A stretch of 64,000 nucleotides of DNA from the sequence record PV287714.1; one strand, written 5' to 3'. Source of the stretch: Escherichia phage HMD-9. Under the pieces are notes generated by a model, which ran no database searches, was not told where the DNA came from, and saw nothing but the letters and a program-made list of their open reading frames with translations. The position numbers were made by a program, and so were the translations under genes. Each line of letters opens with the position of its first letter. Within the stretch, counting starts at the first letter, position 1. Shown piece after piece: positions 1-64,000 of the stretch.

Positions 1-1
1 A

Positions 2-289
2 GTGGCATTGAGCGAAAGTACTAAAGATCTGACTGAGTCTCAAAAAGAAAAAGTCTCTGCTCTGGTCGAAGGTATGGATTATTCAGATGAATTCTCAAAT
101 AAATTGAGTGCCATCGTAGAAATGGTGAAGAAGTCTAATAAAGATGAAAGCACTATTACTGAGGGTATAAATACTCCTGATACTGAAGCAGCCGGACTGA
201 ATTTCGTCACTGAAGCTGTAGAAGATAAAGCTGCACCTGGTGCAGAAGATATTGTAAGTGTATATGCGAAAGTCGCATCTCGTTTCTAA
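2..289 (+). CDS. 22: prohead core scaffold protein gp22, C-terminal fragment (5' end outside window)
   Basis: Acidic ORF ending 19 nt before gp23 start; T4 synteny 22-23-24. Confidence 0.8.
   Translation: MALSESTKDLTESQKEKVSALVEGMDYSDEFSNKLSAIVEMVKKSNKDESTITEGINTPDTEAAGLNFVTEAVEDKAAPGAEDIVSVYAKVASRF
166..173 (+). promoter_or_regulatory. T4-type late promoter (TATAAATA), probable gene 23 promoter inside gene 22
   Basis: Exact TATAAATA about 135 nt upstream of gene 23 ATG. Confidence 0.45.
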
Positions 290-307
290 TTTTAAAGGTT
301 AACACAA

Positions 308-1873
308 ATGACTATCAAAACTAAAGCTGAACTTTTGAACAAATGGAAGCCATTACTGGAAGGTGAAGGTTTACCGGAAATTGCTAATAGCAAACAAGCG
401 ATTATCGCTAAAATCTTTGAAAACCAGGAAAAAGATTTCCAGACAGCTCCAGAGTACAAAGACGAAAAAATCGCTCAGGCGTTCGGTTCTTTCTTAACAG
501 AAGCTGAAATCGGTGGTGACCACGGTTACAATGCTACTAACATCGCTGCAGGTCAGACTTCTGGCGCAGTAACTCAGATTGGCCCAGCTGTTATGGGTAT
601 GGTACGTCGTGCTATTCCTAACCTGATTGCTTTCGACATTTGCGGTGTTCAGCCGATGAACAGCCCGACTGGCCAGGTATTCGCACTGCGCGCAGTATAC
701 GGTAAAGACCCGGTCGCTTCCGGTGCTAAAGAAGCATTCCACCCAATGTATGGTCCAGATGCAATGTTCTCTGGTCAGGGTGCTGCTAAGAAATTCGCTG
801 CTTTGAAAGCAAGTGATACTCTTGAAGTTGGAACTATTTACACCCACTTCTTCCAGGACACTGGTACTGTGTATCTGCAAGCTACAGAAGTTAAGCAAAT
901 TGATACTAGTGCAACTGACGCAGCTAAATTAGATGCTGAAATTAAGAAACAAATGGAAGCTGGTGTACTGGTAGAAATCGCTGAAGGTATGGCTACTTCT
1001 GTCGCTGAACTTCAGGAAAGTTTCAACGGTTCTACCGATAACCCATGGAATGAAATGGGCTTCCGTATCGATAAACAAGTTATCGAAGCTAAATCTCGCC
1101 AGCTGAAAGCTGCTTACTCTATCGAATTAGCACAAGACCTCCGCGCTGTTCACGGTATGGATGCTGATGCTGAACTGTCTGGTATTCTGGCTACAGAAAT
1201 CATGCTGGAAATTAACCGTGAAGTTGTTGATTGGATTAACTACTCAGCTCAGGTTGGTAAATCTGGTATGACCCTGACTCCGGGTTCTAAAGCTGGTGTA
1301 TTTGACTTCCAGGATCCGATTGATATTCGTGGTGCTCGCTGGGCGGGTGAATCCTTTAAAGCTCTGTTGTTCCAGATTGACAAAGAAGCAGTTGAAATTG
1401 CTCGTCAGACTGGTCGTGGTGAAGGTAACTTCATTATCGCTTCCCGTAACGTAGTTAACGTTCTGGCTTCAGTTGATACCGGCATTTCTTATGCTGCACA
1501 GGGTCTGGCTACCGGCTTTAACACTGATACTACCAAGTCAGTATTTGCTGGTGTTCTGGGTGGTAAATACCGTGTATATATCGACCAGTATGCTAAACAG
1601 GATTATTTCACTGTAGGTTATAAAGGTCCGAACGAAATGGATGCTGGTATTTACTATGCTCCATATGTAGCTCTGACTCCGCTGCGTGGTTCCGATCCGA
1701 AGAACTTCCAACCAGTAATGGGATTCAAAACTCGTTACGGTATCGGTATCAACCCATTTGCAGAATCCGCTGCTCAGGCTCCGGCTTCTCGCATCCAGAG
1801 CGGTATGCCTTCTATTCTGAATAGCCTTGGTAAAAACGCTTACTTCCGCCGTGTATATGTTAAAGGTATCTAA
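308..1873 (+). CDS. 23: major capsid protein gp23
   Basis: 521 aa; sequence recognised as T4 gp23 (MTIKTKAELLNKWKPLLEGEG...). Confidence 0.97.
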   Translation: MTIKTKAELLNKWKPLLEGEGLPEIANSKQAIIAKIFENQEKDFQTAPEYKDEKIAQAFGSFLTEAEIGGDHGYNATNIAAGQTSGAVTQIGPAVMGMVRRAIPNLIAFDICGVQPMNSPTGQVFALRAVYGKDPVASGAKEAFHPMYGPDAMFSGQGAAKKFAALKASDTLEVGTIYTHFFQDTGTVYLQATEVKQIDTSATDAAKLDAEIKKQMEAGVLVEIAEGMATSVAELQESFNGSTDNPWNEMGFRIDKQVIEAKSRQLKAAYSIELAQDLRAVHGMDADAELSGILATEIMLEINREVVDWINYSAQVGKSGMTLTPGSKAGVFDFQDPIDIRGARWAGESFKALLFQIDKEAVEIARQTGRGEGNFIIASRNVVNVLASVDTGISYAAQGLATGFNTDTTKSVFAGVLGGKYRVYIDQYAKQDYFTVGYKGPNEMDAGIYYAPYVALTPLRGSDPKNFQPVMGFKTRYGIGINPFAESAAQAPASRIQSGMPSILNSLGKNAYFRRVYVKGI

Positions 1874-1888
1874 TCTTTGACGATTTAA

Positions 1889-1917
1889 GGGACCTTCGGG
1901 TCCCTTTAGTTGTTTTT
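1889..1917 (+). terminator. rho-independent terminator after gene 23
   Basis: GGGACC-TTCG-GGTCCC hairpin followed by T-rich tract. Confidence 0.6.
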
Positions 1918-1921
1918 ATGG

Positions 1922-1929
1922 TATAAATA
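1922..1929 (+). promoter_or_regulatory. late promoter for gene 24
   Basis: TATAAATA about 28 nt upstream of gene 24 ATG, SD AAAGGAAAG. Confidence 0.55.
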
Positions 1930-1956
1930 AATCATATAAACTGAAAGGAAAGCGCA

Positions 1957-3240
1957 ATGGCTAAAATCAACGAACTTTTGCGCGAATCAACCACAACGAA
2001 TAGCAACTCAATCGGTCGCCCAAATCTCGTTGCTTTGACTCGCGCTACCACTAAATTAATATATTCTGACATTGTAGCAACGCAAAGAACTAATCAACCT
2101 GTTGCTGCTTTTTATGGTATCAAATACCTTAACCCAGATAATGAATTTACATTTAAAACTGGTGCTACTTACGCTGGCGAAGCTGGGTACGTAGATCGAG
2201 AACAAATCACAGAATTAACAGAAGAGTCTAAATTAACTCTCAATAAAGGCGATTTATTCAAATATAATAATATCGTTTATAAAGTATTAGAAGATACACC
2301 ATTTGCTACCATTGAAGAAAGCGATTTAGAATTAGCTCTTCAGATTGCAATTGTTCTTTTAAAGGTTCGTCTATTTTCTGATGCTGCAGTAACAAGCAAA
2401 TTTGAAAACTCTGATAGCGAAATTGCGGATGCTAGATTCCAGATTAATAAATGGCAAACCGCAGTTAAATCTCGTAAACTTAAAACTGGCATTACGGTTG
2501 AATTAGCACAAGATTTAGAAGCAAATGGATTCGATGCTCCTAATTTCTTAGAAGATTTGCTTGCAACTGAAATGGCGGATGAAATCAATAAAGATATTCT
2601 GCAGTCTTTGATTACAGTGTCAAAACGCTATAAAGTTACAGGAATTACTGATACTGGATTCATCGATTTGAGTTATGCATCTGCTCCTGAAGCTGGTCGT
2701 TCATTATACCGAATGGTATGTGAAATGGTTTCGCATATCCAAAAAGAATCAACTTATACAGCAACGTTCTGTGTTGCTTCTGCTCGTGCCGCTGCGATTC
2801 TTGCTGCATCAGGTTGGTTAAAACATAAACCAGAAGATGACAAATATCTTTCACAAAATGCCTACGGGTTATTAGCTAATGGTTTACCGCTTTATTGCGA
2901 TACCAACAGCCCATTAGATTATGTAATCGTTGGCGTAGTAGAAAATATCGGTGAAAAAGAAATTGTTGGATCAATTTTCTATGCTCCGTATACAGAAGGT
3001 CTTGACTTAGATGACCCTGAACATGTAGGTGCATTTAAAGTTGTAGTTGATCCAGAAAGCTTACAACCATCTATCGGTTTATTGGTTAGATATGCTTTAT
3101 CTGCAAATCCTTACACTGTAGCAAAAGATGAAAAAGAAGCAAGAGTAATTGATGGTGGAGACATGGATAAAATGGCGGGTCGTTCAGATTTGTCTGTTTT
3201 ATTAGGTGTTAAACTACCAAAAATTATCGTTGATGAATAA
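1957..3240 (+). CDS. 24: head vertex protein gp24
   Basis: 427 aa, gp23 paralogue, position after 23. Confidence 0.95.
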   Translation: MAKINELLRESTTTNSNSIGRPNLVALTRATTKLIYSDIVATQRTNQPVAAFYGIKYLNPDNEFTFKTGATYAGEAGYVDREQITELTEESKLTLNKGDLFKYNNIVYKVLEDTPFATIEESDLELALQIAIVLLKVRLFSDAAVTSKFENSDSEIADARFQINKWQTAVKSRKLKTGITVELAQDLEANGFDAPNFLEDLLATEMADEINKDILQSLITVSKRYKVTGITDTGFIDLSYASAPEAGRSLYRMVCEMVSHIQKESTYTATFCVASARAAAILAASGWLKHKPEDDKYLSQNAYGLLANGLPLYCDTNSPLDYVIVGVVENIGEKEIVGSIFYAPYTEGLDLDDPEHVGAFKVVVDPESLQPSIGLLVRYALSANPYTVAKDEKEARVIDGGDMDKMAGRSDLSVLLGVKLPKIIVDE

Positions 3241-3245
3241 AACAA

Positions 3246-3263
3246 AGGGACCAAAAGGTCCCT
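3246..3263. terminator. bidirectional terminator hairpin between 24 (+) and rnlB (-)
   Basis: AGGGACC-AAAA-GGTCCCT flanked by A-run and T-run. Confidence 0.55.
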
Positions 3264-3269
3264 TTTTAT

Positions 3270-4274
3270 TTAACTTACCAATTCAATCCAAGTCGGACGA
3301 AGTACATCTTGTACCATTTTAACTAATTCCTTTTTAATCAAAGAAGGATTATCCGCTTGAGTTAGAGTAATACCTTCACGAGAAGTTTCTTCCAAAATAT
3401 CTTGAACAGTTAGCCCCATCACCTTTCCAAAATCTTTTGGACCAATTTCGCCAATTTTAGAAATAACATTATTTACTCGGTTCAGTGTAACGTAGCAAGC
3501 TAAAATTCCCAGCAATTTATTATCAGCTTCTGACAACTCAACTTTAGCTTTAATAGGCTTATCAGACTTTTTCTTTTCGCTAAATTTAGAGTTCTTGCAT
3601 TTAATAGCGACACGATTGCCATTAGGCATCCAAGAAGGATAACAAGGTTTCAATACATATCCTTCAGCAGTAAATACTTCGCCTTTTGCTTCGGCATTCC
3701 AAACGCATTTATTTGCATCAACTAATCCAGCATGGTCTACTGTAAAATTATAATCCTGGACGACAGAATCTAAATCATTTGGCAATTTAATAAGTTCTTC
3801 AAATTTACCGCGACCTAAAAGTGGAGCCATTTTAAATTTAAATGTATTACAGAATGATTCCATCATATAATCATCGACATAAGTCACATCACCACTTTCC
3901 GTAGTAACAATAATGTCAAATACATAAAAATCTTTATCGCCATAATCGACATTCTTCTGAATGCCAGGTCCAGCGAATTCGCCAAAAACTTGATAAGATA
4001 CAACTGCTGAAGTTTCCATAATATCTTGCACTGCTTTAATGGAATCAGCGTAATTCTTTAAAATAATTTCATACCCAAAGAAATCTTCAGCAGGAAGAAT
4101 CGGTCCAGTACGTTTAGCACAAGTTGCTTTATCGCGTTCAATAATCAGTGAGAAATTTGTGCCATGAATCTTTTCACGAGCTACCCATTCGCCGCCAGTC
4201 AATCCTAAACTGTAAAGTTTTTCAATGAATTTAGAATTGTAATGATTTTCAAGACTGCTATACTTTTTAAACAT
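3270..4274 (-). CDS. rnlB: RNA ligase 2
   Basis: 334 aa; nucleotidyltransferase lysine motif KIHGTN; T4 position after 24. Confidence 0.93.
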
Positions 4275-4283
4275 AATTAATCC

Positions 4284-4562
4284 TCAAAATGTAATTTCTA
4301 ACCAATCACCATCACGCTGATCACTATTGACTTTAAAGCTAAATCCTTCTTTTCTCAGCCAATCACCAATTTCTTCAGTAATCAATTTATCGCGAGCGAT
4401 ACAATAATAACTAAAATATGTTTTACCTTGTTCAGCTGCTTTATTGGCAAGTTCCGAAAAATCTTTAATAAAACACTCTAGCTTAAACTGTTTACTTTTT
4501 AATGCTTTTTCGCGTAGTTGATTAGCAAAAGATTCATTTTCATAAAGATCATACTGTTCCAT
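4284..4562 (-). CDS. hypothetical protein (T4 24.2 position)
   Basis: 92 aa ORF, tightly packed in operon. Confidence 0.7.
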   Translation of the reverse strand: MEQYDLYENESFANQLREKALKSKQFKLECFIKDFSELANKAAEQGKTYFSYYCIARDKLITEEIGDWLRKEGFSFKVNSDQRDGDWLEITF

Positions 4563-4758
4563 TTTTCACCTTTTTATTGATATGTCTTTTTCTATAGACA
4601 ACTTTTTCTCGAGTTTCAAATTTATTCTTAGCAGTCATAGCTCGAGCCCATAATACAGCCACTTCTTTTGCCTGTAAGTTTAATTCACGAGCAATTTCAA
4701 TGAATGACTTTCCAGACTCATGAAGAGTAAACACCACAACCTCAGTTCTCATAATCAA
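4549..4758 (-). CDS. hypothetical small protein with helix-turn-helix-like segment (T4 24.3 position)
   Basis: 69 aa; SGKSFIEIARELNLQAKEVAVLWARA resembles HTH. Confidence 0.65.
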   Translation of the reverse strand: MIMRTEVVVFTLHESGKSFIEIARELNLQAKEVAVLWARAMTAKNKFETREKVVYRKRHINKKVKNGTV

Positions 4759-4832
4759 TCCCGTATTATTTGGTTTGTGCCATTATATACATCAATCTCA
4801 AGATGTGTTTTGTATGCTTTAAAACGAAGAAA

Positions 4833-4848
4833 GGGGCCGAAGCCCCTT
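4833..4848 (-). terminator. stem-loop/terminator downstream of hoc
   Basis: AGGGGC-CGAA-GCCCCT GNRA-loop hairpin immediately after hoc stop. Confidence 0.45.
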
Positions 4849-4852
4849 ACGA

Positions 4853-5983
4853 TTATGGATAAGTATAGATGATACCAGTTTCTAAAGCAGTTTTATGAAT
4901 GATGTATCCATTACGTGATTCTTGAACATCAACTTCTGGATAATCTTGAATCATCTTCTGAAGAGTGTAACGATGCAGGTAATATTTACTATCTGGGTCG
5001 TCAGTTTTCCAATCTTTACCTTCTTCGGTCATTTTTTGGATTTCATCCATAACCCACCAACCGCACCAGATGTAAGCTGAAGTACGATGTGGAAGAGGAT
5101 GAACATAAGGTAATTCACCTTCTGGTTCTGGAGCAACTTTATCAGTTACCTGAACTTGACCTGTTGCTGTAATAGTTTTGCTATCATAATCAGCAGCAGT
5201 AACAGTTGCAGTAACTTCAATAGTTTGACTTCCAACAGATGAAGTATCAACTGTATATACATTAGTTGACTCTTCTACAGTAGAAGAATCTTTCTTCCAC
5301 GAGTAAGTAATTTGTGCTTCTTCTGGAGCATCAGTAACATTAGCAGTAAATGTAGCCGAAGCATCTTGTTGAACGTTAATAGAAGGAGGAGTCAATGTAA
5401 CCTGTGGATTCATTGTCTTCTTATTAACCGTTAATGACACTTCATTAGAAGTAACGCTTAGTGCATCATAATCTGTCGCGGTTACTTGAGCTACACACTT
5501 GATTTTTTTAACTCCGCTTGTGGTAGGAGTGTAATTGAATGTAGCGCTAGTTGCTTCGTCCACAGGAGAATCATCTACATACCACTGATACGTAGCAGAT
5601 GCTCCATCAGGTTGAGAAGCTAAGGCAGCAGTAAATTGAACTGGGGTTCCGATTACTCCAGCGTCAGGGTTATCAGGAGTTACAGCCAATGTAGTTGACT
5701 GAGTTTTATTTTTAACTGTGATAGTTGTTGTCGCTTCAGCCGTTTCCGGGCCTCCTTCAGAAAGTGTATTTGTTGCAACAACTTTAATTGTTTTTGTTCC
5801 AGCAGGTCCTTTTAGTACATAACTAAAAGTTGCTTCAGCCCCATCTTGTAGAACATCATCTACGCTCCAAGCATATGTAATAGTTCCACCTTCAGTTTGA
5901 CCACTGGGTGCAGCAGTAAACTGCTCGGTTTCATCAATAACCCCCGTTGGTGTTTTAGGAGTTATATCAACTGTAAAAGTCAT
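4853..5983 (-). CDS. hoc: head outer capsid protein Hoc (Ig-like domains)
   Basis: 376 aa, Thr/Ser-rich tandem Ig-like segments, T4 Hoc size and position. Confidence 0.92.
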   Translation of the reverse strand: MTFTVDITPKTPTGVIDETEQFTAAPSGQTEGGTITYAWSVDDVLQDGAEATFSYVLKGPAGTKTIKVVATNTLSEGGPETAEATTTITVKNKTQSTTLAVTPDNPDAGVIGTPVQFTAALASQPDGASATYQWYVDDSPVDEATSATFNYTPTTSGVKKIKCVAQVTATDYDALSVTSNEVSLTVNKKTMNPQVTLTPPSINVQQDASATFTANVTDAPEEAQITYSWKKDSSTVEESTNVYTVDTSSVGSQTIEVTATVTAADYDSKTITATGQVQVTDKVAPEPEGELPYVHPLPHRTSAYIWCGWWVMDEIQKMTEEGKDWKTDDPDSKYYLHRYTLQKMIQDYPEVDVQESRNGYIIHKTALETGIIYTYP

Positions 5984-5992
5984 AAGTTATCC

Positions 5993-6673
5993 TTATTTTA
6001 ATGTTACGAAAGAAGAATTGCGTGTTTCACGAATTAAAACTGATCCGTCACGGTTAATGTAATAAATTAAGCTAAATAAAGTTTGGTGTGCTGACGCATG
6101 CTCAAAACTTGTTGGGTGAGATTTCCAATCCGGAGTTTCAGCAATCCATTGATAAATCCACCAAGGAACAGTACAGAATCCTGGATTTTTTCCAATCAGC
6201 TGAAGATTCGGGCTAAAGTTTTCCGGAAGAGTAAATACAGACGGCTTTTCAGATTCAATAATCTCAGCTACAGCTTGCTCGAATTTTTCTTCAACAAAAG
6301 GAGTATCTTCAATCAAAACATCGGTATTTTCGGGAATTTTATCCGTTTCGACTACTTCAATTTTAATGTCAGATTTAACCGGAGAATCAATCAGAAGTGC
6401 TGCCTCTGGATTGACTTCTTCATCGTCATATTTTAATCCGTCTGCGGCATCAGCAGCATCAATTAAGTCTTTAATAGATAACCCATCAGTCTCTGGCATA
6501 GGTTCACTAGCGAGCTTCTGGAGGGCTTCTTCAATATCATTAACGATATTATCAAAAGATTTATTCTTTTTGACCTTTATACCAAACTGTTCAGCATATT
6601 CAGCTAATTTAGCTTTAGCTTCTTTATTATCATCAAGAGCCTTCAGCTCTGCAATATAATCTTTATCTATCAT
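5993..6673 (-). CDS. inh: inhibitor of prohead protease Inh
   Basis: 226 aa, position between hoc and segD as in T4. Confidence 0.85.
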   Translation of the reverse strand: MIDKDYIAELKALDDNKEAKAKLAEYAEQFGIKVKKNKSFDNIVNDIEEALQKLASEPMPETDGLSIKDLIDAADAADGLKYDDEEVNPEAALLIDSPVKSDIKIEVVETDKIPENTDVLIEDTPFVEEKFEQAVAEIIESEKPSVFTLPENFSPNLQLIGKNPGFCTVPWWIYQWIAETPDWKSHPTSFEHASAHQTLFSLIYYINRDGSVLIRETRNSSFVTLK

Positions 6674-6686
6674 AATATTTCCTCAG

Positions 6687-6694
6687 TATAAATA
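6687..6694 (+). promoter_or_regulatory. late-promoter-like TATAAATA upstream of segD
   Basis: Exact TATAAATA 29 nt upstream of segD ATG. Confidence 0.4.
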
Positions 6695-6722
6695 TAGATA
6701 TATTTATTACTCGGAAAATAGT

Positions 6723-7340
6723 ATGTACCACTTTGTATATGAAACGACAAATCTAATAAATGGTAAAAAGTATATAGGAAAACACTCTACTGATGACTTG
6801 AATGATGGCTACCTTGGTTCCGGTAAAGCAATTCAGCAGGCTATAAAGAAATATGGTGAAAAGAATTTCTCTAGAACAATACTAAAAGAGTTTAAAACTT
6901 CCGAAGAAGCGTACATGTATGAAGAAGAAATTATAACTCCTGAACTAATAAAAAGCAAAAATTATTATAATATGAAACCTGGTGGAATTGGTGGAATTGT
7001 TATGACTGCAGAGGTTATAGCAAAGATGAAAGAATCTTCCGCTAAGAGATTTGAAAACTCACCGGGCACGGTATTAGGTACAACTTGTTACACCAATGGA
7101 ACTAAAAATATTTTTATTAAACCTGGAGAACTTGTTCCAGAAGGATTTGTAAAAGGGATGGTTCATCTTAATAGAAAGTCCAGAAAAGGATGTAAAGTCA
7201 AACCGACTACCACAGGAACTTTTTGGGTCAATAATGGAGCAATAAATAAATTAATACAACCAGACGGTATTATTCCCGACGGATTTATTAAAGGTCGTCT
7301 CATGAAAAGAGACTCTAAAGGCAAATTTAGTAAGGCATAA
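6723..7340 (+). CDS. segD: GIY-YIG homing endonuclease SegD
   Basis: 205 aa; N-terminal GIY-YIG motif (FVYETTNLINGKKYIGKH), free-standing, T4 position. Confidence 0.88.
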   Translation: MYHFVYETTNLINGKKYIGKHSTDDLNDGYLGSGKAIQQAIKKYGEKNFSRTILKEFKTSEEAYMYEEEIITPELIKSKNYYNMKPGGIGGIVMTAEVIAKMKESSAKRFENSPGTVLGTTCYTNGTKNIFIKPGELVPEGFVKGMVHLNRKSRKGCKVKPTTTGTFWVNNGAINKLIQPDGIIPDGFIKGRLMKRDSKGKFSKA

Positions 7341-7342
7341 TT

Positions 7343-8851
7343 ATGGATATTAAAGTACATTTTCACGACTTCAGTCATGTACGCATCGATTGTGAAGAGA
7401 GCACGTTCCACGAATTAAGAGATTTCTTTTCGTTTGAGGCCGATGGATATAGGTTTAATCCTCGCTTCAGATATGGCAACTGGGATGGACGAATCCGTCT
7501 TTTAGATTATAATCGCCTTCTTCCATTCGGCTTAGTCGGGCAAATTAAAAAGTTCTGTGATAACTTTGGCTATAAAGCTTGGATTGACCCACAGATTAAC
7601 GAAAAAGAAGAATTATCAAGAAAAGATTTTGATGAATGGCTTTCTAAATTAGAAATCTATTCAGGAAATAAAAGAATTGAACCGCATTGGTATCAAAAAG
7701 ATGCAGTGTTCGAAGGATTAGTTAATCGTCGTAGAATTCTTAATCTTCCAACATCCGCAGGTAAATCCTTAATTCAAGCTTTGCTTGCTCGTTATTATTT
7801 GGAAAATTATGAAGGTAAAATTCTTATCATTGTTCCAACAACTGCTCTGACAACTCAGATGGCTGATGACTTTGTTGACTATCGTTTATTCAGTCATGCA
7901 ATGATAAAGAAAATTGGCGGTGGAGCATCAAAAGATGATAAATATAAAAATGATGCACCAGTCGTTGTTGGTACATGGCAAACTGTAGTAAAACAGCCAA
8001 AAGAATGGTTCTCACAGTTTGGAATGATGATGAATGATGAATGCCATCTTGCTACAGGAAAAAGTATTTCATCTATCATATCAGGTTTAAATAACTGCAT
8101 GTTTAAATTTGGTTTGTCCGGTTCATTGCGTGATGGCAAAGCTAATATCATGCAGTATGTTGGAATGTTTGGTGAAATATTTAAGCCAGTAACGACTTCT
8201 AAATTAATGGAAGATGGACAAGTAACTGAGTTAAAAATTAATAGTATTTTTCTTCGCTATCCCGATGAGTTCACTACTAAATTAAAGGGAAAAACTTACC
8301 AAGAAGAAATAAAAATTATTACTGGACTCAGTAAAAGAAATAAATGGATCGCTAAATTAGCTATTAAGCTTGCGCAAAAAGATGAAAACGCTTTTGTCAT
8401 GTTTAAACACGTATCACACGGTAAAGCTATTTTCGATTTAATTAAAAATGAATACGATAAAGTTTATTACGTATCAGGGGAAGTTGATACCGAAACACGC
8501 AACGTAATGAAAACCTTAGCTGAAAACGGTAAAGGAATAATTATAGTAGCTAGTTATGGTGTATTTTCTACTGGTATTTCAGTTAAAAATCTGCATCACG
8601 TTGTTTTAGCACACGGTGTTAAATCTAAAATTATTGTATTGCAAACAATAGGTCGCGTATTACGTAAGCATGGTTCTAAAACAATCGCAACGGTCTGGGA
8701 CCTCATAGATGATTGCGGTGTTAAGCCAAAATCTGCTAATACGAAAAAGAAATATGTTCATTTGAACTATCTTTTAAAACACGGCATTGATCGTATTCAG
8801 CGCTACGCAGATGAAAAATTTAATTACGTAATGAAAACAGTTAATTTATAA
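7343..8851 (+). CDS. uvsW: UvsW RNA-DNA/DNA-DNA helicase
   Basis: 502 aa; Walker A LPTSAGKS and DECH helicase motifs. Confidence 0.93.
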   Translation: MDIKVHFHDFSHVRIDCEESTFHELRDFFSFEADGYRFNPRFRYGNWDGRIRLLDYNRLLPFGLVGQIKKFCDNFGYKAWIDPQINEKEELSRKDFDEWLSKLEIYSGNKRIEPHWYQKDAVFEGLVNRRRILNLPTSAGKSLIQALLARYYLENYEGKILIIVPTTALTTQMADDFVDYRLFSHAMIKKIGGGASKDDKYKNDAPVVVGTWQTVVKQPKEWFSQFGMMMNDECHLATGKSISSIISGLNNCMFKFGLSGSLRDGKANIMQYVGMFGEIFKPVTTSKLMEDGQVTELKINSIFLRYPDEFTTKLKGKTYQEEIKIITGLSKRNKWIAKLAIKLAQKDENAFVMFKHVSHGKAIFDLIKNEYDKVYYVSGEVDTETRNVMKTLAENGKGIIIVASYGVFSTGISVKNLHHVVLAHGVKSKIIVLQTIGRVLRKHGSKTIATVWDLIDDCGVKPKSANTKKKYVHLNYLLKHGIDRIQRYADEKFNYVMKTVNL

Positions 8852-8863
8852 GGGCTTCGGCCC
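8852..8863 (+). other. UUCG-tetraloop stem-loop between uvsW and uvsW.1
   Basis: GGGC-TTCG-GCCC directly after uvsW stop and before SD GGAG. Confidence 0.35.
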
Positions 8864-8876
8864 TTTGGAGAAAAAG

Positions 8877-9107
8877 ATGTTACTAGAATTTAAACAATTT
8901 CTTTATGAAGCTTCTATTGATGAATTTATGGGTAAAATTGCCTCTTGCCAAACATTAGAAGGTCTAGAAGAACTCGAAGCTTATTATAAGAAAAGAGTTA
9001 AAGAAACTGAATTAAAAGATACTGATGACATCTCTGTGAGAGATGCTTTGGCAGGAAAAAGAGCTGAATTAGAAGATTCAGACGATGAAGTAGAAGAAAG
9101 CTTTTAA
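8877..9107 (+). CDS. uvsW.1: hypothetical protein UvsW.1-like
   Basis: ATG with SD GGAG 6 nt upstream; track start at 8865 is TTG. Confidence 0.7.
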   Translation: MLLEFKQFLYEASIDEFMGKIASCQTLEGLEELEAYYKKRVKETELKDTDDISVRDALAGKRAELEDSDDEVEESF

Positions 9108-9164
9108 ATTAAAAAAGGCCCAACCAAAAAAAGGAAGGGCCAAAACTATAGACTAAAGGTCACA

Positions 9165-9332
9165 CTATAGCAAAAGTTGTGTTTCATTTAATTGTTCTTC
9201 CGAACTTTCTGAAACTGGTAGTTCTTTAATGTAATTATAGCAAGGCCCAGGATGTACAGGACCTTTGTCTGTTTCAACAACCAATGCAGAATCGATTGGA
9301 GTTTTACAGACAACACAAATCTTATCTGACAT
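9165..9332 (-). CDS. small Cys-containing protein (55 aa), not in ORF track
   Basis: ATG 9332 with SD GAGGAG; MSDKICVVCKTPIDS...PVHPGPC; late promoter just upstream. Confidence 0.5.
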   Translation of the reverse strand: MSDKICVVCKTPIDSALVVETDKGPVHPGPCYNYIKELPVSESSEEQLNETQLLL

Positions 9333-9357
9333 GATTGTCTCCTCTAAATTATATATC

Positions 9358-9365
9358 TATTTATA
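9358..9365 (-). promoter_or_regulatory. late promoter (TATAAATA on minus strand)
   Basis: Plus-strand TATTTATA 26 nt upstream of the 55-aa ORF. Confidence 0.4.
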
Positions 9366-9585
9366 TAACTCTCATATGCATATCAATGCCCATATCTTTA
9401 GAATAAAAATATTCATCAAGATATCCGGCAAATTTTCCTTTAATATAAAGTACATCTTCACCACATGGGTGGTCGGCCAGGATACGAATATCCTGGCGCT
9501 TGAGATTATACTTTTTCATTAAGAATTGAATTTCCGTTTCGAATTCTTCTTCATAATTAAAAGCATCATCAATGCTATATTTCAT
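9361..9585 (-). CDS. hypothetical protein (uvsY-downstream ORF)
   Basis: 74 aa ORF abutting uvsY stop. Confidence 0.7.
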   Translation of the reverse strand: MKYSIDDAFNYEEEFETEIQFLMKKYNLKRQDIRILADHPCGEDVLYIKGKFAGYLDEYFYSKDMGIDMHMRVI

Positions 9586-9998
9586 TATTTTCCAGCCTCA
9601 AATGCTCGCATGTCTTGAATATGCTTAATAGCAAATCCACGTGATTTAATAGCATCAAGAGCTCCACTACAGAAATCCAATAAAATTCCCCAATATTGTA
9701 ATGAAGTATCAACTTTTAAAACATCCTTATCAGCTGATAGAACTGTCTTCATTTCTGATTTCTCATAACGATCCATACTAAATTCATCACCATCTCCTCG
9801 TCCCGAGTAGTAGTCTAATTTAGCTTTAAGAGCAACTTTTTTCTGTGCTTCAATTCTAAGCATTTCCTTTTTAATACTTGAATGCTTATTAAGCCATTTA
9901 CTATATAACATCACATTATTAGCTGCTTCATACTGTAATTTAGTCGAATCTATAAACACATCTTTCTTCAATTCTTCTTGAAGATCTTCTAATTTCAT
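9585..9998 (-). CDS. uvsY: recombination mediator UvsY
   Basis: 137 aa, T4 UvsY size and position. Confidence 0.92.
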   Translation of the reverse strand: MKLEDLQEELKKDVFIDSTKLQYEAANNVMLYSKWLNKHSSIKKEMLRIEAQKKVALKAKLDYYSGRGDGDEFSMDRYEKSEMKTVLSADKDVLKVDTSLQYWGILLDFCSGALDAIKSRGFAIKHIQDMRAFEAGK

Positions 9999-10038
9999 AT
10001 TGTTCTCTATTCAATTGTTATTGGATGGACTTAGATTC

Positions 10039-10064
10039 ATTATACCACGTTTATACGTGAAGCA
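10039..10064 (-). promoter_or_regulatory. MotA-dependent middle promoter upstream of uvsY
   Basis: Minus strand aaTGCTTCA (MotA box) - 13 nt - TATAAT. Confidence 0.45.
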
Positions 10065-10463
10065 TTATACTCTGTTACTGGAAGCCAGTTGTAGTTTTAT
10101 CTGTTCAATATCATCAGGGTTATCGATGACCGAAAAGCGTATTTCTACTATCAGAGTATAATCATCATAAACCGGTATTACATTAACTGCTAATTTATCA
10201 ATACGTGGCTCGTAGTTTCTTACTGCGCTTTCAATGTTACGCTCAACAGTATCAGCAGTAAGAGGAGTCATATTCTCAAAAAGCTGGTCAGATAAATCGC
10301 ATCCAAATTCTGGGTCAAATGGTCTCGACCCTTTTCTGGTTGTAATAATTCCTAAAAGACTATTTTTAATTGACCTTAATCCAAGGGATCTAGAAACATC
10401 TTTGTCCCAATCCATTTTCATTTCTGGGTCAATGTCAGAATAAAGCTTATTAATATTTGCCAT
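10065..10463 (-). CDS. 25: baseplate wedge subunit gp25
   Basis: 132 aa, position. Confidence 0.92.
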   Translation of the reverse strand: MANINKLYSDIDPEMKMDWDKDVSRSLGLRSIKNSLLGIITTRKGSRPFDPEFGCDLSDQLFENMTPLTADTVERNIESAVRNYEPRIDKLAVNVIPVYDDYTLIVEIRFSVIDNPDDIEQIKLQLASSNRV

Positions 10464-11089
10464 TACAATAGCTCAAAGAATTCTTTGAGTCCTCTTATTA
10501 CATGAGCGTGAGATTTTCCACACTCTGGACATTTAATTGGAACAGCCAAATAAACAGTAGGCTTTAAAAGCATATCTTTTATAGCTACAATATCTGACTC
10601 TGTGATGATAGAATATAAATCTTCCAACTCTTTTTCATTCAAGTCTTCAATTGGAATGCTTTCACCGTTAGCATGAATTGTTTCTATACATGATACTATC
10701 ATGTGGGCTATATTTTTATCATCAAAAATTTTAGGGTAATGGAACTTAATTTTAATGTCGCCCAGTGTATACCAGAGGTCTTCTGGTGCATCTATTTGTG
10801 TATGTAATAGATTTATATGGGTTGGTATTTCAGTTCCACAAGTGCACTTCCAGGAGTTTTCGTGATTAACTTCTCCAAGAGAATGCGCCCATAAATGAAT
10901 CAACAGTAGTTCTGATTCTTGGCGGTTTAAATCTTTTGCATTTGTGCATTCTTTGATTAGCTTTTTAACGTTCTCTTCTACTGAACCGTTCTTTTTAGCA
11001 GTAATAAGTTCTAGATATTCTTTAAGAGTAAATGCGCGACAGTTGATTATTTTAGAACCAACTCTCACATCAAATTTGTATTCATACAT
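10463..11089 (-). CDS. 26: baseplate hub subunit gp26
   Basis: 208 aa, position. Confidence 0.9.
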
Positions 11090-11110
11090 ATTTAGCTCCT
11101 TTATTTATCA

Positions 11111-11122
11111 TATTTATAAATA
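11111..11122. promoter_or_regulatory. overlapping divergent late promoters for 26 (-) and 51 (+)
   Basis: TATTTATAAATA contains TATAAATA in both orientations between divergent late genes. Confidence 0.5.
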
Positions 11123-11139
11123 GAATAAAAGGAGCATCT

Positions 11140-11889
11140 ATGGCAAACATTATTCGTTGTAAATTACCAGATGGTGTTCATCGTTTTAAACCATTTACGG
11201 TAGAAGATTATCGAGATTTTTTGTTAGTTCGAAACGATATAGAACATCGGTCACCACAAGAACAAAAAGAAATAATTGCTGATTTAATTGCTGATTATTT
11301 TGGAGACTATCCGAAGACTTGGCAACCATTTATATTTTTGCAGGTATTTGTAGGGTCGATAGGTAAAACTAAAGTACCGGTCACATTTGTATGTCCAAAA
11401 TGTAAAAAAGAAAAGACAGTTCCATTTGAAATATATCAAAAAGAATTAAAGGAACCTGTTTTTGATGTAGCTAATGTTAAAATTAAATTAAAGTTTCCTT
11501 CTGAGTTTTATGAAAATAAAGCAAAGATGATTACTGAAAATATTCATTCTGTTCAAGTAGATGAAACTTGGTATGATTGGAAGGAAATTAGCGAATCAAG
11601 TCAAATAGAACTCGTTGACGCCATCGAGATAGAAACATTAGAAAAAATTCTCGATGCAATGAATCCTATTAATTTAACTCTACATATGTCATGCTGTAAT
11701 AAGTACATTAAAAAATACACTGATATAGTAGACGTGTTTAAGCTATTAGTTAACCCAGATGAGATATTTACTTTTTATCAAATTAATCACACACTTGTAA
11801 AAAGTAATTATAGCTTAAATTCAATAATGAAAATGATTCCTGCCGAGCGCGGATTCGTATTAAAACTGATTGAGAAGGATAAACAATAA
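11140..11889 (+). CDS. 51: baseplate hub assembly protein gp51
   Basis: 249 aa, position. Confidence 0.9.
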
Positions 11890-13064
11890 TGAGTATGTTG
11901 CAACGCCCCGGATATCCAAATCTCAGCGTTAAATTATTTGATAGCTACGACGCTTGGAGTAATAATAGATTTGTTGAATTAGCTGCTACTATTACCACAT
12001 TAACTATGCGGGATTCTCTTTATGGACGAAATGAAGGAATGCTGCAGTTTTATGATTCTAAAAACATCCATACAAAAATGGATGGAAATGAAATAATTCA
12101 GATTTCTGTAGCTAATGCAAATGATATTAATAATGTTAAAACACGAATTTATGGATGTAAGCATTTTTCCGTGTCAGTAGATTCAAAAGGTGATAACATC
12201 ATTGCTATTGAATTGGGAACTATTCATTCTATAGAAAATCTTAAATTTGGTAGACCATTTTTCCCTGATGCAGGTGAATCTATAAAAGAAATGCTTGGCG
12301 TCATTTATCAAGATCGCACATTATTAACTCCAGCAATAAATGCTATAAATGCTTATGTTCCTGATATTCCGTGGACTAGTACATTTGAAAACTATTTGTC
12401 ATATGTCAGAGAAGTTGCTCTAGCTGTAGGAAGTGACAAATTTGTATTTGTGTGGCAAGACATCATGGGAGTTAACATGATGGACTATGATATGATGATA
12501 AATCAAGAACCATATCCAATGATTGTCGGTGAGCCATCTTTAATAGGTCAATTCATCCAAGAATTAAAATATCCATTAGCATATGATTTCGTTTGGTTGA
12601 CTAAATCGAATCCTCACAAACGTGACCCAATGAAAAACGCTACTATCTATGCGCATTCATTTTTAGATTCTTCATTGCCAATGATTACTACAGGAAAGGG
12701 CGAAAACTCTATTGTAGTGTCAAGATCAGGTGCTTATTCTGAAATGACTTATAGGAATGGGTATGAAGAAGCTATTCGTCTTCAAACTATGGCACAATAC
12801 GATGGCTATGCTAAATGTTCTACTGTCGGTAATTTTAACTTGACACCTGGCGTTAAAATTATTTTTAACGATAGTAAAAACCAATTTAAAACAGAATTTT
12901 ACGTTGATGAAGTCATCCATGAATTATCAAATAATAATTCAGTAACTCATCTATATATGTTCACTAATGCAACGAAACTGGAAACAATAGACCCAGTTAA
13001 GGTTAAAAATGAATTTAAATCTGATACTACCACTGAAGAAAGTAGTTCTTCCAATAAGCAATAA
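11889..13064 (+). CDS. 27: baseplate hub subunit gp27
   Basis: 391 aa, position. Confidence 0.93.
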
Positions 13065-13542
13065 AGAAGTTTCTATTCCTAAAATGGGTCTTAAACATTA
13101 TAACATTTTAAAAGATGTTAAAGGTCCTGATGAAAATTTAAAACTTCTTATTGATTCTATTTGTCCGAATTTATCACCAGCAGAAGTTGATTTCGTTTCC
13201 ATTCATTTATTGGAATTTAATGGAAAGATTAAATCTCGTAAAGAAATAGATGGTTATACTTATGACATTAATGATGTTTATGTATGCCAAAGATTAGAAT
13301 TTCAATACCAAGGAAATACATTTTATTTTAGACCGCCTGGAAAATTTGAACAATTTTTAACTGTGAGCGATATGTTATCCAAATGCTTGCTTAAGGTCAA
13401 TGATGAAGTTAAAGAAATTAATTTTCTTGAGATGCCAGCATTCGTTTTAAAATGGGCAAATGATATTTTTACAACTTTAGCAATTCCTGGCCCTAATGGT
13501 CCAATAACCGGAATTGGCAATATTATTGGATTATTTGAATGA
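13009..13542 (+). CDS. 28: baseplate hub distal subunit gp28
   Basis: 177 aa, overlaps 3' end of 27. Confidence 0.85.
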
Positions 13543-15311
13543 AAAAGCCACAAGAAATGCAAACGATGCGTAGAAAAGTTATTTCAGATAATAAACCAAC
13601 ACAGGAAGCGGCTAAATCCGCTTCTAACACTTTATCTGGACTTAACGATATATCTACGAAATTGGATGATGCTCAAGCTGCTTCTGAGTTAATTGCTCAA
13701 ACTGTCGAAGAAAAATCGAATGAAATAATTGGAGCAATTGACAACGTAGAAAGCGCAGTGAGTGATACTACTGCTGGTTCTGAGTTAATTGCTGAAACCG
13801 TTGAAATTGGCAATAATATTAATAAAGAAATCGGTGAATCACTCGGGAGCAAATTAGATAAATTAACAAGTTTACTAGAGCAAAAAATTCAGACAGCTGG
13901 AATTCAACAAACAGGAACTAGTTTAGCCACGGTTGAAAGCGCTATTCCTGTTAAAGTTGTTGAGGACGATACAGCTGAATCTGTGGGTCCTTTATTACCG
14001 GCTCCTGAAGCAGTTAATAATGATCCTGATGCTGATTTTTTCCCTACCCCTCAGCCAGTCGAACCTAAACAAGAATCGCCAGAAGAAAAACAGAAAAAAG
14101 ACGCATTTAACTTAAAATTATCTCAAGCTTTAGATAAATTAACAAAGACTGTTGATTTCGGATTTAAGAAATCTATTTCAATTACTGATAAAATATCAAG
14201 CATGCTATTTAAGTATACCGTCAGTGCTGCTATTGAAGCTGCTAAAATGACTGCAATGATATTGGCTGTTGTTGTTGGAATAGATCTACTGATGGTTCAC
14301 TTTAAATATTGGTCAGATAAATTTTCGCAGGCTTGGGATTTGTTTAGTTCAAACTTTACTAAATTCTCTAGCGAAACCGGAACATGGGGTCCTTTATTAC
14401 AGAGCATCTTTAGTTCTATTGATGAAATTAAAAAATTCTGGGAAGAGGGAGATTGGGGTGGTTTGACAACAGCTATCATAGAAGGACTTGGAAGTGTTCT
14501 TTTTAATTTAGGAGAGCTTATTCAATTAGGTATGGCTAAATTATCTGCAGCAATTCTTCGAGTCATTCCTGGTATGAAGGATACTGCTGATGAAGTAGAA
14601 GGAAGAGCATTGGAAAATTTCCAAAATTCTACTGGAGCATCTCTCAATAAAGAAGACCAAGAAAAAGTTGCAAATTATCAAGATAAACGAATGAACGGAG
14701 ACCTTGGTCCGATAGCAAAAGGATTAGATAAAATTGCTAATTGGAAAACTCGTGCATCTAATTGGATTCGCGGTGTTGATAATAAAGAAGCACTAACTAC
14801 CGACGAAGAACGTGCAGCAGAAGAAGAAAAATTAAAGCAGCTTTCACCTGAAGAAAGAAAAAATGCTTTAATGAAGGCTAATGAAGCACGTGCCGCGATG
14901 ATTCGTTTTGAAAAATATGCTGATTCAGCTGATATGAGTAAAGACTCAACGGTTAAATCTGTTGAATCTGCCTATGAAGACCTTAAAAAACGGATGGATG
15001 ACCCGGATTTAAACAATTCACCGGCAGTTAAAAAAGAACTTGCTGCTAGATTTTCTAAAATTGATGCTACTTATCAAGAGCTCAAGAAAAATCAGCCTAA
15101 TGCCAAACCTGAAACTTCTGCTAAATCGCCAGAAGCGAAACAGGTCCAGGTTATTGAAAAGAACAAAGCACAGCAAGCTCCTGTTCAGCAAGCATCTCCT
15201 TCAATCAATAATACTAATAATGTTGTTAAGAAAAATACTGTCGTTCATAATATGACACCTGTAACAAGCACAACTGCTCCTGGTGTATTTGATGCGACTG
15301 GAGTTAATTAA
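13539..15311 (+). CDS. 29: baseplate hub / tail length determinator gp29
   Basis: 590 aa, central hydrophobic segment, position. Confidence 0.92.
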   Translation: MKKPQEMQTMRRKVISDNKPTQEAAKSASNTLSGLNDISTKLDDAQAASELIAQTVEEKSNEIIGAIDNVESAVSDTTAGSELIAETVEIGNNINKEIGESLGSKLDKLTSLLEQKIQTAGIQQTGTSLATVESAIPVKVVEDDTAESVGPLLPAPEAVNNDPDADFFPTPQPVEPKQESPEEKQKKDAFNLKLSQALDKLTKTVDFGFKKSISITDKISSMLFKYTVSAAIEAAKMTAMILAVVVGIDLLMVHFKYWSDKFSQAWDLFSSNFTKFSSETGTWGPLLQSIFSSIDEIKKFWEEGDWGGLTTAIIEGLGSVLFNLGELIQLGMAKLSAAILRVIPGMKDTADEVEGRALENFQNSTGASLNKEDQEKVANYQDKRMNGDLGPIAKGLDKIANWKTRASNWIRGVDNKEALTTDEERAAEEEKLKQLSPEERKNALMKANEARAAMIRFEKYADSADMSKDSTVKSVESAYEDLKKRMDDPDLNNSPAVKKELAARFSKIDATYQELKKNQPNAKPETSAKSPEAKQVQVIEKNKAQQAPVQQASPSINNTNNVVKKNTVVHNMTPVTSTTAPGVFDATGVN

Positions 15312-15319
15312 GGAATAAT

Positions 15320-16414
15320 ATGGCAATTGTTAAAGAAATAACTACTGATTTAATTAAAAAGTCCGGTGAGAAAATTTCAGCCGGACAGAGCACTAAATCA
15401 GAAGTAGTAACTAAAACATACACTGCCCAGTTTCCAACTGGGCGTGCTAGTGGTAATGACACTACAGGGGACTTCCAGGTAACAGATCTATATAAGAATG
15501 GATTATTATTTACTGCATACAATATGTCATCTAGGGATTCTGGAAGTCTTAGATCGATGAGATCTAACTACTCTTCTTCATCTTCGAGTATTTTAAGTAC
15601 AGCTAGAAACACTATTAGTAGTACAGTATCAAAACTATCAAATGGATTAATATCAAATAATAATTCAGGAACAATAAGTAAAGCTCCTGTGGCAAATATT
15701 CTTTTGCCGAGATCTAAATCTGACGTTGATACATCATCACATAGATTTAATGATGTTCAAGAAAGTCTTATCAGCAGAGGCGGAGGTACTGCTACTGGTG
15801 TGCTAAGTAATATTGCTTCAACTGCAGTGTTTGGGGCACTGGAAAGTATAACGCAAGGTATAATGGCTGATAATAATGAACAGATTTATACAACAGCCAG
15901 AAGTATGTATGGTGGTGCTGAGAATAGAACTAAAGTGTTTACATGGGATTTGACTCCACGTTCAACAGAAGATTTAATGGCTATTATTAATATCTATCAA
16001 TATTTTAACTATTTTTCTTATGGTGAAACGGGCAAATCTCAATATGCTGCTGAAATAAAGGGGTATTTAGATGATTGGTATCGTTCTACGTTAATTGAAC
16101 CTTTATCTCCGGAAGACGCGGCTAAAAATAAAACACTATTTGAGAAAATGACAGCAAGTTTAACGAACGTTCTAGTAGTTTCAAACCCGACAGTTTGGAT
16201 GGTGAAAAACTTTGGTGCAACATCTAAGTTTGATGGAAAAACGGAAATATTTGGCCCATGTCAAATACAGAGCATTAGATTTGATAAAACGCCTAACGGT
16301 AACTTTAATGGATTAGCTATTGCTCCAAACCTCTCTAGTACATTTACTCTTGAGATTACTATGAGAGAAATTATCACGTTAAACCGTGCTTCTTTATATG
16401 CGGGGACTTTTTAA
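15320..16414 (+). CDS. 48: baseplate tail tube cap gp48
   Basis: 364 aa, position. Confidence 0.9.
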   Translation: MAIVKEITTDLIKKSGEKISAGQSTKSEVVTKTYTAQFPTGRASGNDTTGDFQVTDLYKNGLLFTAYNMSSRDSGSLRSMRSNYSSSSSSILSTARNTISSTVSKLSNGLISNNNSGTISKAPVANILLPRSKSDVDTSSHRFNDVQESLISRGGGTATGVLSNIASTAVFGALESITQGIMADNNEQIYTTARSMYGGAENRTKVFTWDLTPRSTEDLMAIINIYQYFNYFSYGETGKSQYAAEIKGYLDDWYRSTLIEPLSPEDAAKNKTLFEKMTASLTNVLVVSNPTVWMVKNFGATSKFDGKTEIFGPCQIQSIRFDKTPNGNFNGLAIAPNLSSTFTLEITMREIITLNRASLYAGTF

Positions 16415-17379
16415 TGTATTCTTTAGAGGAATTTAATAATCAAGCAATAAACGCAGATTTCCAACGTAATAATATGTTTAGCTGCGTTTTTGCGACAACT
16501 CCATCAACTAAAAGCTCTTCGTTGATAAGTTCAATTAGCAACTTTTCTTATAATAACTTGGGCCTAAATTCAAATTGGTTAGGATTAACTCAAGGTGATA
16601 TTAATCAGGGAATTACCACGCTAATTACAGCTGGCACACAAAAACTAATAAGAAAATCAGGAGTCAGTAAATATCTTATTGGTGCCATGAGTCAACGTAC
16701 TGTCCAGAGTTTATTAGGCTCATTTACGGTTGGTACATATTTAATTGACTTCTTTAACATGGCATATAACTCATCTGGATTGATGATATATTCTGTAAAA
16801 ATGCCAGAGAATAGATTATCCTATGAAACTGACTGGAACTATAATTCTCCTAATATTCGTATAACTGGGAGAGAATTAGACCCTTTGGTTATTTCATTTA
16901 GAATGGATTCAGAAGCTTGTAACTATCGTGCAATGCAAGACTGGGTTAACTCCGTTCAAGACCCAGTAACTGGATTACGTGCTTTGCCACAAGATGTCGA
17001 GGCAGATATTCAGGTTAATCTTCATTCTCGCAATGGATTGCCTCATACTGCGGTGATGTTCACCGGATGCATTCCAATATCAGTGAGCGCTCCTGAGCTA
17101 TCATATGATGGAGATAACCAAATAACTACATTTGATGTTACTTTTGCGTACAGAGTGATGCAGGCTGGAGCAGTTGATAGGCAAGCTGCGCTTGAATGGC
17201 TTGAATCTGCTGCTATAAATGGTATTCAAAGCGTTCTCGGAAATAGTGGAGGTGTTACTGGACTATCTAATTCGCTTTCACGACTTAGTAGATTAGGAGG
17301 AACTGCGGGAAGCATTTCAAACATTAATACTATGACGGGAATTGTCAACTCGCAAAGTAAAATATTAGGAGCAATATAA
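16414..17379 (+). CDS. 54: baseplate tail tube initiator gp54
   Basis: 321 aa, position. Confidence 0.9.
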   Translation: MYSLEEFNNQAINADFQRNNMFSCVFATTPSTKSSSLISSISNFSYNNLGLNSNWLGLTQGDINQGITTLITAGTQKLIRKSGVSKYLIGAMSQRTVQSLLGSFTVGTYLIDFFNMAYNSSGLMIYSVKMPENRLSYETDWNYNSPNIRITGRELDPLVISFRMDSEACNYRAMQDWVNSVQDPVTGLRALPQDVEADIQVNLHSRNGLPHTAVMFTGCIPISVSAPELSYDGDNQITTFDVTFAYRVMQAGAVDRQAALEWLESAAINGIQSVLGNSGGVTGLSNSLSRLSRLGGTAGSISNINTMTGIVNSQSKILGAI

Positions 17380-17383
17380 CAAT

Positions 17384-17401
17384 GGGGACCTTTCGGTCCC
17401 C
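17384..17401. terminator. bidirectional terminator between 54 (+) and minus-strand alt region
   Basis: GGGGACC-TTTC-GGTCCCC followed by T-run. Confidence 0.55.
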
Positions 17402-17407
17402 ATATTT

Positions 17408-17698
17408 TTATTTACGGAATGAAATAAAAGCAGCAACTGAAGCAACTAAACTGTCTTCAATATAAACTTCAATTTTTACCGGAGCTTCTGACTCAAATTT
17501 ACCTGTTACTACACCTTGGAAAATACTTTCAGTCTGTTCTGGCTTTGAAAAATTTTCAGAAGGAAAAATTCCGAACTTTTTATCTGTTCCAAAAATTTTG
17601 ATAAATTCATCATAAACTGCTTCATTAAAAGCATTATCAGCAGGAATAACGCCTTCAACTACAAGTTCTTGACCTAAAAAGCGCAAAGAAGATTTCAT
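17408..17698 (-). CDS. hypothetical protein (T4 alt.-3 position)
   Basis: 96 aa ORF downstream of alt. Confidence 0.7.
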   Translation of the reverse strand: MKSSLRFLGQELVVEGVIPADNAFNEAVYDEFIKIFGTDKKFGIFPSENFSKPEQTESIFQGVVTGKFESEAPVKIEVYIEDSLVASVAAFISFRK

Positions 17699-17705
17699 TT
17701 TGTGT

Positions 17706-17760
17706 TCCTCATGTTATGTCAGTAAGATTACTATAACACAACATGAGGGACTTGTAAACT
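17706..17760 (-). promoter_or_regulatory. early-type promoter plus leader inverted repeat (copy 1 of repeated cassette)
   Basis: Minus strand GTTTACA..TATAGTAAT; inverted repeat CCCTCATGTTGTG/CATAACATGAGG spans SD; near-identical copy at 31232-31290. Confidence 0.45.
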
Positions 17761-17934
17761 ACATTTTGAACTTTTTAGTACGCGTAATAGGCATGCGTCG
17801 ATTTTATACTGTTTCATTGTTTGAAGAGCAGTATCAAAAACAGCATTAATGACACCAATTGGATTTCCACCCATGTTTTTAAGCTTAACTAATGATAGTT
17901 TCTCATTAACACCTATCATTACGATATGCATCAT
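17731..17934 (-). CDS. Alt N-terminal paralogue, distal half (T4 alt.-2-like)
   Basis: MMHIV..MKQYKIDACLLRVLKS aligns to Alt residues ~64-125. Confidence 0.7.
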   Translation of the reverse strand: MMHIVMIGVNEKLSLVKLKNMGGNPIGVINAVFDTALQTMKQYKIDACLLRVLKSSKCSLQVPHVVL

Positions 17935-18116
17935 TTTATCGCCCGGCTTAACGTTTTATTCGTATCACCGCCAGAGGTGTATGTACAAAATCTAAATCCA
18001 GGAAGCACACTTTCTTCACCGGCTTGAATAGCAAAAATTTGAGGTATTTTATGCTTAGGATTTAAGTTAACAACCGGCGCCGAAGCGCCGTCAAATAATT
18101 CTGTAATAAGTTCCAT
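17931..18116 (-). CDS. Alt N-terminal paralogue, proximal half (T4 alt.-1-like)
   Basis: MELITELFD..PGFRFCTYTSGGDTN aligns to Alt residues 1-55; out of frame with the next ORF. Confidence 0.7.
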   Translation of the reverse strand: MELITELFDGASAPVVNLNPKHKIPQIFAIQAGEESVLPGFRFCTYTSGGDTNKTLSRAIK

Positions 18117-18119
18117 GAT

Positions 18120-20171
18120 TTATCCTTGAACAAACTTGTAAGGCATGTTTGCAATATCTATGCAAGACGCAATAATTCCAAGAGATGATTCTGCTTTCTG
18201 TTTAACATTTGATGAAACAAACGATGCAAAGTCAACTCTATCTTCTATATCACCTGTCATTGTAACCAATTCACCAGTTTCCATTAAACGGTCACCGTCA
18301 TAAATTACCGATTCGGTGAGTTCTTCTGTGGTCATAACTTCAGCTTGAATAAGCTTGTTGTTAGTTCTAATTGTTCCATCGTTGTAAGATGCATCAGTTA
18401 TTTTATTAACTTTGACCATTAATCCACGTGGCAAAATGACTTCCATTTCATTTGAAGGCGCTAAACTTCCACCGGGTAAAACAACATTGACCTTATCAGC
18501 CCCAGTAATAACCCATCCAATTCCAACTAAATTATCGCTAGAATTTACAAGTCCTTCATCAGTTTTATCAATAGAAACACTTAAACGCTTTTCGTCTGGT
18601 AAAACACCCACAGATGAATCAGTCATCCAAGTACCAAAAATATTTGGATATAATGATGTTGACACAAAGTTTCTAAAATAAAAAACTCGATTTTTTACCA
18701 TTGCTTCGTATATTGAAGGTAACATTCGTTGTGAACGATACAAAGTAATACCTTTTGGTAATCGTTCACCATTTTTAAAGGCTGAATCTAAATTATCAAT
18801 GGCTTGTTCTATTTCAGGTGCTGTTAAAATACTTGTACGCTCATCTGGATTATATAATCCCAAAAGAGCATTATTCATGTCTACATATCCTGAACCTACA
18901 TATTCACGAATTCCGCGTTTTTGCGCTGGTGTGTATTTAGATGAATCTTTATTTTCGACTATAGGATGTAATGACCATCCAGCGGTAAGAGCATATCCAC
19001 GTAATTCTCTTCGAATAATCTTTGTTTTTATTGCATTCCAAGAATTTTGTACTAACTCATTTGCAGCATCTTGGTTTAAATGCGAATGTCTGTTAATATT
19101 TCTTTCAAACCAAGCACCTTTATATTTTTCTAAAGTATCATCGACGATAGAAGCAATAGTTTCTAAAGTTTTTATTGAAGTAATAGATTCTTTTCGTAAT
19201 TTTTCTAAAGCTTTATTTTTTATTTCTGCATTAATAATGGATTCTTTATCTTCAGGAATTATAGAAGCTTCTCTGAATGCCATCCCAGCTGTAACACTGC
19301 TAAGAGCATTCTCTAATGCAAATCCTGAAGTAGAAATAACAGTTAATTCGTTAGCATCAGAAATTAAAGGCGCGTCGGCGGGTTTATTTAATTCTGCTGC
19401 TGAAGCCTCAAATTTTTGAAACATTGGTGTTTCAAATCTAGAAGATTCCAATGACTGACTTTGTGCAATTGCTCTACGGGAAATTTTAACTTTAACAATA
19501 ACAGCTTGGTCAGAACGCTTATCATTTTCTTGCGCAATAGATGCAGCAATTGCCTCATTTTTAGTTACTTGAGCTCCAGTATCTTTATTGATATAAACAT
19601 CACCGACCTTCGATTCAACTTTAGTAAAGAGCTCGGTGCTAATTTCCGGAACTCCTGGAATGTCTTCTAGTGATACATTTTTGCGATGTATAAGAATATA
19701 TGCATACTTTTTATCGTAATCCCAGAGTTCCTTAAGAAGGACGTATCTGCCGCCTGAACGACTGCGGATAAGTCTATCAGCAATAACTTGAATTTGTCGA
19801 GCTTGACCAGCAGTTTTAGACTTAAGAATACGAAGCATGCAGGCATCAATTTTATACTGACGCATCGTTTGCATCGCAACAGTAAAAACTGAATTGATGT
19901 AATTAATTGGGCTTGGACCGAGACCTTTTAATTTAGCAATTGAACCTTTAGCAGTTAATGTAAAAGGAACGATGTGCATCATTTTATCGCCCATCTTTAA
20001 ATCACGGTTAGTATCACCTCCAGATGTATAAGTACATAAACGAAAGCCTGGTTGTTCTATTGCGTCATCAACATGAACTGAAAAAATTTGTGGTATTTTC
20101 TTCTTTGGATACAAATTTGTAATCGGAAGAGTAGTATTTTCGTCAAATAATTCTGTAATAAGTTCCATCAT
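18120..20171 (-). CDS. alt: RNA polymerase ADP-ribosyltransferase Alt
   Basis: 683 aa; T4 Alt size and N-terminal sequence. Confidence 0.93.
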   Translation of the reverse strand: MMELITELFDENTTLPITNLYPKKKIPQIFSVHVDDAIEQPGFRLCTYTSGGDTNRDLKMGDKMMHIVPFTLTAKGSIAKLKGLGPSPINYINSVFTVAMQTMRQYKIDACMLRILKSKTAGQARQIQVIADRLIRSRSGGRYVLLKELWDYDKKYAYILIHRKNVSLEDIPGVPEISTELFTKVESKVGDVYINKDTGAQVTKNEAIAASIAQENDKRSDQAVIVKVKISRRAIAQSQSLESSRFETPMFQKFEASAAELNKPADAPLISDANELTVISTSGFALENALSSVTAGMAFREASIIPEDKESIINAEIKNKALEKLRKESITSIKTLETIASIVDDTLEKYKGAWFERNINRHSHLNQDAANELVQNSWNAIKTKIIRRELRGYALTAGWSLHPIVENKDSSKYTPAQKRGIREYVGSGYVDMNNALLGLYNPDERTSILTAPEIEQAIDNLDSAFKNGERLPKGITLYRSQRMLPSIYEAMVKNRVFYFRNFVSTSLYPNIFGTWMTDSSVGVLPDEKRLSVSIDKTDEGLVNSSDNLVGIGWVITGADKVNVVLPGGSLAPSNEMEVILPRGLMVKVNKITDASYNDGTIRTNNKLIQAEVMTTEELTESVIYDGDRLMETGELVTMTGDIEDRVDFASFVSSNVKQKAESSLGIIASCIDIANMPYKFVQG

Positions 20172-20191
20172 ATCCTCTCTAGTGTTTATTC

Positions 20192-20199
20192 TATTTATA
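20192..20199 (-). promoter_or_regulatory. late promoter upstream of alt
   Basis: Minus-strand TATAAATA about 20 nt upstream of alt ATG. Confidence 0.45.
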
Positions 20200-20204
20200 A
20201 AATT

Positions 20205-20222
20205 AAAGGCCCGAAGGCCTTT
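20205..20222 (-). terminator. stem-loop/terminator upstream of alt
   Basis: AAAGGCC-CGAA-GGCCTTT, T-rich tail on minus strand. Confidence 0.45.
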
Positions 20223-20409
20223 AATAATCTAATGGTAAGAGAGTACGATATATTTCAAACTTTGGCCCTTTTTCATAGGCATCAAATGTTTCTGAAAATT
20301 TATTATAAGCATATGCATCTACAAATTCGAGAATGATTTGTGATACAGAAGTAGAAACATCTCCACCTTCTTTTTGAGCAACGACAATTGTTTCTAAGTA
20401 AGCTTTCAT
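20221..20409 (-). CDS. hypothetical protein
   Basis: 62 aa ORF overlapping gene 30 stop. Confidence 0.7.
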   Translation of the reverse strand: MKAYLETIVVAQKEGGDVSTSVSQIILEFVDAYAYNKFSETFDAYEKGPKFEIYRTLLPLDY

Positions 20410-21869
20410 AGACCAGTTACCTCATGAAAATCACCAAATACATCCTCGAATGTATTAGCTTTAGTTTTATCTTCACGTAAACGAATCGCAATCGGAAGAA
20501 ATAATTTAACGTAATCAGTGCGGCCATCAGATTTTAACCAACCATTGCATTCGCACTCTAGAATTTTTCCAATATAATAATTTTGGTTTTCCATAATGCG
20601 AGTACGGTCAAGTTCATGCGATTTTACACCGGCTTTATCTTTTAAGCCTGAACCAGCATTTACTTTAATTTTTCCACACTCTGACTCAAGAATAAATCCA
20701 CCTGCTTTAGTAGGGTCTTTACGGTGAGGATAAATTCCTACAATTTTTAAATCAACATCAATTACTTCTTTAAATTTATAGAGATTTTTTGAACGAGCAT
20801 TTTCCCATAATCCATCGATATTTTTGAGAATAATACCTTCAAGACCTTGGTCAATATACTTTTTATAAATTACCTTAGCTTCATCTAGGTTATTTACTAC
20901 CTGGTTTTCAATTAAAATTACTTTATCATAGCCTGATGTCATTTGTTCTAGTTTAGAAAAACGTACATCATATTTCAAACGAAATGCAGGAAGACCGTAT
21001 ATTTCTACCAACGGGACATAATCCCAGACCTGAAACTTCATGCATTGAGCTTCTTTTTCAGAAATGGTTCCCTTTAAAGATTTATTGGCGATGCCATTAG
21101 ATGCAGTACGTGATTCAGCTACTTCTGTGAAGTCTTTAACTTTGCTGTTTCCAGGATGAGCATCAAAAAGAAAATCTAGGCCTTCTGGCTCCTTTTTAAC
21201 TTGCTCGTGGTATACCAATTCGCCATCAATTAACACACCTTCTGGATGAATCTGGCGGGCTTCAGCAGTCATTTTGATTAACTCTTCCTTAAGAAGATCT
21301 AATCCTAGATATTCATTACCAGCTCGTGATAAAAGACGAACATCATCTAATTCATCACCTCGGACTTCAGCAAAACACCGAGCTCCATCTGCTTTTAACT
21401 GTGCAAAGGCTGGAAACTTAATATTCTTATTAATGCCTTTTTCATCATAAGAACTTGCCAGCATTTGAGGTTGTTCAGGAATTAAACCTGGCCAAACTTT
21501 GTTTGCAATAGATACTGAAGCACCGCATTCAAGGTCTCGCATCATAACTCGACGCAAAACTTCAACATCATCCTTTTTACCATCAGTGATATATCCAGTC
21601 AATTCCTCAATTGCAGCATTTCCAGTCAATTTCCGAGTAGCTAATGTGAATTCAATGAAGTCAAGCATATCGGTAAGAGTCAACATTCCAAAACTCTGGG
21701 TAGTAATACCAGGTTTAGGCCATTTCTTGATATAATACTGCAACCCACGAGAATAAGTCAGACGATATACTCGTTTAAGCAATTCATTATCTTTATTCTT
21801 TTCAAGAATTGCTTGCTTCTGCTTAGTTGAACCAATAGATGCTATTTCGTTCAGAATTTTAAGAATCAT
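20406..21869 (-). CDS. 30: ATP-dependent DNA ligase gp30
   Basis: 487 aa; adenylation motif KADGAR. Confidence 0.96.
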   Translation of the reverse strand: MILKILNEIASIGSTKQKQAILEKNKDNELLKRVYRLTYSRGLQYYIKKWPKPGITTQSFGMLTLTDMLDFIEFTLATRKLTGNAAIEELTGYITDGKKDDVEVLRRVMMRDLECGASVSIANKVWPGLIPEQPQMLASSYDEKGINKNIKFPAFAQLKADGARCFAEVRGDELDDVRLLSRAGNEYLGLDLLKEELIKMTAEARQIHPEGVLIDGELVYHEQVKKEPEGLDFLFDAHPGNSKVKDFTEVAESRTASNGIANKSLKGTISEKEAQCMKFQVWDYVPLVEIYGLPAFRLKYDVRFSKLEQMTSGYDKVILIENQVVNNLDEAKVIYKKYIDQGLEGIILKNIDGLWENARSKNLYKFKEVIDVDLKIVGIYPHRKDPTKAGGFILESECGKIKVNAGSGLKDKAGVKSHELDRTRIMENQNYYIGKILECECNGWLKSDGRTDYVKLFLPIAIRLREDKTKANTFEDVFGDFHEVTGL

Positions 21870-22135
21870 TATTCATCCTTCAGAGTTTGGTTTACAGCTC
21901 TATTATAAATCAATTCATCATTAAGCTCAGTCAAAGACTTATGATATGTGGTTCTAACTTTATTTCCTTGCATCCAGTGCTTGATATAAATGAAACCTTG
22001 CTCTACACATTTTTTAAAAATTCGTTCGTCTTTTTGAGCTCGGAACTCTGGATTGCATCTAAAAAATTGATTTACGTGACCGTAATCACGTGTAGTATTA
22101 CCTTCATTTTCATAAATAGTGTGAACAACAAACAT
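21869..22135 (-). CDS. hypothetical protein (30.1 position)
   Basis: 88 aa ORF. Confidence 0.75.
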   Translation of the reverse strand: MFVVHTIYENEGNTTRDYGHVNQFFRCNPEFRAQKDERIFKKCVEQGFIYIKHWMQGNKVRTTYHKSLTELNDELIYNRAVNQTLKDE

Positions 22136-22998
22136 TAGAATGCTCCTTGAAAAATATTATCACCACTAGTAAGTCTATTAAAATACCCTGCGTCGCCAGG
22201 CTTAATATAACTCCACGTGTGGAATGGATTCATATGATACGGGTGTGTATAATATGGATTATATGGATGTGTATAATATGGATGATATGGATTTAATCCA
22301 GGCGTTCTCCAAGTAGTGTTCCAAGGAAAAGAATCGTTTTTAACCATCTTCTCAATTACATCTTTTATAGCTTTTTCACTATCAAAACTTTCTTTATTTT
22401 CCTTTGGTGAAAAAAGCTTATTCTCTACATCGTTCCATGTATAAACTCGCTGTGCAGTTTTTGGAATACTGTCACGCTCTCCTCGAGCCATCCAATAAAC
22501 TGGAACATTTAATATTTCACTCGCGTGATCGCAGTGGTGAGCGAGATCATCAATATAACAAATTACGTTATATTTCTCTTTTGCCTTTTTGAACAACTCT
22601 TCTTTTGAAGAATCATGACCACACATCAGTACTTCTGAAAAGGCACCAGGAAAAAGAGCATTCAAATTAAATTGACGATTCAGCAGAGCGTCAATAGAAT
22701 CACCCAGTGCTGTAACAGCTACAAAATTATAATCTTCTTTTAATTTGTTAATTACACACAGAGCATCTTTATATGGAGACAAATAACGAATAAAATCTGA
22801 TCGATTATATTTTTCAATTAACTTGACACCAAGTTCTTCATCACAATTAAAGAGTTTACCCGGAGAAATAAATTTCTCATCTTGGATCATTTTTAAAATA
22901 TGTTCTAACGGAAGATTATATTTCTGAGCAAAATAAGGAAGGCCTGATTGCCAGCTTAAACATACTCCATCAATATCAGTCAAAATAGTTGGCTTCAT
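22135..22998 (-). CDS. HAD-like hydrolase with C-terminal His/Pro/Tyr repeat (30.2 position)
   Basis: N-terminal ILTDIDGV (HAD motif I); C-terminal HPYYTHPY repeats. Confidence 0.8.
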   Translation of the reverse strand: MKPTILTDIDGVCLSWQSGLPYFAQKYNLPLEHILKMIQDEKFISPGKLFNCDEELGVKLIEKYNRSDFIRYLSPYKDALCVINKLKEDYNFVAVTALGDSIDALLNRQFNLNALFPGAFSEVLMCGHDSSKEELFKKAKEKYNVICYIDDLAHHCDHASEILNVPVYWMARGERDSIPKTAQRVYTWNDVENKLFSPKENKESFDSEKAIKDVIEKMVKNDSFPWNTTWRTPGLNPYHPYYTHPYNPYYTHPYHMNPFHTWSYIKPGDAGYFNRLTSGDNIFQGAF

Positions 22999-23459
22999 AG
23001 AGAGTCTCTTAATAGGTTTAACACATCAATAAATTCAGCTTCGGTTAGTATTGTATCATCTTTTGTTAGACCACTAGCCATGCTGTGCTTCAAAACTTTT
23101 CCTTTCGAGGCTTGTAATGCATCACGAAAGCCCCTGTTTTGGATCGCTGCTTCAAAATATGCATTTGTATATAATTCTTTCCACGCCGGGGAGTATCTTG
23201 AAAACGGAACTCCAAGCCAAAAGAGGGTCCCACGGTCCTGAGCTCTAGCATAAGATCGTCCAGCTTGTCGGGCGGCAAGCCCGGATAACCCAAATATGCG
23301 TCTTTGCTGTTCAACATTTTTCACCTTACACCCTTGGAGGAATCCTTCGAGACCTCCAAATTGAATACCATCCATAACGAAAGGCCATTGGGCGAAATTA
23401 CTTAATGCACATGATGGCCATTTAAAATTGCTTCTTATCTCTAGCTCAGACATTTTCAA
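22995..23459 (-). CDS. hypothetical protein (30.3 position)
   Basis: 154 aa ORF. Confidence 0.75.
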   Translation of the reverse strand: MKMSELEIRSNFKWPSCALSNFAQWPFVMDGIQFGGLEGFLQGCKVKNVEQQRRIFGLSGLAARQAGRSYARAQDRGTLFWLGVPFSRYSPAWKELYTNAYFEAAIQNRGFRDALQASKGKVLKHSMASGLTKDDTILTEAEFIDVLNLLRDSL

Positions 23460-23652
23460 TACTTATAATTTCAACATCAGCCCAATGACCATAGCAAGGA
23501 AGACGAAATTCAACTGGCCAGTTAGGGTCCTTTTCTAATATAATAGACTGAACTTGTGGCTCTTCATGTTCATCGGTATACGGACCTTTATACGTTACTT
23601 TATATGTGACCTTAATGTACTGAATTCCAAAAATCTTATTAATTATATTCAT
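23446..23652 (-). CDS. hypothetical protein
   Basis: 68 aa ORF in operon. Confidence 0.65.
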   Translation of the reverse strand: MNIINKIFGIQYIKVTYKVTYKGPYTDEHEEPQVQSIILEKDPNWPVEFRLPCYGHWADVEIISIENV

Positions 23653-23846
23653 ATTAATTCCTTTAATCCATAGATAGGAGATAATTCATCACCCATACGA
23701 AGGTCTTCATTTCCATCTACCCAGGAAACAATATAAGCCTCTTTTATTTGAATACCACTCCATTTAAATGGAGGTAGAACCTTAGAAATTAATCCAGGTA
23801 TACCAACTCCCTTTAATTCAACAGTTTGACCCGAAAAGAATTTCAT
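23649..23846 (-). CDS. hypothetical protein
   Basis: 65 aa ORF, 4-nt overlap coupling. Confidence 0.65.
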   Translation of the reverse strand: MKFFSGQTVELKGVGIPGLISKVLPPFKWSGIQIKEAYIVSWVDGNEDLRMGDELSPIYGLKELI

Positions 23847-24133
23847 TAGAACCTCATCTGAAAACCATGCGATTTAACATTACCGCCGCCAATATCAGAA
23901 ATGTTAATTTCGCGCGCAATTGAAGGGTCAATGTCAATTTCACGATTGAGTTTAGTGATAGCTAAAGTATCACGTCCATTTACAGTACGGAACTCTAAAG
24001 GGCAGACTACATTAACGTAGTTTTTAATCGATTCACTGGTAGGTTGCAAATGAGCAGGAAGGTCTTTAGGTGCCTTAGAGAAAACCACTTCACAGAAATT
24101 TTTGCGGGTATCAAAATAAGTAGTCATAAACAT
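23846..24133 (-). CDS. hypothetical protein
   Basis: 95 aa ORF. Confidence 0.7.
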   Translation of the reverse strand: MFMTTYFDTRKNFCEVVFSKAPKDLPAHLQPTSESIKNYVNVVCPLEFRTVNGRDTLAITKLNREIDIDPSIAREINISDIGGGNVKSHGFQMRF

Positions 24134-24174
24134 AGTATTTTCCTCAGTAAGGGGCCGAAGCCCCTCATTTTATT

Positions 24175-24540
24175 TTAAATATCAAATTCGTTAAGAACTA
24201 CATCAAAGATCGCTTCAAGATGCTCAGGTTTAGCTCTGTTACTCAGAATATGACGAATCCAAGTTTTAACCAGAAGCTTACGATTGACGCCATTCCAGCA
24301 AGGATGAGTACCTAAATCGCGTTGACGAAAATCATCATCTAATGCGATTTTAAAAGAAGAACCTTCTTTCGTGATTGAAACCGTGATGCCATTTTCAAAT
24401 CGCATATAAACGTAGTTAGGAGTCATATACTGTTCAATTTCGCATATTGATCCATTTTGGTGTTTCCAAAGGCAGATAGTATCAATAGAACCTGCAATAC
24501 CGTTAGAAACATATTTACGTTCAAAGTTGATGTAGTTCAT
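24175..24540 (-). CDS. hypothetical protein
   Basis: 121 aa ORF; early-promoter-like sequence upstream (24570-24603). Confidence 0.7.
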   Translation of the reverse strand: MNYINFERKYVSNGIAGSIDTICLWKHQNGSICEIEQYMTPNYVYMRFENGITVSITKEGSSFKIALDDDFRQRDLGTHPCWNGVNRKLLVKTWIRHILSNRAKPEHLEAIFDVVLNEFDI

Positions 24541-24608
24541 TTTTATTCTCCGAGATGTTTAATTGCGGTACAGGTATATAATATCATATCCTGTACCAAA
24601 GTAAACAA

Positions 24609-24941
24609 TTATTTTACTACTTTCCAGTGCTGCATGTCAAGTTTACCAACTTTTTTCATCTTCTCAATTAAGCGTTCGGCACGTTGGCGAGCTGTAACAT
24701 AATACCATTCACCCAATTCATTTTGTTCAATTTTTCCAACGATTACTGTATTCAATTCATAAATCCAACCAGTAAAGAAATTATGAACTTGGATTGTAAA
24801 GGTGAAATCTGTTCCCATACCTTCTGTTGTTTCTACTTCAATAATATCACCTTCAACTGCCATTAAGAACCACATAGTTTCATCATATTTACCATTGAAG
24901 CATTTAGTTTTAACTGTGGCGTTCAGATTAATCGTTTTCAT
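24609..24941 (-). CDS. hypothetical protein
   Basis: 110 aa ORF; early-promoter-like sequence upstream (24965-25000). Confidence 0.7.
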   Translation of the reverse strand: MKTINLNATVKTKCFNGKYDETMWFLMAVEGDIIEVETTEGMGTDFTFTIQVHNFFTGWIYELNTVIVGKIEQNELGEWYYVTARQRAERLIEKMKKVGKLDMQHWKVVK

Positions 24942-25028
24942 TTTATTCTCCTTTGTTTGTGTAAGATAATACTATCACAAAGGAACTATACTGTAAACAA
25001 CTTTATGCAATCTTTGGAAAATAAAAAA

Positions 25029-25046
25029 GGACTCCCGAAGGAGTCC
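25029..25046 (-). terminator. rho-independent terminator
   Basis: GGACTCC-CGAA-GGAGTCC then TTTTTTAT on minus strand. Confidence 0.5.
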
Positions 25047-25051
25047 TCAAC

Positions 25052-25228
25052 TTATGCTTTCTGCTTACCAAAACGAGAAGCATCATCTCGAAGAACCGCA
25101 CGTGCTCGGCGCATGATCTTCTCAACAGTTTGATTGATACGAGAGTTCGACCCACGCTTGTAACCAGCGCGTTTAGAATCACCAACTTTCTTTTCAACTG
25201 CTTTCTTTGCTTTAGCTTGTTTTGCCAT
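25052..25228 (-). CDS. small highly basic protein (58 aa)
   Basis: MAKQAKAKKAVEKK...; ATG at 25228 preferred over track start. Confidence 0.6.
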   Translation of the reverse strand: MAKQAKAKKAVEKKVGDSKRAGYKRGSNSRINQTVEKIMRRARAVLRDDASRFGKQKA

Positions 25229-25422
25229 TATAAATTCTCTTTTAAATGAAAATGCAGGACTTATTGGCATTGCCTGCGCAGGCCCTCAAGGGGAACATAG
25301 GTTTTGAGTATTTACCGACAGGATAACCATAAACCTCGTCAACATTCAAGAGGTACACCGTAAAACAAAGTTCGACGGCTCCTCGATTTTAGCTCACACT
25401 AAGGCAGTGACTCTCCAATAAA

Positions 25423-25671
25423 TTACTTCAGTGTTACCACAAAGTGACGAACTGCTTTTCGTGCGGCAGAAGCCAGAGGCTTAGCATACTTAAGTTCATC
25501 TTTTTCCTGGAGCTCAGCGGCTAATGCAGTTTGAGCAGGATTCAGATGTTTGAAATAACGCAGGATTTCAAGAGCTTCGGCTTCAACATCAATAGATGCG
25601 CCATAGTTTTCGTGACCATTATTCCATGCGTTTCGTTGCAGTTCAAGAGCGTGTTGTAATTGTTTAATCAT
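25423..25671 (-). CDS. rIII: lysis inhibition accessory protein RIII
   Basis: 82 aa, position between 30-cluster and 31. Confidence 0.8.
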   Translation of the reverse strand: MIKQLQHALELQRNAWNNGHENYGASIDVEAEALEILRYFKHLNPAQTALAAELQEKDELKYAKPLASAARKAVRHFVVTLK

Positions 25672-25818
25672 TTAAAAATTCTCGTTAGAGATTAAAACTC
25701 GGTAGTCACGTTCTTCTGAATTTCATCTTCTTTCGACAGATCTCTCAGTTGTAGACTACCACGTAGAATTGTTCGGTTAACTTATTATTCCGACACCCAA
25801 TTCATATTATTATTTATA

Positions 25819-26154
25819 TCACTTATAAAGACACGGAATAGCTTTATAGTGACAAGTAACGAATTTTTGTTTAATTTCTTTTGGCTGCTTAAGACCCAGA
25901 GCTACAAAAGGATGCGGAACGTTTCGAATTTGACCAACTGGAAGAGAAGTCAAATCACCAACTTCGCAGAAACCTTCAGGAACATCAGGACCAACAGAGT
26001 GAACTACACACAGTTCAGGAACTTCACCTTGGACACGTTTACCGATAATAAGTCCTGATTCTGTAACTTCTTCATCGCCGGCTTGTGCAGGTTCAGAAAC
26101 TAAAATAACATATTCACCGACAGCACGAATTGGTAGCTGTTGTACTTCAGACAT
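25819..26154 (-). CDS. 31: co-chaperonin gp31 (GroES analogue)
   Basis: 111 aa, T4 gp31 size and sequence. Confidence 0.92.
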
Positions 26155-26210
26155 CGTTTTTCCTTTTTGTTAACAGATGAATTAATAATAACAAATAATT
26201 CTTAAAGCAT

Positions 26211-26519
26211 TTATTTACCAATAAATTGAAGCAAATGCTCAACTTTCATACCATTAACAGAAATCAATTTGTCAATAGAAAAACCTCGCCATGCACCTAG
26301 TTCAACATCAAATACTGGAATCATATCAGTAGATTCTTTCCGAGTAGATTCAGTCAATTTACCGGTTTGCATGGTTGGCATAAAGTCAGCATCACGAGTG
26401 CCTTTCATAGTACGAATAGTACCATCAGACTTTTCAAAAACCACGTTTGAAATACCCATGGACAATTTAGTTTTCAAAATTTCACGAATTGCTACTTTCT
26501 GTTCAGTTGTCAGTTTCAT
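26211..26519 (-). CDS. hypothetical protein (31.1 position)
   Basis: 102 aa ORF. Confidence 0.75.
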   Translation of the reverse strand: MKLTTEQKVAIREILKTKLSMGISNVVFEKSDGTIRTMKGTRDADFMPTMQTGKLTESTRKESTDMIPVFDVELGAWRGFSIDKLISVNGMKVEHLLQFIGK

Positions 26520-26756
26520 TTATTTACCTATCACAGTTTTAATATGAGTTGTTCCACGTTCTTTAAGAGTGGAAAGCAATTTTTGGCATTTTTCTAGATC
26601 AGATTTCCAACTATACGGTTTATCAATACAAACCCAGTTTGACTTATAATACTGCTTCCATTTAGAGAAAAAATACTTCTTATACTCTACAGCAAATGAA
26701 ATATTCTCGTTAGAATAAGAACTAATTGCTGTGAGCTGTACCAAACGAAATTTCAT
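26520..26756 (-). CDS. hypothetical protein (31.2 position)
   Basis: 78 aa ORF. Confidence 0.7.
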   Translation of the reverse strand: MKFRLVQLTAISSYSNENISFAVEYKKYFFSKWKQYYKSNWVCIDKPYSWKSDLEKCQKLLSTLKERGTTHIKTVIGK

Positions 26757-27337
26757 TATTCACCACAGAATTCGTTGATATTTTCCCAATTTAACTTATT
26801 CAAGTTTTTCTTAGGAACATTAAACACTTCAATACCTGCATTTCGCAGAATATCATCCCAGCCAGGTTTATTCTTATCGTATGTTTCGCAATAAACCAGC
26901 TTTTTAATTCCAGATTGAGCTATCGCTTTTGCACAATCTGGGCAAGGAGAAAGTGTTACATACATAGTAGCACCTTCAATTGAAGAACCGTTTCGTGCAG
27001 CAAACAAAATCGCATTTAGTTCAGCATGAATTTCATTTTTAGACGACCATTCAGAGTGAGCGCTACGGTGTTCTTTCGCCAAGACAAAGCGATCAATTGA
27101 ACCAAACGATACACATTCAGGCTTATGACCTTGAATGATAGTATGTTTAGGCTTATTCAGCAACCAGCCTTGTTCAGCAGCATAATCACAGCAATTCACA
27201 CCACCCGCTGGAGAACCGTTATATCCGGTAGAAATAATACGTCCATTCTTTTCAATTACTGCTCCTACCTTCCAGGAGCAACATTTGGATTCTTGTGATA
27301 CTAAATATGCAATTTGAAGTACTGTACTCGCTTTCAT
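26756..27337 (-). CDS. cd: dCMP deaminase
   Basis: 193 aa; zinc motifs HAE...PCPDC. Confidence 0.93.
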   Translation of the reverse strand: MKASTVLQIAYLVSQESKCCSWKVGAVIEKNGRIISTGYNGSPAGGVNCCDYAAEQGWLLNKPKHTIIQGHKPECVSFGSIDRFVLAKEHRSAHSEWSSKNEIHAELNAILFAARNGSSIEGATMYVTLSPCPDCAKAIAQSGIKKLVYCETYDKNKPGWDDILRNAGIEVFNVPKKNLNKLNWENINEFCGE

Positions 27338-27672
27338 TTCATAATCACCAGATAAGCAGATTTAGCAGTTTCAACACGATAAATTTCGTGACGAAGTTTA
27401 GTTATACTTTTAATAACAGAACTAATTATATTCTGCCCATCTTTAAAGCGGTTTTTCTTATCAATAAAAATTGCACCAGCCATCTTTTTGTGAAGCTCAA
27501 CTGGATACTTCGTCACAATAATAGCATCATACACAGAAGGATGAATACTATTCACTAGAGTATCATTCATTAAAGTTATTCTAATGAACTGTGCTGTTTC
27601 AGAATCAAGCGCTCTATGATCGCCAGTATCATTTTCAAGACAATTATCAATTATATCAGTTAAATTCATCAT
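27334..27672 (-). CDS. hypothetical protein (cd.1 position)
   Basis: 112 aa ORF. Confidence 0.7.
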   Translation of the reverse strand: MMNLTDIIDNCLENDTGDHRALDSETAQFIRITLMNDTLVNSIHPSVYDAIIVTKYPVELHKKMAGAIFIDKKNRFKDGQNIISSVIKSITKLRHEIYRVETAKSAYLVIMK

Positions 27673-27905
27673 AGTACGCCATACACCCTTTGTGCTTCAA
27701 CTAATCCATCAAAATCCAGTTTGAGATGTGTTATTTGGTCACCATCACCTGGATTCACAGTTACTAATACTGAACGAGGAGTTTCGGTAATAACACGAAC
27801 CGATGTTTCTGGAAATCGTTCAGAAACCTTATTTACCAATTCTTGAGCAAATAGTTTAACTTTTTCTTGGAATTCTTTAACAGTAATTGGTTTTTCACTT
27901 AGCAT
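27669..27905 (-). CDS. hypothetical protein (cd.2 position)
   Basis: 78 aa ORF; early-promoter-like sequence upstream (27930-27962). Confidence 0.7.
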   Translation of the reverse strand: MLSEKPITVKEFQEKVKLFAQELVNKVSERFPETSVRVITETPRSVLVTVNPGDGDQITHLKLDFDGLVEAQRVYGVL

Positions 27906-27967
27906 TTCAATTTCCTCATTTGTTTTGGTAAAGCTATAATATCACAACTCTACCGTAAAGTAAACTG

Positions 27968-28243
27968 TTAAATTGCCTTGAATTCTGATGTCTGTGATTC
28001 AAAGCGAATATCGCCTTTGATGACTAGCTCAGCATCAAGACCAAATACGACAATGATATGCGCAGAACCTGGATACAGCGTAATGGCAATAGAATCCACC
28101 TGGTCTGGAAGCAAAGTGTTCAATACATGAGTCACTTGAGCATGAATTCGAAGCTCAGCTGCATTATCAAGCTTTTCAAACATGTTATTAGCGATAATTT
28201 GGCTAAACACTACTTCTACGATTTTAGAGTAAGTCGGAAACAT
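27968..28243 (-). CDS. hypothetical protein (cd.3 position)
   Basis: 91 aa ORF. Confidence 0.7.
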   Translation of the reverse strand: MFPTYSKIVEVVFSQIIANNMFEKLDNAAELRIHAQVTHVLNTLLPDQVDSIAITLYPGSAHIIVVFGLDAELVIKGDIRFESQTSEFKAI

Positions 28244-28245
28244 AT

Positions 28246-28446
28246 TTACCTCACATAATTTTCTTCAAGCCAATCAATAACATCCAAAGCGTTATCAAAA
28301 ATTGAACCATCTACTTTGTCTTCTGTTTCATAATCAAGAACATCTAAGCCTACTCTTCCATCAACAATAGGCCATAAACAAAATAGATATTTCTTTTCTT
28401 TTTCAATTTTATCACAAAGACGATAAATCTTTTCTATATTATTCAT
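28246..28446 (-). CDS. hypothetical protein (cd.4 position)
   Basis: 66 aa ORF. Confidence 0.65.
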   Translation of the reverse strand: MNNIEKIYRLCDKIEKEKKYLFCLWPIVDGRVGLDVLDYETEDKVDGSIFDNALDVIDWLEENYVR

Positions 28447-28635
28447 AAGTTTTCCATGGTAAAGGTAGTTTAGTTTTCTTTACTGTTAGTTCAATATCAG
28501 GATTCTTTTCTCTTAATTTAAGGCATTCCTCCCAAGCTCTTATTTCACTAGTGAATACACAAAATTGCCCATTACTAGTACCAACTAAACCGCTATTTAC
28601 AATAACAATAGACCAAGTTTCATGATGCCAAGCCA

Positions 28636-28636
<1 letters not shown>
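28439..28636 (-). CDS. hypothetical protein (cd.5 position)
   Basis: 65 aa ORF. Confidence 0.65.
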
Positions 28637-29854
<1,218 letters not shown>

Positions 29855-29858
<4 letters not shown>

Positions 29859-30085
29859 TTATTTTCCTCAACCAGTGATTGAATATAATCATGCAGGTCT
29901 TTAGATGCTTTGCCCCACTTATTTTGATATTCATTTTTAAGATTAGCACGTGATTGAGCTAATAAAACATCATTAGTTGGAGGTAAAGATTCTAACCGCT
30001 GAATCTGGCGTCCATAAATCATTGCAGCCATCTCGGATTCATAAATCAATCCTTTGAGATGTTCAAATTGATGCCATGAAATCAT
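29855..30085 (-). CDS. hypothetical protein
   Basis: 76 aa ORF. Confidence 0.7.
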
Positions 30086-30381
30086 TTACATTTATCCTCT
30101 TTTAGCTCTTGACGATAATAACATATCATGGTTTTTTGGTCATGTACATATCGTTTTACATCATTAAGCCAAATACGAAATTCCTGGGAATCTTCGAATG
30201 GCATACCGACCCAAGCTTTACCATCAATAACTTTAACTTGCCAGGATAGTTTAGCTTCATCATATGACTTTATCTGCACAGGCCAATTAGGATGAACTGT
30301 TTCTTTCTTTACTTCTAGAGGCTTTGTCGAACAACCAACTAGAAGACCAATAGATAATATTACTGCTGATAGTTTAATCAT
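30082..30381 (-). CDS. o-spanin (outer-membrane lipoprotein), T4 PseT.2-like
   Basis: Signal peptide with lipobox LLVGC; 99 aa; adjacent to i-spanin. Confidence 0.8.
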   Translation of the reverse strand: MIKLSAVILSIGLLVGCSTKPLEVKKETVHPNWPVQIKSYDEAKLSWQVKVIDGKAWVGMPFEDSQEFRIWLNDVKRYVHDQKTMICYYRQELKEDKCK

Positions 30382-30731
30382 TTAGAAAGTTCCTGGATGT
30401 CTTCTGCGAACTTGTTGAAGGAGTTGTTGATTTGTTTTTCAACCAATCCTGGCTTATGAGCCACCACATCCGCCTTCTTTGCGTCTTTGCGCAGTTTTTC
30501 ATTTTCACGCTCAATAGCAGCAATTGCCTCACGATTTTTATTATTCATCGCATCAATATAATTATACTGAATTCGCAAATTATCTAATGCTAAAGCGTTT
30601 TCATTGGCCGTTTTTGTAATTTCAGTAACCGATGTTTCTAATCTTTCTACCTTATTTTTTAAAATAATAGATGTTCCGCCAAATGCTATTACAAGTAATA
30701 GCAATCCAGCTGTAAAATTACTTACATGCAT
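30378..30731 (-). CDS. i-spanin (N-terminal TMD, periplasmic coiled coil), T4 PseT.3-like
   Basis: N-terminal TM helix GLLLLVIAFGGTSIIL then charged helical region; 117 aa. Confidence 0.8.
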   Translation of the reverse strand: MHVSNFTAGLLLLVIAFGGTSIILKNKVERLETSVTEITKTANENALALDNLRIQYNYIDAMNNKNREAIAAIERENEKLRKDAKKADVVAHKPGLVEKQINNSFNKFAEDIQELSK

Positions 30732-31228
30732 AAAGTTTTAATAACCTCTATAATATCGTCTTGAGAAAGACCGTTAATTAAAATATGATGTTCAGCCGGA
30801 GATTTAGAAATTTTAAAGCATGCCTCAACATCTTCTGCCATATCCGATGCGCTACGATTTGGATTACTAATTCCAAGACGATGTTTTCCCGTTAAAGGAT
30901 TAACGATGATATAGCATTTACAATTGTTAATATGAACATTAGGTTGAGTCTGATTAATGAACACATCACAATCATATTTCGCAAGCTGATTTTCTAAAAA
31001 GACTTTCATCTCCTCAACCGCATCAGGAAGCATATCACGGGCTTGCTCAAGACGACGATTTCGATATTCTTTAATGGTCGTTTTCCGCTTGACTTGCTTA
31101 GCTAAATCTTTCTTAAGATCGGTGATATATCCAACTCGACGATTTCCTTTAAATACAGAAATCCCATCTGTAGTATCACCGTATGCTTCAACGACCATTT
31201 CAGTAGTAATAAGCTGTAAATCCATCAT
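30722..31228 (-). CDS. alc: Alc, inhibitor of host transcription
   Basis: 167-168 aa, position upstream of spanins and downstream of rnlA. Confidence 0.82.
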   Translation of the reverse strand: MMDLQLITTEMVVEAYGDTTDGISVFKGNRRVGYITDLKKDLAKQVKRKTTIKEYRNRRLEQARDMLPDAVEEMKVFLENQLAKYDCDVFINQTQPNVHINNCKCYIIVNPLTGKHRLGISNPNRSASDMAEDVEACFKISKSPAEHHILINGLSQDDIIEVIKTLCM

Positions 31229-31231
31229 AAA

Positions 31232-31289
31232 GTCCTCATGTTATGTCAGTAAGACTACTGTAACACAACACGAGGGACTTGTAAACAGC

Positions 31290-31290
<1 letters not shown>
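31232..31290 (-). promoter_or_regulatory. early-type promoter plus leader inverted repeat (copy 2 of repeated cassette)
   Basis: Near-identical to 17706-17760; GTTTACA..TACAGTAGT; inverted repeat overlaps SD of alc. Confidence 0.45.
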
Positions 31291-32877
<1,587 letters not shown>

Positions 32878-32884
32878 AATAAAA

Positions 32885-32900
32885 TGGGCCTTGCGGCCCA
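32885..32900 (-). terminator. hairpin between nrdB stop and denA start (terminator and split Shine-Dalgarno element)
   Basis: TGGGCC-GCAA-GGCCCA followed by TTTTATT; AAGGAG lies 5' of the hairpin. Confidence 0.45.
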
Positions 32901-32904
32901 CTCC

Positions 32905-34083
32905 TTAAAAGTATTTTTTAAAACTCATCATAACTTTATCATCAACATCATTATCAATCTGTGCTACAAGATAAGATGACAGTTCTACTTCTTGCGGTGC
33001 AGATTGAACATTATCAGAATTAAGATATTCACGAATCCAAGGATACGGATGTTTAACCGGAGCATCGGTAATTGGACATGGAAGACCACACTGTTTCATA
33101 CGAGATACAGTTAAGTAATCAATAAAGCTCCACATGCTATTTGTATTTAATCCAGGAACATCGCCATCTTTAAATAAATGAACTGCCCAATCTTTTTCTT
33201 GGCGGTTAACTTCCATGAAAATATCAACTGCTTCTTGTTCACACTCTTGAGCAATTTTAACCCATTCATCGCCATCAGTACCGGATTGAAGTTGACGAAT
33301 AATATATTGAGTGCCTTTAAGGTGAAGCTGCTCATCACGAGCAATGAACTTCATAATCTTGGCATTACCTTCCATGATTTCCATGTTTTTGTGGAAGTTA
33401 AATGTACAGGCGAAAGATACATAAAAACGAATAGCTTCCAATGCGTTGATTACATGAAGGCAGAGGTAAAGAGATTTCATTAGCGCTCGTTTAGCTTCGG
33501 CTTCTTGTTTAATAGCTCGATTTAAACGAAAATCAGCATCAGGAGATTCTTTAGCTAGTTCTACGAATTCTTTAGCATTTTCCCATTCACGGGTCTTCTT
33601 AAGAACATCATCGTAGTAGCGACCAATGGACTCGGCACGTTTCATAATATCTTCATCTAATACAATCTCATCAAATACCTTTGACGGATCAGTATAAAGA
33701 TTTCGCATAATATGAGTGTATGAACGACTGTGAATAGTTTCGCTAAAAGTCCATGTAGCAACCCATGTATCAAGACTTGGGTCTGAAATTAACGACATAA
33801 GTACAGCAGACGGTGCACGACCCTGAATGCTATCTAGAAGTGATTGATACTTCAGGTTATTAGTAAAAATATCTTGCTGATACTGAGGAAGCTTGTTAAA
33901 TTGTGCAGCATCCATCATCAAGTTTACTTCTTCCGGACGCCAGAAAAATGACAAAGACTTCTCAATAAGTTCTTCAAATACTCGATGCCGTTGAATATCA
34001 TATCGAGCTAAACCCAATCCAGAACCAAAAAACATCGGCTCAGTCAAAATATTAACAGGTGATGTATTAAAAACAGTACTCAT
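32905..34083 (-). CDS. nrdB: ribonucleotide reductase beta subunit, uninterrupted
   Basis: 392 aa continuous ORF with diiron-site residues; no intron. Confidence 0.95.
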   Translation of the reverse strand: MSTVFNTSPVNILTEPMFFGSGLGLARYDIQRHRVFEELIEKSLSFFWRPEEVNLMMDAAQFNKLPQYQQDIFTNNLKYQSLLDSIQGRAPSAVLMSLISDPSLDTWVATWTFSETIHSRSYTHIMRNLYTDPSKVFDEIVLDEDIMKRAESIGRYYDDVLKKTREWENAKEFVELAKESPDADFRLNRAIKQEAEAKRALMKSLYLCLHVINALEAIRFYVSFACTFNFHKNMEIMEGNAKIMKFIARDEQLHLKGTQYIIRQLQSGTDGDEWVKIAQECEQEAVDIFMEVNRQEKDWAVHLFKDGDVPGLNTNSMWSFIDYLTVSRMKQCGLPCPITDAPVKHPYPWIREYLNSDNVQSAPQEVELSSYLVAQIDNDVDDKVMMSFKKYF

Positions 34084-34721
34084 TTAGAATCCTTAAATTT
34101 ACATTTATCATAATGCCATCTTAAAGCATTACCTTTATTAACTTTCTTTCCACAATGCGGACACGGCGGATACTCTGCACCTTGTTTAGTTCTCAAAGAA
34201 ATCAAATCGCGGGTTTCTTTAGTATGAGGAACATCTCTCGTTGGAGAGATTGTACCATACATTGGATTAAGCACGCCGACTTTAGCAGCAGCTATATTCT
34301 TTTTAGCTTCTTCAGTTTTAGGTTTTCTCATGCGAGCTAAATGCTCTTTAGTAAATTTCCTTCCTTTAAGAGCTCTACTTATCTTTTCTCTGGTTTCTAT
34401 AGAAACTTCACGTCCTATAGCAGCTCCAGACAAACGTCGTCTACCTAATTCGTATAGTTGAGAAGAAATTTTATATGAGCGATTTTTACCAGTCAAGCAC
34501 ATTAAACCAAAAGCTTTCTTTAATCCCGGGGTGTCATATATTTTACATAAAAGCCAATGCGCTATAAAATGCTCTCTACCTGTTAATTCAACTAAATTTT
34601 CTTTATCATCAGAACCTCCCATACATCTAGGGATTATATGATGAGTCTCTTTATATCCTAATAAAGGTTCCCGGGTTTGTGCCCGGGAAATTAAACTGTT
34701 ATATACGTTTTGATAATTCAT
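34080..34721 (-). CDS. mobE: HNH homing endonuclease MobE
   Basis: 213 aa; HNH motif HHIIPRCMGGSDDKENLVELTGREHFIAH; inserted between nrdA and nrdB with overlapping start/stop. Confidence 0.85.
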   Translation of the reverse strand: MNYQNVYNSLISRAQTREPLLGYKETHHIIPRCMGGSDDKENLVELTGREHFIAHWLLCKIYDTPGLKKAFGLMCLTGKNRSYKISSQLYELGRRRLSGAAIGREVSIETREKISRALKGRKFTKEHLARMRKPKTEEAKKNIAAAKVGVLNPMYGTISPTRDVPHTKETRDLISLRTKQGAEYPPCPHCGKKVNKGNALRWHYDKCKFKDSK

Positions 34722-36985
34722 TACAATTTACACGCTGCGCAATCTTCAGCTTTTGGAGTTTCTATTTCATAATCATCAGTACCGGAACCATCACGAGTAT
34801 TATGATAATAGAAGTTTTTAATGCCATAATACCATCCGTATAGCATGTCATCAATCATTACAGACATTGGAACCTTTCCTTTTGGAAAAATCTGCGGGTC
34901 ATAATATGTATTCGCTGAAGCTGATTGACATACCCATTTAAGCATAATAGCTACCTGCGTAAGATAAGGTTTATTACCTTTCTTAGCTAATTTCCATGTA
35001 TAATCATATAGGTCTATGTTATGTTCAATATTGGGCACGACTTGATTAAAGGAACCCTCTTTTGATTCTTTAACAGAGACTGGTCCGCGTGGAGGCTCGA
35101 TACCGTTTGTACTGTTGGAAACTTGGGAAGATGACTCACATGGCATAAGTGCTGATAATGTGCTATTACGGATGCCAAAGAGCTTAAGGTCTTCCCGCAG
35201 CGACGACCAGTCACAAACGTATTTTGGAGCTGCGATTTGGTCAATCTTTTTATTGTACCAGTCGATAGGTAATTCGCCTCGAGACCAACGAGTGTCTGAA
35301 TAATATTCGCAAGGTCCTTTTTCTTTGGCGAGCTTAATGGATGCTTTAATGAGTCCATACTGTAGTCTCTCAAATAGTTCATGTGTTAAATCGTTAGCAT
35401 CTTCATAAGAAGCAAAGTTACTTGCCAGCCAAGCTGCATAGTTAGTAACACCTACACCAAGATTTCGACGCTTTTTAGCTTTTTCTGCTTCAGGAACTGG
35501 ATATCCTTGGTAATCCAAAAGATTATCAAGAGCGCGAACTTGAACTTCTGCCAATTCATTAATTTTATCTTGGTCTTGCCAATCGAAGTTATCTAACACA
35601 AATGCAGATAACGTACACAATCCAATTTCGGCATCAGGACTATTCACATCATTTGTTGGAATAGCAATTTCACAACACAAGTTACTCTGACGAATAGGTG
35701 CCTTTTCACGAATAAACGGAGTATAGTTATTCGTATTATCAATGAACTGTACATAAATCCTTGCTGTTCCTGATCGTTCAGTCATGAGCAATTCAAACAG
35801 TTCACGGGCTTTAATACGCTTTTTACGAATATTAGGGTCTTTTTCTGCGGCTTCGTATAATTCACGGAAACGGTCTTGGTCTTTAAAATAAGAATAATAA
35901 AGCTCACCACCCATTTCATGTGGACTGAACAAAGTAATGTAGTCGTTCTTTCCAAAACGTTCCATCATTAGGTCATTCAGCTGGACGCCATAATCCATAT
36001 GACGGATACGGTTTTCTTCTACGCCTTTGTTATTTTTCAAAACGAGAAGATTTTCAACTTCCAAATGCCAAATAGGATAATAAGCAGTAGCAGCGCCGCC
36101 ACGAATTCCACCCTGTGAGCATGATTTAACAGCAGTCTGAAAATGTTTCCAAAAAGGAATAACACCAGTATGACGTACTTCACCTGTACCAATCTTAGAA
36201 CCTTCGGCACGAATCATACCAACGTTAATACCAATTCCAGCGCGTTTGGAGATATATTCAACAATTGAAGCGGAAGCCTTGTTGATAGACTTCAGCGAAT
36301 CACCCGCCTCAATAACAACGCATGAACTAAACTGCCGAGTTGGAGTACGGCAACCAGCCATAATAGGAGTTGGTAATGAAATCTGTCGAGTAGATACTGC
36401 TTCATAAAAACGAATAACGTGTTTTAGTCTATCAACAGGTTCATCTTGATGCAATGCCATTCCAATAGTCATAAATGCAAACTGTGGAGTTTCATAAATT
36501 TGACCAGTGGTTTTATCTTTAACTAGATATTTTTCTTTTAATTGCATCGCCCCGGAATAAGTAAATTCCATATCCCGCTCATGCTTAATTTTTGATTCTA
36601 AAAATGTAATTTCTTCTGCTGAATATTTTGACAGCAGTTCAGGGTCATATTTACCTTCATTTACACAGTAAGAAATATGGTCAATAAATGAACGGGGCTC
36701 ATACTGCCCGTAAACATGCTTACGAAGAGCGAACATTAAACAGCGTGCAGCTACATATTGATAATCAGGCTCTTCAACTGAAATAGAATTCGCAGCAGCC
36801 TTAATTACAATGGTTTGAATGTCATCAGTGGTCATTCCATCACGGAGATATGATTTAATATTTTCATATAATTCATAAGGATCTACAGATGTTCCTTCAG
36901 CTGCCCAAGATAAAACTTTAATAATTTTTTGCGGGTCAAAGCTCTGAGAAACACCACTACTTTTGATAACATTAATTAATTGCAT
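34721..36985 (-). CDS. nrdA: ribonucleotide reductase alpha subunit
   Basis: 754 aa; ATP-cone N-terminus, catalytic Cys region, C-terminal CxxC tail. Confidence 0.96.
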   Translation of the reverse strand: MQLINVIKSSGVSQSFDPQKIIKVLSWAAEGTSVDPYELYENIKSYLRDGMTTDDIQTIVIKAAANSISVEEPDYQYVAARCLMFALRKHVYGQYEPRSFIDHISYCVNEGKYDPELLSKYSAEEITFLESKIKHERDMEFTYSGAMQLKEKYLVKDKTTGQIYETPQFAFMTIGMALHQDEPVDRLKHVIRFYEAVSTRQISLPTPIMAGCRTPTRQFSSCVVIEAGDSLKSINKASASIVEYISKRAGIGINVGMIRAEGSKIGTGEVRHTGVIPFWKHFQTAVKSCSQGGIRGGAATAYYPIWHLEVENLLVLKNNKGVEENRIRHMDYGVQLNDLMMERFGKNDYITLFSPHEMGGELYYSYFKDQDRFRELYEAAEKDPNIRKKRIKARELFELLMTERSGTARIYVQFIDNTNNYTPFIREKAPIRQSNLCCEIAIPTNDVNSPDAEIGLCTLSAFVLDNFDWQDQDKINELAEVQVRALDNLLDYQGYPVPEAEKAKKRRNLGVGVTNYAAWLASNFASYEDANDLTHELFERLQYGLIKASIKLAKEKGPCEYYSDTRWSRGELPIDWYNKKIDQIAAPKYVCDWSSLREDLKLFGIRNSTLSALMPCESSSQVSNSTNGIEPPRGPVSVKESKEGSFNQVVPNIEHNIDLYDYTWKLAKKGNKPYLTQVAIMLKWVCQSASANTYYDPQIFPKGKVPMSVMIDDMLYGWYYGIKNFYYHNTRDGSGTDDYEIETPKAEDCAACKL

Positions 36986-37302
36986 AAGTCCTCAACTTGA
37001 AAATCGTCTTTAAACAATCGGTTAACTATATGAGCTATTATATCACCATGACACGGCTTTGGTTTACATGTGCATCCTAGCCTCATTCCACGTAAAGGCT
37101 CTAAATGTGCTTTAGTTATTTCTCCGGATTTAATTCGACGTATAAAATCTTTTTTGAATAATTCAATGGCAGCCTCCCGGCTGCCAGCATCTTTACCGAC
37201 GTAATTTCCCCAAAATGTACCACGGTGAATATTAACATCAAAGTCGGATTTATATTTATTCACTACCTGGCATAGACGGCCCGCGCGGTGATAATTCGTC
37301 AT
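36976..37302 (-). CDS. hypothetical protein (nrdA.1 position)
   Basis: 108 aa ORF. Confidence 0.7.
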
Positions 37303-37519
37303 ATTGTTTTTCCGTTAAAACAGTAATATCATAGTAACAATCTGAAGAAGTTTTAACTGTAGAAATTTTATTATCAAAATACTCACGAGTCATTTTATGA
37401 GTATAATATTTTTTGCCGTAAATGATAATAGGCTGATTTGGTCCTGGAACTTCTAACTCGCTTGGGTTAGGAAGTGTAAAAAGAACTACACCAGAAGTAT
37501 CTTTAAATCGTAAAATCAT
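37256..37519 (-). CDS. hypothetical protein (nrdA.2 position)
   Basis: 87 aa ORF. Confidence 0.7.
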
Positions 37520-37542
37520 ATATCCTCACAATTAATAATTAA

Positions 37543-37854
37543 TTACACCGCCATTTTTCCTTTAATAGGAGGGTGTGATTCGTAACCTTTAAGAACGAAA
37601 TCTTTAGGCCTGAGTTTAAGAATGTATTCCAATTGTTCTTTAGTAGAAAGATAACGGAATTTATAAGGCAATCCGCCTATTACCAGTTCACAAAGCTCTT
37701 TAGGTTCACGACGCAAAATTTCTTTACATTGTTCTACGTGATTCATATAGATATGAGTATTACCGCCAGAAAATATCAAATCTCCTGGAATAAGATTACA
37801 CATCTTAGCTACAATATGAACCAACGCAGCATATGATGCAATGTTGAATGGAAG
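37543..37854 (-). CDS. td: thymidylate synthase, exon 2
   Basis: Encodes LPFNIASYAALVH...; joins exon 1 to give 286 aa; the track's leading M is the intron 3' ATG. Confidence 0.93.
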   Translation of the reverse strand, partial: LPFNIASYAALVHIVAKMCNLIPGDLIFSGGNTHIYMNHVEQCKEILRREPKELCELVIGGLPYKFRYLSTKEQLEYILKLRPKDFVLKGYESHPPIKGKMAV

Positions 37855-38108
37855 CATTATGTTCAGATAAGGTCGTTAATCTTATCCCGGAATTATATCC
37901 AGCTGCATGTCACCATACAGATCAGACTATATCTCCATCTTGATGAAGCAAGATGTCTATCGTTTCGAGTCACTTGACCCTACTCCCCAAAGGGATAGTC
38001 GTTAGGCATTTAGTTCAAAAGAACATTTAGCACGGGATTGTCTACTAGAGAGGTTCCCCGTTTAGATAGATTACAAGTATAAGTCACCTTATACTCAGGC
38101 CTCAATTA
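37855..38108 (-). ncRNA. group I self-splicing intron in td, ORF-less (no I-TevI)
   Basis: 5' end TAATTGAGGCCTGAGTATAAGGTGACTTATAC..., 3' end ...CTGAACATAATG; exon 1 ends in U, intron ends in G; 254 nt, no ORF. Confidence 0.9.
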
Positions 38109-38657
38109 ACCCAAGAAAACATCTACACTTCTTTGGTACCATTGTAAATCAAGATAACCATTACGCACATTAAACTGATAGAACATATGACAGGGCGGTA
38201 ATGCCATTTGATTGATTTCAGCTGGATTCCATGCTGAAACGATTTGACGTCGATCAGTTGGTAATTTTTTAATACGATCAATAGTTTCAACTAATTGATC
38301 CACACCACCGAAATCACGCCATTGTTTACCGTATATAGGACCAAGTTCACCACTATGATATCCTAGGTCTTTAGCCTGGTTTTCATAGTTATCGTCCCAA
38401 ATAGTTTTACCTTGAATAAGACTACCATGAGTGCGAAGACGTAAATCATTAACATTGGTAGAACCGGAAATAAACCATAGAAGCTCAGCAATGCAAGCTT
38501 TCCAAGCGAGCTTCTTAGTCGTTACTGCAGGAAAACCTTTAGTTAAATCCCAGCGTAATTTAGTACCGAACAAAGCAATTGTTCCTGTGCCTGTTCGGTC
38601 ATCGGTTTCATAGCCATTTTCAAAAATGTCTTTAATTAAATCTTGGTATTGTTTCAT
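38109..38657 (-). CDS. td: thymidylate synthase, exon 1
   Basis: 183 codons ending QRSVDVFLG; the track's stop is the first 3 nt of the intron. Confidence 0.93.
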
Positions 38658-38676
38658 TTAGTACCTTATATAAATT

Positions 38677-38705
38677 ATAATACATTTTATGAAGCTAATA
38701 ATCAA
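38677..38705 (-). promoter_or_regulatory. sigma70-like promoter upstream of td
   Basis: Minus strand TTGATT - 17 nt - TG-TATTAT, about 20 nt upstream of td ATG. Confidence 0.4.
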
Positions 38706-39061
38706 TACGGTTTAGCATCAAATTTTCTTTCAATTTCAGGCGTAAAATACAATTCTTTACCACGCTTGGAAAAGCGACCAATAATATGATAATTATTCTC
38801 ATCAAACGTGATATTGCCGATATCCATAGCTTTCAACCAAATATCGATATTTCTGTCAAGCTTTATATCAAAATTCCAATACGGAGAATTATTACCAAAA
38901 ATACTACAAGCGGATTCAGTGAAACAACTGCTATAAATCTTGTCTTTAGGAACTACTAATTGATAGACGCCTTTAATAAACTGAGGACCCTGCCATTTTG
39001 GTTGTTTCGCGTCTTTTTCTAATAGAATAGGGTAATAATTAAAGTTCATATTTTCCGCCAC
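38702..39061 (-). CDS. hypothetical protein between td and frd (lineage-specific candidate)
   Basis: 115-119 aa; probable ATG at 39049; no recognisable family; frd and td are adjacent in T4 as I recall. Confidence 0.65.
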   Translation of the reverse strand: MAENMNFNYYPILLEKDAKQPKWQGPQFIKGVYQLVVPKDKIYSSCFTESACSIFGNNSPYWNFDIKLDRNIDIWLKAMDIGNITFDENNYHIIGRFSKRGKELYFTPEIERKFDAKPY

Positions 39062-39069
39062 GTGTTATT

Positions 39070-39896
<827 letters not shown>

Positions 39897-39906
39897 ATTA
39901 TTTTCC

Positions 39907-40149
39907 TTAAACAGACTTTTTCACAATTTTCCAATCAGCTTTAAACTGTTCAACGTCAGAATGGTAAATCCAGAATCCTGCGCTTTCTCCATCCTCATAA
40001 AGAGGGCATCCATCGCATTCATCTTCCCATCCCATATCACGCAAAAGACGTTCAGCTTTTTCAACAAGTTCAGAATCTTTACCGATGATATTAAAATACC
40101 ATTTACCCCTAACTTCTGAATCTTTAATGCTCTGACGTTGTAATCTCAT
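39907..40149 (-). CDS. hypothetical protein (frd.2 position)
   Basis: 80 aa ORF; early-promoter-like sequence at 40160-40204. Confidence 0.7.
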   Translation of the reverse strand: MRLQRQSIKDSEVRGKWYFNIIGKDSELVEKAERLLRDMGWEDECDGCPLYEDGESAGFWIYHSDVEQFKADWKIVKKSV

Positions 40150-40203
40150 TTTATTCTCCTTAGTTGATAGGGTAATAATATCACACTACTACCCTTCTGT
40201 AAA

Positions 40204-40584
40204 CTACTTTTTGAAAGTTTTTCGCAAAAGTTCAATGATTTCATCTACATTGTTTTCGTCAACAATGCAGTGAATTTTTGTTACGCCAGAAACCTTGTCT
40301 TCGACTTCGTCTTCTTCAGAAGTCGGTTCTTTATACTCACGAAAACAATGAAATTCGTCTTCGCAAATTTCTAAAAGTCTATCTTTGAGATAAAAATGCT
40401 TTCCATTTGCGCATTCAATGTGTTTTACTGCTTTATATCCATTAGCGAAGGAAACTTCTTTAACTTCAAACCATCCGCCATTATCTCGAATAGCTTTAAC
40501 TATTGATGAATTAGAACGTGGACTATAATTAATAAATGTATCAATAAGTCTTGGAACAAGTTCATACTTTCTACCAGTATACAT
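40204..40584 (-). CDS. hypothetical protein (frd.3 position)
   Basis: 126 aa ORF. Confidence 0.7.
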   Translation of the reverse strand: MYTGRKYELVPRLIDTFINYSPRSNSSIVKAIRDNGGWFEVKEVSFANGYKAVKHIECANGKHFYLKDRLLEICEDEFHCFREYKEPTSEEDEVEDKVSGVTKIHCIVDENNVDEIIELLRKTFKK

Positions 40585-40628
40585 TGCGTTTTCCTCATTT
40601 TAATAGGGGCTTGATAGCCCCTTGATAA

Positions 40629-40880
40629 TTACTGCTCAATAAATCCAGTGTAAAATTCTACATCTTCAGCATCCATACCGTCACAATATTCATTAACCAT
40701 AAATTGTTTAAGACGATTTAAAGGACCTTCAATAGCAACTGAAACATTGCAGTTAGGATCATTTAGTGCGCTTGTAATACGGAGTTCAGGATAACGATTA
40801 CGAATAATTTCTTCAATATATTCAAAATCAACAACATCAATATCAATTTTAGCCATGTTATTTTCCTCTTTAATCATCAT
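40629..40880 (-). CDS. hypothetical acidic protein
   Basis: 83 aa ORF immediately downstream of an early promoter. Confidence 0.65.
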
Positions 40881-40894
40881 CAGTATTGCCGATA

Positions 40895-40929
40895 GTTGTA
40901 TAGTACCATAGTCCTTGTTGTATGTAAAC
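40895..40929 (-). promoter_or_regulatory. T4 early-type promoter
   Basis: Minus strand A/T-rich UP, GTTTACA, about 17 nt, TACTAT; same architecture as motA promoter. Confidence 0.4.
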
Positions 40930-40960
40930 TGTTATGTGAAAAAATTTTTGAAATAAAAAA

Positions 40961-40979
40961 GGGGACCTCTAGGGTCCCC
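40961..40979 (-). terminator. rho-independent terminator downstream of gene 32
   Basis: GGGGACC-CTAGA-GGTCCCC followed by TTTTTATTT on minus strand. Confidence 0.55.
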
Positions 40980-41001
40980 AATTAATTAGTAATATAATCT
41001 A

Positions 41002-41910
41002 TTAAAGGTCATTCAAAAGGTCATCCAGGTCCGTGTCATCAGCACTAGATGAACTGCCAGAGCTTGAGCTCATAAAATCATCTTCAGTTTTTGTTTTGAA
41101 GTCATCAACATTGAATGCATCCAAATCATCAGCAACTTTATCGGCTTTCTTGGCAGCAGTTGCTGCGGCACCACCCATAGCAGCAGTTCCCATAACTTGA
41201 CTGAACTTAGTGCTCAGTTCTTCAAACGATTTGAATTTATCTTTAGAAGTCATTTCAGAAAGGTCAACCATTTGTTCGAACAGTTCTTTCTGGAAAGATT
41301 CATCATCAATGTTTGGAATCGCAGATTGATTCAGGAATTTAGATTCGTCGTAGTTACTAAAACCAGAAACTTGTTTAACTTTCAGTACAAAGTTAGCACC
41401 TTCCCACGGACAAGTTACATCAACCGGAGTTTCACCCATTTCAACATCAACTGCAATCATTGCATTGATTTTATCCCAGATTTTCTTACCGAAACGGTAT
41501 TTAAATACTTTACCTTCATTTTCTGGAGCAGCTGGGTCTTTTACTACAAGAATGTTAGCCCAGTAAGAAATTTTACGTTTAACAAGACCGTACTCTTTAT
41601 TGTCAGTATTATACAAATCATTTTTACTGATGTACTGACATACTGGACAAGAATCGTAATCACCGTGGGTAGATGAACATGTTTCAATATACCATTTACC
41701 ATTTTTCTTGAAACCGTGATTTACAAGAATTGCGAACGGTGCTTGTTCATCATTTTTAGACGGAAGAAAACGAATTACTGCTTGACCGTTACCCGCATTG
41801 TCGAGTTTCAGTTTCCACTCGCCTTTATCTTCAGAAGAAAAACCACCTTTATTTCCAGCCAGTTTAGCCATTTGTGCAGCGAGTTCAGCAGTAGATTTAC
41901 GTTTAAACAT
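41002..41910 (-). CDS. 32: single-stranded DNA-binding protein gp32
   Basis: 302 aa; zinc-binding H..C..C..C region, acidic C-terminus. Confidence 0.96.
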
Positions 41911-41990
41911 TTTTATTTCCTTTTTAATTTAATTAACAGTTGGTGCTATGACGATGTATGACCTCATAGCTGGTCAGTGAGATAATTATA
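41911..41990 (-). promoter_or_regulatory. gene 32 translational operator (leader pseudoknot plus AU-rich repeat tract)
   Basis: Leader reads GCTATGAGGTCATACATCGTCATAGCAC...TTAATTAAATTAAAAAGGAAATAAAAATG. Confidence 0.5.
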
Positions 41991-42009
41991 ATCTATTTAT
42001 AATAAGCAA

Positions 42010-42663
42010 TTAATACTTACAAGATTTCACAGTTTCAATAAAAACACTTTTAGCTTTCTGTGAATCAATATTTAAAATTTTTCTATAAGCCTTTAACTTT
42101 ATAGAATAATTATTCCAGACTAAATTATCAGTCTGTTCATCATGTTTATCAATTATATTTAAAAACGAATCAAGCAAGATAAACGTCTCAAACGAAATTA
42201 TATTCGATTGAAGTAGTTTAAAAATATAACTTGATTGAACTTTTGGATTATACTCAAAGATTTCTTTAAAAGCAGAAACTTCAACTTTTTTACTAAAATA
42301 ATAAATGTTGCGAATATCTTCTTCAAACTTAAATTTAATTTGCTTTAAGCGTCCGATATATTCACGATAAAACACAAGTGCATCAGCGTCAGAGATGTCA
42401 CCAATCCAAGCATCTTGGTTAGCAACAAGATTGCTTATAAAGATTAAAGCAAGTTCCTTTAATTTATATTTTTCTGATAACTTCTGGAAAAAATACTTAT
42501 CCCTTCGCTTTTGATAAGCGGCATCAGACACCCGCATGCACCAATTATACTTAATTACATCATACTTTCCATTCATATGTTGTTTTATCATTAAGTATAA
42601 TTTATAAACTGATTTACCATCAATGTATCTTTCACCACCAGCAGGCATGCGGAGTTTAATCAT
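42010..42663 (-). CDS. 59: helicase loader gp59
   Basis: 217 aa, position. Confidence 0.9.
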   Translation of the reverse strand: MIKLRMPAGGERYIDGKSVYKLYLMIKQHMNGKYDVIKYNWCMRVSDAAYQKRRDKYFFQKLSEKYKLKELALIFISNLVANQDAWIGDISDADALVFYREYIGRLKQIKFKFEEDIRNIYYFSKKVEVSAFKEIFEYNPKVQSSYIFKLLQSNIISFETFILLDSFLNIIDKHDEQTDNLVWNNYSIKLKAYRKILNIDSQKAKSVFIETVKSCKY

Positions 42664-42998
42664 AGTAGAAAATCTAATGTATTAGTTTTTTCACAACGAA
42701 CAACAGAAGGACGTAAAAGATTTTCGTCAATAGCTTCTGATTGAATTTTTTCAATTATTCCCGAAGGAATAAATTTAGCAAATTGAGTTTCAGGAATAGA
42801 ATTTTCTTCCAAGAATGCTGTTGTAGCTTCAAGATAACTCATTCCAAACTCTTCTACCATTTTTTCAATAATAAATCCATTTTCTTGGCGGTCAAGAAGT
42901 TTTGCTATTTCATCCTTTTCTTTCTTAATTGAAAGTTCTTTTTCTGAAAGACCGGTCTCATCGACCGGACGAATATCATTTAGAGAAAACTGTGTCAT
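42660..42998 (-). CDS. 33: late transcription co-activator gp33
   Basis: 112 aa from MTQFSLNDIRPV; track start is 3 codons upstream. Confidence 0.88.
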   Translation of the reverse strand: MTQFSLNDIRPVDETGLSEKELSIKKEKDEIAKLLDRQENGFIIEKMVEEFGMSYLEATTAFLEENSIPETQFAKFIPSGIIEKIQSEAIDENLLRPSVVRCEKTNTLDFLL

Positions 42999-43245
42999 AA
43001 AGTTCAACTACCTCTTCAGTTTCAGCTTCAAACACATCACGGTTATCTTTATGATACAAAGCTAATAGACGATTAAACATCTTACCATCAACGCCAAGTT
43101 CATCTTTGGCACGAATTCGAATATCTTTAATCAATTCATTATAACCAGAAATTTTCAGTTTATGGTCAGATGCTTCTTTGATAAATTTAGCTAAGTCTTC
43201 GCCATGGATAGCTTCATCAAATTCAACCATTTCTTTTTTAGCCAT
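42976..43245 (-). CDS. dsbA: dsDNA-binding protein DsbA
   Basis: 89 aa, position. Confidence 0.85.
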   Translation of the reverse strand: MAKKEMVEFDEAIHGEDLAKFIKEASDHKLKISGYNELIKDIRIRAKDELGVDGKMFNRLLALYHKDNRDVFEAETEEVVELYDTVFSK

Positions 43246-43253
43246 TATTCACC

Positions 43254-44171
43254 TCAAAATTCATTAATGCTATTAGTTAATTTAGAAAGACCCGCTTTTA
43301 CAAAATATGAATAAATTTTGCCACGCGGTGGTAATTTATATGAATTATAGTAATTCACAATGTTTGAAGCAATATTATCAGGAATATAATCAAAATCAAT
43401 TAGAACTAAATTTTCTTTGTATCGATTATATTCAGATTCGGTGAGAAGCACCTTAGCTTGCTCACGGTCATTAGCAATAGCTTCAACAATAGAGGTTTTC
43501 ATTGAAGGAGTTCGTTCACCTTCAACTCTGGTAAACCAAAAGTCAGATCGTACTTTAACTGAAGCAACGTTATCCTTTTTGTCGCCTTTAAGGATTTTAG
43601 TCATACAGTCAATTTCAGCAGAACCGCTTTTAATTTTAACCCATTTCTTGTGCATCGGTGACCATTGCTTAACATTTGGATACTTATGAAGTTGAGTAAA
43701 GTCGCTATCCGATGAAATGATTAAAATCTTATGTCCTTCTAAAGAGAACTTTTTAACAAGAACAGCAATATGGTCATCTGCTTCATACTTATCAATATCC
43801 ATAACGATGTATGGCATATAAGCTTTCAATTCATCTATAACTTTATGGCTGGATTCAAAATAACCTTCCCAGTCCCAAGTAGATTCTTCTCGTGCTTTTC
43901 CACGGTTTTTCTTATAATAATAAGCAAAATCACGACGCCAGTATCCAGATTTCGCGTTATCAATACACAACACAATTTTAGTGTATCCAAGAGTTTTTGC
44001 TTTTTTGACATTAAACTTAATTGAGTTCAATATCAAATGACGAACCATTGATAAATTAATTTTTTCTTTATCTGGGAAGTTTACCAAAGCAGTTGAAAGC
44101 GCAATTTGACTAAAGTCAATTAAGCAGATTCCTTCTTTGTAATCTTCATCCAGCATCATTTCTAAATCCAT
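43254..44171 (-). CDS. rnh: RNase H (5'-3' exonuclease)
   Basis: 305 aa from MDLEMMLDEDYKEG; FEN-family acidic residues. Confidence 0.93.
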   Translation of the reverse strand: MDLEMMLDEDYKEGICLIDFSQIALSTALVNFPDKEKINLSMVRHLILNSIKFNVKKAKTLGYTKIVLCIDNAKSGYWRRDFAYYYKKNRGKAREESTWDWEGYFESSHKVIDELKAYMPYIVMDIDKYEADDHIAVLVKKFSLEGHKILIISSDSDFTQLHKYPNVKQWSPMHKKWVKIKSGSAEIDCMTKILKGDKKDNVASVKVRSDFWFTRVEGERTPSMKTSIVEAIANDREQAKVLLTESEYNRYKENLVLIDFDYIPDNIASNIVNYYNSYKLPPRGKIYSYFVKAGLSKLTNSINEF

Positions 44172-44233
44172 ATGAACCTCGTTCAATTAGTGAGATTTCT
44201 ATTATATACCATCCAAATCTTAAAGTAAACAAG

Positions 44234-44241
44234 TATAAATA
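44234..44241 (+). promoter_or_regulatory. late promoter for gene 34
   Basis: TATAAATA 34 nt upstream of ATG; SD AGGAG. Confidence 0.55.
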
Positions 44242-44275
44242 CTTATTATTGAAAACACAATAGGAGCCCGGGAGA

Positions 44276-47200
44276 ATGGCCGAGATTAAAAGAAAGTTCA
44301 GAGCAGAAGATGGTCTGGACGCAGGTGGCGATAAAATAATCAACGTAGCTTTAGCTGATCGTACCGTAGGAACTGACGGTGTCAACGTTGATTACTTAAT
44401 TCAAGAAAACACAGTTCAACAATACGATCCAACTCGTGGATATTTAAAAGATTTTGTAATCATTTATGATAACCGCTTTTGGGCTGCTATAAATGATATT
44501 CCAAAACCAGCAGGAGCTTTTAATAGCGTACGCTGGAGAGCATTACGTACTGATGCTAATTGGACAACTGTTTCATCAGGACCTTATCAATTAAAGTCAG
44601 GCGAATCAATTTCAGTTGATACTGCAGCCGGTAATGACATTACATTTACTTTACCATCTTCCCCAATTGATGGAGATACTATCGTTCTCCAAGACATTGG
44701 AGGAAAACCTGGAGTTAACCAAGTTTTAATTGTAGCTCCAGTACAAAGTATTGTAAACTTTAGAGGCGAACAAGTACGTTCAGTACTAATGACTCATCCA
44801 AAATCGCAGATAGTTTTAATTTTTAGTAATCGTCTGTGGCAAATGTATGTAGCTGATTATAGCAGAGAAGCTGCAGTTGTAACACCGGCAAGTCTTTATC
44901 AGGCGCAATCTAACGATTTTATCGTGCGTAGATTTACTTCCGCTGCGCCGATTAATATTAAACTTCCGAGATTTGCTAATCATGGCGATATTATTAATTT
45001 CGTCGATTTAGATAAACTAAATCCGCTTTATCATACAATTGTTACTACATACGATGAAACGACTTCAATACAAGAAGTTGGAACTCATTCCATTGAAGGC
45101 CGTACAACGATTGACGGTTTCTTGATGTATGATGATAATGAAAAATTATGGAGACTGTTTGACGGGGATAGTAAAGCACGTTTACGTATTATAACGACTA
45201 ATTCAAACATTCGCCCAAATGAAGAAGTTATGGTATTTGGAGCGAATAACGGAACAACCCAAACAATTGAACTTCAGCTTCCAACTGATATTTCTATTGG
45301 TGATACTGTTAAAATTTCCATGAATTACATGAGAAAAGGCCAAACAGTTAAAATCAAAGCTGCTGGTGAAGATAAAATTGCTTCTTCAGTTCAATTGCTG
45401 CAATTCCCAAAACGTTCAGAGTATCCGCCTGAAACTAAATGGGTGACTGTTCAAGAATTAGTTTTTAACGGCGAAACTAATTATGTTCCAGTTTTACAGC
45501 TTGCTTATATAGAAGATTCTGATGGAAAATACTGGGTTGTACAACAAAACGTTCCAACTGTAGAAAGAGTTGATTCTTTAAATGATTCTACTAGAGCAAG
45601 ATTAGGCGTAATAGCTTTAGCTACACAAGCTCAAGCAAATGCTGATTTAGAAAATTCTCCGCAAAAAGAATTAGCAATTACACCAGAAACATTAGCTAAC
45701 CGTACTGCTACAGAAACTCGTAGAGGTATCGCAAGAATAGCAACTACTGCTCAAGTGAATCAGAACACCACATTCTCTTTTGCTGATGATATTATCATCA
45801 CTCCTAAAAAGCTGAATGAAAGAACTGCCACAGAAACTCGTAGAGGCGTTGCTGAAATTGCTACGCAGCAGGAAACTAATGCAGGTACTGATGATACTAC
45901 AATCATCACTCCTAAAAAGCTTCAAGCTAGACAAGGTTCTGAATCATTATCTGGTATTGTAACCTTTGTATCTACCGCAGGAGCTACTCCAGCTTCTAGT
46001 CGTGAATTAAATGGTACAAACGTTTATAATAAAAACACTAATAATTTAGTTGTTTCGCCTAAAGCTTTGGATCAGTATAAAGCTACTCCAACCCAACAAG
46101 GTGCAGTAATTTTAGCAGTTGAAAGTGAAGTAATTGCTGGACAAAGCCAAGAAGGATGGGCAAATGCGGTTGTAACGCCAGAAACGTTACATAAAAAGAC
46201 ATCAACTGATGGAAGAATTGGTTTAATTGAAATTGCTACGCAAAGTGAAGTTAATACTGGAACTGATTATACTCGTGCAGTCACTCCTAAAACTTTAAAT
46301 GATCGTAAAGCAACTGAAAGTTTAAGTGGTATAGCTGAAATTGCTACACAAGTTGAATTCGACGCAGGCGTCGACGATACTCGTATCTCTACACCATTAA
46401 AAATTAAAACTAGATTTAATAGTACTGATCGTACTTCTGTTGTTGCTCTATCTGGATTAGTTGAATCAGGAACTCTCTGGGACCATTATACCCTTAATAT
46501 TCTTGAAGCAAATGAGACACAGCGTGGTACACTTCGCGTAGCTACACAAGTTGAAGCTGCTGCAGGAAAATTAGATAATGTTTTAATAACTCCTAAAAAG
46601 CTTTTAGGTACTAAATCTACTGAAGCACAGGAAGGTGTTATTAAAGTTGCAACCCAGTCTGAAACTGTGACTGGAACATCAGCAAATACTGCTGTATCTC
46701 CAAAAAATTTAAAGTGGATTGTGCAGAGTGAACCTACCTGGGCAGCTACTACTGCGGTAAGAGGTTTTGTTAAAACTTCATCTGGTTCAATTACGTTCGT
46801 TGGTAATGATACGGTAGGTTCAACACAGCCATTAGAATCATATGAGAAAAATAGCTATGCGGTATCACCATATGAATTAAACCGTGTATTAGCAAATTAT
46901 TTGCCGTTAAAAGCAAAAGCTGCTGATACAAATTTATTGGATGGTCTAGATTCATCTCAGTTCATTCGTAGGGATATTGCACAGACGGTTAATGGTTCAC
47001 TAACCTTAACCCAGCAAACGAATCTGAGTGCCCCTCTTGTATCATCTAGTACTGGTGAATTTGGTGGTTCTTTAGCTGCTAATAGAACATTTACCATCCG
47101 TAATACCGGACTCCCGACCAATATCATTTTCGAAAAAGGTCCTGCAACCGGTTCAAACCCGGTTCAGTCAATGAGCATCCGTGTATGGGGTAACCAGTAT

Positions 47201-48145
47201 GGCGGCGGCTCGGATACGACTCGTTCTACCGTATTTGAAGTTGGTGATGAAACGTCTAATCACTTTTATTCTCAACGTAATAAAGACGGGAATATAACGT
47301 TTAGCATTAATGGTACTGTGATGCCAAAAAATGTAACTGCTTCGGGTATGTTGAATGTGAATGGCGCTGCAGCATTCGGTAGTTCAGTTAATGTAACCGG
47401 CGAAATTATTTCCAGAAATACAAACGCTTTCCGCGCTATCAGTAGCCAATACGGGTTCTTTATTCGTAATGATAGCTCTAATGTCTATTTTATGCTGACC
47501 GATCAAGGCGATCAGACTGGTGGATATAATGCATTACGTCCTTTAACCATTAATAATGCATCTGGTCAAGTAACGATTGGTGAAAGCTTAATTATTGCCA
47601 AAGGTGCAACTATTAACTCAGGTGGTTTAACTGTTAACTCGAGAATTCGTTCTCAAGGCACTAAAACATCTAATTTATATACTCGTGCACCAACATCTGA
47701 TACTGTAGGATTCTGGTCAATCGATGTTAATGATTCAGCTACTTATAACCAGTTCCCAGGTTATTTTAAAATGGTTGAAAAAACTAATGAAGTGACTGGG
47801 CTTCCATACTTAGAACGTGGCGAAGAAGTTAAATCTCCTGGTACACTGACTCAGTTTGGTAATACACTTGATTCGCTTTACCAAGATTGGATTACTTATC
47901 CAACGACGCCAGAAGCGCGTACCACTCGCTGGACCCGTACATGGCAGAAAACCAAAAACTCTTGGTCAAGTTTTGTTCAGGTATTTGATGGAGGTAACCC
48001 TCCTCAGCCATCTGATATCGGTGCTTTACCATCTGATAATGCTATAATGGGGAATCTTACTATTCGTGATTTCTTACGAATTGGTAATGTTCGCATTGTT
48101 CCTGACCCAGTGAATAAATCTGTTAAATTTGAATGGATTGAATAA
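44276..48145 (+). CDS. 34: long tail fibre proximal subunit gp34
   Basis: 1289 aa with internal ~40-aa fibre repeats. Confidence 0.95.
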   Translation: MAEIKRKFRAEDGLDAGGDKIINVALADRTVGTDGVNVDYLIQENTVQQYDPTRGYLKDFVIIYDNRFWAAINDIPKPAGAFNSVRWRALRTDANWTTVSSGPYQLKSGESISVDTAAGNDITFTLPSSPIDGDTIVLQDIGGKPGVNQVLIVAPVQSIVNFRGEQVRSVLMTHPKSQIVLIFSNRLWQMYVADYSREAAVVTPASLYQAQSNDFIVRRFTSAAPINIKLPRFANHGDIINFVDLDKLNPLYHTIVTTYDETTSIQEVGTHSIEGRTTIDGFLMYDDNEKLWRLFDGDSKARLRIITTNSNIRPNEEVMVFGANNGTTQTIELQLPTDISIGDTVKISMNYMRKGQTVKIKAAGEDKIASSVQLLQFPKRSEYPPETKWVTVQELVFNGETNYVPVLQLAYIEDSDGKYWVVQQNVPTVERVDSLNDSTRARLGVIALATQAQANADLENSPQKELAITPETLANRTATETRRGIARIATTAQVNQNTTFSFADDIIITPKKLNERTATETRRGVAEIATQQETNAGTDDTTIITPKKLQARQGSESLSGIVTFVSTAGATPASSRELNGTNVYNKNTNNLVVSPKALDQYKATPTQQGAVILAVESEVIAGQSQEGWANAVVTPETLHKKTSTDGRIGLIEIATQSEVNTGTDYTRAVTPKTLNDRKATESLSGIAEIATQVEFDAGVDDTRISTPLKIKTRFNSTDRTSVVALSGLVESGTLWDHYTLNILEANETQRGTLRVATQVEAAAGKLDNVLITPKKLLGTKSTEAQEGVIKVATQSETVTGTSANTAVSPKNLKWIVQSEPTWAATTAVRGFVKTSSGSITFVGNDTVGSTQPLESYEKNSYAVSPYELNRVLANYLPLKAKAADTNLLDGLDSSQFIRRDIAQTVNGSLTLTQQTNLSAPLVSSSTGEFGGSLAANRTFTIRNTGLPTNIIFEKGPATGSNPVQSMSIRVWGNQYGGGSDTTRSTVFEVGDETSNHFYSQRNKDGNITFSINGTVMPKNVTASGMLNVNGAAAFGSSVNVTGEIISRNTNAFRAISSQYGFFIRNDSSNVYFMLTDQGDQTGGYNALRPLTINNASGQVTIGESLIIAKGATINSGGLTVNSRIRSQGTKTSNLYTRAPTSDTVGFWSIDVNDSATYNQFPGYFKMVEKTNEVTGLPYLERGEEVKSPGTLTQFGNTLDSLYQDWITYPTTPEARTTRWTRTWQKTKNSWSSFVQVFDGGNPPQPSDIGALPSDNAIMGNLTIRDFLRIGNVRIVPDPVNKSVKFEWIE

Positions 48146-48153
48146 GAGGTATT

Positions 48154-49269
48154 ATGGAAAAATTTATGGCAGAGTTTGGACAAGGATATGTCCAAACGCC
48201 ATTTTTATCGGAAAGTAATTCAGTAAGATACAAAATAAGCATAGCGGGTTCTTGCCCGCTTTCTACAGCAGGACCATACGTTAAATTTCAGGATAATCCT
48301 ATCGGAAATCAAACATTTAGCGCAGGCCTTCATTTAAGAGTTTTTGACCCTTCAACAGGAGCATTAGTTGATAGTAAGTCATATGCTTTTTCGACTTCAA
48401 ATGATACTACATCAGCTGCTTTTGTCAGTTTCATGAATTCTTTTTCAAACAACAGACTTGTTGCTATATTAACCAGTGGAAAGGTTAATTTTCCTCCTGA
48501 AGTGGTATCTTGGTTAAGGGGAGCAGGAACGTCTGCTTTTCCATCAGATTCAGTATTGTCAAGATTTGACGTATCATATGCTGCTTTTTACACTTCTTCT
48601 AAAAGAGCTATTGCATTAGAACATGTTAAACTGAGTAATAGAAAAAGCACAGATGACTATCAAACTATTTTAGATGTTGTATTTGACAGTTTAGAAGACG
48701 TTGGAGCTACGGGATTTCCTAAAAGAACATATGAAAGCGTTGAGCAATTTATGTCAGCGGTTGGCGGAACCAATAACGAAATTGCGCGATTGCCAACTTC
48801 AGCTGCTATAAGTAAACTCTCTGATTATAATTTAATTCCTGGCGATGTTCTTTATCTTAAAGCTCAGTTATATGCCGATGCAGATTTACTTGCGCTTGGA
48901 ACTACAAATATATCTATCCGTTTTTATAATGCATCGAATGGATATATTTCCTCTACCCAAGCTGAGTTTACTGGACAAGCTGGGTCTTGGGAATTAAAGG
49001 AAGATTATGTAGTTGTTCCTGAAAATGCAGTCGGATTTACTATATATGCGCAGAGAACTGCTCAAGCTGGTCAAGGCGGAATGAGGAATTTAAGCTTTTC
49101 TGAAGTATCAAGAAATGGCGGCATTTCAAAACCTGCCGAATTTGGCGTCAACGGTATTCGCGTTAATTATGTCTGTGAATCGGCTTCACCTCCAGATATA
49201 ATGGTACTTCCTACACAAGCCTCTTCTAAAACTGGCAAAGTGTTTGGGCAAGAATTTAGAGAAGTTTAA
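48154..49269 (+). CDS. 35: long tail fibre hinge gp35
   Basis: 371 aa, position. Confidence 0.9.
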   Translation: MEKFMAEFGQGYVQTPFLSESNSVRYKISIAGSCPLSTAGPYVKFQDNPIGNQTFSAGLHLRVFDPSTGALVDSKSYAFSTSNDTTSAAFVSFMNSFSNNRLVAILTSGKVNFPPEVVSWLRGAGTSAFPSDSVLSRFDVSYAAFYTSSKRAIALEHVKLSNRKSTDDYQTILDVVFDSLEDVGATGFPKRTYESVEQFMSAVGGTNNEIARLPTSAAISKLSDYNLIPGDVLYLKAQLYADADLLALGTTNISIRFYNASNGYISSTQAEFTGQAGSWELKEDYVVVPENAVGFTIYAQRTAQAGQGGMRNLSFSEVSRNGGISKPAEFGVNGIRVNYVCESASPPDIMVLPTQASSKTGKVFGQEFREV

Positions 49270-49274
49270 ACTGA

Positions 49275-49297
49275 GGGAGCCTTCGGGTTCCCTTTTT
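49275..49297 (+). terminator. rho-independent terminator after gene 35
   Basis: GGGAGCC-TTCG-GGTTCCC followed by TTTTTCTTT. Confidence 0.55.
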
Positions 49298-49300
49298 CTT

Positions 49301-49308
49301 TATAAATA
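49301..49308 (+). promoter_or_regulatory. late promoter for genes 36-37-38
   Basis: TATAAATA 23 nt upstream of gene 36 ATG. Confidence 0.55.
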
Positions 49309-49331
49309 ATATTAAAATAAAGGGGCATATA

Positions 49332-50021
49332 ATGGCTGATTTAAAAGTAGGTTCAACTGTGGGTGGATCTGTCATTTGGCATCAAGGAAATTTTCCATTG
49401 AATTCAGCCGGTGACGATGTACTCTATAAATCATTTAAAATATATTCAGAATATAATAAACCGCAGGCAGCTGATAACGATTTCGTTTCTAAAGCTAATG
49501 GTGGCACAAAGTCTCAAGGTTTCCAAAAAGAAGTAGAATTTAAAGAAGGCGTTAAGATTTCTGCAACGTTTTCTGGAGGTTCAGACCTGAATGGGTTATA
49601 TTCTGGCAATGGAGATGGAGCTTCCAGAGAAAAAGCTAACATGGATTTACGTTCATGGTACGGCATTGGTATTTGGAACACATGCACAAGTGATGGGATA
49701 CAGGGACGCACAATCTGGTTTAATGCCAGGAGTGGTAAAGTTGAAACAGTTGGCAATATTGTTTCTGGCCAACAAGTTATTTCTAATGCTTCAGGACCGA
49801 CCGCCCCGGCACACTTAACTCGCAAAGATTATGTTGATGGAGCAATAAATATTGTTACAGCAAACGCAAACTCTAGGGTATTACGCTCTGGAGATACTAT
49901 GACAGGAAATTTAACTGCGCCAAACCTTTTTTCACAGAATCCTGCATCTCAACCCTCACATGTTCCACGATTTGATCAAATTGTTATTAAGGATTCTGTT
50001 CAAGATTTCGGCTATTATTAA
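49332..50021 (+). CDS. 36: long tail fibre distal subunit gp36
   Basis: 229 aa, position. Confidence 0.88.
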   Translation: MADLKVGSTVGGSVIWHQGNFPLNSAGDDVLYKSFKIYSEYNKPQAADNDFVSKANGGTKSQGFQKEVEFKEGVKISATFSGGSDLNGLYSGNGDGASREKANMDLRSWYGIGIWNTCTSDGIQGRTIWFNARSGKVETVGNIVSGQQVISNASGPTAPAHLTRKDYVDGAINIVTANANSRVLRSGDTMTGNLTAPNLFSQNPASQPSHVPRFDQIVIKDSVQDFGYY

Positions 50022-50029
50022 GAGGACTT

Positions 50030-53000
50030 ATGGCTACTTTAAAACAAATACAATTTAAAAGAAGCAAAACTGCAGGAGCACGTCCTGCCGCTTCAGTATT
50101 AGCCGAAGGTGAATTGGCTATAAACTTAAAAGACCGTGTACTTTTTACTAAAGACGATCAAGGGAATATCATTGATCTGGGTTTTGCTAAGGGCGGTAGT
50201 ATTGACGGGAATGTTATTCATAACGGTAACTACAACCAGACTGGCGATTACACTATAACCGGAGCTATTTCACAAAAGTCTGGACATTTTACTACTACCG
50301 GTAGTATAACAGCAACCGGTGATGTCACAGCAAAATCTCGCCTAATGACTGATATAGGCGAAGTTTTGGTACGTAGTAATGGTACCGCACATGTTCGATT
50401 CCAGGATTTGGCTGATGGACGCGAAAGAGCTATAATTTATTCTCAAAACCGTACTGGGAATACCAAGCAAATATTGAACGTTCGTGTTCAGGATTACACT
50501 AATTCAACATCTAATACTTTTGCATTCAACGGTGACGGTTTATTTTATGCCCCATCTATTTCCGGCGGAACATCAGTAAAATCTCCAGTAATTTATACCA
50601 ATACTGTTAATACAGACAGTAAGAATATTGGCGATTACGATATATCTTCATTAGCAAATAACACTCCATTGGCAGAAAGCGAAACGGCTATTAACCACCT
50701 CCGTGTTATGCGAAATGCTGTAGGATCTGGTATATTCCATGAAGTTAAAGATAATGATGGAATAACTTGGTATACCGGAGATGGCTTAGACACTTATCTT
50801 TGGTCGTTTACCTGGTCTGGTGGATTGAAAGCGGGTCATTCTATTTCTGTTGGTACTCCTGGTGGCAATAAAGGATACTCTGAATTAGGGACTGCTTCAA
50901 TTTCTCTTGGTGATAATGATACCGGGCTAAAATGGCATCAGGATGGATATTTCCAAACAGTAAACAACGGGACAAGAACTTTCACCTATGGCCCTACCGA
51001 AACACAAAGCCTTAGAAAAATGGTTATGGGTTATTCTCCGGACGGGATTCTTATGACAACGCCGCCGACAGAAAACTATGCATTAGCCACTGTTGTTACT
51101 TATCATGATAATAACGCGTATGGTGACGGTCAGACTCTTTTAGGATATTATCAAGGCGGTAATTATCATCACTATTTCCGCGGTAAGGGTACCACAAACA
51201 TTAATACTCATGGCGGTTTGTTAGTTACTCCAGGTGATATTAATGTTATCGGTGGTTCGGTTAATATCGATGGTATAAATAATTCTTCTACCCTGCTATT
51301 TAGAGGCAACACGACCGGAGCTAGTTCAGTTGATAATATGACAATTTCCGTTTGGGGCAATACGTTTACTAATCCTAGTGTAGGTAATCGTAAAAACGTC
51401 ATGGAAATTTCTGATGCAACTAGCTGGATGAGCTATATTCAAAGACTTACAACTGGTGAAGTAGAAATGAACGTTAACGGTTCATTTGAATCATCTGGTG
51501 TTACTGCTGGACATAGAGGAGTTCACACAACAGGCGAAATTTCATCCGGAGCAGTGAATGCGCTTCGCATTTGGAATGCAGATTATGGAGTCATTTTCCG
51601 TCGTTCAGAAAACAGTCTTCATATTATTCCGACTGCTTACGGTGAAGGTAAAAATGGAAATATCGGTCCACTTCGCCCGTTCCGTATGGACCTTGATACA
51701 GGTAAAGTAAGTATTCCTAATATGGATACTACTAATTTGATTATGAACCCAAATGGTTCTATTAAATTTACTGGTCATGGTAATGGTACCGAGCTGTATG
51801 GTAATCAGTATGGGCAAGCGGCACCGATTTATCAAGAAATTAATAATGATTCCGCTTCTGCTTATATTCCAATTATAAAACAGAAATACTTAAATGGCGG
51901 TATAATGTGGTCTATGGGAACAGAACTTAATTCCGGTGATTTTGTAATCCATAGAATTAATGCCGCCGGTGATGAAAACCGAATTATTAAATTTGATAGT
52001 AACTGCGTTCCGCATTTCCCGGATAACGTGCTGGTTGGCGGTGATATTAACATGAAAGGCGCGATGACTTTTGACGCCGGACGTTTAGGATCACGAGATT
52101 ATTTTAAATTTAACCATTGGGGTGATAGTAATAATGCTCGTGATAACATCATCCAGTTAGAAGATAGTCAAGGCGCTCATTTTTCCACTGAACGTACTTT
52201 AGCGACTGGTGCAATTAAAACTCGTTTCTTTGGCGAAACATTTACTGATGGTACATTATACCTAAATCAGATGAATAATAGCTCTGAACGATTCTCTATC
52301 AGAAATTGGGGAAATTCAGAAGTTGGTCGCGCGGCAGTGATGGAAGTCGGTGATTCCAAAGGTTATCACTTCTATACGGAACGCAGGACAGATAATAGTT
52401 TGGCGTTTGATGTTGCTGGCGTTTTTACCGTGCATGGACCTACCGGGATCACTATCAAAAACTCTGCTGGTGCACGACATATCTGGTTTAGAGATGATAG
52501 CGATGCAGAAAAGTCTGTTATCTGGGCTACAGATGAGGGTATTTTACATATTCGCAATAACTATGGTGGAGCAGTTGCACATCGCTTCCAGGGCGCGATG
52601 TTTAAACTTAACGGACGTGTTCCTTATGCCGCAGATCAAGGAATTATTCGTGGTGAGGTTTCTGGCGGTGCTTATGTGGATTGGAGAAATCGCCCTGCTG
52701 GTTTGTTGCTTGACTGTCAACAAAGCGTTGATAGTGCTCATGCCATTTGGAAAGCGGTTGATTGGGGGCGTAACTACATCGCTGCTTTGGATGTTCATAT
52801 GCCAGGTAATAGTAATAATACTGCAGCAGCGATTCTCCATGTTCAAGATGCTAATTATCAATTCCATGCAAGTGGAGAATTTCATGCCACTGGTAACGGA
52901 AGCTTTAACGATGTTTATATTCGATCAGACCGTCGCCTCAAAGAAAACATCGAAGATTATATAGGAAATGCAACTGATTTAATCGGTAAACTGAAAGTTA

Positions 53001-53278
53001 AAACCTACGATAAAGTTAAATCATTATCCGACCGTGAAATTATCGGTCATGAGATTGGCATTATCGCACAGGATTTACAAGAAATATTACCAGAAGCGAT
53101 TAATATTTCGAAAATTGGCAATCTTGATAAACCAGACGAAGTTCTGACAATTTCTAACTCTGCTGTGAATGCTCTTTTAATTAAGGCCATTCAGGAAATG
53201 AGTGAAGAAATTAAAGAATTGAAAACGCCTTTCTTCACTAAAATTGCTCGCAAAATTGGTAAATACTTTAAATTCTAA
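50030..53278 (+). CDS. 37: long tail fibre distal subunit gp37 with C-terminal chaperone-like extension
   Basis: 1082 aa; last ~117 aa begin [10 protein letters not shown]. Confidence 0.92.
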
Positions 53279-53310
53279 TAACAAGGGGCATTGCCCCTTT
53301 GGAGATAATT

Positions 53311-54090
53311 ATGTCAGTAGTTGGTGTTCCTGGTTGGATTGGTAGTTCATCCGTAAATGAAACAGGACAACGATGGATGAGTCAAGCGGCTGGTCAATTA
53401 AGATTAGGTGTTCCTTGCTGGATGAGTCAATTTGCAGGTCGCTCAAGAGAAATTATTCACACACTTGGAGCAGACCATAACTTCAATGGTCAATGGTTCC
53501 GAGATAGATGTTTTGAGGCAGGTAGTACACCTATAGTGTTTAATATCACTGGAGATTTAGTATCATATTCTAAAGATGTTCCTTTATTCTTCATGTACGG
53601 AGATACACCGAATGAATATGTTCAGTTGAATATACATGGCGTAACGATGTATGGTCGTGGCGGGAATGGCGGTAGCAATAGTCCCGGATCGGCTGGGGGT
53701 CATTGTATTCAAAATGATATTGGTGGAAGACTAAGAATTAATAATGGCGGAGCTATTGCAGGCGGCGGTGGCGGTGGCGGCGGCGGTAACTACGGTAGAC
53801 TATCATTTGGTGGTGGTGGTGGTCGCCCATTCGGTGCTGGCGGGTCTTCCTCTCATATGGGTGCTGGTGCAACCGCTGGCACCATTTCCGCTCCGGGTGC
53901 AGGATCTGTCGGTGAGGGGTCTCTTTGGGTATATACAGGCGGGAATGGCGGTGAAGTTGGCTCAGCAGGAGGTAGATGTAATATTCATGGGAACGGTACA
54001 GAATATAACGGTGGTGCTGCTGGTTATGCCGTCATAGGGTCTACACCGACATGGCAAAACGTTGGAGCAATATATGGTCCAAGAGTATAA
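53311..54090 (+). CDS. 38: T2-type tail fibre adhesin gp38 (glycine-rich motifs)
   Basis: 259 aa from MSVVGVPGW; poly-Gly runs; track start 53299 is non-ATG. Confidence 0.88.
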
Positions 54091-54120
54091 TTTGAATAAA
54101 TATCCTTAAAAGGAGGGTCT

Positions 54121-54777
54121 ATGGCAGCACCTAGAATATCATTTTCGCCCTCTGATATTCTATTTGGTGTTCTAGATCGCTTGTTCAAAGATAACGCTAC
54201 CGGGAAGGTTCTTGCTTCCCGAGTAGCTGTCGTAATTCTTTTGTTTATAATGGCGATTGTTTGGTATAGGGGAGATAGTTTCTTTGAGTACTATAAGCAA
54301 TCAAAGTATGAAACATACAGTGAAATTATTGAAAAGGAAAGAAATGCACGCTTTGAATCTGTCGCCCTGGAACAACTCCAGATAGTTCATATATCATCTG
54401 AGGCAGACTTTAGTGCGGTGTATTCTTTCCGCCCTAAAAACTTAAACTATTTTGTTGATATTATAGCATATGAAGGAAAATTACCTTCAACAATAAGCGA
54501 AAAATCACTTGGAGGATATCCTGTTGATAAAACTATGGATGAATATACAGTTCATTTAAATGGACGTCATTATTATTCCGACTCAAAATTTGCTTTTTTA
54601 CCAACTAAAAAGCCTACTCCCGAAATAAATTACATGTACAGTTGTCCATATTTCAATTTGGATAATATCTATGCTGGAACAATAACCATGTACTGGTATA
54701 GAAATGATCATATAAGTAATGACCGCCTTGAATCAATATGTTCCCAGGCGGCCAGAATATTAGGAAGGGCTAAATAA
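54121..54777 (+). CDS. t: holin T
   Basis: 218 aa; recognised as T4 holin; single TMD then large C-terminal domain. Confidence 0.95.
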   Translation: MAAPRISFSPSDILFGVLDRLFKDNATGKVLASRVAVVILLFIMAIVWYRGDSFFEYYKQSKYETYSEIIEKERNARFESVALEQLQIVHISSEADFSAVYSFRPKNLNYFVDIIAYEGKLPSTISEKSLGGYPVDKTMDEYTVHLNGRHYYSDSKFAFLPTKKPTPEINYMYSCPYFNLDNIYAGTITMYWYRNDHISNDRLESICSQAARILGRAK

Positions 54778-55050
54778 TTATTTGTTTGTATACATCTCTA
54801 GATATCGATATACACCCTCAAAACCCTCGTTGAATTCGTCGATGAGGGTTTTCTTATTTTCTTGGGTTAATTCAGAAACAATTTTACGGAATGAATTCTG
54901 ATTCAATTTTCTACCTTCATGCGTTACTCCAATCTCATTCAGAAATGCGATAAAATTAACACGATTCTCAACAATATCTTCTCTGGAAAATTTAATCAAA
55001 ATAGATGCAACAGTAATAATTTCACGAACTGTATCAATGTTTTTATTCAT
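54778..55050 (-). CDS. asiA: anti-sigma70 protein AsiA
   Basis: 90 aa, near-identical to T4 AsiA as I recall it. Confidence 0.92.
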   Translation of the reverse strand: MNKNIDTVREIITVASILIKFSREDIVENRVNFIAFLNEIGVTHEGRKLNQNSFRKIVSELTQENKKTLIDEFNEGFEGVYRYLEMYTNK

Positions 55051-55078
55051 TAACTACACCACTCAATTAGTTGACTTT

Positions 55079-55111
55079 ATTATAATATCATCAGACGCTT
55101 GATTTGTAAAC
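55079..55111 (-). promoter_or_regulatory. early promoter for asiA
   Basis: Minus strand GTTTACA - spacer - TATTATAAT, about 29 nt upstream of asiA. Confidence 0.45.
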
Positions 55112-55211
55112 TGGTCTGTGTTATTTTCTTCAAAAATTTTTTCTACGAATTCCTTGAACGACTCACGTTCCTGAGCTACATTATGCTCGATTACCTTTTC
55201 AAGATTATGAC

Positions 55212-55490
55212 TCATTCGAAATAATCTTCAATTTCGTAATCATGGACATAAATCATTATAGTTTTTAATACATCATCAATACTTTTTCCTGGAGCTGGAA
55301 TTACGTAAAAATATCCTGCTTTTGAGAGGTCTTTATAAGTTCCAACCAAGAAATCATTATTCTCAAGATGTAGTTCTTCAACTAATTCATCGACAATTGA
55401 GTGGTATAAATTTGGTAGAAACTTATATAGCTTTTCTAGAATGTCAATTTTGATTGTATATTGAACCACAGATTGAGAATCAATAATCAT
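55212..55490 (-). CDS. arn: anti-restriction nuclease Arn (McrBC inhibitor)
   Basis: 92 aa acidic protein; size and position match T4 arn. Confidence 0.8.
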   Translation of the reverse strand: MIIDSQSVVQYTIKIDILEKLYKFLPNLYHSIVDELVEELHLENNDFLVGTYKDLSKAGYFYVIPAPGKSIDDVLKTIMIYVHDYEIEDYFE

Positions 55491-55573
55491 AGACCTTCCC
55501 CTTATGTTTTTGTTTGCGATTAGATTCTTTAAACGCTTTCTTCTTATCTTTATGAACAGAAGCTTTATTAAAA

Positions 55574-55792
55574 TTATGTTTTGCGACTAAATTGTTCATA
55601 GTGCTGAATTACCTCTCTTAAACATTTGCATGTGAATGAAAACTTTTTAGCTACACCACATTCAAATATATGTTCTCTTAAATCACTTGTATCAGTATAT
55701 CCCATCTCAACGATAAAATGCCGTATTAGATTTTTATCTTTATCATTGAGAGAATTAAAATAATCGGATTTTGAATTAATTTCCCTGGCCAA
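55574..55792 (-). CDS. hypothetical protein (arn.x position)
   Basis: 72 aa ORF. Confidence 0.65.
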   Translation of the reverse strand: MAREINSKSDYFNSLNDKDKNLIRHFIVEMGYTDTSDLREHIFECGVAKKFSFTCKCLREVIQHYEQFSRKT

Positions 55793-56072
55793 ATTGAATC
55801 ACCTTCAGTTGACGTTTTAGCTCTTTTATCATCTCTTCGTTCATCGCAATATAAAGATCGCGTAAAGCAGGCTTTAGCATTCCATTTATTGGGGAACTAA
55901 ATGGACATACATAATCTTTTCCTACGAGCTTTTTAGTGAATTCCATATTACAGAACTGAAATGCCGGTTCATTGGCATAAATTCCCCATTTAGTTGACAT
56001 CATTTTATTGGCATATTCCAATGCCTGGATTTGATTCATAATTCCATCAATTTGAAACTTTTTAATATTCAT
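55776..56072 (-). CDS. hypothetical protein (arn.x position)
   Basis: 98 aa ORF. Confidence 0.65.
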   Translation of the reverse strand: MNIKKFQIDGIMNQIQALEYANKMMSTKWGIYANEPAFQFCNMEFTKKLVGKDYVCPFSSPINGMLKPALRDLYIAMNEEMIKELKRQLKVIQFGQGN

Positions 56073-56533
56073 TAGTAAAGGTCCTCAGAGTAAAGTTCTT
56101 TTTCACTACCACCACGTTCAATACGCACTTGTCCAGCGTAAGTTGCAATAATCATTGCTTCTTCACGTGTCCAATAATTACTATATTGGTCAATAAACCC
56201 TTGGTCATCATCACAAACTTGCTGAGTAACTAATTGAGGTTTAACTACATCTAAAACTTCTGCCATATCTTTAGAATAATGACGAGCACCTGGAATAACA
56301 AGAGTTCGTCCATCTTTTAATTTAAAACGGTTGGCTGCGCAAACAATTCGTCGTTGATACTTTTGGTTTTCATCCCAGTATGCGGTCTGCCAACAGATTT
56401 CAGGAACTTCTGTAAGAATATCTTCTTCTGCGCATTTATAACCATGTGCTTTAAATTTTTCAACAAGACTTTCTGGAGTTTCACGAGATAAAGGAACATT
56501 CAGCATTTTTAAACGATTAATAAATGGGTTCAT
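56072..56533 (-). CDS. hypothetical protein (arn.x position)
   Basis: 153 aa ORF. Confidence 0.7.
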
Positions 56534-56859
56534 TTAAACCATCCTTTAATACGTTGCCACAAAGTTTTCTGTTGAGCTTTGTTAACACCAATTGAGCGAA
56601 TAACTGGTTGAGATTCCTGAAATTCTTTATAATCAGCAAGGTAAATTTCGTAAGCTGAATCTGTAAAAGAACTTATCGCTGCCATGAAATTATTGCGAAT
56701 ACCTACTGGAGCATCTTTACTTTCACGAATAATCATGTATTTGCCAATCTTAATCTTTACGATGGTTCCAAGATAAGCTCCATGGTACCAGATATCCCAT
56801 CCCTCTTGAGTGGGTTCTGCACAACGACGAAGTTCATTGATAATTTCTAACTTGTTCAT
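56530..56859 (-). CDS. hypothetical protein (motA.1 position)
   Basis: 109 aa ORF. Confidence 0.7.
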
Positions 56860-56869
56860 TATTTATTCC

Positions 56870-57505
56870 TCACAGTTCAGATGCTACGGTGATTACAGCT
56901 TCAATGTTTTCTGCCGAGCGTTTAATGTCAAGATACACATTGCCATTTTTAGCGATTTTACATGACATTCCGATATCAGTAAATTTCTGAATATGATGTT
57001 CCATCATTTTGTATCCAAAAATTCGCATATTTCCATTGTTGTTAATTTCAAAATTACGAATTCCGTGAGTGCGTTTTTCTAAAATAGCGAGATAGTTACT
57101 GCGATAAATTTCAATCTTTTTAACAACAAATCTGGTTTCATTTAAAAGTTTTATCATGAAATCTTTATCTTCTTCCATATCAGAAGTAATTTCACGAGCT
57201 TTACGAGTTGCTCGTTTTTTCAGTAGTTCCGGAGCATTTTCTTGTGCGTATAAAGTTGCTGCATTTGAAATAATATCCTGAGCTTCACCCGTAATGATTA
57301 ATCCATCGCCAGATTTCTCCACCAGGCCTTTTTTAATCAATACCCCAATATTACTATTAACTACTGCGTTACCTAAATCTGGATGCACCTCACGAACTTC
57401 TGCAGCTGTAATGAAATCTTTCTTAGCAATGGTAATTAAAATCGCAGCAGTTTTTTCATTCAGAACATCGTTAGAAGCTTTGATGATGTAAGTTACTTTA
57501 GACAT
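56870..57505 (-). CDS. motA: middle-transcription activator MotA
   Basis: 211 aa, T4 MotA size and sequence. Confidence 0.93.
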   Translation of the reverse strand: MSKVTYIIKASNDVLNEKTAAILITIAKKDFITAAEVREVHPDLGNAVVNSNIGVLIKKGLVEKSGDGLIITGEAQDIISNAATLYAQENAPELLKKRATRKAREITSDMEEDKDFMIKLLNETRFVVKKIEIYRSNYLAILEKRTHGIRNFEINNNGNMRIFGYKMMEHHIQKFTDIGMSCKIAKNGNVYLDIKRSAENIEAVITVASEL

Positions 57506-57545
57506 TTTCTAATCTCCGTAATTCTGTATCAGTAGTTGATAGTTG

Positions 57546-57576
57546 TATAGTACCACAGTATGCTTTGGTTGTAAAC
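57546..57576 (-). promoter_or_regulatory. early promoter for motA
   Basis: Minus strand A/T-rich UP, GTTTACA, spacer, TACTAT. Confidence 0.45.
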
Positions 57577-57607
57577 CGTTTTGTGAAAAAATTTTTGAAA
57601 TAAAAAA

Positions 57608-57627
57608 GGGAGAGCCTCGGCTCTCCC
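57608..57627 (-). terminator. rho-independent terminator upstream of motA promoter
   Basis: GGGAGAGCC..GGCTCTCCC followed by TTTTTTATTT on minus strand. Confidence 0.5.
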
Positions 57628-57633
57628 TAAAAT

Positions 57634-57783
57634 TTACTGCATGACTGTGATAACTGTCATGATAACACGTTGAATGCCGAACGCAAGAAGACCTCCTGCT
57701 ACGGCTGGAACAACACCTAAACCCGCCAGTAAAATGCTACCAGATACTAATGCCGCGCTTGTAATACCTATGAATGGACTCAT
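57634..57783 (-). CDS. small hydrophobic protein (49 aa), not in ORF track
   Basis: ATGA overlap with gene 52 stop; Gly/Ala-rich TM-like sequence. Confidence 0.5.
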   Translation of the reverse strand: MSPFIGITSAALVSGSILLAGLGVVPAVAGGLLAFGIQRVIMTVITVMQ

Positions 57784-59108
57784 TTGATTTCCTCTAAATC
57801 TTTGGTGTATTCTGTAACTACATCAGTAGTTTTCCAGTATTCGTTTTCTTCTTTTTTAGCTTTAGCTTCTTCAGCAAGTTTCTTTGCTTCATCGGAAGTC
57901 ATATGAAAAATGTTCATTCCAACTAGTTTATCAACATAAGAAGAATACATATCAATTTTAGAAAGTTCTTCAGTCAGTTCTTTGCGAGTTTTACCTTGCA
58001 CAACAATTTCACCTGAAATCACTTTCTTAATAAAATGTGCCTTGGCAAAGGCTAAACGAAATGTTGATTCAGTTTCTTTGATTTTGTTATCAATTCGTTT
58101 TTGGACATAAGTTTTACGAACTTCAACGAAGTCTTTGATTAAATCAACTACGTTATCGTAAACTTGTAGTTTTCCTTTCTCATTAATAACCGTAATATTC
58201 TGGGAACGACGCTCAATCAACCCAAAGTCTTTCATAATTTTTGCATGGCGTTCTTCTTCGTTATCGCTCAAAGAATATTCTTTGCGGAATTTAACTTTGA
58301 AGCCAAAACCGTGCTCACCACAAGCATCATCCCACGTAATGAAGCCTTTATCTTCAAGCGGGTCTAAGATTTTACTCACATAAGTTTCACGATCATACTT
58401 ATACGGAATCTCAGTGATATTCATTTGAGTTCGTGAAGTAAACTTATATGTTCCACGAATTTCATATTGTCCATCAATTTCAACGACTTCACCACGAAAT
58501 TCTGGGAATTCTACCTTCGGTTTAGTTACTTTCTTTCCTTGAAGAGCTTGTAGTACAGCTTTCTTGACAGAAGAAACACTATGAGGAAGAATGTAAGTTG
58601 CATAACCAGTTGCAATACCGGAAACGCCATTAAGAAGAACAGTAGGAATAATAGGCAAATAGAAAGCAGGCGGAATGTGTTCTTTATCTTGATGTACCGG
58701 AGCATATTCAGTATCTTTATATACGTTATAGAAATTTTTACTTACACGAGCAAAAATATAACGACTTGCTGCTGCCTTTTGGACAGTACGAGAACCAAAG
58801 TTTCCTTGACCATCTAATAGAGGAAAGTTATTATTCCAAGTGTTAGCCATCAAAGCACCTGCGTCTTGCGCAGAGTTTTCACCATGATGATATCCAAGGT
58901 CCGCTACACCACCTGCGATAGAAGCGAGTTTGTGAAACTTATCTTTATTTCCTCGTGCCAAATCAAGAGCTCGAGCAATAACAAATCGTTGAACTGGCTT
59001 AAATCCATCAATCATATTTGGAATAGCACGATTTTCAACCGTGTACATAGCATAAGCCAATGCTTCATTATCAATGATACTTTTTAAATCGCGATTATTC
59101 AGTTGCAT
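57780..59108 (-). CDS. 52: topoisomerase II medium subunit gp52
   Basis: 442 aa, position. Confidence 0.94.
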   Translation of the reverse strand: MQLNNRDLKSIIDNEALAYAMYTVENRAIPNMIDGFKPVQRFVIARALDLARGNKDKFHKLASIAGGVADLGYHHGENSAQDAGALMANTWNNNFPLLDGQGNFGSRTVQKAAASRYIFARVSKNFYNVYKDTEYAPVHQDKEHIPPAFYLPIIPTVLLNGVSGIATGYATYILPHSVSSVKKAVLQALQGKKVTKPKVEFPEFRGEVVEIDGQYEIRGTYKFTSRTQMNITEIPYKYDRETYVSKILDPLEDKGFITWDDACGEHGFGFKVKFRKEYSLSDNEEERHAKIMKDFGLIERRSQNITVINEKGKLQVYDNVVDLIKDFVEVRKTYVQKRIDNKIKETESTFRLAFAKAHFIKKVISGEIVVQGKTRKELTEELSKIDMYSSYVDKLVGMNIFHMTSDEAKKLAEEAKAKKEENEYWKTTDVVTEYTKDLEEIK

Positions 59109-59112
59109 AAAT

Positions 59113-59253
59113 TTACCATACTAGTGAATGTAGTGCCATAATAACATCAGAAATGAAAAGCACGACTTGAATTAATCCGAACATTATTCCGTAATATAAT
59201 GCTACCAATAAAGCAGCAAGGGCTAATGAATAGCCCAAGATTTTCTTAATCAT
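59113..59253 (-). CDS. small hydrophobic protein (46 aa), not in ORF track
   Basis: MIKKILGYSLALAALLVALYYG...; ends 5 nt before gene 52 ATG. Confidence 0.5.
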   Translation of the reverse strand: MIKKILGYSLALAALLVALYYGIMFGLIQVVLFISDVIMALHSLVW

Positions 59254-59404
59254 TAGTAGATAACAACACAAATGTTAAATATGCACACATACCCTGAGCT
59301 AAAGCTTGCGAAAACACACTGCTAGCATCGATACAGATAGTTAAAACACATGCTACTATCCAACAAATAAATGAAATAACTCCTAATAATTTCGCAATAT
59401 TCAT
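59246..59404 (-). CDS. small membrane protein, Ac-like (52 aa)
   Basis: ATG at 59404 with SD GGAG; single TMD; T4 ac position. Confidence 0.6.
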   Translation of the reverse strand: MNIAKLLGVISFICWIVACVLTICIDASSVFSQALAQGMCAYLTFVLLSTND

Positions 59405-59414
59405 AATATTCTCC

Positions 59415-59570
59415 TCAACTATTTTTAGAACCAATGTACGCGAATAATGATAAAATCGCTAATACGCCCTGAGCTGATGCTTGCAAAAATACTGAAGTTT
59501 CTCCAGTTATTACTGTTCCGATGCATAAAAAGAACCAACAGAAAAAGGCTATACCGTGAACAAATTTCAT
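59415..59570 (-). CDS. small membrane protein, paralogue of the Ac-like protein (51 aa), not in track
   Basis: Shares F.CW..C..T...SVF.QA.AQG pattern with the adjacent ORF. Confidence 0.55.
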   Translation of the reverse strand: MKFVHGIAFFCWFFLCIGTVITGETSVFLQASAQGVLAILSLFAYIGSKNS

Positions 59571-59577
59571 ATTTTCC

Positions 59578-59658
59578 TCACTGGCGTCCGAAGACGCCTT
59601 TAGTTTTAAGATTGTTACGATAGAACTGCATCACGTGTTCGTTATGGAAATTGCTCAT
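59578..59658 (-). CDS. stp: Stp peptide (26 aa), anti-restriction / PrrC-activating peptide
   Basis: Translates to [26 protein letters not shown], matching T4 Stp as I recall it. Confidence 0.85.
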
Positions 59659-60101
59659 TAATATGCCTGCAAAACAAATTTAAAATTATCAGCCAACATA
59701 CGGTTCATTTCTTCAAGTGTTTGATACTCAGAATGATGATTACGAGTAAACGCCAAAGCTAACTGACCTTTTCCAAATCCTGTCGTCAGAGGTTTCATCT
59801 TAGAAGCAGGCAGATAAAATACTGTGTATACCATATTGTTATTTGCAATAGTACGCGCAAGCTGAGACCGACGTTGACGAATATGACTTAGAACTGCACT
59901 GAACCCTTGCTTAGAACGCTGATTACCTACATAAAATCGTGCAGATACGCATGAACCATCGAATTCACTTACTAAAAAGTAAAATCCAGGTTTAGATAAA
60001 ATATCTTTATGCGGAGTTCCAAAAACCCATTCACCGCCCTTGATTGTACCAATAACAGTAGCGCCTGCATTATTCAGATCAGTAACAGTCATGTATTTCA
60101 T
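59658..60101 (-). CDS. ndd: nucleoid disruption protein Ndd
   Basis: About 147 aa from [13 protein letters not shown] with SD GAGG; track start 60149 is upstream. Confidence 0.85.
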
Positions 60102-60161
60102 ATTAATTTCCTCTAAATTATTTTCTACTCCAAGGCCGCATGTATTCATGCGGCCATTAAA

Positions 60162-60377
60162 TTAATCGTCGCAGTCGACGCTCAATTCCCAAAACTCTTC
60201 TACGGTATAAGTTTCAGTATCATTTTCAATACAGAAACGTTCATTACTGTTATTTGCTAAAGTAGCATTAACTGTCGGTTTCTCGCTAGTGCTCTTAAGA
60301 GGTGAAATACGAATTAACTGATCACCGTTATCTAAACAGAAAATTTCACCAACTTTTACATCTTTAAAACTTTTCAT
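60162..60377 (-). CDS. hypothetical protein (ndd.1 position)
   Basis: 71 aa ORF. Confidence 0.65.
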   Translation of the reverse strand: MKSFKDVKVGEIFCLDNGDQLIRISPLKSTSEKPTVNATLANNSNERFCIENDTETYTVEEFWELSVDCDD

Positions 60378-60385
60378 AATTCACC

Positions 60386-60493
60386 TCAAGGAGTATAAAA
60401 TCCAAACGCAGTTGTTGACCATCCCATCCAATATGGGAAATTTGCACCAATGTAAAACATAAGAATATAAAACCAAATGTTTAGTAAATTCAT
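60386..60493 (-). CDS. tiny hydrophobic peptide (35 aa), not in track
   Basis: ATGA coupling to upstream ORF; MNLLNIWFYILMFYIG... Confidence 0.45.
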   Translation of the reverse strand: MNLLNIWFYILMFYIGANFPYWMGWSTTAFGFYTP

Positions 60494-60690
60494 CATTTTA
60501 CACCATTCCAAATTGTTTCAACTACGGATTTTAAACCATTTTGATGAATATCCATTCCGACTACCGCCATCAAATAGATTCCAACTACAACTGAACCTAA
60601 GGCAAAAATCAGCATGAAAATGAATAAAGCCGGAAAAATATTATCGAAAAACCATTCAATAAATGTAAAAGCACTACGTTTACGCTTCAT
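60493..60690 (-). CDS. small membrane protein (65 aa)
   Basis: ATG 60690 with SD GAGGA; TM segment FPALFIFMLIFALGSVVVGIYLMAVV. Confidence 0.6.
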   Translation of the reverse strand: MKRKRSAFTFIEWFFDNIFPALFIFMLIFALGSVVVGIYLMAVVGMDIHQNGLKSVVETIWNGVK

Positions 60691-60697
60691 ATTTTCC

Positions 60698-60811
60698 TCA
60701 CATAAATCCAAAGTAAGCGTTTAATACATCAATCATTAAAACGATTGGGAATATACTCAAAACTACTAGTATTATAACTACATTCCATATAGCTTTAACA
60801 ATCTTTTTCAT
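60698..60811 (-). CDS. small membrane peptide (37 aa)
   Basis: ATG 60811 with SD GGAGG just downstream of an early promoter; track ORF is an upstream extension. Confidence 0.5.
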   Translation of the reverse strand: MKKIVKAIWNVVIILVVLSIFPIVLMIDVLNAYFGFM

Positions 60812-60839
60812 TTTCTGTTCCTCCGTAGTTGATAGGGTA

Positions 60840-60869
60840 ATAATACCACAGAGGAACAGTCTTGTAAAC
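60840..60869 (-). promoter_or_regulatory. T4 early-type promoter
   Basis: Minus strand GTTTACA - ~18 nt - TATTAT. Confidence 0.4.
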
Positions 60870-60876
60870 AACTTTT

Positions 60877-60975
60877 TTAAAAATATTCGTAATAAATGTG
60901 AATACCAATCACTACTGCCGAAACTTGTGCAACCCACCACGCACAAGCAATAAGTACAGAATTCAAAATTTTCAT
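60877..60975 (-). CDS. tiny hydrophobic peptide (32 aa), not in track
   Basis: MKILNSVLIACAWWVAQVSAVVIGIH...; coupled to neighbours. Confidence 0.4.
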   Translation of the reverse strand: MKILNSVLIACAWWVAQVSAVVIGIHIYYEYF

Positions 60976-61058
60976 AATAACCTCATCACAAAAGTAAATG
61001 TTAAACAAATTAATGGAATACTAATTAACCAAACAAAACACCACCATAATGAACTCAT
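60972..61058 (-). CDS. tiny hydrophobic peptide (28 aa), not in track
   Basis: MSSLWWCFVWLISIPLICLTFTFVMRLL; ATGA overlaps on both sides. Confidence 0.4.
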   Translation of the reverse strand: MSSLWWCFVWLISIPLICLTFTFVMRLL

Positions 61059-61327
61059 AGTTCAATCTCAGCGATTTTCATTTCATTACTATTAATAGCC
61101 GCTTTAAGACTATCTGAAAGAATTACATCCCAGTGGTCATTCATATGACCATTAACTAAACGTGTAATTTCTTCGGGAGTTGAAAAATAAGGCGTATCAG
61201 ACTCCCAGTGCGATAGTCCCAAGCGAGTATAAATCATACCTTCATCATCGATAGAATATTCAACTGACACAAACTCATCAGTTATTTTATGTTTAGCGTA
61301 ATAAAATTTAAATTTCATTTTACTCAA
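61055..61327 (-). CDS. hypothetical protein
   Basis: 90 aa ORF. Confidence 0.65.
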   Translation of the reverse strand: MSKMKFKFYYAKHKITDEFVSVEYSIDDEGMIYTRLGLSHWESDTPYFSTPEEITRLVNGHMNDHWDVILSDSLKAAINSNEMKIAEIEL

Positions 61328-61542
61328 TAATCCGCTAAAAGATCGACAATTGCATCACGAAGACACTTATTCGCAATACGTTTAAGAGCAATTTCAGTTT
61401 CTGGAGCATTTTGAATAATCATTGAATTCAATTCAGCCTCAGCAAACTGAAGTTCTTTAACTAATTCAGCTTTATATTTTCCTTGCCCTTTCTTAGCTTT
61501 TGCTCGTTTTAATTCAGCTGTAGTAAACATTTTATTCTCCAA
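61324..61542 (-). CDS. hypothetical protein
   Basis: 72 aa ORF; early promoter (61564-61594) upstream. Confidence 0.65.
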   Translation of the reverse strand: MENKMFTTAELKRAKAKKGQGKYKAELVKELQFAEAELNSMIIQNAPETEIALKRIANKCLRDAIVDLLADY

Positions 61543-61563
61543 ATCCGTATCAGTTGATAGTTG

Positions 61564-61594
61564 TATAGTACCACAGTCCTTGTGGTATGTAAAC
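61564..61594 (-). promoter_or_regulatory. T4 early-type promoter
   Basis: Minus strand A/T-rich UP, GTTTACA, spacer, TACTAT; near-identical to motA promoter. Confidence 0.4.
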
Positions 61595-61611
61595 TGTTTT
61601 GTGAAAATTTT

Positions 61612-62169
61612 TTAAATGGAAAGATACCATCCGTTGTAGTTGCTTTTTCTTACAACTTTACGAAGGTCTTCTCTATCACCGATGAACTTCGGAGTGTACT
61701 GGATGACACCTGGATGAATTTCTTTAGTGTTGAATATAATTATACAGTCAGCGACTTGGTGATTCAGAATGGGCCCTAGATTTATTCCAGAACCATATGG
61801 ATACTCTCCGCTGCATCCTGTTGTTACCGAAATCCAACGTGAGTCAGTTTGATGGGTTTTGACTTCTACACGAAGTCCGCAGTATCTTGGGTGCGCCAAT
61901 ACATCCCACGCATATGTATACGGGTCATTAACATCCTCTTGGCCTTTGTTAACATACCCGCTTAGCCAATCTGCTACAAAAAACTCTGCGTACACCGCGA
62001 TACGGCATCTTTCGATAACTTCTGCTTTATCCTGATTTGGATTTTGTTTTAAAGAGTATCTTGCTGTATCAGCAATTTTGACCTTCATTTCACTAGTCAA
62101 GTCACTGTTCGATAGGGTAAATGTCGGAATCTGAAATAGTCTCTGTAAACCCGGATTCGTTTTCTGCAT
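61612..62169 (-). CDS. denB: endonuclease IV (DenB)
   Basis: 185 aa; size and position match T4 denB. Confidence 0.75.
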   Translation of the reverse strand: MQKTNPGLQRLFQIPTFTLSNSDLTSEMKVKIADTARYSLKQNPNQDKAEVIERCRIAVYAEFFVADWLSGYVNKGQEDVNDPYTYAWDVLAHPRYCGLRVEVKTHQTDSRWISVTTGCSGEYPYGSGINLGPILNHQVADCIIIFNTKEIHPGVIQYTPKFIGDREDLRKVVRKSNYNGWYLSI

Positions 62170-62431
62170 TTAGACTTTCCTTTTTACCGCTGAGATAAGC
62201 GTTATATACTTTAAGAGTACCATAATAAATTCTGTCATTTTCATCTAAAGACTCACGGTCGAGTTCATCGAGTTCCTTTTTATCCATGACTATAACATCA
62301 TTACAGTAAAGAAACCCAAGTTTTTCGTGACCAAACTCAAATTTATTGCAGTACACAATATTAGCGTGATGATTTCCGTGTAGATTAATCTCTTTTATGT
62401 CGGAATCACCGATATTCATACAATAAATCAT
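62102..62431 (-). CDS. hypothetical protein overlapping denB 5' end
   Basis: 109 aa ORF; start uncertain. Confidence 0.55.
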   Translation of the reverse strand: MIYCMNIGDSDIKEINLHGNHHANIVYCNKFEFGHEKLGFLYCNDVIVMDKKELDELDRESLDENDRIYYGTLKVYNAYLSGKKESLNAENESGFTETISDSDIYPIEQ

Positions 62432-62450
62432 AATTTCCCTTAAAACAAAA

Positions 62451-62462
62451 GGGCCGAAGCCC
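62451..62462 (-). terminator. GNRA-tetraloop stem-loop/terminator
   Basis: GGGC-CGAA-GCCC flanked by A-run and T-run. Confidence 0.45.
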
Positions 62463-62467
62463 TTATT

Positions 62468-62662
62468 TTATTTGAATTGTGCAATTCTTTTCTCTAAACA
62501 ATCTGCGTAAGATTTCATTGAGATAAATTGTGAAAGCAACAGTTCTTGTTCAACTTCATTAATCGTTATAAACTTTGTGCTTTCTAAAAATTTGCTCAGT
62601 GCATTAATTTTGAGCATTAATTGATCGTATTCTTCTTTTACTCGTGCTTGATAACCTAACAT
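62468..62662 (-). CDS. hypothetical protein
   Basis: 64 aa ORF between rIIB and denB. Confidence 0.65.
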   Translation of the reverse strand: MLGYQARVKEEYDQLMLKINALSKFLESTKFITINEVEQELLLSQFISMKSYADCLEKRIAQFK

Positions 62663-62690
62663 AATTTTCCTTAGTTAAGGGCCGAAGCCC

Positions 62691-63629
62691 TTATTTGAAT
62701 TGTTCAGTAACGTCTTCAACTACTTCGTATTGGCAGGTACGCATTTTAGCATCGTTGTAATCAATCGGAATTGATACTACATCGCGAGGATGTACTTTAA
62801 CTTTTACAACTCGGCTGGTTGAACTGCCAAAGTGACGAATATAAGATTTAGAACACACATGCAGACCACGAGAACAAGTTTGTGTATCATCGTCATTCAC
62901 ACGAGTACGTGGCATTTTAACTACTTTGCCAGGACTGTTATCAAAAGTATTTGAATGACAGTCAAAGTAATTACTGCGAACTACTTTCCAAGCATAGAAG
63001 TAACCGTCTTCTGTAATTTCAATATCGTTTGCTACCAAGAAATCAAAGAGTCGAGATACCGCTTTTTGGCTCGGGTTTTCCAACAGATTTTCCAAGAACG
63101 GAAAATAAAATTCAAAGTTTTCACCTTTTTCCATCGAATCGAGAATACGATCAACTAAACCAGACCGCAATTCAATATTTTGATAGAACAAGCTTCCACC
63201 TTCAATTCGAACATCACCGGAAATATATTTTTCAACAGCGCGACGAACGTTAATTTTTTGCGCTGCTTCTTCCAATTTATCTGCAACAAGCAGATTAAGA
63301 ATTTCCTGGAAGTTTGAATGAGTATTAGGAGTTGCGTTATAAGTTACACCGTCAACAGTAATTGAAATGAATTTTTTAGATGCATTCCAAATAATGTCAG
63401 ATTTAGCAACTGGAGCAATAGCTGCATCACTCTTAACTGTAACTGTAATGTCACCGCTAATGGTAACTTTGGAGCGTTTAGCTTCTTCAGCATTTTTCAA
63501 AACACGACGGATTGTGTCAACCGATACATCTTTCCAATAAGCCAATTCCTGTTGGGTATAATTACCGCTTGAATACAGTTTAACAATTTCAGCTTGTTCG
63601 TTTTTGGTCAGGCATTTAATATTGTACAT
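62691..63629 (-). CDS. rIIB: RIIB protein
   Basis: 312 aa, T4 rIIB size and position. Confidence 0.9.
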   Translation of the reverse strand: MYNIKCLTKNEQAEIVKLYSSGNYTQQELAYWKDVSVDTIRRVLKNAEEAKRSKVTISGDITVTVKSDAAIAPVAKSDIIWNASKKFISITVDGVTYNATPNTHSNFQEILNLLVADKLEEAAQKINVRRAVEKYISGDVRIEGGSLFYQNIELRSGLVDRILDSMEKGENFEFYFPFLENLLENPSQKAVSRLFDFLVANDIEITEDGYFYAWKVVRSNYFDCHSNTFDNSPGKVVKMPRTRVNDDDTQTCSRGLHVCSKSYIRHFGSSTSRVVKVKVHPRDVVSIPIDYNDAKMRTCQYEVVEDVTEQFK

Positions 63630-63640
63630 AATTTTCCTTA

Positions 63641-64000
63641 TTAGGCCGCAAGGGCCTTCATAGTTTTAGCGATTTGGGAAACTTCATCATCACTTAAAGA
63701 ATTGCGATAACCGATGAAGTCGGAAACAATACGGAATTTCTTGGTAAACTCAGCAACCATTTTATCACTGTTTTTTGAAGCATTATTTGATAATACATCA
63801 AAAAGATTAGTTACCGTCCAGATGTCATGACCGATGGTATCTTTTCCACCGTTGAAATATACACCCTGTAATGAACTAACCATATTAGCGAGTCGTGTAT
63901 ATTCTTCAGAAACTTCATCTACACTGAAGTACTTCATCATAAAATCTAACTCAGGATACTTTATAATTTTATAAATATATAGTTTAGCTGAACTTGAATA
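63641..64000 (-). CDS. rIIA: RIIA protein, C-terminal fragment (5' end beyond window)
   Basis: Open frame to window edge, immediately upstream of rIIB. Confidence 0.8.

Follow-up and report, generated by a model that had tools for sequence, protein, structure and literature searches.

The nrd locus analyzed here belongs to Escherichia phage HMD-9 and lies within a window of 64,000 nucleotides (sequence record PV287714.1), by which we mean the whole stretch of DNA that was analyzed. According to the list of open reading frames, the genes from pseT to nrdA.1 follow the T4 order and are all encoded on the minus strand:

28636-29541, minus strand: pseT
about 31290-32450, minus strand: rnlA
32467-32901, minus strand: denA, with a GIY-YIG domain
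32905-34083, minus strand: nrdB, ribonucleotide reductase small subunit, an uninterrupted 392-codon frame
34080-34721, minus strand: mobE, LZ7/T6-type allele, 213 aa, a free-standing HNH homing (nicking) endonuclease gene (Pfam, PHROG, alignments)
34721-36985, minus strand: nrdA, 754 aa, aerobic ribonucleotide reductase large subunit (ORF list and Pfam)
36976-37302, minus strand: nrdA.1

The nrdA product matches the ATP-cone, RNR all-alpha and RNR barrel families of Pfam (E 2e-137), and the nrdB product matches Ribonuc_red_sm across aa 33-335 (E 1.4e-36); at the nucleotide level, nrdA is 96% identical to its counterparts in T2, T6, and T4. An earlier note on this DNA had described, between the two reductase genes, a 213-aa HNH reading frame containing the strings HHIIPRCMGG, ENLVEL, and HFIAH and overlapping both neighbors. 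The strings, the coordinates and the length are confirmed by the ORF list, and the sequence itself bears out that the frame sits exactly between nrdA and nrdB, with an overlap of 1 nt on the nrdA side and 4 nt on the nrdB side. Specifically, the nrdA TAA stop (34723-34721) and the mobE ATG share one nucleotide within TAATGA (TTG TAA TGA ATT at 34726-34715), and the mobE TGA stop and the nrdB ATG overlap as ATGA (AAATGAGT) in a junction that reads TCT AAA TGA GTA.

We identify this reading frame as an LZ7/T6-type allele of the T4-like (Tequatrovirus) gene mobE, near-identical to named and characterized genes. Its product differs from LZ7 MobE (DQ178119) in 3 of 213 residues (98.6% identical); T6 MobE is 95% identical to it, and the 232-aa MobE of T4 76%. 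With respect to the last of these, 48 of the 55 residues of the N-terminal (HNH) part and all 83 C-terminal residues are the same, and the middle module, at aa ~56-130, has diverged: it is 19 aa shorter and about one third identical. The best DNA match of the gene is LZ7 mobE (96.9%), the corresponding gene is named mobE in the GenBank annotations of T4T, T6, and LZ7, where the layout is the same, and the translation matches PHROG 655, 'homing endonuclease' (E 5e-64). Moreover, a megablast query with positions 32400-37000 against 50,697 phage records matched 969 of them, all T4-like, with Salmonella phage GRNsp7 as the best match (97.0%) and T6 matching in one piece at 94.7%. Thus, the free-standing HNH homing endonuclease arrangement that the earlier note had recognized is borne out by the near-identity to LZ7 MobE and the mobE annotation in T6, LZ7, and T4, and the gene is an already known one, an ordinary copy of a well-studied selfish HNH gene. 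The mobE sequences of LZ7 and RB15, together with Hef, were reportedly first described by Sandegren et al. in 2005.

Three motifs can be delineated in the protein:

34557-34652, minus strand: HNH catalytic motif, aa 24-55, KETHHIIPRCMGGSDDKENLVELTGREHFIAH, with His27/His28, Asn42, and His51 (H-x14-N-x8-H)
34359-34415, minus strand: NUMOD3 DNA-binding motif, aa 103-121, in the middle module that differs between the T6/LZ7-type and T4-type proteins
34101-34163, minus strand: zinc-finger-like motif, C187-x2-C190-x12-H203-x3-C207, within the 83-residue C-terminal block identical to T4 MobE

The HNH motif reads ETHHIIPRCMGGSDDKENLVELTGREH and has the standard spacing H28-x13-N42-x8-H51. The translation matches the Pfam HNH family (PF01844) with 23.0 bits against a cut-off of 21.4 (E 8.6e-5) over aa 24-44, and NUMOD3 (PF07460) with 34.4 bits (E 2e-8); the HNH score barely exceeds its cut-off. 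A lack of the HNH catalytic residues would have counted against the reading of the earlier note, but all of these residues are intact in a motif that lies above the Pfam cut-off. In a phmmer comparison with protein structures, the motif gave a weak alignment (E 0.22, not significant alone) with the maturase of a group II intron, in its HNH (En) domain (6me0 chain C, EIHHILPKHKGGSDDLDNLV...H); as this was the best hit, a significant PDB sequence match to the reading frame was not found, and the I-HmuI and I-BasI structures were unmatched too. The C-terminal motif showed a similarly weak resemblance to the consensus C2H2 zinc finger 1mey (phmmer, E 0.72), and its C-x2-C-x12-H-x3-C pattern suggests a zinc finger.

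The ratio of non-synonymous to synonymous substitution rates between this mobE and five other alleles (Nei-Gojobori) is 0.04-0.20 for the whole reading frame, including the HNH and NUMOD3 parts, with 13-24.5 synonymous and 3-11.5 non-synonymous differences; the values for nrdA, for comparison, are 0.005-0.016. MobE is under purifying selection and is a working protein-coding gene. We considered and rejected a decayed remnant on account of these ratios and the intact motifs.

The regulatory anatomy of the cassette can be read by comparison with T4, in which mobE is promoterless and has a UAAUGA overlap with nrdA that suggests translational coupling (PMC2790892; PMC2988022). The same hexamer is found at the HMD-9 nrdA/mobE junction, and by analogy the cassette is likely to be promoterless here too. 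In addition, T4 mobE contains, 27 nt past its AUG, a hairpin that acts as a weak intrinsic terminator and stops 30-50% of transcripts (PMC2790892), and its 3' end harbors the nrdB middle promoter (PMC2790892; PMC2988022). Candidate counterparts are present in HMD-9:

34658-34689, minus strand: terminator-like hairpin in mobE, with stem and loop at 34689-34668, starting 32 nt past the AUG (TTCCCGGG-CACAAA-CCCGGGAA, then T-rich CCTTTATTAG)
34090-34130, minus strand: candidate nrdB expression signals in the mobE 3' end, a MotA-box-like AATGCTTTA at 34130-34122 and a Shine-Dalgarno AAGGA at 34094-34090

The hairpin, detected by a terminator scan, has 8 bp, six of them G-C pairs, and a loop of 6; the fold of the RNA is predicted at -16.5 kcal/mol (z -4.1), and none of 200 shuffled sequences was equally stable. 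It occupies the same position as in T4 and, compared to the stem of T4 and T6 (TTCCCGAGC...GCTCGGGAA), shows a paired A>G / T>C compensatory change that matches the LZ7 variant. The variant of LZ7 and RB15 has been described as having a shorter stem and a longer loop (PMC2790892). Given the parallel with T4 mobE, we predict that this hairpin acts as a weak intrinsic terminator. At the other end of the gene, the last ~85 nt differ from T4 by a single synonymous base (34131), and the AAGGA Shine-Dalgarno lies 6 nt ahead of the nrdB ATG; these bases might well serve nrdB as its middle promoter and ribosome-binding site.

With respect to nrdB, the earlier note had claimed a single 392-codon frame devoid of a group I intron or I-TevIII, and re-inspection by alignment and Rfam search found neither. 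Aligned with its intron-less counterparts in T2 and GRNsp7, both of which encode 392 aa, the gene is collinear and shows no long gap. The introns of T4 and HY03 each form a single block that follows nrdB nt 676 (T|GT, in the Cys226 codon), which locates the following site in the window:

33407-33408, minus strand: unoccupied insertion site for the I-TevIII group I intron, nrdB nt 676/677, from the T4 and HY03 alignment

The nrdB genes of HMD-9, T2, T6, and GRNsp7 are continuous across nt 676|677. A search of the whole 64 kb with Rfam at the gathering threshold detected no group I intron (RF00028) in nrdB, the sole match being in td. The length of the product, 392 aa in HMD-9, T2, GRNsp7, and HY03 and 388 aa in T4 and T6, depends on the segment at aa ~171-200, which is variable and comes in at least three alleles. 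This segment was also considered as an intron scar or an I-TevIII site and was rejected as such, the intron site being located 80-170 nt downstream, at nt 676. The intron-less nrdB is the ancestral and commoner state, and mobE is an element independent of the I-TevIII intron.

The distribution of these elements among phages shows mobE to be a minority element: 125 phage records matched mobE DNA alone, 48 of them over at least 80% of its length, as compared to 868-969 records that matched the nrd genes. When the span of nrdB and mobE was used as the query, 33 rows were obtained at full coverage. In 28 of these the match was a single piece, as expected for an intron-less nrdB, and these rows represent 21 distinct phages, including T6, the slur phages, GRNsp7, Killian, and JEP6; the other five, which represent three phages (HY03, SHFML-26, and vB_ECOLIGBLB0003), contain the full I-TevIII intron. 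Thus, among phages with T6-type mobE, the combination with an intron-less nrdB is the commoner state, 21 versus 3. Phages with T4-type mobE are found both with the intron (T4, RB55, RB59, and ELT1) and without it (ECO4).

The nrdA-nrdB slot is a known hotspot. In Aplg8 it is occupied by a gene for a 248-aa protein, the first ~100 residues of which are MobE-like (62% identity) and the C-terminal 140 unrelated, and in U5 by a distinct endonuclease, Hef, that is reported to target nrdB (PMC2988022). A scan of IMG/VR with a degenerate 41-nt pattern for the conserved nrdB block retrieved six loci, none with a full MobE match and one with an N-terminal-like match. As six loci are too few, the comparison between mobE and the target alleles that follows is based on the GenBank phage collection.

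The target of T4 MobE is known: in T2 nrdB, the protein introduces a nick into the non-coding strand at nt 122-126 (codon 42), which adjoins the conserved block encoding FFWRPEE; nt 114-131 are polymorphic, and a bipartite site has been proposed (PMC2790892). Nicking has been mapped for T4 MobE alone, and the middle module of that protein differs from the T6/LZ7-type one. The check suggested in the earlier note assumed a cleavage site at the nrdA/nrdB junction; this assumption fails, given that the T4 MobE nick falls ~125 nt inside nrdB (PMC2790892), and an alignment of nrdA/nrdB junctions would therefore miss the target. The corresponding stretch in HMD-9 is:

33953-33970, minus strand: polymorphic stretch around the mapped nick, nrdB nt 114-131, with the nick at nt 122-126 (33962-33958), followed by the conserved FFWRPEE block

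In this stretch HMD-9 has CTTATTGAGAAGTCTTTG compared to TTAACCGAAAAGCAGTTG in the mobE-less T2, so that 9 of the 18 positions differ (114, 115, 117, 119, 120, 123, 127, 128, and 129). The FFWRPEE-coding block is identical in HMD-9 and T2 and is conserved in all alleles. Codon 42 of HMD-9 is AAG, as in all susceptible mobE-less phages; AAG is also among the codon 42 variants given for mobE-bearing phages (PMC2790892). Since the codon is that of susceptible phages, any immunity must rest on the flanking polymorphisms, and we infer that the allele at nt 114-131 is probably a self-immunity allele.

Over the first 420 nt of nrdB, the divergence from T2 lies mainly at the 5' end. In the first three 60-nt blocks, 47, 43, and 53 of 60 positions are identical to T2 (143/180 for nt 1-180), whereas from nt 181 to 420 most of the four blocks have 59-60 of 60 identical; on the other side of the cassette, the identity of nrdA to T2, 96% overall, falls only in the last 45 nt. 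A query with nrdB nt 5-204 yielded a bimodal distribution, in which 37 of the records listed were at least 94.5% identical, the next best reached 88%, and 289 of 326 fell in the 80-90% band. In all 37 high-identity records, the nrdA-nrdB slot is filled by an endonuclease gene, which is the T6-type mobE in 35 and the Aplg8 gene in two. Thus, the first ~200 nt of nrdB are a haplotype that is confined to phages in which an endonuclease gene occupies the slot. Such a diverged 5' haplotype fits the trace that would be expected from co-conversion of the flanks together with an immunity allele. In the progeny of T4 x T2 crosses, recombination points were found within nrdB nt 1-189 (PMC2790892), and the footprint in HMD-9 agrees with them.

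Putting these observations together, we propose, with considerable confidence, that the HMD-9 gene is a selfish mobE of the LZ7/T6 type that is expressed as in T4, homes into nrd loci that lack it, and protects its own carrier. The cassette replaces the ~50-nt nrdA-nrdB spacer of mobE-less phages such as T2. By extension from T4, mobE would be transcribed by read-through from nrdA promoters and translated at a low level, probably by termination-reinitiation at the UAAUGA overlap, with the weak terminator ~30 nt into the coding sequence damping its expression further. The 3' end of mobE would, again as in T4, supply a middle promoter and a ribosome-binding site for the essential nrdB, so that the cassette would be hard to delete. 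The protein itself would consist of an N-terminal HNH nuclease, linker motifs of the NUMOD3 type and, at the C-terminus, a Cys2-His-Cys finger. During mixed infections, MobE is expected to bind the FFWRPEE-coding block of a mobE-less nrdB and, as shown for T4, to introduce a nick into its non-coding strand at about nt 122-126. The break would then be repaired from the mobE-bearing genome, so that mobE along with the flanking nrdA and nrdB sequence is transferred to the recipient, and the outcome would be super-Mendelian inheritance of mobE and local marker exclusion. The phage's own nrdB would presumably escape nicking because it departs from the susceptible allele at nt 114-131. Homing and marker exclusion at the nrd locus, as predicted here, are supported by the match to the behavior of T4 mobE in T4 x T2 crosses (PMC2790892).

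As for the site of action, it is possible, albeit unlikely, that the T6/LZ7-type MobE recognizes or cuts a site in or near nrdB other than nt 122-126. In the alignment with T4 MobE, the ends of the protein are conserved and the middle has been swapped, nrdB nt 121-135 differ between T6-type (GAGAAGTCTTTGTCA) and T4-type (GAGCGGCAGATCAGT) phages, and Aplg8 indicates that the slot tolerates the fusion of an HNH head to an entirely different C-terminal domain. However, the 83 residues at the C-terminus, which most likely form the module that reads the sequence, are the same as in T4, and the proposed binding site, the FFWRPEE-coding block, is conserved in all alleles. A related proposal, to which we assign a rather low probability, is that the T6/LZ7-type MobE differs from that of T4 in its target or immunity specificity, with the bimodal nrdB 5' haplotype reflecting a co-evolved pair of endonuclease and immunity allele; if so, T-even phages would carry at least two mutually incompatible types of mobE that exclude each other's nrd markers.

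Two further readings call the nuclease itself into question. The cassette might be kept mainly for the nrdB promoter and ribosome-binding site and for a terminator that balances NrdA and NrdB, the endonuclease being inactive or irrelevant in this lineage. The ~85 nt at the 3' end that contain the nrdB signals are indeed the most conserved part of mobE across alleles, the hairpin has been kept through the compensatory change, and Wilson and Edgell have pointed out that the embedded promoter selects against deletion (PMC2790892). We nevertheless deem this reading very improbable, inasmuch as the constraint extends over the whole reading frame, HNH and NUMOD3 parts included, the residues of the HNH motif are all in place, and the tight linkage between the cassette and a diverged nrdB 5' haplotype is the product expected of active homing with co-conversion. 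Furthermore, MobE could direct or regulate another phage endonuclease that nicks nrdB. This caveat was raised by Wilson and Edgell themselves: nicking by T4 MobE was shown in vivo only, in vitro activity could not be demonstrated for a gene that remained uncloned, and neither a double-strand break nor the involvement of another nuclease was ruled out (PMC2790892). Against it stand the complete HNH motif, scoring above the Pfam cut-off, and the finding that deletion of the motif (aa 33-62) abolished the nicking in T4 (PMC2790892); moreover, the failed cloning suggests a toxic protein, as an active nuclease would be. We regard this last reading as exceedingly improbable and retain the homing nickase as the preferred interpretation.

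The present analysis mainly contributes a correct annotation, with the expectation that the inheritance of nrdA-nrdB would be biased in mixed infections as it is for T4 mobE. Furthermore, the nrdB 5' haplotype, which fits the published model of co-conversion and self-immunity, could be used to predict pairs of Tequatrovirus phages that show nrd marker exclusion.

Among the known systems, the MobE proteins of LZ7 (DQ178119) and T6 (MH550421, AY262134) share with that of HMD-9 the slot, the 213-aa length and the 1-nt and 4-nt overlaps; T6 has an nrdB without an intron, and so does LZ7 over the stretch covered by its partial record, which extends past the intron site. The HMD-9 protein differs from these two by point substitutions only, such as Gly98, at which LZ7, Killian, GRNsp7, T6, and T4 have Glu or Lys, and its nrdB has the 392-aa variable-segment allele of GRNsp7 and HY03, whereas T6 and T4 have the 388-aa allele. 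T4 MobE has in common with it the HNH head, the C-terminus, the UAAUGA coupling, the internal hairpin and the nrdB signals in the 3' end. In contrast, the T4 nrdB intron with its defunct I-TevIII, which is mobilized in trans by MobE, is a passenger that is absent from HMD-9, and the codons at the nick site are AAG TCT TTG in HMD-9 compared to CGG CAG ATC in T4.

Other endonucleases resemble MobE in some of these features. The Aplg8 endonuclease occupies the same slot, has a MobE-like HNH head and is accompanied by the same nrdB 5' haplotype, but its C-terminus is unlike that of MobE; Hef of U5 also occupies this slot and is set apart as a distinct endonuclease by its description in a review (PMC2988022). 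I-TevIII of RB3 and HY03 is likewise an HNH enzyme that targets nrdB, but it is encoded within the intron at nt 676|677, a site that is empty in HMD-9. Finally, I-HmuI and I-BasI of Bacillus phages, which have been cited as mechanistic parallels of MobE (PMC2790892; PMC2988022), similarly combine an HNH head with an extended DNA-binding tail and nick in a strand-specific manner, but are encoded by introns.

Comparison with database records indicates that the window is mosaic between positions 32400 and 38300: the best match is GRNsp7 for the nrd region (97.0%), LZ7 for mobE (96.9%), HY03 for the 5′ end of nrdB (99.0%) and 236Ecol005PP for the td intron region, and no single record among the database matches is the best match for all four. 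The td gene is organized as follows:

38109-38657, minus strand: td exon 1
37855-38108, minus strand: td group I intron (Rfam RF00028)
37543-37854, minus strand: td exon 2

This group I intron consists of only 254 nt, without the I-TevI ORF; it matches RF00028 in Rfam with 72.7 bits over the full model and, compared with T4, shows a clean 762-nt deletion that eliminates most of I-TevI. In the list of the 30 best records, one-piece matches to the td intron region of the window are confined to four, namely 236Ecol005PP (99.2%), N2, BYEP01 and 215Ecol030PP, and the others possess td with I-TevI, either full or truncated. Judged from the sequences of these 30 records, the ORF-less form of the td intron looks rare.

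Two features of the nrd locus are located as follows:

34429, minus strand: mobE codon 98 (GGA), Gly98
33484-33579, minus strand: nrdB hypervariable segment (nrdB nt ~505-600, aa ~171-200)

Residue 98 of MobE, which lies shortly before the NUMOD3 motif in the window protein, is Gly in the window, Glu in LZ7, Killian, GRNsp7 and T6, and Lys in T4. The short hypervariable segment of nrdB is represented by at least three unrelated alleles, one shared by the window, GRNsp7 and HY03, another found in T2, and a third, 4 aa shorter, in T4 and T6; the sequence on either side is >95% identical. This segment is neither the MobE nick site nor the intron site; conceivably, it could be a surface loop or a recombination patch of old date.

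In phage Aplg8, the nrdA-nrdB slot is occupied by a different gene (coordinates on L014, the stretch from NC_054902.1):

2688-3434, minus strand: homing endonuclease, 248 aa

The HNH head of this protein resembles that of MobE (62% identity across ~100 aa) and is joined to a C-terminal domain unrelated to MobE; the nrdB 5′ haplotype linked to the gene is that of the window. From these sequence comparisons, the Aplg8 endonuclease looks like a product of domain shuffling inside the nrdA-nrdB slot.

Follow-up and report, generated by a model that had tools for sequence, protein, structure and literature searches.

The thymidylate synthase gene (td) of phage T4 is interrupted by a group I intron, of subgroup IA2 by literature classification, which together with its endonuclease, I-TevI, is the textbook bacterial mobile intron. 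In the td gene of the Escherichia phage analyzed here, 254 nt separate the two exons, and an earlier note on this DNA had taken them for the T4 td intron without its homing-endonuclease gene. The locus raises the questions of whether such a short intron is still a working ribozyme, how it came to be without I-TevI, and whether it can still move. We addressed these questions in a 64-kb window of the phage genome, the window being the whole stretch of DNA that was analyzed.

The td gene and its interruption

The window belongs to a Tequatrovirus (93-95% identity to deposited genomes over 22 kb), and its gene order nrdA, nrdA.1, nrdA.2, td, frd, gene 32 is the same as that of T4. The td gene and the parts of its intron were located as follows, with the basis of each assignment in brackets where it was recorded:

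38657..38109, minus strand: td exon 1, 549 nt, codons 1-183, 3′ end CTTGGGT (ORF, translation)
38108..37855, minus strand: td intron, group I (td-type), 254 nt, with no homing-endonuclease ORF (Rfam, T4 alignment, helix model)
37854..37543, minus strand: td exon 2, 312 nt, comprising 103 codons and the stop (ORF, Pfam)
38106..38108, minus strand: in-frame TAA formed by intron nt 1-3 (read from the sequence; ORF 38106..38657)
38094..38100, minus strand: internal guide sequence GCCUGAG, intron nt 9-15, forming P1 with exon CUUGGGU, with U.G at the 5′ splice site
37925..38070, minus strand: catalytic core P3-P4-P5-P6-P6a-P7-P7.1-P7.2-P8, intron nt 39-184 (MFE fold, pair model)
38000..37995 and 37930..37925, minus strand: the strands of P7, in a pseudoknot with P3
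38024..38013, minus strand: P6a mini-hairpin GUUC-UUUU-GAAC, intron nt 85-96, 4 bp and a UUUU loop
37866..37920, minus strand: 3′ peripheral helices P9, P9.1, and P9.2, intron nt 189-243 (MFE fold, pair model)
37855, minus strand: terminal G at the 3′ splice site, ...CAUAAUG/CUUCC, as in T4

The intron begins with TAATTGAGGCCTGAGTATAAGG (from 38108) and ends with CTGAACATAATG (to 37855), and the CTTGGGT that makes up the final 7 nt of exon 1 is the 5′ strand of P1. When joined, the exons encode 286 aa, of which 265 are identical to T4 Td, and the product matches the Pfam family PF00303 (Thymidylat_synt) over positions 1-266 of the 266 in the profile (E 7.9e-96). Both exons had been described in the earlier note as intact and joining to a 286-aa protein across 254 nt, and its coordinates, ends, and product were all correct. 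The expected ligated junction would read ...CTTGGGT/CTTCCATTC..., that is, ...GTTTTCTTGGGT/CTTCCATTCAAC.

Because the intron opens with an in-frame TAA, unspliced RNA would give just a 183-aa N-terminal fragment. The gene itself is under purifying selection, with 70 synonymous and 22 non-synonymous codon changes relative to T4 and mostly synonymous changes relative to other phages of the group as well. This indicates that td is in use and that splicing is required.

Comparison with the T4 td intron

Relative to T4 (NC_000866.4, in which the td intron is about 1016-1017 nt), the window intron consists of nt 1-84, identical at 84/84 positions, a 12-nt stretch, GTTCTTTTGAAC, and the last 158 nt, identical at 151/158; the alignment thus confirmed that its ends are those of the T4 td intron, as had been read from the sequence. 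The 12 nt stand in place of a 774-nt T4 segment that comprises the P6a stem, the I-TevI ORF, and the leader and regulatory sequences of that ORF, and the T4 P6a stem, UGUAGGAC...GUUCUACA, is wholly missing. The peripheral loop that carries I-TevI in T4 is indeed reduced to a short hairpin, as previously proposed, with a GUUC/GAAC stem of 4 bp and a UUUU loop (38024..38013). At the 242 shared positions, seven differences were found, none of which breaks a helix:

P8: compensatory A-U to U-A swap
L8: two loop bases
between P7 and P9: one junction base
P9: C-G to U.G
P9.2: G.U to A-U

The two introns share the gene, the insertion point after the GGT of Gly183, the guide sequence, helices P1-P9.2, and the in-frame TAA, and the exons have the same lengths in both phages (549 and 312 nt). 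They differ in that T4 has I-TevI in P6a, whereas the window has the 12-nt hairpin and no homing means of its own. The window intron is an ORF-less allele of the T4 td lineage and not the canonical mobile form.

Integrity of the ribozyme

The presence of a group I intron in td was established by Rfam as well as by the T4 alignment. Specifically, RF00028 (Intron_gpI) matched 38118..37903 on the minus strand over its full model (1-253 of 253) at 72.7 bits (E 1.6e-16), the gathering score being 50 bits, and this was the sole Rfam match within the 64-kb window. The nrdB gene is one uninterrupted 392-aa ORF (32905..34083, minus strand), and with no second Rfam group I intron in the window, we conclude that the td intron is present and the nrdB intron absent.

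An explicit model of the td intron comprised 14 helices and 73 pairs (P1, P2, P3, P4, P5, P6, P6a, P7, P7.1, P7.2, P8, P9, P9.1, and P9.2), in which the published G78-C865 pair (PMC2729099) served to anchor P6. All 73 pairs are standard in the window intron. Explicit pair counting across 10 distinct td-lineage alleles gave 99.6% of cells paired, compared with 30-41% when the 3′ partners were slid by 1-3 columns in the same alleles. Changes on both sides were seen in seven pairs, located in P6a, P8, and P9.2, and the observed values were reached in 0/500 shuffles; P9.2 of SEA1 has two double compensatory changes. Across the 10 alleles every cell pairs in P3, P4, P5, P6, P7, and P8, the P3/P7 pseudoknot included, and P1 is likewise 100% paired, with U(-1).G9 at the splice site. 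Since most core pairs are invariant among such close relatives, the support for the core is chiefly its identity to the studied T4 ribozyme. An unconstrained MFE fold recovered P2-P6a, P7.1, P7.2, and P8-P9.2, with a modest z of -2.3, and missed P1 and P7, the latter because pseudoknots are not representable in it. All 14 helices of the P1-P9 fold that a td intron should adopt can therefore form, and the conserved group I core is present.

Variation at the guide sequence was observed in relatives. In RPN226 (locus L007, about 1636..1665) the 5′ exon reads CTTAGGT and the guide GCCTAGG, versus CTTGGGT and GCCTGAG in the window; the G-to-A change in the exon turns a P1 G.U into A-U, and the guide changes keep standard pairs as well. 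HP3 has the RPN226-type guide variant with the ordinary exon, and there too standard pairing in P1 is preserved.

Constructs of td with a shortened P6a self-splice in vitro (PMC2729099). Laboratory td derivatives from which the ORF has been removed or in which P6a has been cut back are the usual constructs in studies of the td ribozyme. They are similar to the window allele in length (~250-270 nt), in their small P6a stem-loop, and in keeping the core. They are unlike it in that the window allele is natural and occurs in several wild isolates, and in that its GUUC/GAAC stem is unrelated to that of T4. Judged by its sequence, the td intron is most likely a competent self-splicing ribozyme. The 254-nt RNA would fold after transcription into the td ribozyme (P1-P9.2) and would excise itself by the usual two-step reaction, which a free guanosine initiates; the joining of the exons would then turn a frame that stops at the intron TAA into full-length thymidylate synthase. 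Overall, we consider it highly likely that this is a functional T4 td-type group I intron allele without an endonuclease gene.

It is very improbable, in our assessment, that the intron is instead a dead, non-splicing remnant and td a pseudogene. Nothing direct speaks for such a state, apart from E. coli thyA, by virtue of which td is not strictly essential. Against it, all helices are intact and the substitutions relative to T4 keep pairing or affect loop or junction bases, both exons have uninterrupted frames of full length with mostly synonymous substitutions, and the allele is unchanged in independent isolates from China and Poland.

Distribution and length classes of td introns

The td region matched 753 phage records in GenBank. 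In near-identity mode the td intron was matched in 273 records, of which about 37 have shortened forms of 250-445 nt. Escherichia phages N2 (from China) and 236Ecol005PP (from Poland) carry the 254-nt intron with 100% identity; it was also identical in SP21535 over the part present in its record, and 97.6% identical in CJY920. In such records td is annotated as two separate CDSs. The length classes and the content of the P6a slot in each were as follows:

250 nt: SEA1 (Salmonella phage, Gelderlandvirus), P6a slot GUUC-GAAA-GAAC
254 nt: window, N2, 236Ecol005PP, and CJY920, P6a slot GUUC-UUUU-GAAC
254 nt: Salmonella phage GRNsp7, P6a slot CAGC-AGUA-GCUG
262/263 nt: CE1, PD112, 215Ecol030PP, and BYEP01, T4 P6a stem with a short loop cap
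315-320 nt: HP3 group, at least 15 phages, 3′ end of I-TevI kept
445 nt: e11/2, G28, F1, FN, and FL18, I-TevI internally deleted
1016 nt: T4, WL-3, RPN226, and others, full I-TevI cassette

The 445-nt, 315-320-nt, and 262/263-nt forms make the decay of I-TevI by deletion directly visible in the td lineage. Retention of the ribozyme with loss of the endonuclease is predicted by the homing-endonuclease life cycle (PMC5009752, PMC2988022). Like the window intron, the td introns of e11/2 and of the HP3 group and the T4 nrdB intron, in which I-TevIII is truncated, have kept the ribozyme and lost the endonuclease (PMC5009752, PMC2988022, PMC2790892); however, those introns have kept recognizable endonuclease pieces, whereas the window intron has lost them all, along with the stem flanking the ORF in T4.

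The 254-nt sequence is already in public databases, and both the element and the phenomenon are known. Natural ORF-less td alleles were undescribed in the literature searched, outside which lies the survey of Sandegren & Sjoberg 2004, and the 254-nt td allele is apparently undescribed. That survey is said to be the key one on T-even introns and the likeliest to describe such alleles. A 2010 review credits each of the three T-even introns with an endonuclease gene of its own (PMC2993671).

Variation in the P6a slot and recombination within the intron

All td variants share the layout UAAAU-cassette-UAAAU, and the slot was found in at least five states, namely the I-TevI cassette, the T4 stem alone, GUUC-UUUU-GAAC, GUUC-GAAA-GAAC, and CAGC-AGUA-GCUG. 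SEA1 has the GUUC/GAAC stem of the window in the same slot, with the loop GAAA. The GRNsp7 core differs from that of the window at 1/242 positions, and its P6a hairpin (L010 1585..1596, CAGC-AGTA-GCTG) at 9/12 bases. The GRNsp7 hairpin is still a 4-bp stem with a tetraloop and has the same 12-nt length, amounting to a clean cassette replacement. No donor of either the GRNsp7 or the window hairpin was found in the sibling introns, the window, or the fetched loci.

A scan of IMG/VR for CCCGTGCTAAAT-N(4-34)-TAAATGCC returned 71 sites in 64 stretches, from many phages and genes. These sites held 49 distinct cassettes, 47 of which form a terminal stem of 4 bp or longer; the expectation from shuffled sequences was 1.4/49, and the highest count in 1000 shuffles was 6. 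The family thus normally carries a short hairpin at P6a, and the I-TevI-bearing P6a is derived. The IMG/VR scan returned relatives only and no exact td allele, and a metagenome scan with a td-specific cassette pattern gave 0 matches. The related IMG/VR phage introns are like the window intron in their conserved P4/P6 and J6/7 and in having a UAAAU motif on each side of a 4-9-bp P6a hairpin; unlike it, they are in other genes or at another td position, are 67-77% identical overall, and do not represent the same insertion.

One IMG/VR sequence, L043 (IMGVR_UViG_3300027859_000006), was considered as an ancestral ORF-less ortholog and rejected, its insertion site being 21 nt (7 codons) upstream of that of T4 and its guide sequence its own. 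The L043 intron (reverse strand, about 5790..6050) is ORF-less, ~266 nt long, and 74.6% identical, and it belongs to the same family. The td of L043 has 50-60% aa identity, its exon 1 ends ...MWHQR and its exon 2 begins SVDVFLG..., and the guide sequence matches; its P6a stem is T4-like, TGTAGAAA-GCTT-TTTCTACA. The introns of Bacillus thymidylate synthase genes presumably also occupy a site 21 bp from that of T4. Additionally, ORF-less introns that are 72-74% identical to the td intron over ~220 nt were seen outside td in T4-like coliphages: in G2285 (MK327933.1, 30906..31118) the DNA polymerase gene is affected, and PSD2002 (OK335775.1) is another phage with such an intron. The td ribozyme therefore has relatives in more than one gene across these phages.

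The mini-hairpin, T4-stem-only, and I-TevI cassettes each occur with both 3′ haplotypes (T4-like and WL-3-like P8/P9), which indicates recombination within the intron. Among 12 Tequatrovirus alleles, the largest number of differences was 11/242 in the core, compared with 138/549 in exon 1 and 105/312 in exon 2. The window core showed 0/242 differences from N2, 236Ecol005PP, and the full-length WL-3 intron, and exon 1 differed at 75/549; going outward from the intron, the first exon differences from N2 were met 10 nt upstream and 9 nt downstream. Relative to SEA1, the exons differed at 275/861 positions and the intron by ~10%. Near-identical cores between diverged exons imply that the core is homogenized or exchanged much faster than td diverges and that cassettes are shuffled on it. 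An inversion of the hairpin loop was tried as a relation between cassettes and set aside: the window cassette equals the reverse complement of that of SEA1 with 1 mismatch, versus 4 in direct orientation, a weak hint from four informative bases.

Origin of the mini-hairpin allele

The earlier note had left the choice between an ancestral ORF-less ribozyme and loss of the endonuclease with splicing retained. This pair covers the plausible options, and deletion is seen in relatives, but the loss alternative does not hold in its simple form for this allele. A k-mer search for GTTCTTTTGAAC in the T4, WL-3, RPN226, e11/2, and HP3 introns recovered just chance 6-8-mers. With the hairpin present in no full-length intron and the T4 P6a stem missing, the allele is not a simple deletion product, and an origin by single deletion was rejected.

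A longer route by loss would have an I-TevI intron become fixed, its endonuclease lose selective value and be deleted, and the stub later be remodelled to a small hairpin with the same function. Deletion intermediates in close relatives are consistent with such a course (the 445-nt forms of e11/2, G28, and F1, and the 315-320-nt forms of at least 15 phages in the HP3 group), as are the 262/263-nt forms of CE1, PD112, and BYEP01, which retain the T4 P6a stem alone; the window core, at 0/242 differences from full-length WL-3, is equally compatible with recent loss followed by remodelling of the hairpin. However, no single deletion of any full-length intron gives GTTCTTTTGAAC, the longest common words being chance 7-8-mers, and the T4-type P6a stem is entirely gone from the window. 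Moreover, SEA1, of another genus, has the GUUC/GAAC stem in its td intron, and in GRNsp7, whose core is 1/242 different, the slot is filled by a third hairpin, the 12-nt CAGC-AGUA-GCUG, which is unrelated. We regard this route as possible, though on balance we doubt it.

From the evidence of 12 nucleotides, we lean instead toward a separate ORF-less cassette lineage over a fresh I-TevI deletion. This lineage, whose stem is shared with SEA1, would have recombined with I-TevI introns inside the conserved core.

Endonuclease genes and mobility

The longest ORFs overlapping the td intron are 31-32 aa, and a tblastn search with T4 I-TevI of the whole 64-kb window (~100 kb of the genome lies outside) gave a best E of 0.32. 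A search of the same 64 kb with the free-standing I-TevI-like protein of N2 gave none better than E = 0.32. The intron therefore carries no I-TevI ORF, as had been claimed (tblastn E at least 0.32, intron ORFs at most 32 aa), and the search beyond the intron, within the 64-kb window, revealed no I-TevI-like gene. The following ORFs resemble endonuclease genes:

34080..34721, minus strand: mobE-like HNH/NUMOD3 ORF, 213 aa, beside nrdB; counterpart of T4 mobE
32467..32901: denA-like GIY-YIG ORF

The N-terminal 127 aa of the mobE-like ORF are 57% identical to T4 MobE (HNH + NUMOD3; PHROG 655, homing endonuclease), and the C-terminal 83 aa, read in the same frame, show 100% identity to T4 NrdB.1. 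It looks like either a mobE-nrdB.1 fusion or a MobE variant reading through into nrdB.1. No segG-like gene was found between gene 32 (41002..41910) and gene 59 (42010..42663).

Relatives have an endonuclease gene close to td. Specifically, N2 (L002 2324..3055, minus strand) and RPN226 (L007 3228..3959, minus strand) encode a free-standing 243-aa GIY-YIG protein, the N-terminal ~100 aa of which closely resemble I-TevI. In both phages the gene takes the place of nrdA.1, with nrdA.2 on one side and nrdA on the other, on the opposite strand and ~0.3 kb downstream of td; in the window, this slot is held by nrdA.1 (DUF4326). In N2, the GIY-YIG gene and the ORF-less td intron, which is the same as that of the window, possibly constitute a collaborative-homing arrangement.

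Lacking I-TevI, the intron is unable to home by itself, and an endonuclease in or beside the intron, as defines a homing intron, was not found within the 64 kb. Its spread would be vertical, by ordinary homologous recombination in co-infection, or by copying with I-TevI from another phage.

Mobility through an endonuclease encoded elsewhere (collaborative, or trans, homing) nevertheless has a precedent in the T4 nrdB intron, which has a defunct I-TevIII and is mobilized by MobE (PMC2790892), and free-standing endonucleases have been predicted to serve introns that lack one (PMC2993671). Consistent with this, N2, with its identical intron, and RPN226 have the free-standing I-TevI-like gene near td, and the exons on either side are much less conserved than the intron core. 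In the window, however, no such gene is present, nrdA.1 being in its position, and the only nearby homing-endonuclease-like gene is the mobE-like HNH ORF by nrdB, the gene on which T4 mobE acts (PMC2790892). Furthermore, the exon differences from N2 start 10 nt upstream and 9 nt downstream, nearer than the I-TevI cleavage site, so that the co-conversion tract expected of direct I-TevI-type homing between these backgrounds is missing. We take that cleavage site to be at -23/-25. Continued mobility in trans is thus decidedly unlikely in our view. The gene 43 intron of Aeromonas phage 25 and the cyanophage psbA intron are likewise short, ORF-less, and in a conserved phage gene (PMC2993671), but they are served by free-standing endonucleases, whereas none was found in this window.

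The neighborhood of td varies among these phages. A 119-aa ORF with a GTG start (38702..39061, minus strand) separates frd and td in the window, unlike in T4, where the two genes overlap directly; it belongs to PHROG 1928 (function unassigned there) and has no Pfam match. The same ORF is present in N2, HP3, 236Ecol005PP, and WL-3 (94-96% identical), and CE1, GRNsp7, and BYEP01 have a different, 68-aa ORF between frd and td. Such variable flanking genes could limit the homology available for intron transfer. In addition, an 81-aa ORF without a Pfam match (39651..39896, minus strand) lies between frd and frd.1, where the T4 gap is 71 nt, and the e11/2 annotation includes a similar ORF upstream of frd.

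Predicted immunity to I-TevI and the homing cycle

The intron splits the I-TevI recognition site across the exon junction, so that the I-TevI of co-infecting phages should not cut this td allele, an expectation of immunity that draws on established knowledge of I-TevI. The cleavage motif in exon 1 (38120..38137, minus strand) reads TAC CAA AGA AGT GTA GAT in the window and TAT CAA CGC TCA GTA GAT in T4. Both encode YQRSVD, the Arg and Ser codons having switched six-fold families, and CNNNG is kept as CAAAG. At least five synonymous versions of this stretch exist among the relatives, and these variants might reflect selection to escape or to keep I-TevI cleavage.

A more far-reaching reading, which we offer tentatively and hold to be unlikely, is that the P6a slot between the UAAAU motifs is an exchangeable cassette site, with at least five states on near-identical cores in all 3′-haplotype combinations. 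The mini-hairpin allele would then be a long-lived I-TevI-resistance allele that crosses genera (Tequatrovirus, Gelderlandvirus) and bears no endonuclease cost, rather than a decaying remnant. If this were true, the mini-hairpin td allele would represent resistance to a gene drive.

The 254-nt allele is a natural minimal td ribozyme, and it holds a lesson for annotation in that td is deposited as two CDSs in such genomes. Natural td alleles without a trace of I-TevI mean that the stages of invasion, degeneration, and loss all co-exist in present-day coliphages, as introns that are full length, internally deleted, reduced to a 3′ remnant, reduced to a bare stem, or furnished with a mini-hairpin. 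The understanding of group I introns and homing endonucleases is unchanged by this finding. Unsurprising as it may be to the specialist, the polymorphism of P6a cassettes, together with every stage of decay, is a tidy natural illustration of the homing cycle.

Follow-up and report, generated by a model that had tools for sequence, protein, structure and literature searches.

Within the 64,000-nucleotide stretch of the Escherichia phage HMD-9 genome analysed here (sequence record PV287714.1; hereafter, the window), a long tail fibre distal subunit, gp37, is followed directly by a gp38 adhesin, and the locus raises the question of whether the C-terminal end of gp37 belongs to the finished fibre or is a folding aid that is shed before gp38 is attached. 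A first-pass annotation had suggested that gp37 ends in an extension of about 117 residues resembling the auto-cleaving intramolecular chaperones of other phage fibres and of endosialidases. Here we follow up that suggestion with profile searches, alignments and structure prediction.

Several precedents frame the question. In T2 and T6, gp37 is described as being cleaved at its C-terminus and then capped by gp38 (Drexler, Riede & Henning, 1986, as cited in Trojet 2011, PMC3157838), an account, at least as relayed in that later source, with which the C-terminal processing of T2-type gp37 invoked by the first-pass annotation is in line. For Salmonella phage S16, the last 113 residues of gp37 are said to be autocleaved after trimerisation at DLNVS^SDRRIKK, between the two serines, and loss of this chaperone is said to expose the surface on which the N-terminal domain of gp38 docks through conserved tryptophans (Dunne et al., 2018, as relayed by PMC7917993 and PMC7289586). 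For the Gp37 of the fPS phages, autocleavage after DVYIR has been predicted within DVYIR^SDGRLKI, with gp38 docking at the resulting face (PMC7917993); a similar inference exists for Yersinia phage fD1. More broadly, S16, T5, K1F and phi29 have been grouped as fibres or spikes with auto-removed C-terminal chaperones (PMC7289586). For S16 gp37, T5 pb1 and K1F, autocatalytic release of the domain and a need for it in trimer folding have both been reported.

From the evidence set out below, we conclude that residues 966-1082 of gp37 are a Peptidase_S74 intramolecular chaperone domain, which very probably aids trimerisation, cuts itself off and frees the docking face for gp38.

Gene 37 and its neighbours

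Gene 37 occupies positions 50030..53278 on the + strand of the window and, on the evidence of its open reading frame and homology, encodes the long tail fibre distal subunit as a precursor of 1082 aa plus stop, the length that the first-pass annotation had given. PHROG 1699 ('long tail fiber protein distal subunit') covers the protein from end to end and the gp37 of Salmonella phage SG1 matches it over its full length at 80% identity. The unbroken 1082-aa reading frame and the end-to-end homology to SG1 gp37 rule out a non-coding region or a frame artefact.

The last sense codon lies at 53273-53275 and the stop codon at 53276-53278. As the serine of the SDRRLK motif is residue 966 and the last codon ends at 53275, the C-terminal extension (S966–F1082, nucleotides 52925–53275, 13.2 kDa, computed by script) is exactly 117 aa long, so that the earlier approximate figure proves to be precise. 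The earlier range of 52924-53275 was right at its end and one nucleotide early at its start, since 52924 is the third base of the codon for Arg965. The predicted mature gp37 (50030..52924, + strand) would comprise residues 1-965, with a mass of 104.7 kDa and the terminal sequence ...FNDVYIR.

The surrounding long-tail-fibre block reads, on the + strand, gp34 (44276..48145), gp35 (48154..49269), gp36 (49332..50021), gp37, gp38 and a holin-sized ORF (54121..54777). Many Escherichia Tequatrovirus genomes match larger parts of the window at 94-97% identity. Gene 38, which encodes a T6-like tail-fibre adhesin, lies at 53311..54090 (+ strand); the reading frame is listed from 53299, but its most likely start is the ATG at 53311, with GGAG upstream at 53301-53304, giving a protein of 259 aa. 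This protein matches the Pfam families GP38 (5.2e-69) and Gp38_N (1.3e-18) and shows 87% identity to T6 gp38 and 53% to T2 gp38, while its residues W9, W22 and W37 are invariant in a four-way alignment. Thus, an adhesin with N-terminal attachment and glycine-rich specificity domains sits directly downstream of gene 37, as is characteristic of T2/T6-type tips.

Between the gene 37 stop codon and the gene 38 ribosome-binding site, a G+C-rich hairpin (AAGGGGC-ATT-GCCCCTT, 53283..53299, + strand) folds as RNA with −12.9 kcal/mol (z −2.05). A hairpin occurs at the same place in T2, with a different sequence, and in SG1, where it is near-identical. We rejected it as an intrinsic terminator: there is no T-run behind it and a terminator scan calls none.

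The extension as a member of Peptidase_S74

When full-length gp37 was compared with Pfam, PF13884 (Peptidase_S74) matched residues 966-1023 (E 1.6e-13, 51.1 bits), starting exactly at Ser966; the 117-residue piece on its own gave 56.1 bits (E 4.5e-15). With a curated gathering cut-off of 22 bits for this profile, of which positions 1-56 of 58 are covered, the match is far beyond chance, and the profile search that had been proposed as a check on the chaperone reading thus returned a clear match. This Peptidase_S74 core (52925..53098, + strand) contains the conserved G-I-I-A-Q-D...L-P-E-A motif, for which S16 gp37 and MyRF also give an alignment. Searched against PHROGs, the 117 residues matched more than 25 tail-fibre families, in every case at the extreme C-terminal end of the profile; in gp37, a long tail fibre distal subunit, the domain likewise forms the very end of the chain, the location typical of the family.

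Comparisons with proteins of known structure point the same way. A phmmer search of PDB sequences recovered the S16 gp37 crystallisation construct 6F45_A, with SDRRLKENI aligned to SDRRIKKDI, and a profile built from the window sequence and its homologues matched 6F45 (6e-17), the tail fibre 8JOV, the MyRF ICA domain 7DC3 and the GA-1 chaperone 3GUD. The deposited chain 3GUD_A, the GA-1 neck-appendage chaperone, opens with SDERHK, aligned to S966. Together with the conserved serine and lysine described below, PF13884 and the profile matches to 6F45, 3GUD and 7DC3 bear out the likeness to intramolecular chaperones that had been noticed from the sequence.

Predicted cleavage junction and catalytic residues

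In alignments of 15-16 homologues, with identities as low as 31%, no change is seen at K971 and N973 and almost none at S966, D967 and L970; within the GxIAQ...LPEA motif, G1010, A1013, Q1014 and A1023 are invariant and I1012, L1020 and E1022 nearly invariant. The junction VYIR|SD.RLK.N is invariant across the gp37 proteins of T2, T6, SG1 and the window. By analogy with the family, Ser966 (codon tca, 52925..52927, + strand) is the predicted nucleophile and would be the first residue of the released fragment, Lys971 (codon aaa, 52940..52942, + strand; alignment column K21), at Ser+5, is the predicted general base, and the predicted scissile bond is Arg965|Ser966.

A counterpart whose mechanism, shared with K1F, has been described is T5 pb1, in which cleavage falls between Thr1263 and Ser1264, Ser1264 is activated by Lys1269, the serine leaves with the chaperone and the mutation S1264A blocks cleavage; a residue from a neighbouring chain ties cleavage to correct folding of the trimer (PMC4690869). 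That folding sensor, Arg1250, is contributed by the neighbouring subunit and lies 14 residues before the serine (PMC4690869). In gp37, by simple counting along the chain, position −14 from Ser966 is His952 and the nearest arginine is R965 at P1, so the T5 sensor cannot be mapped onto gp37 by counting.

Predicted structure

An AlphaFold model of residues 951-1082 was obtained as a monomer from an alignment without the T2 sequence (model residue n corresponds to gp37 residue 950+n). The mean pLDDT was 79, with 84-93 in the core. The predicted elements comprise a short helix (981-986), a beta-hairpin (990-996/1004-1011), a helix (1013-1019), a second hairpin (1024-1030/1035-1041) and a long C-terminal helix (residues 1043-1079, AlphaFold element H93-129; 53156..53266, + strand). 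The model thus has the fold of the family, in which a long helix comes after an alpha/beta 'tentacle' region. Of the tail that had been described as helical, the long C-terminal helix is retained, but the domain as a whole is modelled as mixed alpha/beta ending in that helix, not as simply helical. On the basis of the T5 and K1F chaperone architecture, the long helix should be the part of the chaperone that forms a trimeric coiled coil.

Structure comparison of the model gave a value of 9.8 for the MyRF ICA domain (7DC3), 6.5 for the T5 L-shaped fibre with its chaperone (4UW8), 5.9 for the GA-1 neck-appendage chaperone (3GUD) and 5.7 for the K1F endosialidase chaperone (3GW6).

Distribution and mosaic structure of the domain

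When a large protein database was searched with the 117 residues, there were 50 candidates, from which 23 proteins were returned, all of them short or partial and none a full-length gp37. These were used only for the alignment, and the distribution was therefore taken from tblastn against phage genomes, which recovered the domain from 1192 phage records. Salmonella phage SG1 has all 117 residues unchanged (100% identity), and identity is 99% or more in seven records; T2 gp37 is also among the matches, at 38.7% identity (E 2e-11). The domain is a mosaic, its N-terminal half being SG1-type and its last ~60 residues, including the tail, T6-type, so that 'T6-like' suits the locus better than 'T2-like'. 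The tblastn match to T2, the shared junction and the T6-type tail together identify the extension as a homologue of the removable segment in which the T2/T6 gp37 precursor ends.

The last 17 residues (1066-1082; 53225..53275, + strand) form a T6-type basic amphipathic tail, modelled with low pLDDT. The last 26 residues of gp37 match the T6 tail at ~92%, and a 26-residue query ending in the tail matches 224 phage records, including T6, RB33, PST and KEP10; T2 and several other homologues lack the tail, and the S16 alignment does not show it. The tail has a hydrophobic moment of 0.72-0.75, a value reached by 0.7% of shuffles, and a net charge of +5.

It is conceivable, if very improbable, that the released 13-kDa fragment uses this tail in a second role, either to keep the fibre at the inner membrane while it folds or to pass the exposed end of gp37 to the matching attachment domain of gp38. 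Trojet et al. linked subtypes of the gp37 C-terminus to subtypes of the gp38 N-terminus (PMC3157838). Such a handover, if true, could account for the linkage, provided that the subtypes were defined on the uncleaved protein, in which case the gp37 segment linked to gp38 subtypes would be missing from the mature fibre. Physical linkage is the simpler explanation, as the segments encoding the gp37 C-terminus and the gp38 N-terminus are ~35 nt apart.

Proposed maturation of the fibre tip

The maturation proposed here is drawn from the homologues of S16, T2, T5, K1F and GA-1, and the architecture assumed is that of T5 and K1F, with a central trimeric coiled coil and hairpin tentacles placed round the fibre tip (PMC4690869). 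The chaperone domains would align three nascent gp37 chains, their C-terminal helices forming a trimeric coiled coil, while the beta-hairpin 'tentacles' would clasp the distal end of the fibre, from which nucleus the trimeric beta-structure would fold. Once the trimer had folded correctly, Ser966, activated by Lys971, would attack the Arg965-Ser966 bond in each chain, and the 13-kDa fragments would be released and would be absent from the virion. The exposed face of gp37, ending in ...DVYIR, would then bind one gp38 adhesin at its N-terminal attachment domain of three helices.

Three other readings were weighed against autocleavage and release. In the first, the S74-like domain would only help folding and the extension would be cut by a separate host or phage protease. 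The occurrence of His952 at the counted position of the T5 sensor arginine is compatible with this, as is the history of the subject: the classical T2 work established the processing (via PMC3157838), and in the passages of that literature dealing with it, identification of a protease was not found. Against it, distant homologues keep the serine and the Lys(+5), the aligned serine is the very first residue of the 3GUD chain, a Ser-to-Ala change in T5 is enough by itself to abolish cleavage of the recombinant protein (PMC4690869) and the S16 gp37 chaperone is described as autocleaved (PMC7917993; PMC7289586). Because the dyad is conserved and recombinant homologues process themselves, we regard a separate protease as highly unlikely.

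The second reading accepts the domain and keeps it in the virion as a part of the fibre tip, with gp38 binding either to it or next to it. In its favour one could take the basic amphipathic tail of T6 type, which has been assigned no role, but the catalytic residues of gp37 are intact, T2/T6 gp37 is reported in the account relayed by PMC3157838 to be cleaved before it is capped, and in S16, according to PMC7917993, the chaperone has to be lost before the surface on which gp38 docks is exposed. Retention of the extension therefore seems to us extremely unlikely.

The third reading, under which the Peptidase_S74 match would mark gp37 as a capsule depolymerase, that is, an endosialidase-like enzyme, has a precedent in the phiC120 genome paper, which reads the Pfam match in its own gp37 as a 'novel putative depolymerase', but we reject it as having next to no chance of being right, as PF13884 (Pfam description, 'Chaperone of endosialidase') models the chaperone domain of endosialidases and not their glycosidase domain, only two Pfam families match gp37 (Peptidase_S74 and Gp34_trimer) with no glycosidase or lyase domain found by Pfam, and in fold it is the chaperone parts of K1F, GA-1 and T5 that match, T5 being without known enzymatic activity. 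The phiC120 'depolymerase' is, for the same reason concerning PF13884, a misreading.

On the preferred reading, in which the chaperone cuts itself off, the mature fibre subunit is to be taken as residues 1-965, which bears on the design of chimeric fibres, gp38 swaps, virion proteomics and recombinant gp37-gp38 tips. The assignment also helps to avoid a mistake that recurs in annotation, the labelling of the S74 match in gp37 as 'depolymerase' or 'peptidase'. To the understanding of tail-fibre assembly it adds nothing new: the chaperone domain and the cleavage scheme are ordinary, having already been described in S16, T2/T6 and T5, and the same sequence has already been deposited for SG1.

Comparison with known systems

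Among the closest known systems are T2 and T6, whose gp37 shares the VYIR|SD.RLK.N junction with the window and for which cleavage followed by capping with gp38 has been described. The domains themselves differ: that of T2 is only 37-39% identical to the domain in the window and its predicted fragment is shorter, at 99 aa, whereas T6 differs in the N-terminal half of the domain, which in the window is SG1-type. The size of the T2 fragment was reportedly estimated in the 1986 work of Drexler at about 120 residues, a figure that the prediction may not match.

S16 gp37 resembles the window protein in being a T-even-type long tail fibre distal subunit with a C-terminal segment of similar length (the last 113 residues, against 117), a fragment that starts with SDRR(I/L)K and a downstream gp38 polyglycine adhesin; for both, a sequence of trimerisation, autocleavage and exposure of the gp38 docking face has been proposed. 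Unlike the window protein, which has arginine before the serine (DVYIR|S), S16 has serine there (DLNVS|S), and the fibre sequence ahead of the site is unrelated save for its last few residues, as in the fPS phages. Identity between the S16 domain (PDB construct 6F45) and that of the window is modest.

The Gp37 proteins of the Yersinia Tequatrovirus phages fPS-2, -65 and -90 share with the window the predicted mature end DVYIR, followed by SD.RLK, and differ in having SDGRLKI where the window has SDRRLKE; the fPS site is likewise a prediction.

More distantly, K1F (3GW6), GA-1 (3GUD) and T5 pb1 (4UW8) have in common with the window the Pfam family, the Ser...Lys(+5) pair, a C-terminal position on a trimeric fibre or spike and the predicted fold. 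In contrast, they show 11-18% identity to it in structural alignments, the domain of the window is smaller than that of K1F and its client is a T-even fibre shaft, not a triple beta-helix stalk or a bullet-shaped domain. The MyRF ICA domain (7DC3) departs furthest in its setting, as it belongs to a eukaryotic membrane-bound transcription factor and its cleavage frees that factor, whereas the domain at the end of gp37 would serve the maturation of a fibre.

Mosaic structure of gp37

Comparison of g37, the gene for the distal subunit of the long tail fibre (window 50030–53278, plus strand), with positions 1094–4354 of the Salmonella phage SG1 sequence (L002) showed that gp37 is a mosaic. Near-identical stretches (residues 1–60, ~330–470, ~665–830 and 890–1082) are interspersed with regions of strong divergence (residues ~60–240, 480–500 and 560–660), a pattern typical of T-even fibre genes, in which modules are shuffled. 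In addition, gp37 contains a Gp34_trimer-like segment by Pfam (residues 452–551, E-value 4.5e-8).

The C-terminal chaperone domain, a member of the Peptidase_S74 family, is itself mosaic, with an N-terminal half of SG1 type and a C-terminal half of T6 type. Its final 17 residues (1066–1082; window 53225–53275, plus strand) form a strongly amphipathic tail with a charge of +5, preceded by a proline. A 26-residue query ending in this tail matched 224 T-even phage records, including T6, RB33, PST and KEP10, whereas T2 and other homologues lack the basic tail and end instead in an acidic, coiled-coil-like one.

The S74 match in the homologous gp37 of phage phiC120 (ORF 94) has been described as a ‘novel putative depolymerase’ (PMC8022965), and SG1 record MF001354 annotates the gp38 adhesin adjoining gp37 as ‘tail protein and peptidase’. 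The ‘depolymerase’ and ‘peptidase’ labels both look like annotation errors originating in the family name.

The g37–g38 junction

Mechanical ORF calling begins g38, the adjacent T6-like adhesin gene, at a TTG codon (53299, plus strand). Translation almost certainly begins instead at the ATG at 53311 (plus strand, product MSVVGVPGW...). A Shine-Dalgarno sequence, GGAG, lies upstream of this codon (53301–53304, plus strand), and the resulting N-terminus aligns with the annotated gp38 starts of T2 and SG1 (MAIVGVP/MAVVGVP).

Between the g37 stop codon and this Shine-Dalgarno sequence lies a G+C-rich hairpin, AAGGGGC-ATT-GCCCCTT (53283–53299, plus strand), with a predicted folding energy of −12.9 kcal/mol (z-score −2.05). 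As no T-run follows the stem on its 3′ side, it looks unlikely to be an intrinsic terminator; it may stabilise the mRNA 3′ end or modulate g38 translation. SG1 carries nearly the same hairpin, while T2 has one of different sequence, AGAGGGC-TTCG-GCCCTCT, at the equivalent site.

Group I intron

On the minus strand, Rfam identified a group I intron at 37903–38118 (RF00028, 72.7 bits, E-value 1.6e-16), located between ORFs 38106–38657 and 37543–37857 (both minus strand). The intron appears to interrupt a split gene, taken from position and sequence to be that for thymidylate synthase (td). The two exon ORFs are only ~250 nt apart and the gap contains no ORF, so the intron apparently lacks a homing-endonuclease gene. 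The td intron of T4 is ~1 kb long and bears I-TevI.

Follow-up and report, generated by a model that had tools for sequence, protein, structure and literature searches.

Gene 38 of Escherichia phage HMD-9 is predicted to encode a T2/T6-type gp38 adhesin directed at OmpA, with glycine runs that behave as a length-constrained scaffold

INTRODUCTION

In phage S16, three conserved tryptophan residues of the tail fiber adhesin gp38 are inserted into pockets on the gp37 trimer, and helix 3 of gp38 is the central polyglycine-II (PGII) helix of a sandwich domain with a saturating hydrogen-bond network (PMC6851490). Glycine-rich motifs (GRMs) alternate with hypervariable segments (HVSs) in adhesins of this kind, and the HVSs have a role in specificity (PMC3157838; PMC12032242). 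T4 differs from this arrangement: its fiber tip is gp37 itself, and its gp38 is a tail fiber assembly chaperone and no component of the virion. Apart from the name, T4 gp38 is unrelated to adhesin gp38 according to published statements (PMC6851490).

Several phages with gp38 adhesins have been linked to the outer membrane protein OmpA. IME340 was found to require OmpA in four ways: resistant mutants were sequenced, ompA was cleanly deleted, the deletion was complemented, and adsorption was assayed (PMC6499177). EV240 was assigned to OmpA/HepI by RB-TnSeq, and its gp38, when transplanted, turned a Tsx phage to OmpA (bioRxiv 10.64898/2026.04.02.716166). FL12, FL18, and FL20 are likewise OmpA dependent, and their adhesins were described as narrow-host-range "type 2" adhesins by Lutz et al. 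2025 (PMC12032242).

Here, we analyzed gene 38 (g38) of Escherichia phage HMD-9 in a window of 64,000 nucleotides, the whole stretch of DNA under study (sequence record PV287714.1). A preliminary description, made from the letters alone, had proposed a T2-type adhesin of about 259 amino acids and not the T4 chaperone, and had regarded the GGC/GGT runs that encode its glycine stretches as substrates for slippage and recombination that could change the host range.

RESULTS

The reading frame of g38 (Table 1) comprises 259 codons between the ATG and a stop codon at 54088-54090, which is the product length given in the preliminary description. A Shine-Dalgarno sequence (GGAG, 53301-53304) lies 6 nt 5' of the ATG; the list of open reading frames (ORFs) opens the frame at a TTG (53299), and all relatives are annotated with the ATG start. 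At the nucleotide level, g38 is 97% identical to genes labelled receptor-recognising protein or tail fibre adhesin. The gene order g36-g37-g38-holin t is the canonical late-gene order of T-even phages, and the wider window is 94 to 95% identical over about 24 kb to Tequatrovirus genomes such as those of SP1, JE01, and IME340. The relatives of g37 are annotated as long tail fiber distal subunit; its product matches Gp34_trimer and carries, at its C-terminal end (amino acids [aa] 966 to 1023; E = 1.6e-13), a Peptidase_S74 domain, an intramolecular chaperone. The position of g38 directly after this S74-bearing gp37 and before holin t corresponds to the T2-type arrangement, in which gp38 would cap a processed gp37, the cleavage being predicted.

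Table 1 Features of the gene 38 region of phage HMD-9 (positions of the window)
Feature	Position	Strand	Basis
g36	49332-50021		Pfam Phage_T4_gp36
g37, distal long-tail-fibre subunit, 1082 aa; fibre predicted to be capped by gp38	50030-53278	+	Pfam Peptidase_S74, Gp34_trimer
g38, 259-aa gp38, predicted long-tail-fibre tip adhesin (receptor-recognising protein)	53311-54090 (stop included)	+	ORF, Pfam, PDB, AF2
N-terminal attachment domain, aa 1-42, with W9, W22, and W37; predicted to dock on gp37 trimer tip	53311-53436	+	Pfam Gp38_N
Receptor-binding domain, aa 47-259, predicted beta-helix and PGII sandwich, GRMs alternating with HVS loops	53449-54087	+	Pfam GP38, Foldseek
Putative recombination breakpoint directly 5' of the G9 run	53749-53759	+	Informative sites versus JE01 and SF2-1
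G9 run, aa 151-159, mixed GGC/GGT; probable central PGII helix (S16 helix 3)	53761-53787	+	S16 alignment
HVS2 loop NYGRLSF, aa 160-166, between both glycine runs; probably specificity determining	53788-53808	+	Alignments
G5 run, aa 167-171, five GGT, followed by invariant RPFG motif	53809-53823	+	Repeat and alignment
Holin gene t, directly 3' of g38	54121-54777	+	Pfam Phage_holin_T, E = 6e-118

A 97-aa, Ala/Val-rich ORF in another frame (53744-54037) and ORFs on the minus strand over g38 were considered as genes and rejected as by-products of the GGN repeats. A scan for promoters and terminators between 53100 and 54300 gave none above the shuffled expectation. A GC-rich hairpin (AAGGGGC-ATT-GCCCCTT, 53283-53299) is located between the stop codon of g37 (53276-53278) and the Shine-Dalgarno sequence of g38; it has no T-run and was not scored as a terminator. 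All eight relatives examined have a hairpin at this junction, and that of FL12 has a wholly different stem and a UUCG loop; hence, the structure and not its sequence is conserved. A role of the hairpin in mRNA stability or translational coupling is possible. In front of the g38 start, four relatives (L003, L004, L006, and L008, positions ~290 to 303) read GGAGTATAAATTATG, whereas HMD-9 (53300-53313) reads GGAGATAATTATG, a stretch that is 2 nt shorter than in the relatives and does not contain the TATAAAT string.

Two Pfam families matched gp38 above the gathering score, Gp38_N (PF21721; 67.2 bits; E = 1.2e-18; aa 1 to 42) and GP38 (PF05268; 232.9 bits with a cut-off of 25; E = 4.9e-69; aa 47 to 259, covering profile positions 1 to 218 of 218). 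No further Pfam family was found at an E value of ≤0.01, and an NCBIfam scan of gp38 gave no family match. Sequence searches of the PDB returned only two distinct entries, the receptor-binding domain of PP01 gp38 (9V85; E = 5e-78) and gp38 as solved in the S16 tip complex with gp37 (6F45_D; E = 4e-53); a relationship to T4 gp38 or to any other tail fiber assembly protein was looked for in Pfam and PDB and was not found. An AlphaFold2 (AF2) model, built on 41 homologues, had a mean pLDDT of 86.5, with low values for the N-terminal 50 residues (47 to 59 for the attachment domain), as expected since this domain folds onto its partner, gp37. In Foldseek, the model matched gp38 structures alone, namely 9V85 (E = 1.8e-25; TM score, 0.77/0.86; rmsd, 2.0 Å) and 6F45_D (E = 5.7e-21), and the next match had an E value of >2. 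By homology to these two crystal structures, gp38 is predicted to fold into a beta-helix with a PGII sandwich.

The details of the sequence agree with this assignment. W9, W22, and W37 align with the tryptophan residues of S16 gp38, and W9 and W22 are invariant among the 41 homologues. Also invariant in this set are G115-R116-G117-G118, G129-G130, G154 to G156, and G167 to G171-R172-P173, with variable blocks in between, which is the alternation of GRMs and HVSs known as the Trojet 2011 architecture. Both Pfam and the two solved structures thus bear out the proposal of a T2-type (T2/T6-type) adhesin with GRMs between variable segments, as well as the statement that this is not the T4 chaperone. 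Gene 38 most probably encodes a receptor-recognising gp38 adhesin of a known kind and a known structure class, placed in the virion by homology.

For comparison with named systems, we used a homologue set of 120 cluster representatives and the translated genes of ten close relatives. The named phages among the cluster representatives were Ac3 (86% identity), T6 (84%; Tsx), M1 (77%), and JSE (66%). The best full-length DNA matches were JE01 and LYE-01 (97.2% each), SP1 (96.9%), and IME340 (96.8%; MH051916), which share with HMD-9 the g37-g38-t context and a gp38 of 259 aa with four HVSs and both glycine runs. In the proteins of JE01, SP1, and IME340, only positions 2 and 14 of the attachment domain differ (serine here, alanine there), and aa 15 to 259, including all HVSs, are identical. 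Relative to IME340, 23 codon differences are synonymous and 2 are non-synonymous, which indicates strong purifying selection. The order of the codons in the G9 run also differs from that of IME340, and the 3' end of the gp37 gene diverges by about 5% of its nucleotides.

The type 2 adhesins of EV240, FL12, FL18, FL20, and kvi (Lutz et al. 2025, PMC12032242) have the same HVS lengths and GRM layout. Identities over aa 111 to 259 were 94% for FL12, 88.6% for FL20, and 85.2% for FL18, and EV240 differs at 12 of 259 aa. HMD-9 has Y161, S165, G184, S193, W206-V207, and I225 where the other type 2 adhesins have R161, (V165), S184, Y193, S206-A207, and T225; Y161 together with S165 sets this sub-variant apart from EV240 and FL12, the latter having R161 and V165. 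A second group, comprising the gp38 proteins of T6 (Tsx), Bas37/KarlGJung, and SF2-1, is nearly identical in the N-terminal half and the GRMs (84% overall) but differs in HVS2, which is 5 aa shorter in HMD-9 (NYGRLSF versus YYSPFPQMRLTF), in HVS3, which has a 4-aa insertion (EGSL) in HMD-9, and in the receptor. More distant are the receptor-binding domain of PP01 gp38 (an OmpC binder) and the S16 tip, with which HMD-9 gp38 would share the beta-helix and PGII sandwich (TM score, 0.74 to 0.86) and shares the polyglycine helix 3 and the GGGGGRP(F/L)G motif; identity is only 44 to 65%, there is no relationship between the HVS loops, and these two use a different receptor, OmpC.

All four HVSs of HMD-9 gp38 match adhesins of phages that require OmpA. 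With a specificity domain identical to that of IME340, gp38 is predicted to be a type 2 OmpA adhesin, and the sub-variant with Y161, S165, W206-V207, and I225 has already been receptor tested in IME340; this specificity domain is thus on record, with its receptor, in GenBank phages. IME340 was tested on BL21(DE3), and the effective host range could also depend on the background of the host (OmpA loop variants, O-antigen).

The gp38 proteins of the Krischvirus phages FL20 and kvi (L002 and L007) are 97% identical to that of the Tequatrovirus HMD-9 in the N-terminal 110 aa, and their genes are not followed by holin t. This likeness fits the published view of horizontal movement of gp38 between genera (bioRxiv 10.64898/2026.04.02.716166).

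Glycine accounts for 65 of the 259 residues of gp38 (25%). Besides the G9 and G5 runs, GGNGG motifs are present at aa 117 to 121 and 210 to 214. When the residues of the protein were shuffled 100,000 times with the composition preserved, a run of at least nine glycines arose in 0.05% of cases. The G9 run was found exactly where the preliminary description had placed it, and as the mixture of GGC and GGT that it had named; the second repeat is equally real, but in frame, it starts one nucleotide later than proposed (53808-53822 reads [TGG]5). As trinucleotide repeats, the two differ. G5 is a perfect 15-nt (GGT)5, whereas G9 (GGC GGC GGT GGC GGT GGC GGC GGC GGT) is interrupted, with 82% matches in TRF and (GGC)3 as its longest perfect stretch. 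At the protein level, aa 151 to 158 of the G9 run align with helix 3 of S16 gp38 (151-GGGGGGGG-158), and its residues G152, G153, and G157 are conserved in at least 90% of the 41 homologues.

The run-length statistics rest on the ten annotated phage genes and the 120 protein cluster representatives; an IMG/VR scan gave 13 loci, most of which matched the N-terminal half only, and these were left out. Each of the ten close DNA relatives has nine glycines in the first run and five in the second, and the GGC/GGT/GGA codons within the runs differ synonymously. Of the cluster representatives, 113 have the G-run/RP[FLWY]G motif, and in 109 of these, the second run is five glycines long. The length of the first run varies between 5 and 9 when distant subfamilies are compared and is always 9 within the T6/OmpA-type-2 group. 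Third-position diversity was 0.365 in the run codons (53761-53823), compared to 0.220 in other invariant glycine codons and 0.152 at other four-fold sites, and the excess in the run codons had a permutation p of ~0.02 with 10 related, non-independent sequences.

Departures from these lengths are rare and mostly singleton deletion variants, and repeat-number polymorphism among close relatives was not found. Among the 120 cluster representatives, the two runs are joined into one in four sequences (P0022, P0027, P0030, and P0116); for the first three, the loss of HVS2 was seen by inspection of the alignment, and for P0116, the fusion was deduced from matching run lengths. In P0070, run 1 is reduced to 4 glycines instead of 9. 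The DNA of P0027 and P0030 was read, and both junctions fall within GGC/GGT microhomology. The Logan contigs L011 (4001-4717), L012 (4001-4651), and L013 (318-1079) have either fused runs with loss of HVS2 or a first run shortened from 9 to 4. The contig of P0027 (L011) also has an internally shortened gp37 of 477 aa, so that an artefact or a defective genome is possible, whereas gp37 of L012 is full length. Such run-fusion and shortened variants may come from defective phages, from deletion alleles carried by a minority, or from errors of assembly. A further sequence, P0034 (303 aa; NCBI "tail fiber domain-containing protein [Escherichia coli]"), is a chimera with a gp38 N-terminal half up to GGGGGG and a gp37-like Peptidase_S74 C-terminal segment, and its junction is at the polyglycine stretch.

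The 22 to 25 nucleotide differences between g38 and its counterparts in the IME340/JE01/SP1/LYE-01 group are almost all synonymous and lie in two clusters (53314-53406 and 53637-53748), which suggests a different recombination history; from 53760 to the end of g38 and into t, differences are absent. The patch from 53625 to 53765 is closest to the T6-like Shigella phages SF2-1/CT01 (97.2%, compared to 85.7% for the whole gene). With JE01 and SF2-1 as references, 7 SF2-1-like informative sites in a row (53637-53748) are followed by 104 JE01-like sites (53760-54249), which places a breakpoint between the two blocks, directly 5' of the G9 run (Table 1). This pattern indicates gene-conversion-like mosaicism inside gene 38. 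According to Tetart (1996/98), as far as this work is quoted in PMC3157838, exchanges in gp38 lie in or near conserved motifs, and in a CM8xEV240 recombinant, the exchange extends from HVS2 onwards (bioRxiv 10.64898/2026.04.02.716166); the breakpoint 5' of G9 agrees with both. The recombination part of the preliminary description is in line with the literature: a putative breakpoint lies next to the first run, and exchanges near such motifs are documented elsewhere, but a single breakpoint cannot single out the GGY repeat over generally conserved flanking DNA as the preferred crossover site.

DISCUSSION

We consider it very probable that HMD-9 gp38 is an OmpA-binding adhesin that caps gp37 and uses its glycine runs as a scaffold, with the location in the virion, the cleavage of gp37, and the contact with OmpA carried over from homologues. 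In our model, gp38 would be a monomeric adhesin on the trimeric gp37 long tail fiber of a Tequatrovirus (T-even phage). Self-cleavage of the C-terminal S74 chaperone domain of gp37 would expose the gp37 tip, into which the N-terminal domain of gp38 (aa 1 to 42, with W9, W22, and W37) would plug. The remainder of gp38 would form a beta-helix that carries a three-layer PGII sandwich made of the GRMs, with G9 as the central helix. The HVS loops between the GRMs would point away from the fiber and bind the extracellular loops of E. coli OmpA, and this reversible binding would be the first step of adsorption. Selection would hold the length of the glycine runs constant, making them a scaffold and not a switch, and specificity would shift when HVS loops acquire substitutions and when HVS modules are swapped by homologous recombination at breakpoints within or beside conserved motifs.

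The name of the gene invites the assumption that gp38 is an assembly chaperone of the T4 type and no part of the virion. We see practically no room for it, for the gene name and the place after g37 are all that the two proteins have in common. A legacy label, "distal long tail fiber assembly catalyst," is still kept for the homologues of T6 and JSE in some records, but the whole length of HMD-9 gp38 is covered by matches to the adhesin family and to adhesins of solved structure, gp37 has its own S74 intramolecular chaperone, Pfam offers no other family at the threshold used, and the PDB relatives are all adhesins; lacking any chaperone-type match, the designation "T4-type gp38" was excluded. 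A further question is whether gp38 could recognize Tsx or some other receptor instead of OmpA, or several receptors, given that few changes in the HVSs can switch specificity. HMD-9 gp38 is 84% identical to that of the Tsx user T6, and it has been suggested that type 2 OmpA adhesins are recent adaptations from Tsx binders (PMC12032242). PST also needs OmpA, although a few residues are all that separate it from T6 (PMC3157838), and a single substitution, Q206L, switches OmpF to OmpW (bioRxiv 10.64898/2026.04.02.716166). In addition, the sub-variant found here departs from EV240 at Y161, W206, V207, I225, and other HVS positions. Against this, the whole specificity domain is that of IME340, for which deletion of ompA abolishes infection of BL21(DE3) and complementation restores it, and HVS2 and HVS3 are clearly unlike those of T6 and Bas37, owing to the 5-aa deletion and the 4-aa insertion, respectively. 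A different receptor is therefore very improbable, and we retain OmpA as the predicted receptor.

The glycine runs themselves can be read in different ways. One would see in them a mutator of the contingency type, in which frequent slippage alters the run length or fuses the runs and so gives new host ranges. The perfect (GGT)5 of G5, the four sequences with fused runs, the shortened first run of P0070, and the junctions in GGC/GGT microhomology all speak for slippage, and the higher third-position diversity in the run codons could reflect compensated gain and loss of units. On the other hand, the lengths of 9 and 5 are invariant in the ten close relatives, a G5 length of 5 is kept in nearly all homologues with the motif, G9 is interrupted, and the variants are rare and mostly come from single-sequence clusters of automatic assemblies. 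Host-range mutants of Ox2 and K3 from the Henning lab reportedly carry mostly HVS substitutions. Published host-range switches are point changes in HVSs, such as Q206L, or module exchanges, and not changes of run length (PMC3157838; bioRxiv 10.64898/2026.04.02.716166). Moreover, when GRM2 to GRM4 and HVS1 to HVS3 of T6 gp38 were deleted individually by Trojet et al., no viable phage was found among 220 screened (PMC3157838). We regard a slippage-driven host-range switch as very unlikely, and this part of the preliminary description is mostly not supported; at best, slippage is a minor source of mostly deleterious deletions. A milder reading holds that the DNA of the runs turns over fast, with GGY units gained and lost in a compensated manner, and that the runs act as crossover points of HVS modules; selection would fix the length, and the repeats would still favor mosaicism of the adhesin and, now and then, deletions from one run to the other. 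It fits the raised synonymous diversity in the runs, the breakpoint at 53749-53759, and the fusion variants in public assemblies, and we hold it to be unlikely. The comparison of lengths and codons argues for glycine runs that are a length-constrained structural scaffold or lattice, with no proven role as a host-range switch.

In sum, the primary receptor of HMD-9 would be readable from the sequence of gene 38: OmpA, by way of a type 2 adhesin of narrower host range. Such a reading would help in the design of phage cocktails and in anticipating resistance via ompA mutations. The glycine runs resemble slippage tracts, yet they appear to behave as a length-constrained lattice, which corrects a tempting inference from the repeats.

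Follow-up and report, generated by a model that had tools for sequence, protein, structure and literature searches.

Two Ac-family genes and gene 52.1 between gene 52 and stp of the T4-like phage HMD-9

Introduction

Between gene 52 and stp of Escherichia phage HMD-9 lie three open reading frames (ORFs) of 46 to 52 codons, two of which encode similar peptides. Which proteins do they specify, how did two related genes come to stand in tandem at this position, and what might their products do in the host cell? A sequence-only reading had described three single-pass membrane mini-proteins at the place where T4 carries its acriflavine-sensitivity gene ac, had attributed the two similar frames to a local duplication, and had suggested that the products modulate host membrane transport or exclusion. 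Here, the window denotes the whole 64,000-nt stretch that was analyzed (sequence record PV287714.1).

The ac gene is a classic T4 marker, the biochemical mechanism of which is unproven after 60 years. Acriflavine inhibits ac+ T-even phages, and knock-outs of ac, as well as many point mutations in this 51-codon gene, yield resistant phage (bioRxiv 10.1101/2025.06.30.662393). According to the same study, the G38R change in T4 Ac abolishes acridine sensitivity, and Ac expressed alone renders E. coli about 3 logs more sensitive to acriflavine. [quoted passage not shown] Mutations in ac have also been used to score forward mutation (Wang and Ripley 1998, cited in PMC4120765), which proves on genetic grounds that this small ORF is translated.

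Results

Organization of the locus

The window belongs to a Tequatrovirus (T4-like phage) genome, and the three small ORFs are all located on its minus strand. The genes of this strand are arranged in the order motA (56870-57505), motA.1 (57634-57783), gene 52 (57780-59108; topoisomerase II medium subunit), the three small ORFs, stp and ndd. The small ORFs are gene 52.1 (59113-59253; 46 aa from its ATG), ac, hereafter type A (59246-59404; 52 aa), and a second gene of the Ac family, hereafter type B (59415-59570; 51 aa). The ORF list and the annotations of T4 and Bas41 place stp (59578-59658; 26 aa) as the upstream neighbour in the same packed gene string. The coordinates and lengths given by the sequence-only reading for the three ORFs are correct. 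From gene 52 through 52.1, ac and type B to stp, the spacings are 4, -8, 10 and 7 nt.

Reading of the sequence revealed a Shine-Dalgarno motif for each of the two Ac-family genes. GAGGAG (59411..59416, minus strand) stands 6 nt ahead of the type-A ATG and overlaps the TGA stop codon of type B, and GAGGA (59575..59579, minus strand) stands 4 nt ahead of the type-B ATG (spacer AAAT) and overlaps the stop codon of stp. A promoter scan yielded 11 sites where 10.8 were expected and lends no support to separate promoters. Because the sites occur at chance level, the genes are read as one polycistronic string.

The order ndd/stp, Ac family, 52.1/gene 52 is common to the HMD-9 window, T4, Bas41, RB51, RB33 and UPEC01, and is also found in Klebsiella phages, Mosigvirus and metagenomic contigs; all three small genes are kept across several genera, which speaks against the lack of conservation that the sequence-only reading had named as grounds for refutation. 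The neighbours of the locus include the host-takeover and anti-defence genes stp, ndd and motA, together with a run of many small membrane ORFs.

The middle frame is ac and the frame next to gene 52 is gene 52.1

The middle ORF is the same gene as T4 ac (PF26944 Phage_T4_Ac; phrog_2501), with the same position and flanks, and the T4 annotation names its product 'Ac acridine resistance protein'. The type-A protein matches phrog_2501 over residues 1-51 (E=3.7e-25). It is T4 Ac with one extra Thr, three codons ahead of the stop; in the DNA, one ACT codon is inserted relative to T4, and the 3 other differences are synonymous. Most database entries have this +Thr form, which 329 of 462 phage records match at 99% identity or more, and phage PP01, which carries the variant, is still acriflavine-sensitive (bioRxiv 10.1101/2025.06.30.662393). 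From the near-identity to T4 Ac, we infer that type A renders infection acridine-sensitive. The placement of the three frames at the T4 ac locus therefore proved right in a specific sense, the middle ORF being ac itself and the ORF adjoining stp its paralog. Natural phages with a deleted or frameshifted ac exist (Sf25, P0011), which indicates that ac is dispensable in the laboratory.

The ORF next to gene 52 encodes a hydrophobic protein of 46 aa (MIKKILGYSL...HSLVW), counted here from the ATG; the mechanical ORF list runs on to an upstream TTG. With 45 of 46 residues identical to T4 gp52.1, it is the same gene as that of T4 (DUF7396, phrog_3595) with no notable difference. It matches Pfam DUF7396 (PF24129) over positions 1-46 of 46 (E=2.3e-22; 79.3 bits against a gathering cutoff of 27) and phrog_3595 (E=3.6e-25). 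Among 9 phages from at least four genera, 21 columns are invariant, including YYG, S35 and D36, and dN/dS is 0.06-0.2 at larger distances. The ATG of 52.1 lies inside the 3' end of ac, with an 8-nt overlap within AATGATTAA, and the overlap of the ac stop with the 52.1 start is present in Tequatro-, Jiaoda- and Mosigvirus and in the L012 contig. Because of this overlap, and because the sequence reading found no Shine-Dalgarno motif belonging to 52.1 itself, 52.1 is probably translationally coupled to ac.

Hydropathy analysis shows that gp52.1 is hydrophobic over about 42 residues, and a single-sequence AlphaFold2 (AF2) run gave one 44-residue helix with a pLDDT of 94. This helix was rejected as proof of a single-pass protein, as it is about twice the length of a membrane span and single-sequence models favour long helices. 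We also rejected 52.1 as a further Ac paralog, the hhalign comparison of the Ac family with the 52.1 family giving a probability of 0.2%.

The frame next to stp encodes a second, distantly related Ac-family protein

The product of the ORF adjoining stp (MKFVHGIAFFCW...IGSKNS) matches phrog_2501 over residues 1-50 (E=4.9e-26). T4 lacks the gene, the two genomes differing by a clean 166-bp indel that holds exactly type B and its ribosome-binding site. Some sources of precomputed annotation tag type-B homologs as PF26944 Phage_T4_Ac, and the GenBank labels on type B vary among 'acridine resistance', 'hypothetical protein' and none. Our own Pfam-A search returned no match for either Ac protein, the release evidently predating PF26944, and the NCBIfam search with the Ac proteins returned noise only.

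The homology between types A and B, which had been proposed from a shared peptide pattern, is real at each level of comparison. BLASTP aligns them with 17 of 40 identities and no gaps (E=6e-10), both belong to phrog_2501, and their DNA is identical at 104 of 158 positions, with an alignment score of 3 against -31 +/- 6 in shuffles. The spacing of the pattern had been miscounted; in register, the shared motif reads F.CW...C..T......SVF.QA.AQG. Over the longer alignment, 20 of 49 residues are identical, and the protein identity amounts to 35-43%. The gene identities and the paralogy of A and B are, in our judgement, close to certain.

The two proteins are nonetheless far apart. The synonymous distance between A and B is about 1.2 and is saturated, whereas the adjoining 52.1 has a dS of 0.03-0.1 among Tequatroviruses. 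Saturation beside a nearly identical flank argues that the A/B split predates the genus, and that no recent local duplication produced the pair. In a neighbour-joining tree, each of A and B is closer to genes of other phages than to its neighbour: the A clade includes the metagenomic P0009, and the B clade is made up of Tequatro-, Gapriver- and Mosigvirus forms. Type B corresponds to the sole ac gene of RB51, RB68, RB33, NiC89 and Gaprivervirus UPEC01, to which it is 70-78% identical. These 'ac' genes are orthologs of type B and share with it the upstream flank and the core TGETSVFLQ(A/S)(S/T)AQG. RB51-type phages have no ac gene besides B, the ...KND* terminus of which overlaps 52.1 (AATGATTAA); the B gene of HMD-9 has the terminus ...KNS* and stands ahead of type A. 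The B alleles differ among themselves by 22-26% in protein, and single copies that resemble B more remotely are present in Mosigvirus and in Klebsiella phages of the genus Jiaodavirus. T4 Ac and type B are members of the same family that differ in the turn (IDAS in T4 Ac, TGET in type B), in the number of cysteines (four and two) and in the overlap with 52.1, which type B of HMD-9 lacks.

An alignment of 14 sequences from at least four genera shows that W12, T19, V27, Q30, Q34 and G35 are invariant, and all of them are kept in both A and B. Both proteins, which measure about 50 aa, conform to the family core W...T...V(F/I)xQ(A/S)x(A/S)QG and begin with a hydrophobic helix that leads into a short polar turn. 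G35 is the equivalent of T4 G38. Because all family-invariant residues are kept, including the glycine affected by G38R, type B most likely works as T4 Ac does. Its dN/dS is 0.29-0.67, and its ORF is intact, with a good Shine-Dalgarno motif, in all 47 phage records at 95% identity or more (39 of them at 99% or more).

The family appears to be small. When 1.84 billion representative proteins were searched exhaustively with an HMM, 6 small-protein clusters and two spurious long proteins were returned, and a word-indexed protein search for Ac relatives returned 7. The low number of relatives in the HMM search indicates a narrow family, confined to T4-like phages of enterobacteria. A scan of IMG/VR gave 5 loci, too few for a census, and the census was drawn from the phage collection instead. 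In that collection, type A is present in about 459 records, the full B+A locus in 50 of 552 matching records and the B-to-A joint in 50 records. About one in ten type-A phages therefore carries both genes.

Predicted structure of the Ac proteins

The model of type B calculated by AlphaFold2 from a 9-sequence alignment comprises a helix (residues 2-22), a turn (23-26, TGET) and a second helix (27-50), with a pLDDT of 76 and a pTM of 0.40. ESMfold likewise models T4 Ac with two helices (bioRxiv 10.1101/2025.06.30.662393), and a helix-turn-helix hairpin is predicted for the Ac proteins with moderate confidence. Each protein contains one segment with a negative Hessa insertion energy, at about residues 6-25. 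The sum for helix 1 is about -3 kcal/mol in A, and ranges in B from -0.4 kcal/mol (19-residue window) to -2.5 kcal/mol (15-residue window). Helix 2 is amphipathic, with an unfavourable insertion energy of +4 to +10 kcal/mol. The three products are small membrane proteins, as had been anticipated, and the single hydrophobic helix ascribed to each is borne out for the Ac proteins by the one favourable segment; the single-pass description is not, since AlphaFold2 gives a hairpin for Ac.

The Ac proteins carry Lys near the N-terminus (in B also near the C-terminus) and an acidic residue in the turn, a distribution that would fit a hairpin with both termini inside and a periplasmic turn. The conserved positions cluster mainly in the turn and in the N-terminal half of helix 2, and 7 of the 8 helix-2 positions that are conserved at 85% or more fall within a 160-degree arc. 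A profile search of the PDB and a Foldseek search with the hairpin model produced no meaningful match.

The joint between the two genes

The outer flanks of the slot are common to all architectures and read ...GGACGC(C/T)A(G/A)TGAGGAAAATATGAA and AATGATTAAGAAAATC... at its two ends. The flank GGACGCCAGTGAGGAAAATATGAA that precedes type B in HMD-9 also precedes ac in T4 and B in RB33; RB51 and NiC89 have GGACGCTAATGAGGAAAATATGAA, which is 2 nt different. A megablast search with the joint retrieved 50 records with the B+A joint in its entirety, and about 20 others in which only the part from query position 34 onward is matched. In these 20 or so phages (e.g., Paracelsus/Bas36 and fFiEco06), type-A ac stands behind a different stp allele, stp', which encodes 28 aa (...NLKNFGILGSKNS). 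Together, the 3'-terminal 18 nt of stp', the Shine-Dalgarno motif and the ac start form the sequence GGTTCTAAAAATAGTTGAGGAGAATATTATGAATAT, which is identical to the window from 59432 down to 59398, a segment that runs from the final five codons of type B through its stop codon and the linker to the type-A start. The Shine-Dalgarno motif and spacer of type A (GAGGAGAATATTATG) are shared with the ac genes of the stp'-ac phages Paracelsus and fFiEco06.

In RB51, the 3' end of B reads ...GGTTCAAAAAATGATTAA. A three-way comparison of RB51 (...ATCGGTTCAAAAAATGATTAA), HMD-9 (...ATTGGTTCTAAAAATAGTTGAGGAGAATATTATGAATAT) and stp' of Paracelsus (...TTAGGTTCTAAAAATAGTTGAGGAGAATATTATGAATAT) shows that HMD-9 has the RB51-type B sequence up to GGTTC and the stp'-A sequence beyond. 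This pattern, together with the megablast result, points to a recombination joint in HMD-9 at GGTTCTAAAAAT (59421..59432, minus strand). We propose that a genome with the order stp-B-52.1 and a genome with the order stp'-A-52.1 recombined at the 12-nt microhomology GGTTCnAAAAAT, and that A and B would be ancient alleles that alternate at a single slot between stp and 52.1. On the evidence of the joint, the tandem probably arose by such recombinational stacking.

The polarity could also be the reverse, with B+A ancestral and stp'-A derived from it by deletion. LF73P3 has a diverged stp'-A block, with an A that is 85% identical and an altered stp' tail, which suggests that the stp'-A block is an old module. 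In T4, the flank is of the B type as far as TATGAA, and A comes next. We take this layout to be either what remained after B was deleted between the two TATGAA repeats, or the outcome of a further exchange at TATGAA. A simple deletion or duplication from one Shine-Dalgarno motif to the other had been considered for the T4 indel, and was dropped once the stp' allele was found.

Discussion

The explanation that we favour overall, and consider somewhat better than evenly supported, is that the locus encodes a genuine gp52.1, Ac (type A) and a second Ac-family protein (type B), that A and B are stacked alleles, and that the Ac proteins act at the membrane. The three ORFs would be co-transcribed early genes. 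The Ac hairpins would insert in the inner membrane with cytoplasmic termini and with the short acidic turn (TGET or IDAS) in the periplasm, and the conserved face of helix 2 (V27, F28, Q30, A31, Q34, G35, A38) may bind a host membrane partner. Acridines would then build up in the infected cell, the likeliest route being an inhibition of the proton-driven AcrAB-TolC pump. We hold this route to be a tenable candidate that may well prove wrong. Our literature search found no acrB/tolC epistasis test and no Ac binding test, and the term 'AcrB' is absent from bioRxiv 10.1101/2025.06.30.662393, which also summarises older literature that took the phenotype for increased uptake. Type B probably has the same function as type A, possibly against another variant of the target. 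The gp52.1 protein, which is probably coupled to ac in at least four genera, may act with Ac; since Ac alone is sufficient for sensitization, gp52.1 is not required for that phenotype. The suggestion that the locus modulates host membrane transport is in line with the published Ac phenotype (bioRxiv 10.1101/2025.06.30.662393).

The origin and the present role of the tandem can be explained in other ways. The local duplication assumed by the sequence-only reading would take the form of an in-situ tandem duplication of a unit made of the Shine-Dalgarno motif and ac, followed by divergence and by the loss of one copy in T4 and in RB51. The sequences ahead of the two copies are indeed similar (AG-TGAGGAAAATATG and AGTTGAGGAGAATATTATG), both single-copy states can be derived from B+A via short direct repeats (TATGAA; TCTAnnAAT), and direct-repeat deletions are described as common among spontaneous ac mutations (Wang and Ripley 1998, as cited in PMC4120765). 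However, the synonymous sites of A and B are saturated, deeper than the genus splits, between nearly identical flanks; the 35 nt that lead from the 3' end of B into A are the native stp'-A junction, in which the upstream gene is stp' and not a copy of ac; and other genera have a single copy. With two ancient lineages, each found alone elsewhere, meeting at a recombination scar, the local duplication does not hold up as the source of the pair, and we regard it as distinctly improbable. It may also be asked whether type B in HMD-9 is a redundant passenger, unexpressed or non-functional, and heading for the deletion seen in T4. About 90% of type-A phages are without type B, which in HMD-9 has lost the 52.1 overlap and changed its last codon (KND to KNS), reaches a dN/dS of 0.67 against ev151, and is unannotated in several GenBank records. 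Such a fate is nevertheless very improbable in view of the intact ORF and good Shine-Dalgarno motif in 47 of 47 records at 95% identity or more, the retention of all family-invariant residues, a dN/dS of 0.29-0.67 across the comparisons made, and the occurrence of the same protein type as the sole ac gene of other phages.

Other mechanisms can be envisaged for the membrane action. The Ac proteins might be permeabilizers, their hairpins oligomerizing into a small polar-lined pore or perturbing the bilayer or the proton-motive force, so that cationic planar dyes enter or stay in the cell, as the classic view of increased uptake would have it. The two invariant Gln and the Ser/Thr on one face of helix 2, a small-xxx-small motif (A31...G35) that suits self-association, and a helix 2 too polar to insert alone are all compatible with this mechanism, as is the energy-dependent increase in dye uptake observed in older studies, as summarised in bioRxiv 10.1101/2025.06.30.662393. 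However, T4 needs an energised membrane throughout the latent period, and ac+ phage grow normally without dye; Ac expression is reported to be sensitizing and not simply lethal (bioRxiv 10.1101/2025.06.30.662393); and no likeness to a holin or viroporin family was found in Pfam, NCBIfam or the PDB. Permeabilization is thus unlikely. Acridine sensitivity could instead be a side effect, with Ac, its paralog and gp52.1 acting at the membrane in superinfection exclusion or by neutralizing a membrane-anchored host defence or another host transporter, and with the A/B diversity reflecting an arms race with that target. The location of the genes among host-takeover and anti-defence genes and small membrane ORFs would be in keeping with such roles, diversity in the ac slot greatly exceeds that of its flanks (22-26% protein difference among B alleles against a dS of 0.03-0.07 in the adjoining 52.1), and a gene that only makes the phage drug-sensitive needs some other selective benefit. 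Set against this are the PHROG entry, which gives no functional category (unknown function), the literature found, which holds no experimental hint of such roles, and the natural phages in which ac is deleted or frameshifted (Sf25, P0011). We give this explanation, too, a low probability, and retain the stacking of two Ac-family alleles that act at the membrane, with the AcrAB-TolC pump as the candidate target.

A bolder extension of the pump hypothesis is that A and B are distinct, host-specific inhibitors of the inner-membrane efflux machinery or of another variable membrane target of the host, a conjecture to which we attach little weight. If it were true, stacking A and B would widen the range of hosts or pump variants that are disarmed, the stp-ac-52.1 slot would be an arms-race cassette shuffled by microhomology recombination, and the family would constitute a natural library of 50-residue efflux-pump inhibitors. 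Two very different natural versions of ac, found alone or together, provide in any case a comparative handle on the efflux-pump-inhibitor hypothesis. Should that hypothesis be correct, these 50-residue peptides would be of interest for the design of efflux inhibitors.

With respect to known systems, 52.1 and ac are annotated T4 genes, and type B belongs to the same curated family and is labelled accordingly in many records; in this sense all three were already known. The two-type or tandem arrangement of ac is not discussed in the papers that we found. Reading the tandem as stacked alleles adds a small comparative note, and no new kind of system; the locus would be a tidy small case of allele stacking in T-even phages via microhomology recombination.

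A purely functional analogy can be drawn with AcrZ of E. coli, which has 49 aa, resides in the inner membrane and, by binding AcrB, adjusts the range of substrates of the pump. No AcrZ homology was detected for the Ac proteins, with no such family in Pfam or NCBIfam at E<=1 and no sequence or fold match in the PDB. The likeness is one of size class and membrane and, if the pump hypothesis is true, both proteins would act on AcrB. They would do so in opposite directions: AcrZ is a single bent helix that assists the pump, whereas Ac is a predicted hairpin that would inhibit it.

Variability of the ndd-to-gene-52 interval

In Klebsiella T4-like phages and two metagenomic contigs, the position of stp is occupied by different hydrophobic ORFs of 51–73 aa, and in one locus (L013) a hydrophobic ORF is also found after ac, in the usual place of 52.1. 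These ORFs lie at 737–910 in L008, 755–910 in L009, 720–902 in L012, and 2283–2504 and 2637–2813 in L013. The interval between ndd and gene 52 is thus a cassette with a variable set of small membrane proteins.

The stp gene itself exists in a second allele, stp', which encodes a peptide of 28 aa and is present in about 20 Tequatrovirus records, including Paracelsus/Bas36 and fFiEco06 (432–518 in both L022 and L023; the counterpart of window stp, 59578–59658). Divergence from the T4-type gene sets in sharply at codon 19, and the T4-type C-terminus TKGVFGRQ is exchanged for another end. LF73P3 (L021) has CGA in place of the stp' stop codon, and the ORF therefore continues into ac in a different frame. 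Since Stp activates PrrC, an anticodon nuclease of the host, variation at its C-terminus might be relevant to the interaction with PrrC. Upstream of ac in the Gaprivervirus UPEC01, an annotated ORF of 52 aa (L007, 529–687) fuses a hydrophobic N-terminal extension of 26 residues in frame to a Stp-like sequence; either its start has been called wrongly or it encodes a variant of Stp anchored in the membrane.

The final codons of window stp contain an RNA hairpin of 6 bp closed by a C(UUCG)G tetraloop (59583–59598; minus-strand RNA GGCGUCUUCGGACGCC), which is located directly 5' of the ribosome-binding site of type-B ac, the second, divergent gene of the Ac family. Its minimum free energy is −11.5 kcal/mol (z = −2.4 relative to shuffled sequences), and on the plus strand the same segment resembles a terminator. 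The stp' allele lacks the C(UUCG)G hairpin.

Phages that are null for ac occur in nature, as follows from two lesions. A deletion in Shigella phage Sf25 (L019, 652–755) removes stp together with approximately the first 32 codons of ac, which is reduced to its last 20 codons followed by 52.1, and the database protein P0011 is a type-A (T4-form) Ac with a frameshifted C-terminus.

Flanking genes and comparison with T4

The locus is flanked on the minus strand by further small hydrophobic ORFs, namely motA.1 (49 aa; 57634–57783) and, past ndd.1, a series of ORFs at 60364–61058 with lengths of some 28–82 aa, in which membrane-like stretches such as FPALFIFMLIFALGSVVVGIYLMAVVG and IWNVVIILVVLSIFPIVLMIDVL are found. 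The genes 52.1, type-A ac and type-B ac are members of a more extensive cluster of genes for mini membrane proteins.

The longest ndd ORF of the window (59658–60149) encodes 163 aa and starts 16 codons upstream of an internal MKYMTVTDL start, whereas the annotated ndd of T4 is shorter, with 151 aa; the two Ndd proteins presumably also differ internally, near residues 45–60. The ORF run beyond ndd.1 corresponds in position to the ndd.2–ndd.6 region of T4.

Follow-up and report, generated by a model that had tools for sequence, protein, structure and literature searches.

The minus-strand reading frame at positions 59578..59658 of the window, by which we mean the whole analyzed stretch of 64,000 nucleotides from Escherichia phage HMD-9 (PV287714.1), is almost certainly the orthologue of bacteriophage T4 stp, here in a T4-type phage (Tequatrovirus) other than T4 itself. 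The frame comprises 26 codons from ATG to TGA, beginning with ATG AGC AAT and finishing with CAG TGA. It had been proposed as stp in a sequence-only reading of the window that was to be abandoned if alignment revealed no homology to Stp. As evidenced by the alignment, the encoded peptide is identical to T4 Stp (NP_049878; gene at NC_000866 165505-165585) in 26 of 26 residues. This includes residues 1-18 and, within them, the mutation-sensitive stretch 4-14. At the DNA level the gene differs from T4 stp by one synonymous base, codon 2 being AGC here and AGT in T4. In the T4 reference genome NP_049878 bears the annotation "activator of host PrrC lysyl-tRNA endonuclease", and the profile searches agree with this assignment. 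Pfam PF08133, the anticodon nuclease activator family, is matched with 75.3 bits (E 2e-21, cut-off 25) over residues 1-26 of its 26-position profile and thus in full length, and PHROG 6763 is matched with an E value of 4e-21.

Note that a short open reading frame by itself is no evidence for stp, as 46 ORFs of at least 20 amino acids overlap the region 58000-61500. What speaks for a real gene is its homology, its position and its substitution pattern. In a tblastn search of a phage collection with the Stp peptide 817 records were matched, 422 of them at an identity of at least 99%, and judged by such comparisons the homology of stp is far beyond chance. In IMG/VR, scanning for an exact DNA pattern gave 10 loci, and a search of solved structures with Stp gave no match even at E 10. 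For the window as such, the best whole-DNA matches reach ~97% over a local 1.4 kb and ~95% over 24 kb.

The position between ndd and the ac-like genes, as claimed in the sequence-only reading, is borne out by the neighborhood. The gene order is ndd, stp, ac-like, ac, 52.1 and 52, and apart from the additional ac-like paralogue T4 and RB27 have the same order. Upstream lies ndd, the gene for the nucleoid disruption protein (59658..60101, minus strand; Pfam PF06591, 286 bits), which encodes 147 amino acids when read from the ATG at 60101. This codon follows a GAGG motif and is most likely the start, rather than the in-frame upstream ATG at 60149. The stop codon TAA of ndd and the ATG of stp share an A (TAATG at 59658), an overlap also found in T4 that suggests that the translation of stp is coupled to that of ndd. 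At its other end the TGA of stp falls within the GAGG that serves as ribosome-binding site for the following gene (TGAGGAAAATATG; start at 59570), and this junction of stop codon and ribosome-binding site is likewise shared with T4. Two ac-like genes follow downstream. The first of them encodes an extra ac-like small membrane protein of 51 amino acids (59415..59570, minus strand; PHROG 2501) that is 43% identical to ac. It is not present at this position in T4 or RB27, alignments showing an insertion relative to T4, where ac follows stp directly. Two acridine-resistance genes are listed in many related records. The second gene (59246..59404, minus strand) is the orthologue of ac (acridine resistance) according to alignment and the annotation of T4 and RB27, and its product starts with MNIAKLLGV as in T4. 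A promoter scan of 59000-62500 yielded 16 sites, with 15.7 expected from shuffled sequence and thus no excess, so that the transcription unit of stp is taken over from T4.

The last six codons of stp also make a perfect C(UUCG)G hairpin with a stem of 6 bp, GGCGUC-UUCG-GACGCC (59583..59598, minus strand; -11.5 kcal/mol by folding), at a distance of 3 bases from the junction with the following ribosome-binding site. It is the only element that stands out in the 161-nt stp region, for which no global fold beyond that of shuffled sequences was found (z -0.64). Read on the plus strand, the hairpin obtains a terminator-like score. UUCG hairpins are a known feature of T4, and those with a stem of at least 5 bp occur 13 times in the window, the one in stp included, with 0.6 expected from shuffles. 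Examples are found at 1887-1906 on the plus strand and at 4831-4848, 20202-20225, 24150-24165, 25028-25047, 62449-62464 and 62676-62693 on the minus strand. Several hairpins of this kind are immediately followed by a (T)GAGGAAAAT ribosome-binding site and form with it a recurring module of hairpin plus site.

In all T4-type copies of stp that were examined the hairpin is invariant, and in VR7 it is present with UUUG as the loop. T2-type copies lack it, as do the siphovirus copies that still encode GVFGK. As the latter hold this peptide with codons that are unable to pair, the hairpin was rejected as the sole cause of the conserved C-terminus of Stp. Among T-even copies none of the five third-codon positions in the stem varies, compared with 7 of 17 degenerate codons elsewhere, numbers that we estimate to be too small for significance. 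We raise as a tentative idea, which we consider rather unlikely to be correct, that the last six codons might have a second role, either as an element for mRNA stability or processing or as a recombination junction at which stp and ac-like cassettes are shuffled. If true, such a role would explain why the DNA of a dispensable C-terminal tail does not change among T4-type phages, and also why T2-type phages have another tail instead and some relatives possess it in two copies.

The T2-type copies of stp end in different tails, NFGILGFKK in T2 (locus L003, 601-684) and NFGILGSKNS in TOPO13 (locus L004, 601-687). In TOPO13 the final 18 bases of the tail and what follows them are identical to the 3' end of the ac-like paralogue in our window (59415-59450), and T2 has a closely similar variant of this tail. 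The arrangement suggests a deletion by which stp was fused to the tail of the ac-like gene. In two IMG/VR contigs of ~170.5 kb (L017 and L019) an intact stp of the VR7 type is followed by an ac-like gene and this by a second stp. This second copy is of the T4 type, with its ATG changed to CGG and with hairpin and ribosome-binding site intact, and is probably a pseudogene.

More distant homologues of Stp are found in the siphoviruses Rtp (gp6), K1ind2 and P818, with scores of 41-67 bits that all lie above the PF08133 cut-off. They have in common with the peptide of HMD-9 a core HNEHVMQ(F/L)YR(N/H)NLK and a G-x-(F/L)-G-K tail, but they comprise 25-30 residues, reside in unrelated genome contexts and have 3' ends without the hairpin. 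The K1ind2 copy is not annotated. In the whole genomes of Rtp and K1ind2, siphoviruses from the Drexlerviridae and Guernseyvirinae, neither RNA ligase 1 nor RNA ligase 2 was detectable, and of polynucleotide kinase-phosphatase only a homologue of the phosphatase domain was found, which in Rtp is located two genes upstream of stp.

Besides the trigger, the sequence-only reading had named three genes for RNA-end repair, and their coordinates hold, all on the minus strand, with domains and T4 matches in agreement. The gene pseT (28636..29541; Pfam PF13671 and PF25109) encodes polynucleotide 5'-kinase/3'-phosphatase (Pnkp), the end-healing enzyme, with an N-terminal P-loop kinase and a C-terminal HAD phosphatase domain with its DxDxT motif. 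It matches the structure of T4 Pnkp (1ltq) with an E value of 6e-171, and both the P-loop GCPGSGKS and the phosphatase motif FDLDGT (DxDGT) are present. The sealing enzyme, RNA ligase 1 (Rnl1), is the product of rnlA, or gene 63 (31290..32414; Pfam PF09511 and PF20819). The mechanically derived ORF reaches a GTG at 32450; when the ATG at 32414 is taken as the start, the product has 374 residues that align end to end with T4 Rnl1 (2c5u) with 5 substitutions, an identity of ~99%. The lysine of the KxDG motif (KEDG, within TKEDGS) and the C-terminal domain for tRNA specificity are retained. RNA ligase 2 (Rnl2), a nick-sealing ligase for duplex RNA, is encoded by rnlB, or 24.1 (3270..4274; Pfam PF09414 and PF18043). 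It is ~98.5% identical to T4 Rnl2 (2hvq) and has the motif EKIHGT with Lys35 of KIHG (KxHG) as well as the Rnl2 C-terminal domain. As far as can be read from the sequence, the genes for Pnkp, Rnl1 and Rnl2 are full length and intact, with the catalytic motifs in place, and the claim that trigger and repair genes occur together in the window is confirmed by homology for stp, pseT and rnlA. Scanning the window for tRNA genes gave no hit, which places the phage tRNA cluster outside of it.

The kinase domain of Pnkp (residues 1 to ~160) is nearly identical to that of T4, whereas the phosphatase domain (~160-301) is clearly more diverged and contains a one-residue indel, with catalytic motifs and conserved blocks intact, so that the protein looks mosaic. 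The ORF starts with MMKK here and with MKK in T4.

Since the peptide is identical to the one tested experimentally in T4, we infer that Stp of HMD-9 would inhibit type IC restriction and activate PrrC. The mechanism as reviewed for T4 (PMC3014915), with which later reviews including PMC12409349 agree, would then apply here as follows, every biochemical step being transferred from T4 work. The gene is probably translated by coupling to ndd, with the stop codon of the latter overlapping the start, to give the 26-residue peptide. By homology to T4, the peptide would bind the type IC restriction-modification complexes of the host and block DNA cleavage. In hosts with the prr locus this binding would unmask the nuclease PrrC that is held in the type IC complex, and PrrC would cut tRNA-Lys in the anticodon loop. 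The ends of the cut tRNA would finally be healed by Pnkp and sealed by Rnl1, as is the case for PrrC-cut tRNA-Lys in T4 (PMC3014915). Note that the activity assigned to Stp in the sequence-only reading, an inhibition of type I restriction, is correct for type IC and too broad as a general statement. Stp is reported to relieve restriction by EcoprrI and EcoR124I, both of type IC, but to be without effect on the type IA systems EcoKI and EcoBI (PMC3014915).

An abundance of short ORFs in AT-rich DNA, as in the 46 counted here within 3.5 kb, raises the question whether the frame arose by chance and the segment is conserved as a non-coding RNA or spacer, for instance as the module of hairpin and ribosome-binding site that serves the next gene. 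The strong and conserved hairpin at the 3' end of stp fits such an explanation, but over its full length the region shows no more folding than shuffled sequence, and the siphovirus copies retain the GVFGK peptide where the hairpin is missing. Between stp of HMD-9 and the K1ind2 copy 17 bases differ over 25 codons, and these amount to 13 synonymous and 2 non-synonymous codon changes; the copies in Rtp, P818 and VR7 show the same synonymous-heavy tendency. Unrelated phage families thus hold the peptide and swap the codons, and since the homologues differ mainly at synonymous sites, the pattern indicates that selection acts on the Stp peptide and not merely on the DNA. The genetics of T4 also speak against a chance ORF. 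Loss-of-function mutations in stp map to this very reading frame, where they cluster at residues 4-14, and a removal of the last eight codons lowers the activity only moderately (PMC3014915). A chance or non-coding origin of the frame is in effect already refuted, and we assign next to no probability to it.

With stp accepted as a genuine gene, two further alternatives concern its partners and its purpose. The sequence-only reading had counted pseT, rnlA and rnlB together as the phage route of tRNA repair. The part of Pnkp and Rnl1 is established, and all three genes are indeed there and intact. Rnl2 moreover is a true RNA ligase for which a role in the repair of host-inflicted RNA damage has been proposed (PMC3884662). 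On the other hand, T4 single mutants in pnk or rnl1 are restricted on prr+ hosts despite the presence of Rnl2 (PMC3014915), and Rnl2 is consequently no substitute for Rnl1. Nicks in duplex RNA are the preferred substrate of the enzyme, and the Shuman laboratory calls its role in biology unknown (PMC3884662), so that rnlB is not to be counted in the route. We therefore regard a single route comprising all three enzymes as very improbable and retain the pair of Pnkp and Rnl1. It is also conceivable that Stp is kept mainly for another target, be it a defense system or a process of the phage itself, and that type IC inhibition and the triggering of PrrC are incidental. The DNA of T-even phages is already base-modified and hence protected. 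The gain from a peptide against type IC systems is for this reason not obvious, and yet Stp is invariant in hundreds of T-even genomes. Nevertheless, no data indicate another target of Stp. Its homologues furthermore occur in phages of the Drexlerviridae and Guernseyvirinae, for which we know of no comparable DNA modification and in which an anti-restriction peptide would make sense. We hold the alternative of another main target to be a distinctly unlikely one, and the inhibition of type IC systems with its activation of PrrC stays the preferred reading for Stp.

In being an inhibitor of restriction that is sensed by a second-line abortive-infection system, Stp resembles Ocr of phage T7 and further anti-restriction proteins by which back-up defenses such as PARIS and Ronin are set off. 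The two differ in their means. Ocr, which has no sequence relationship to Stp, is said to mimic DNA and to block type I as well as type III restriction-modification, whereas Stp is a peptide of 26 residues that is specific to type IC.

That stp had appeared in the sequence-only reading as an unlisted gene is a matter of annotation, as gene callers skip very short ORFs. From the tblastn search of phage records we sampled, at even spacing, 28 records whose full-length peptide is identical, and found Stp named in 3 of them (~1 in 9), whereas the majority carry no coding feature at the place of stp. About 7 others carry a "hypothetical protein", which perhaps is not the stp ORF, and in most of the remaining records the overlapping annotation is that of ndd only.

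The combination of stp with the repair genes is the canonical T4 arrangement, known from textbooks and annotated in the T4 reference genome. Descriptions of the circuit of Stp, PrrC, Pnkp and Rnl1 in T4 go back to the 1980s-90s, and nothing in it is new here. For T4-like phages the consequence is that automated surveys of anti-defense genes under-count stp unless small ORFs are searched by homology, and the gene that is missed in this way belongs to a founding example of layered phage defense and counter-defense.
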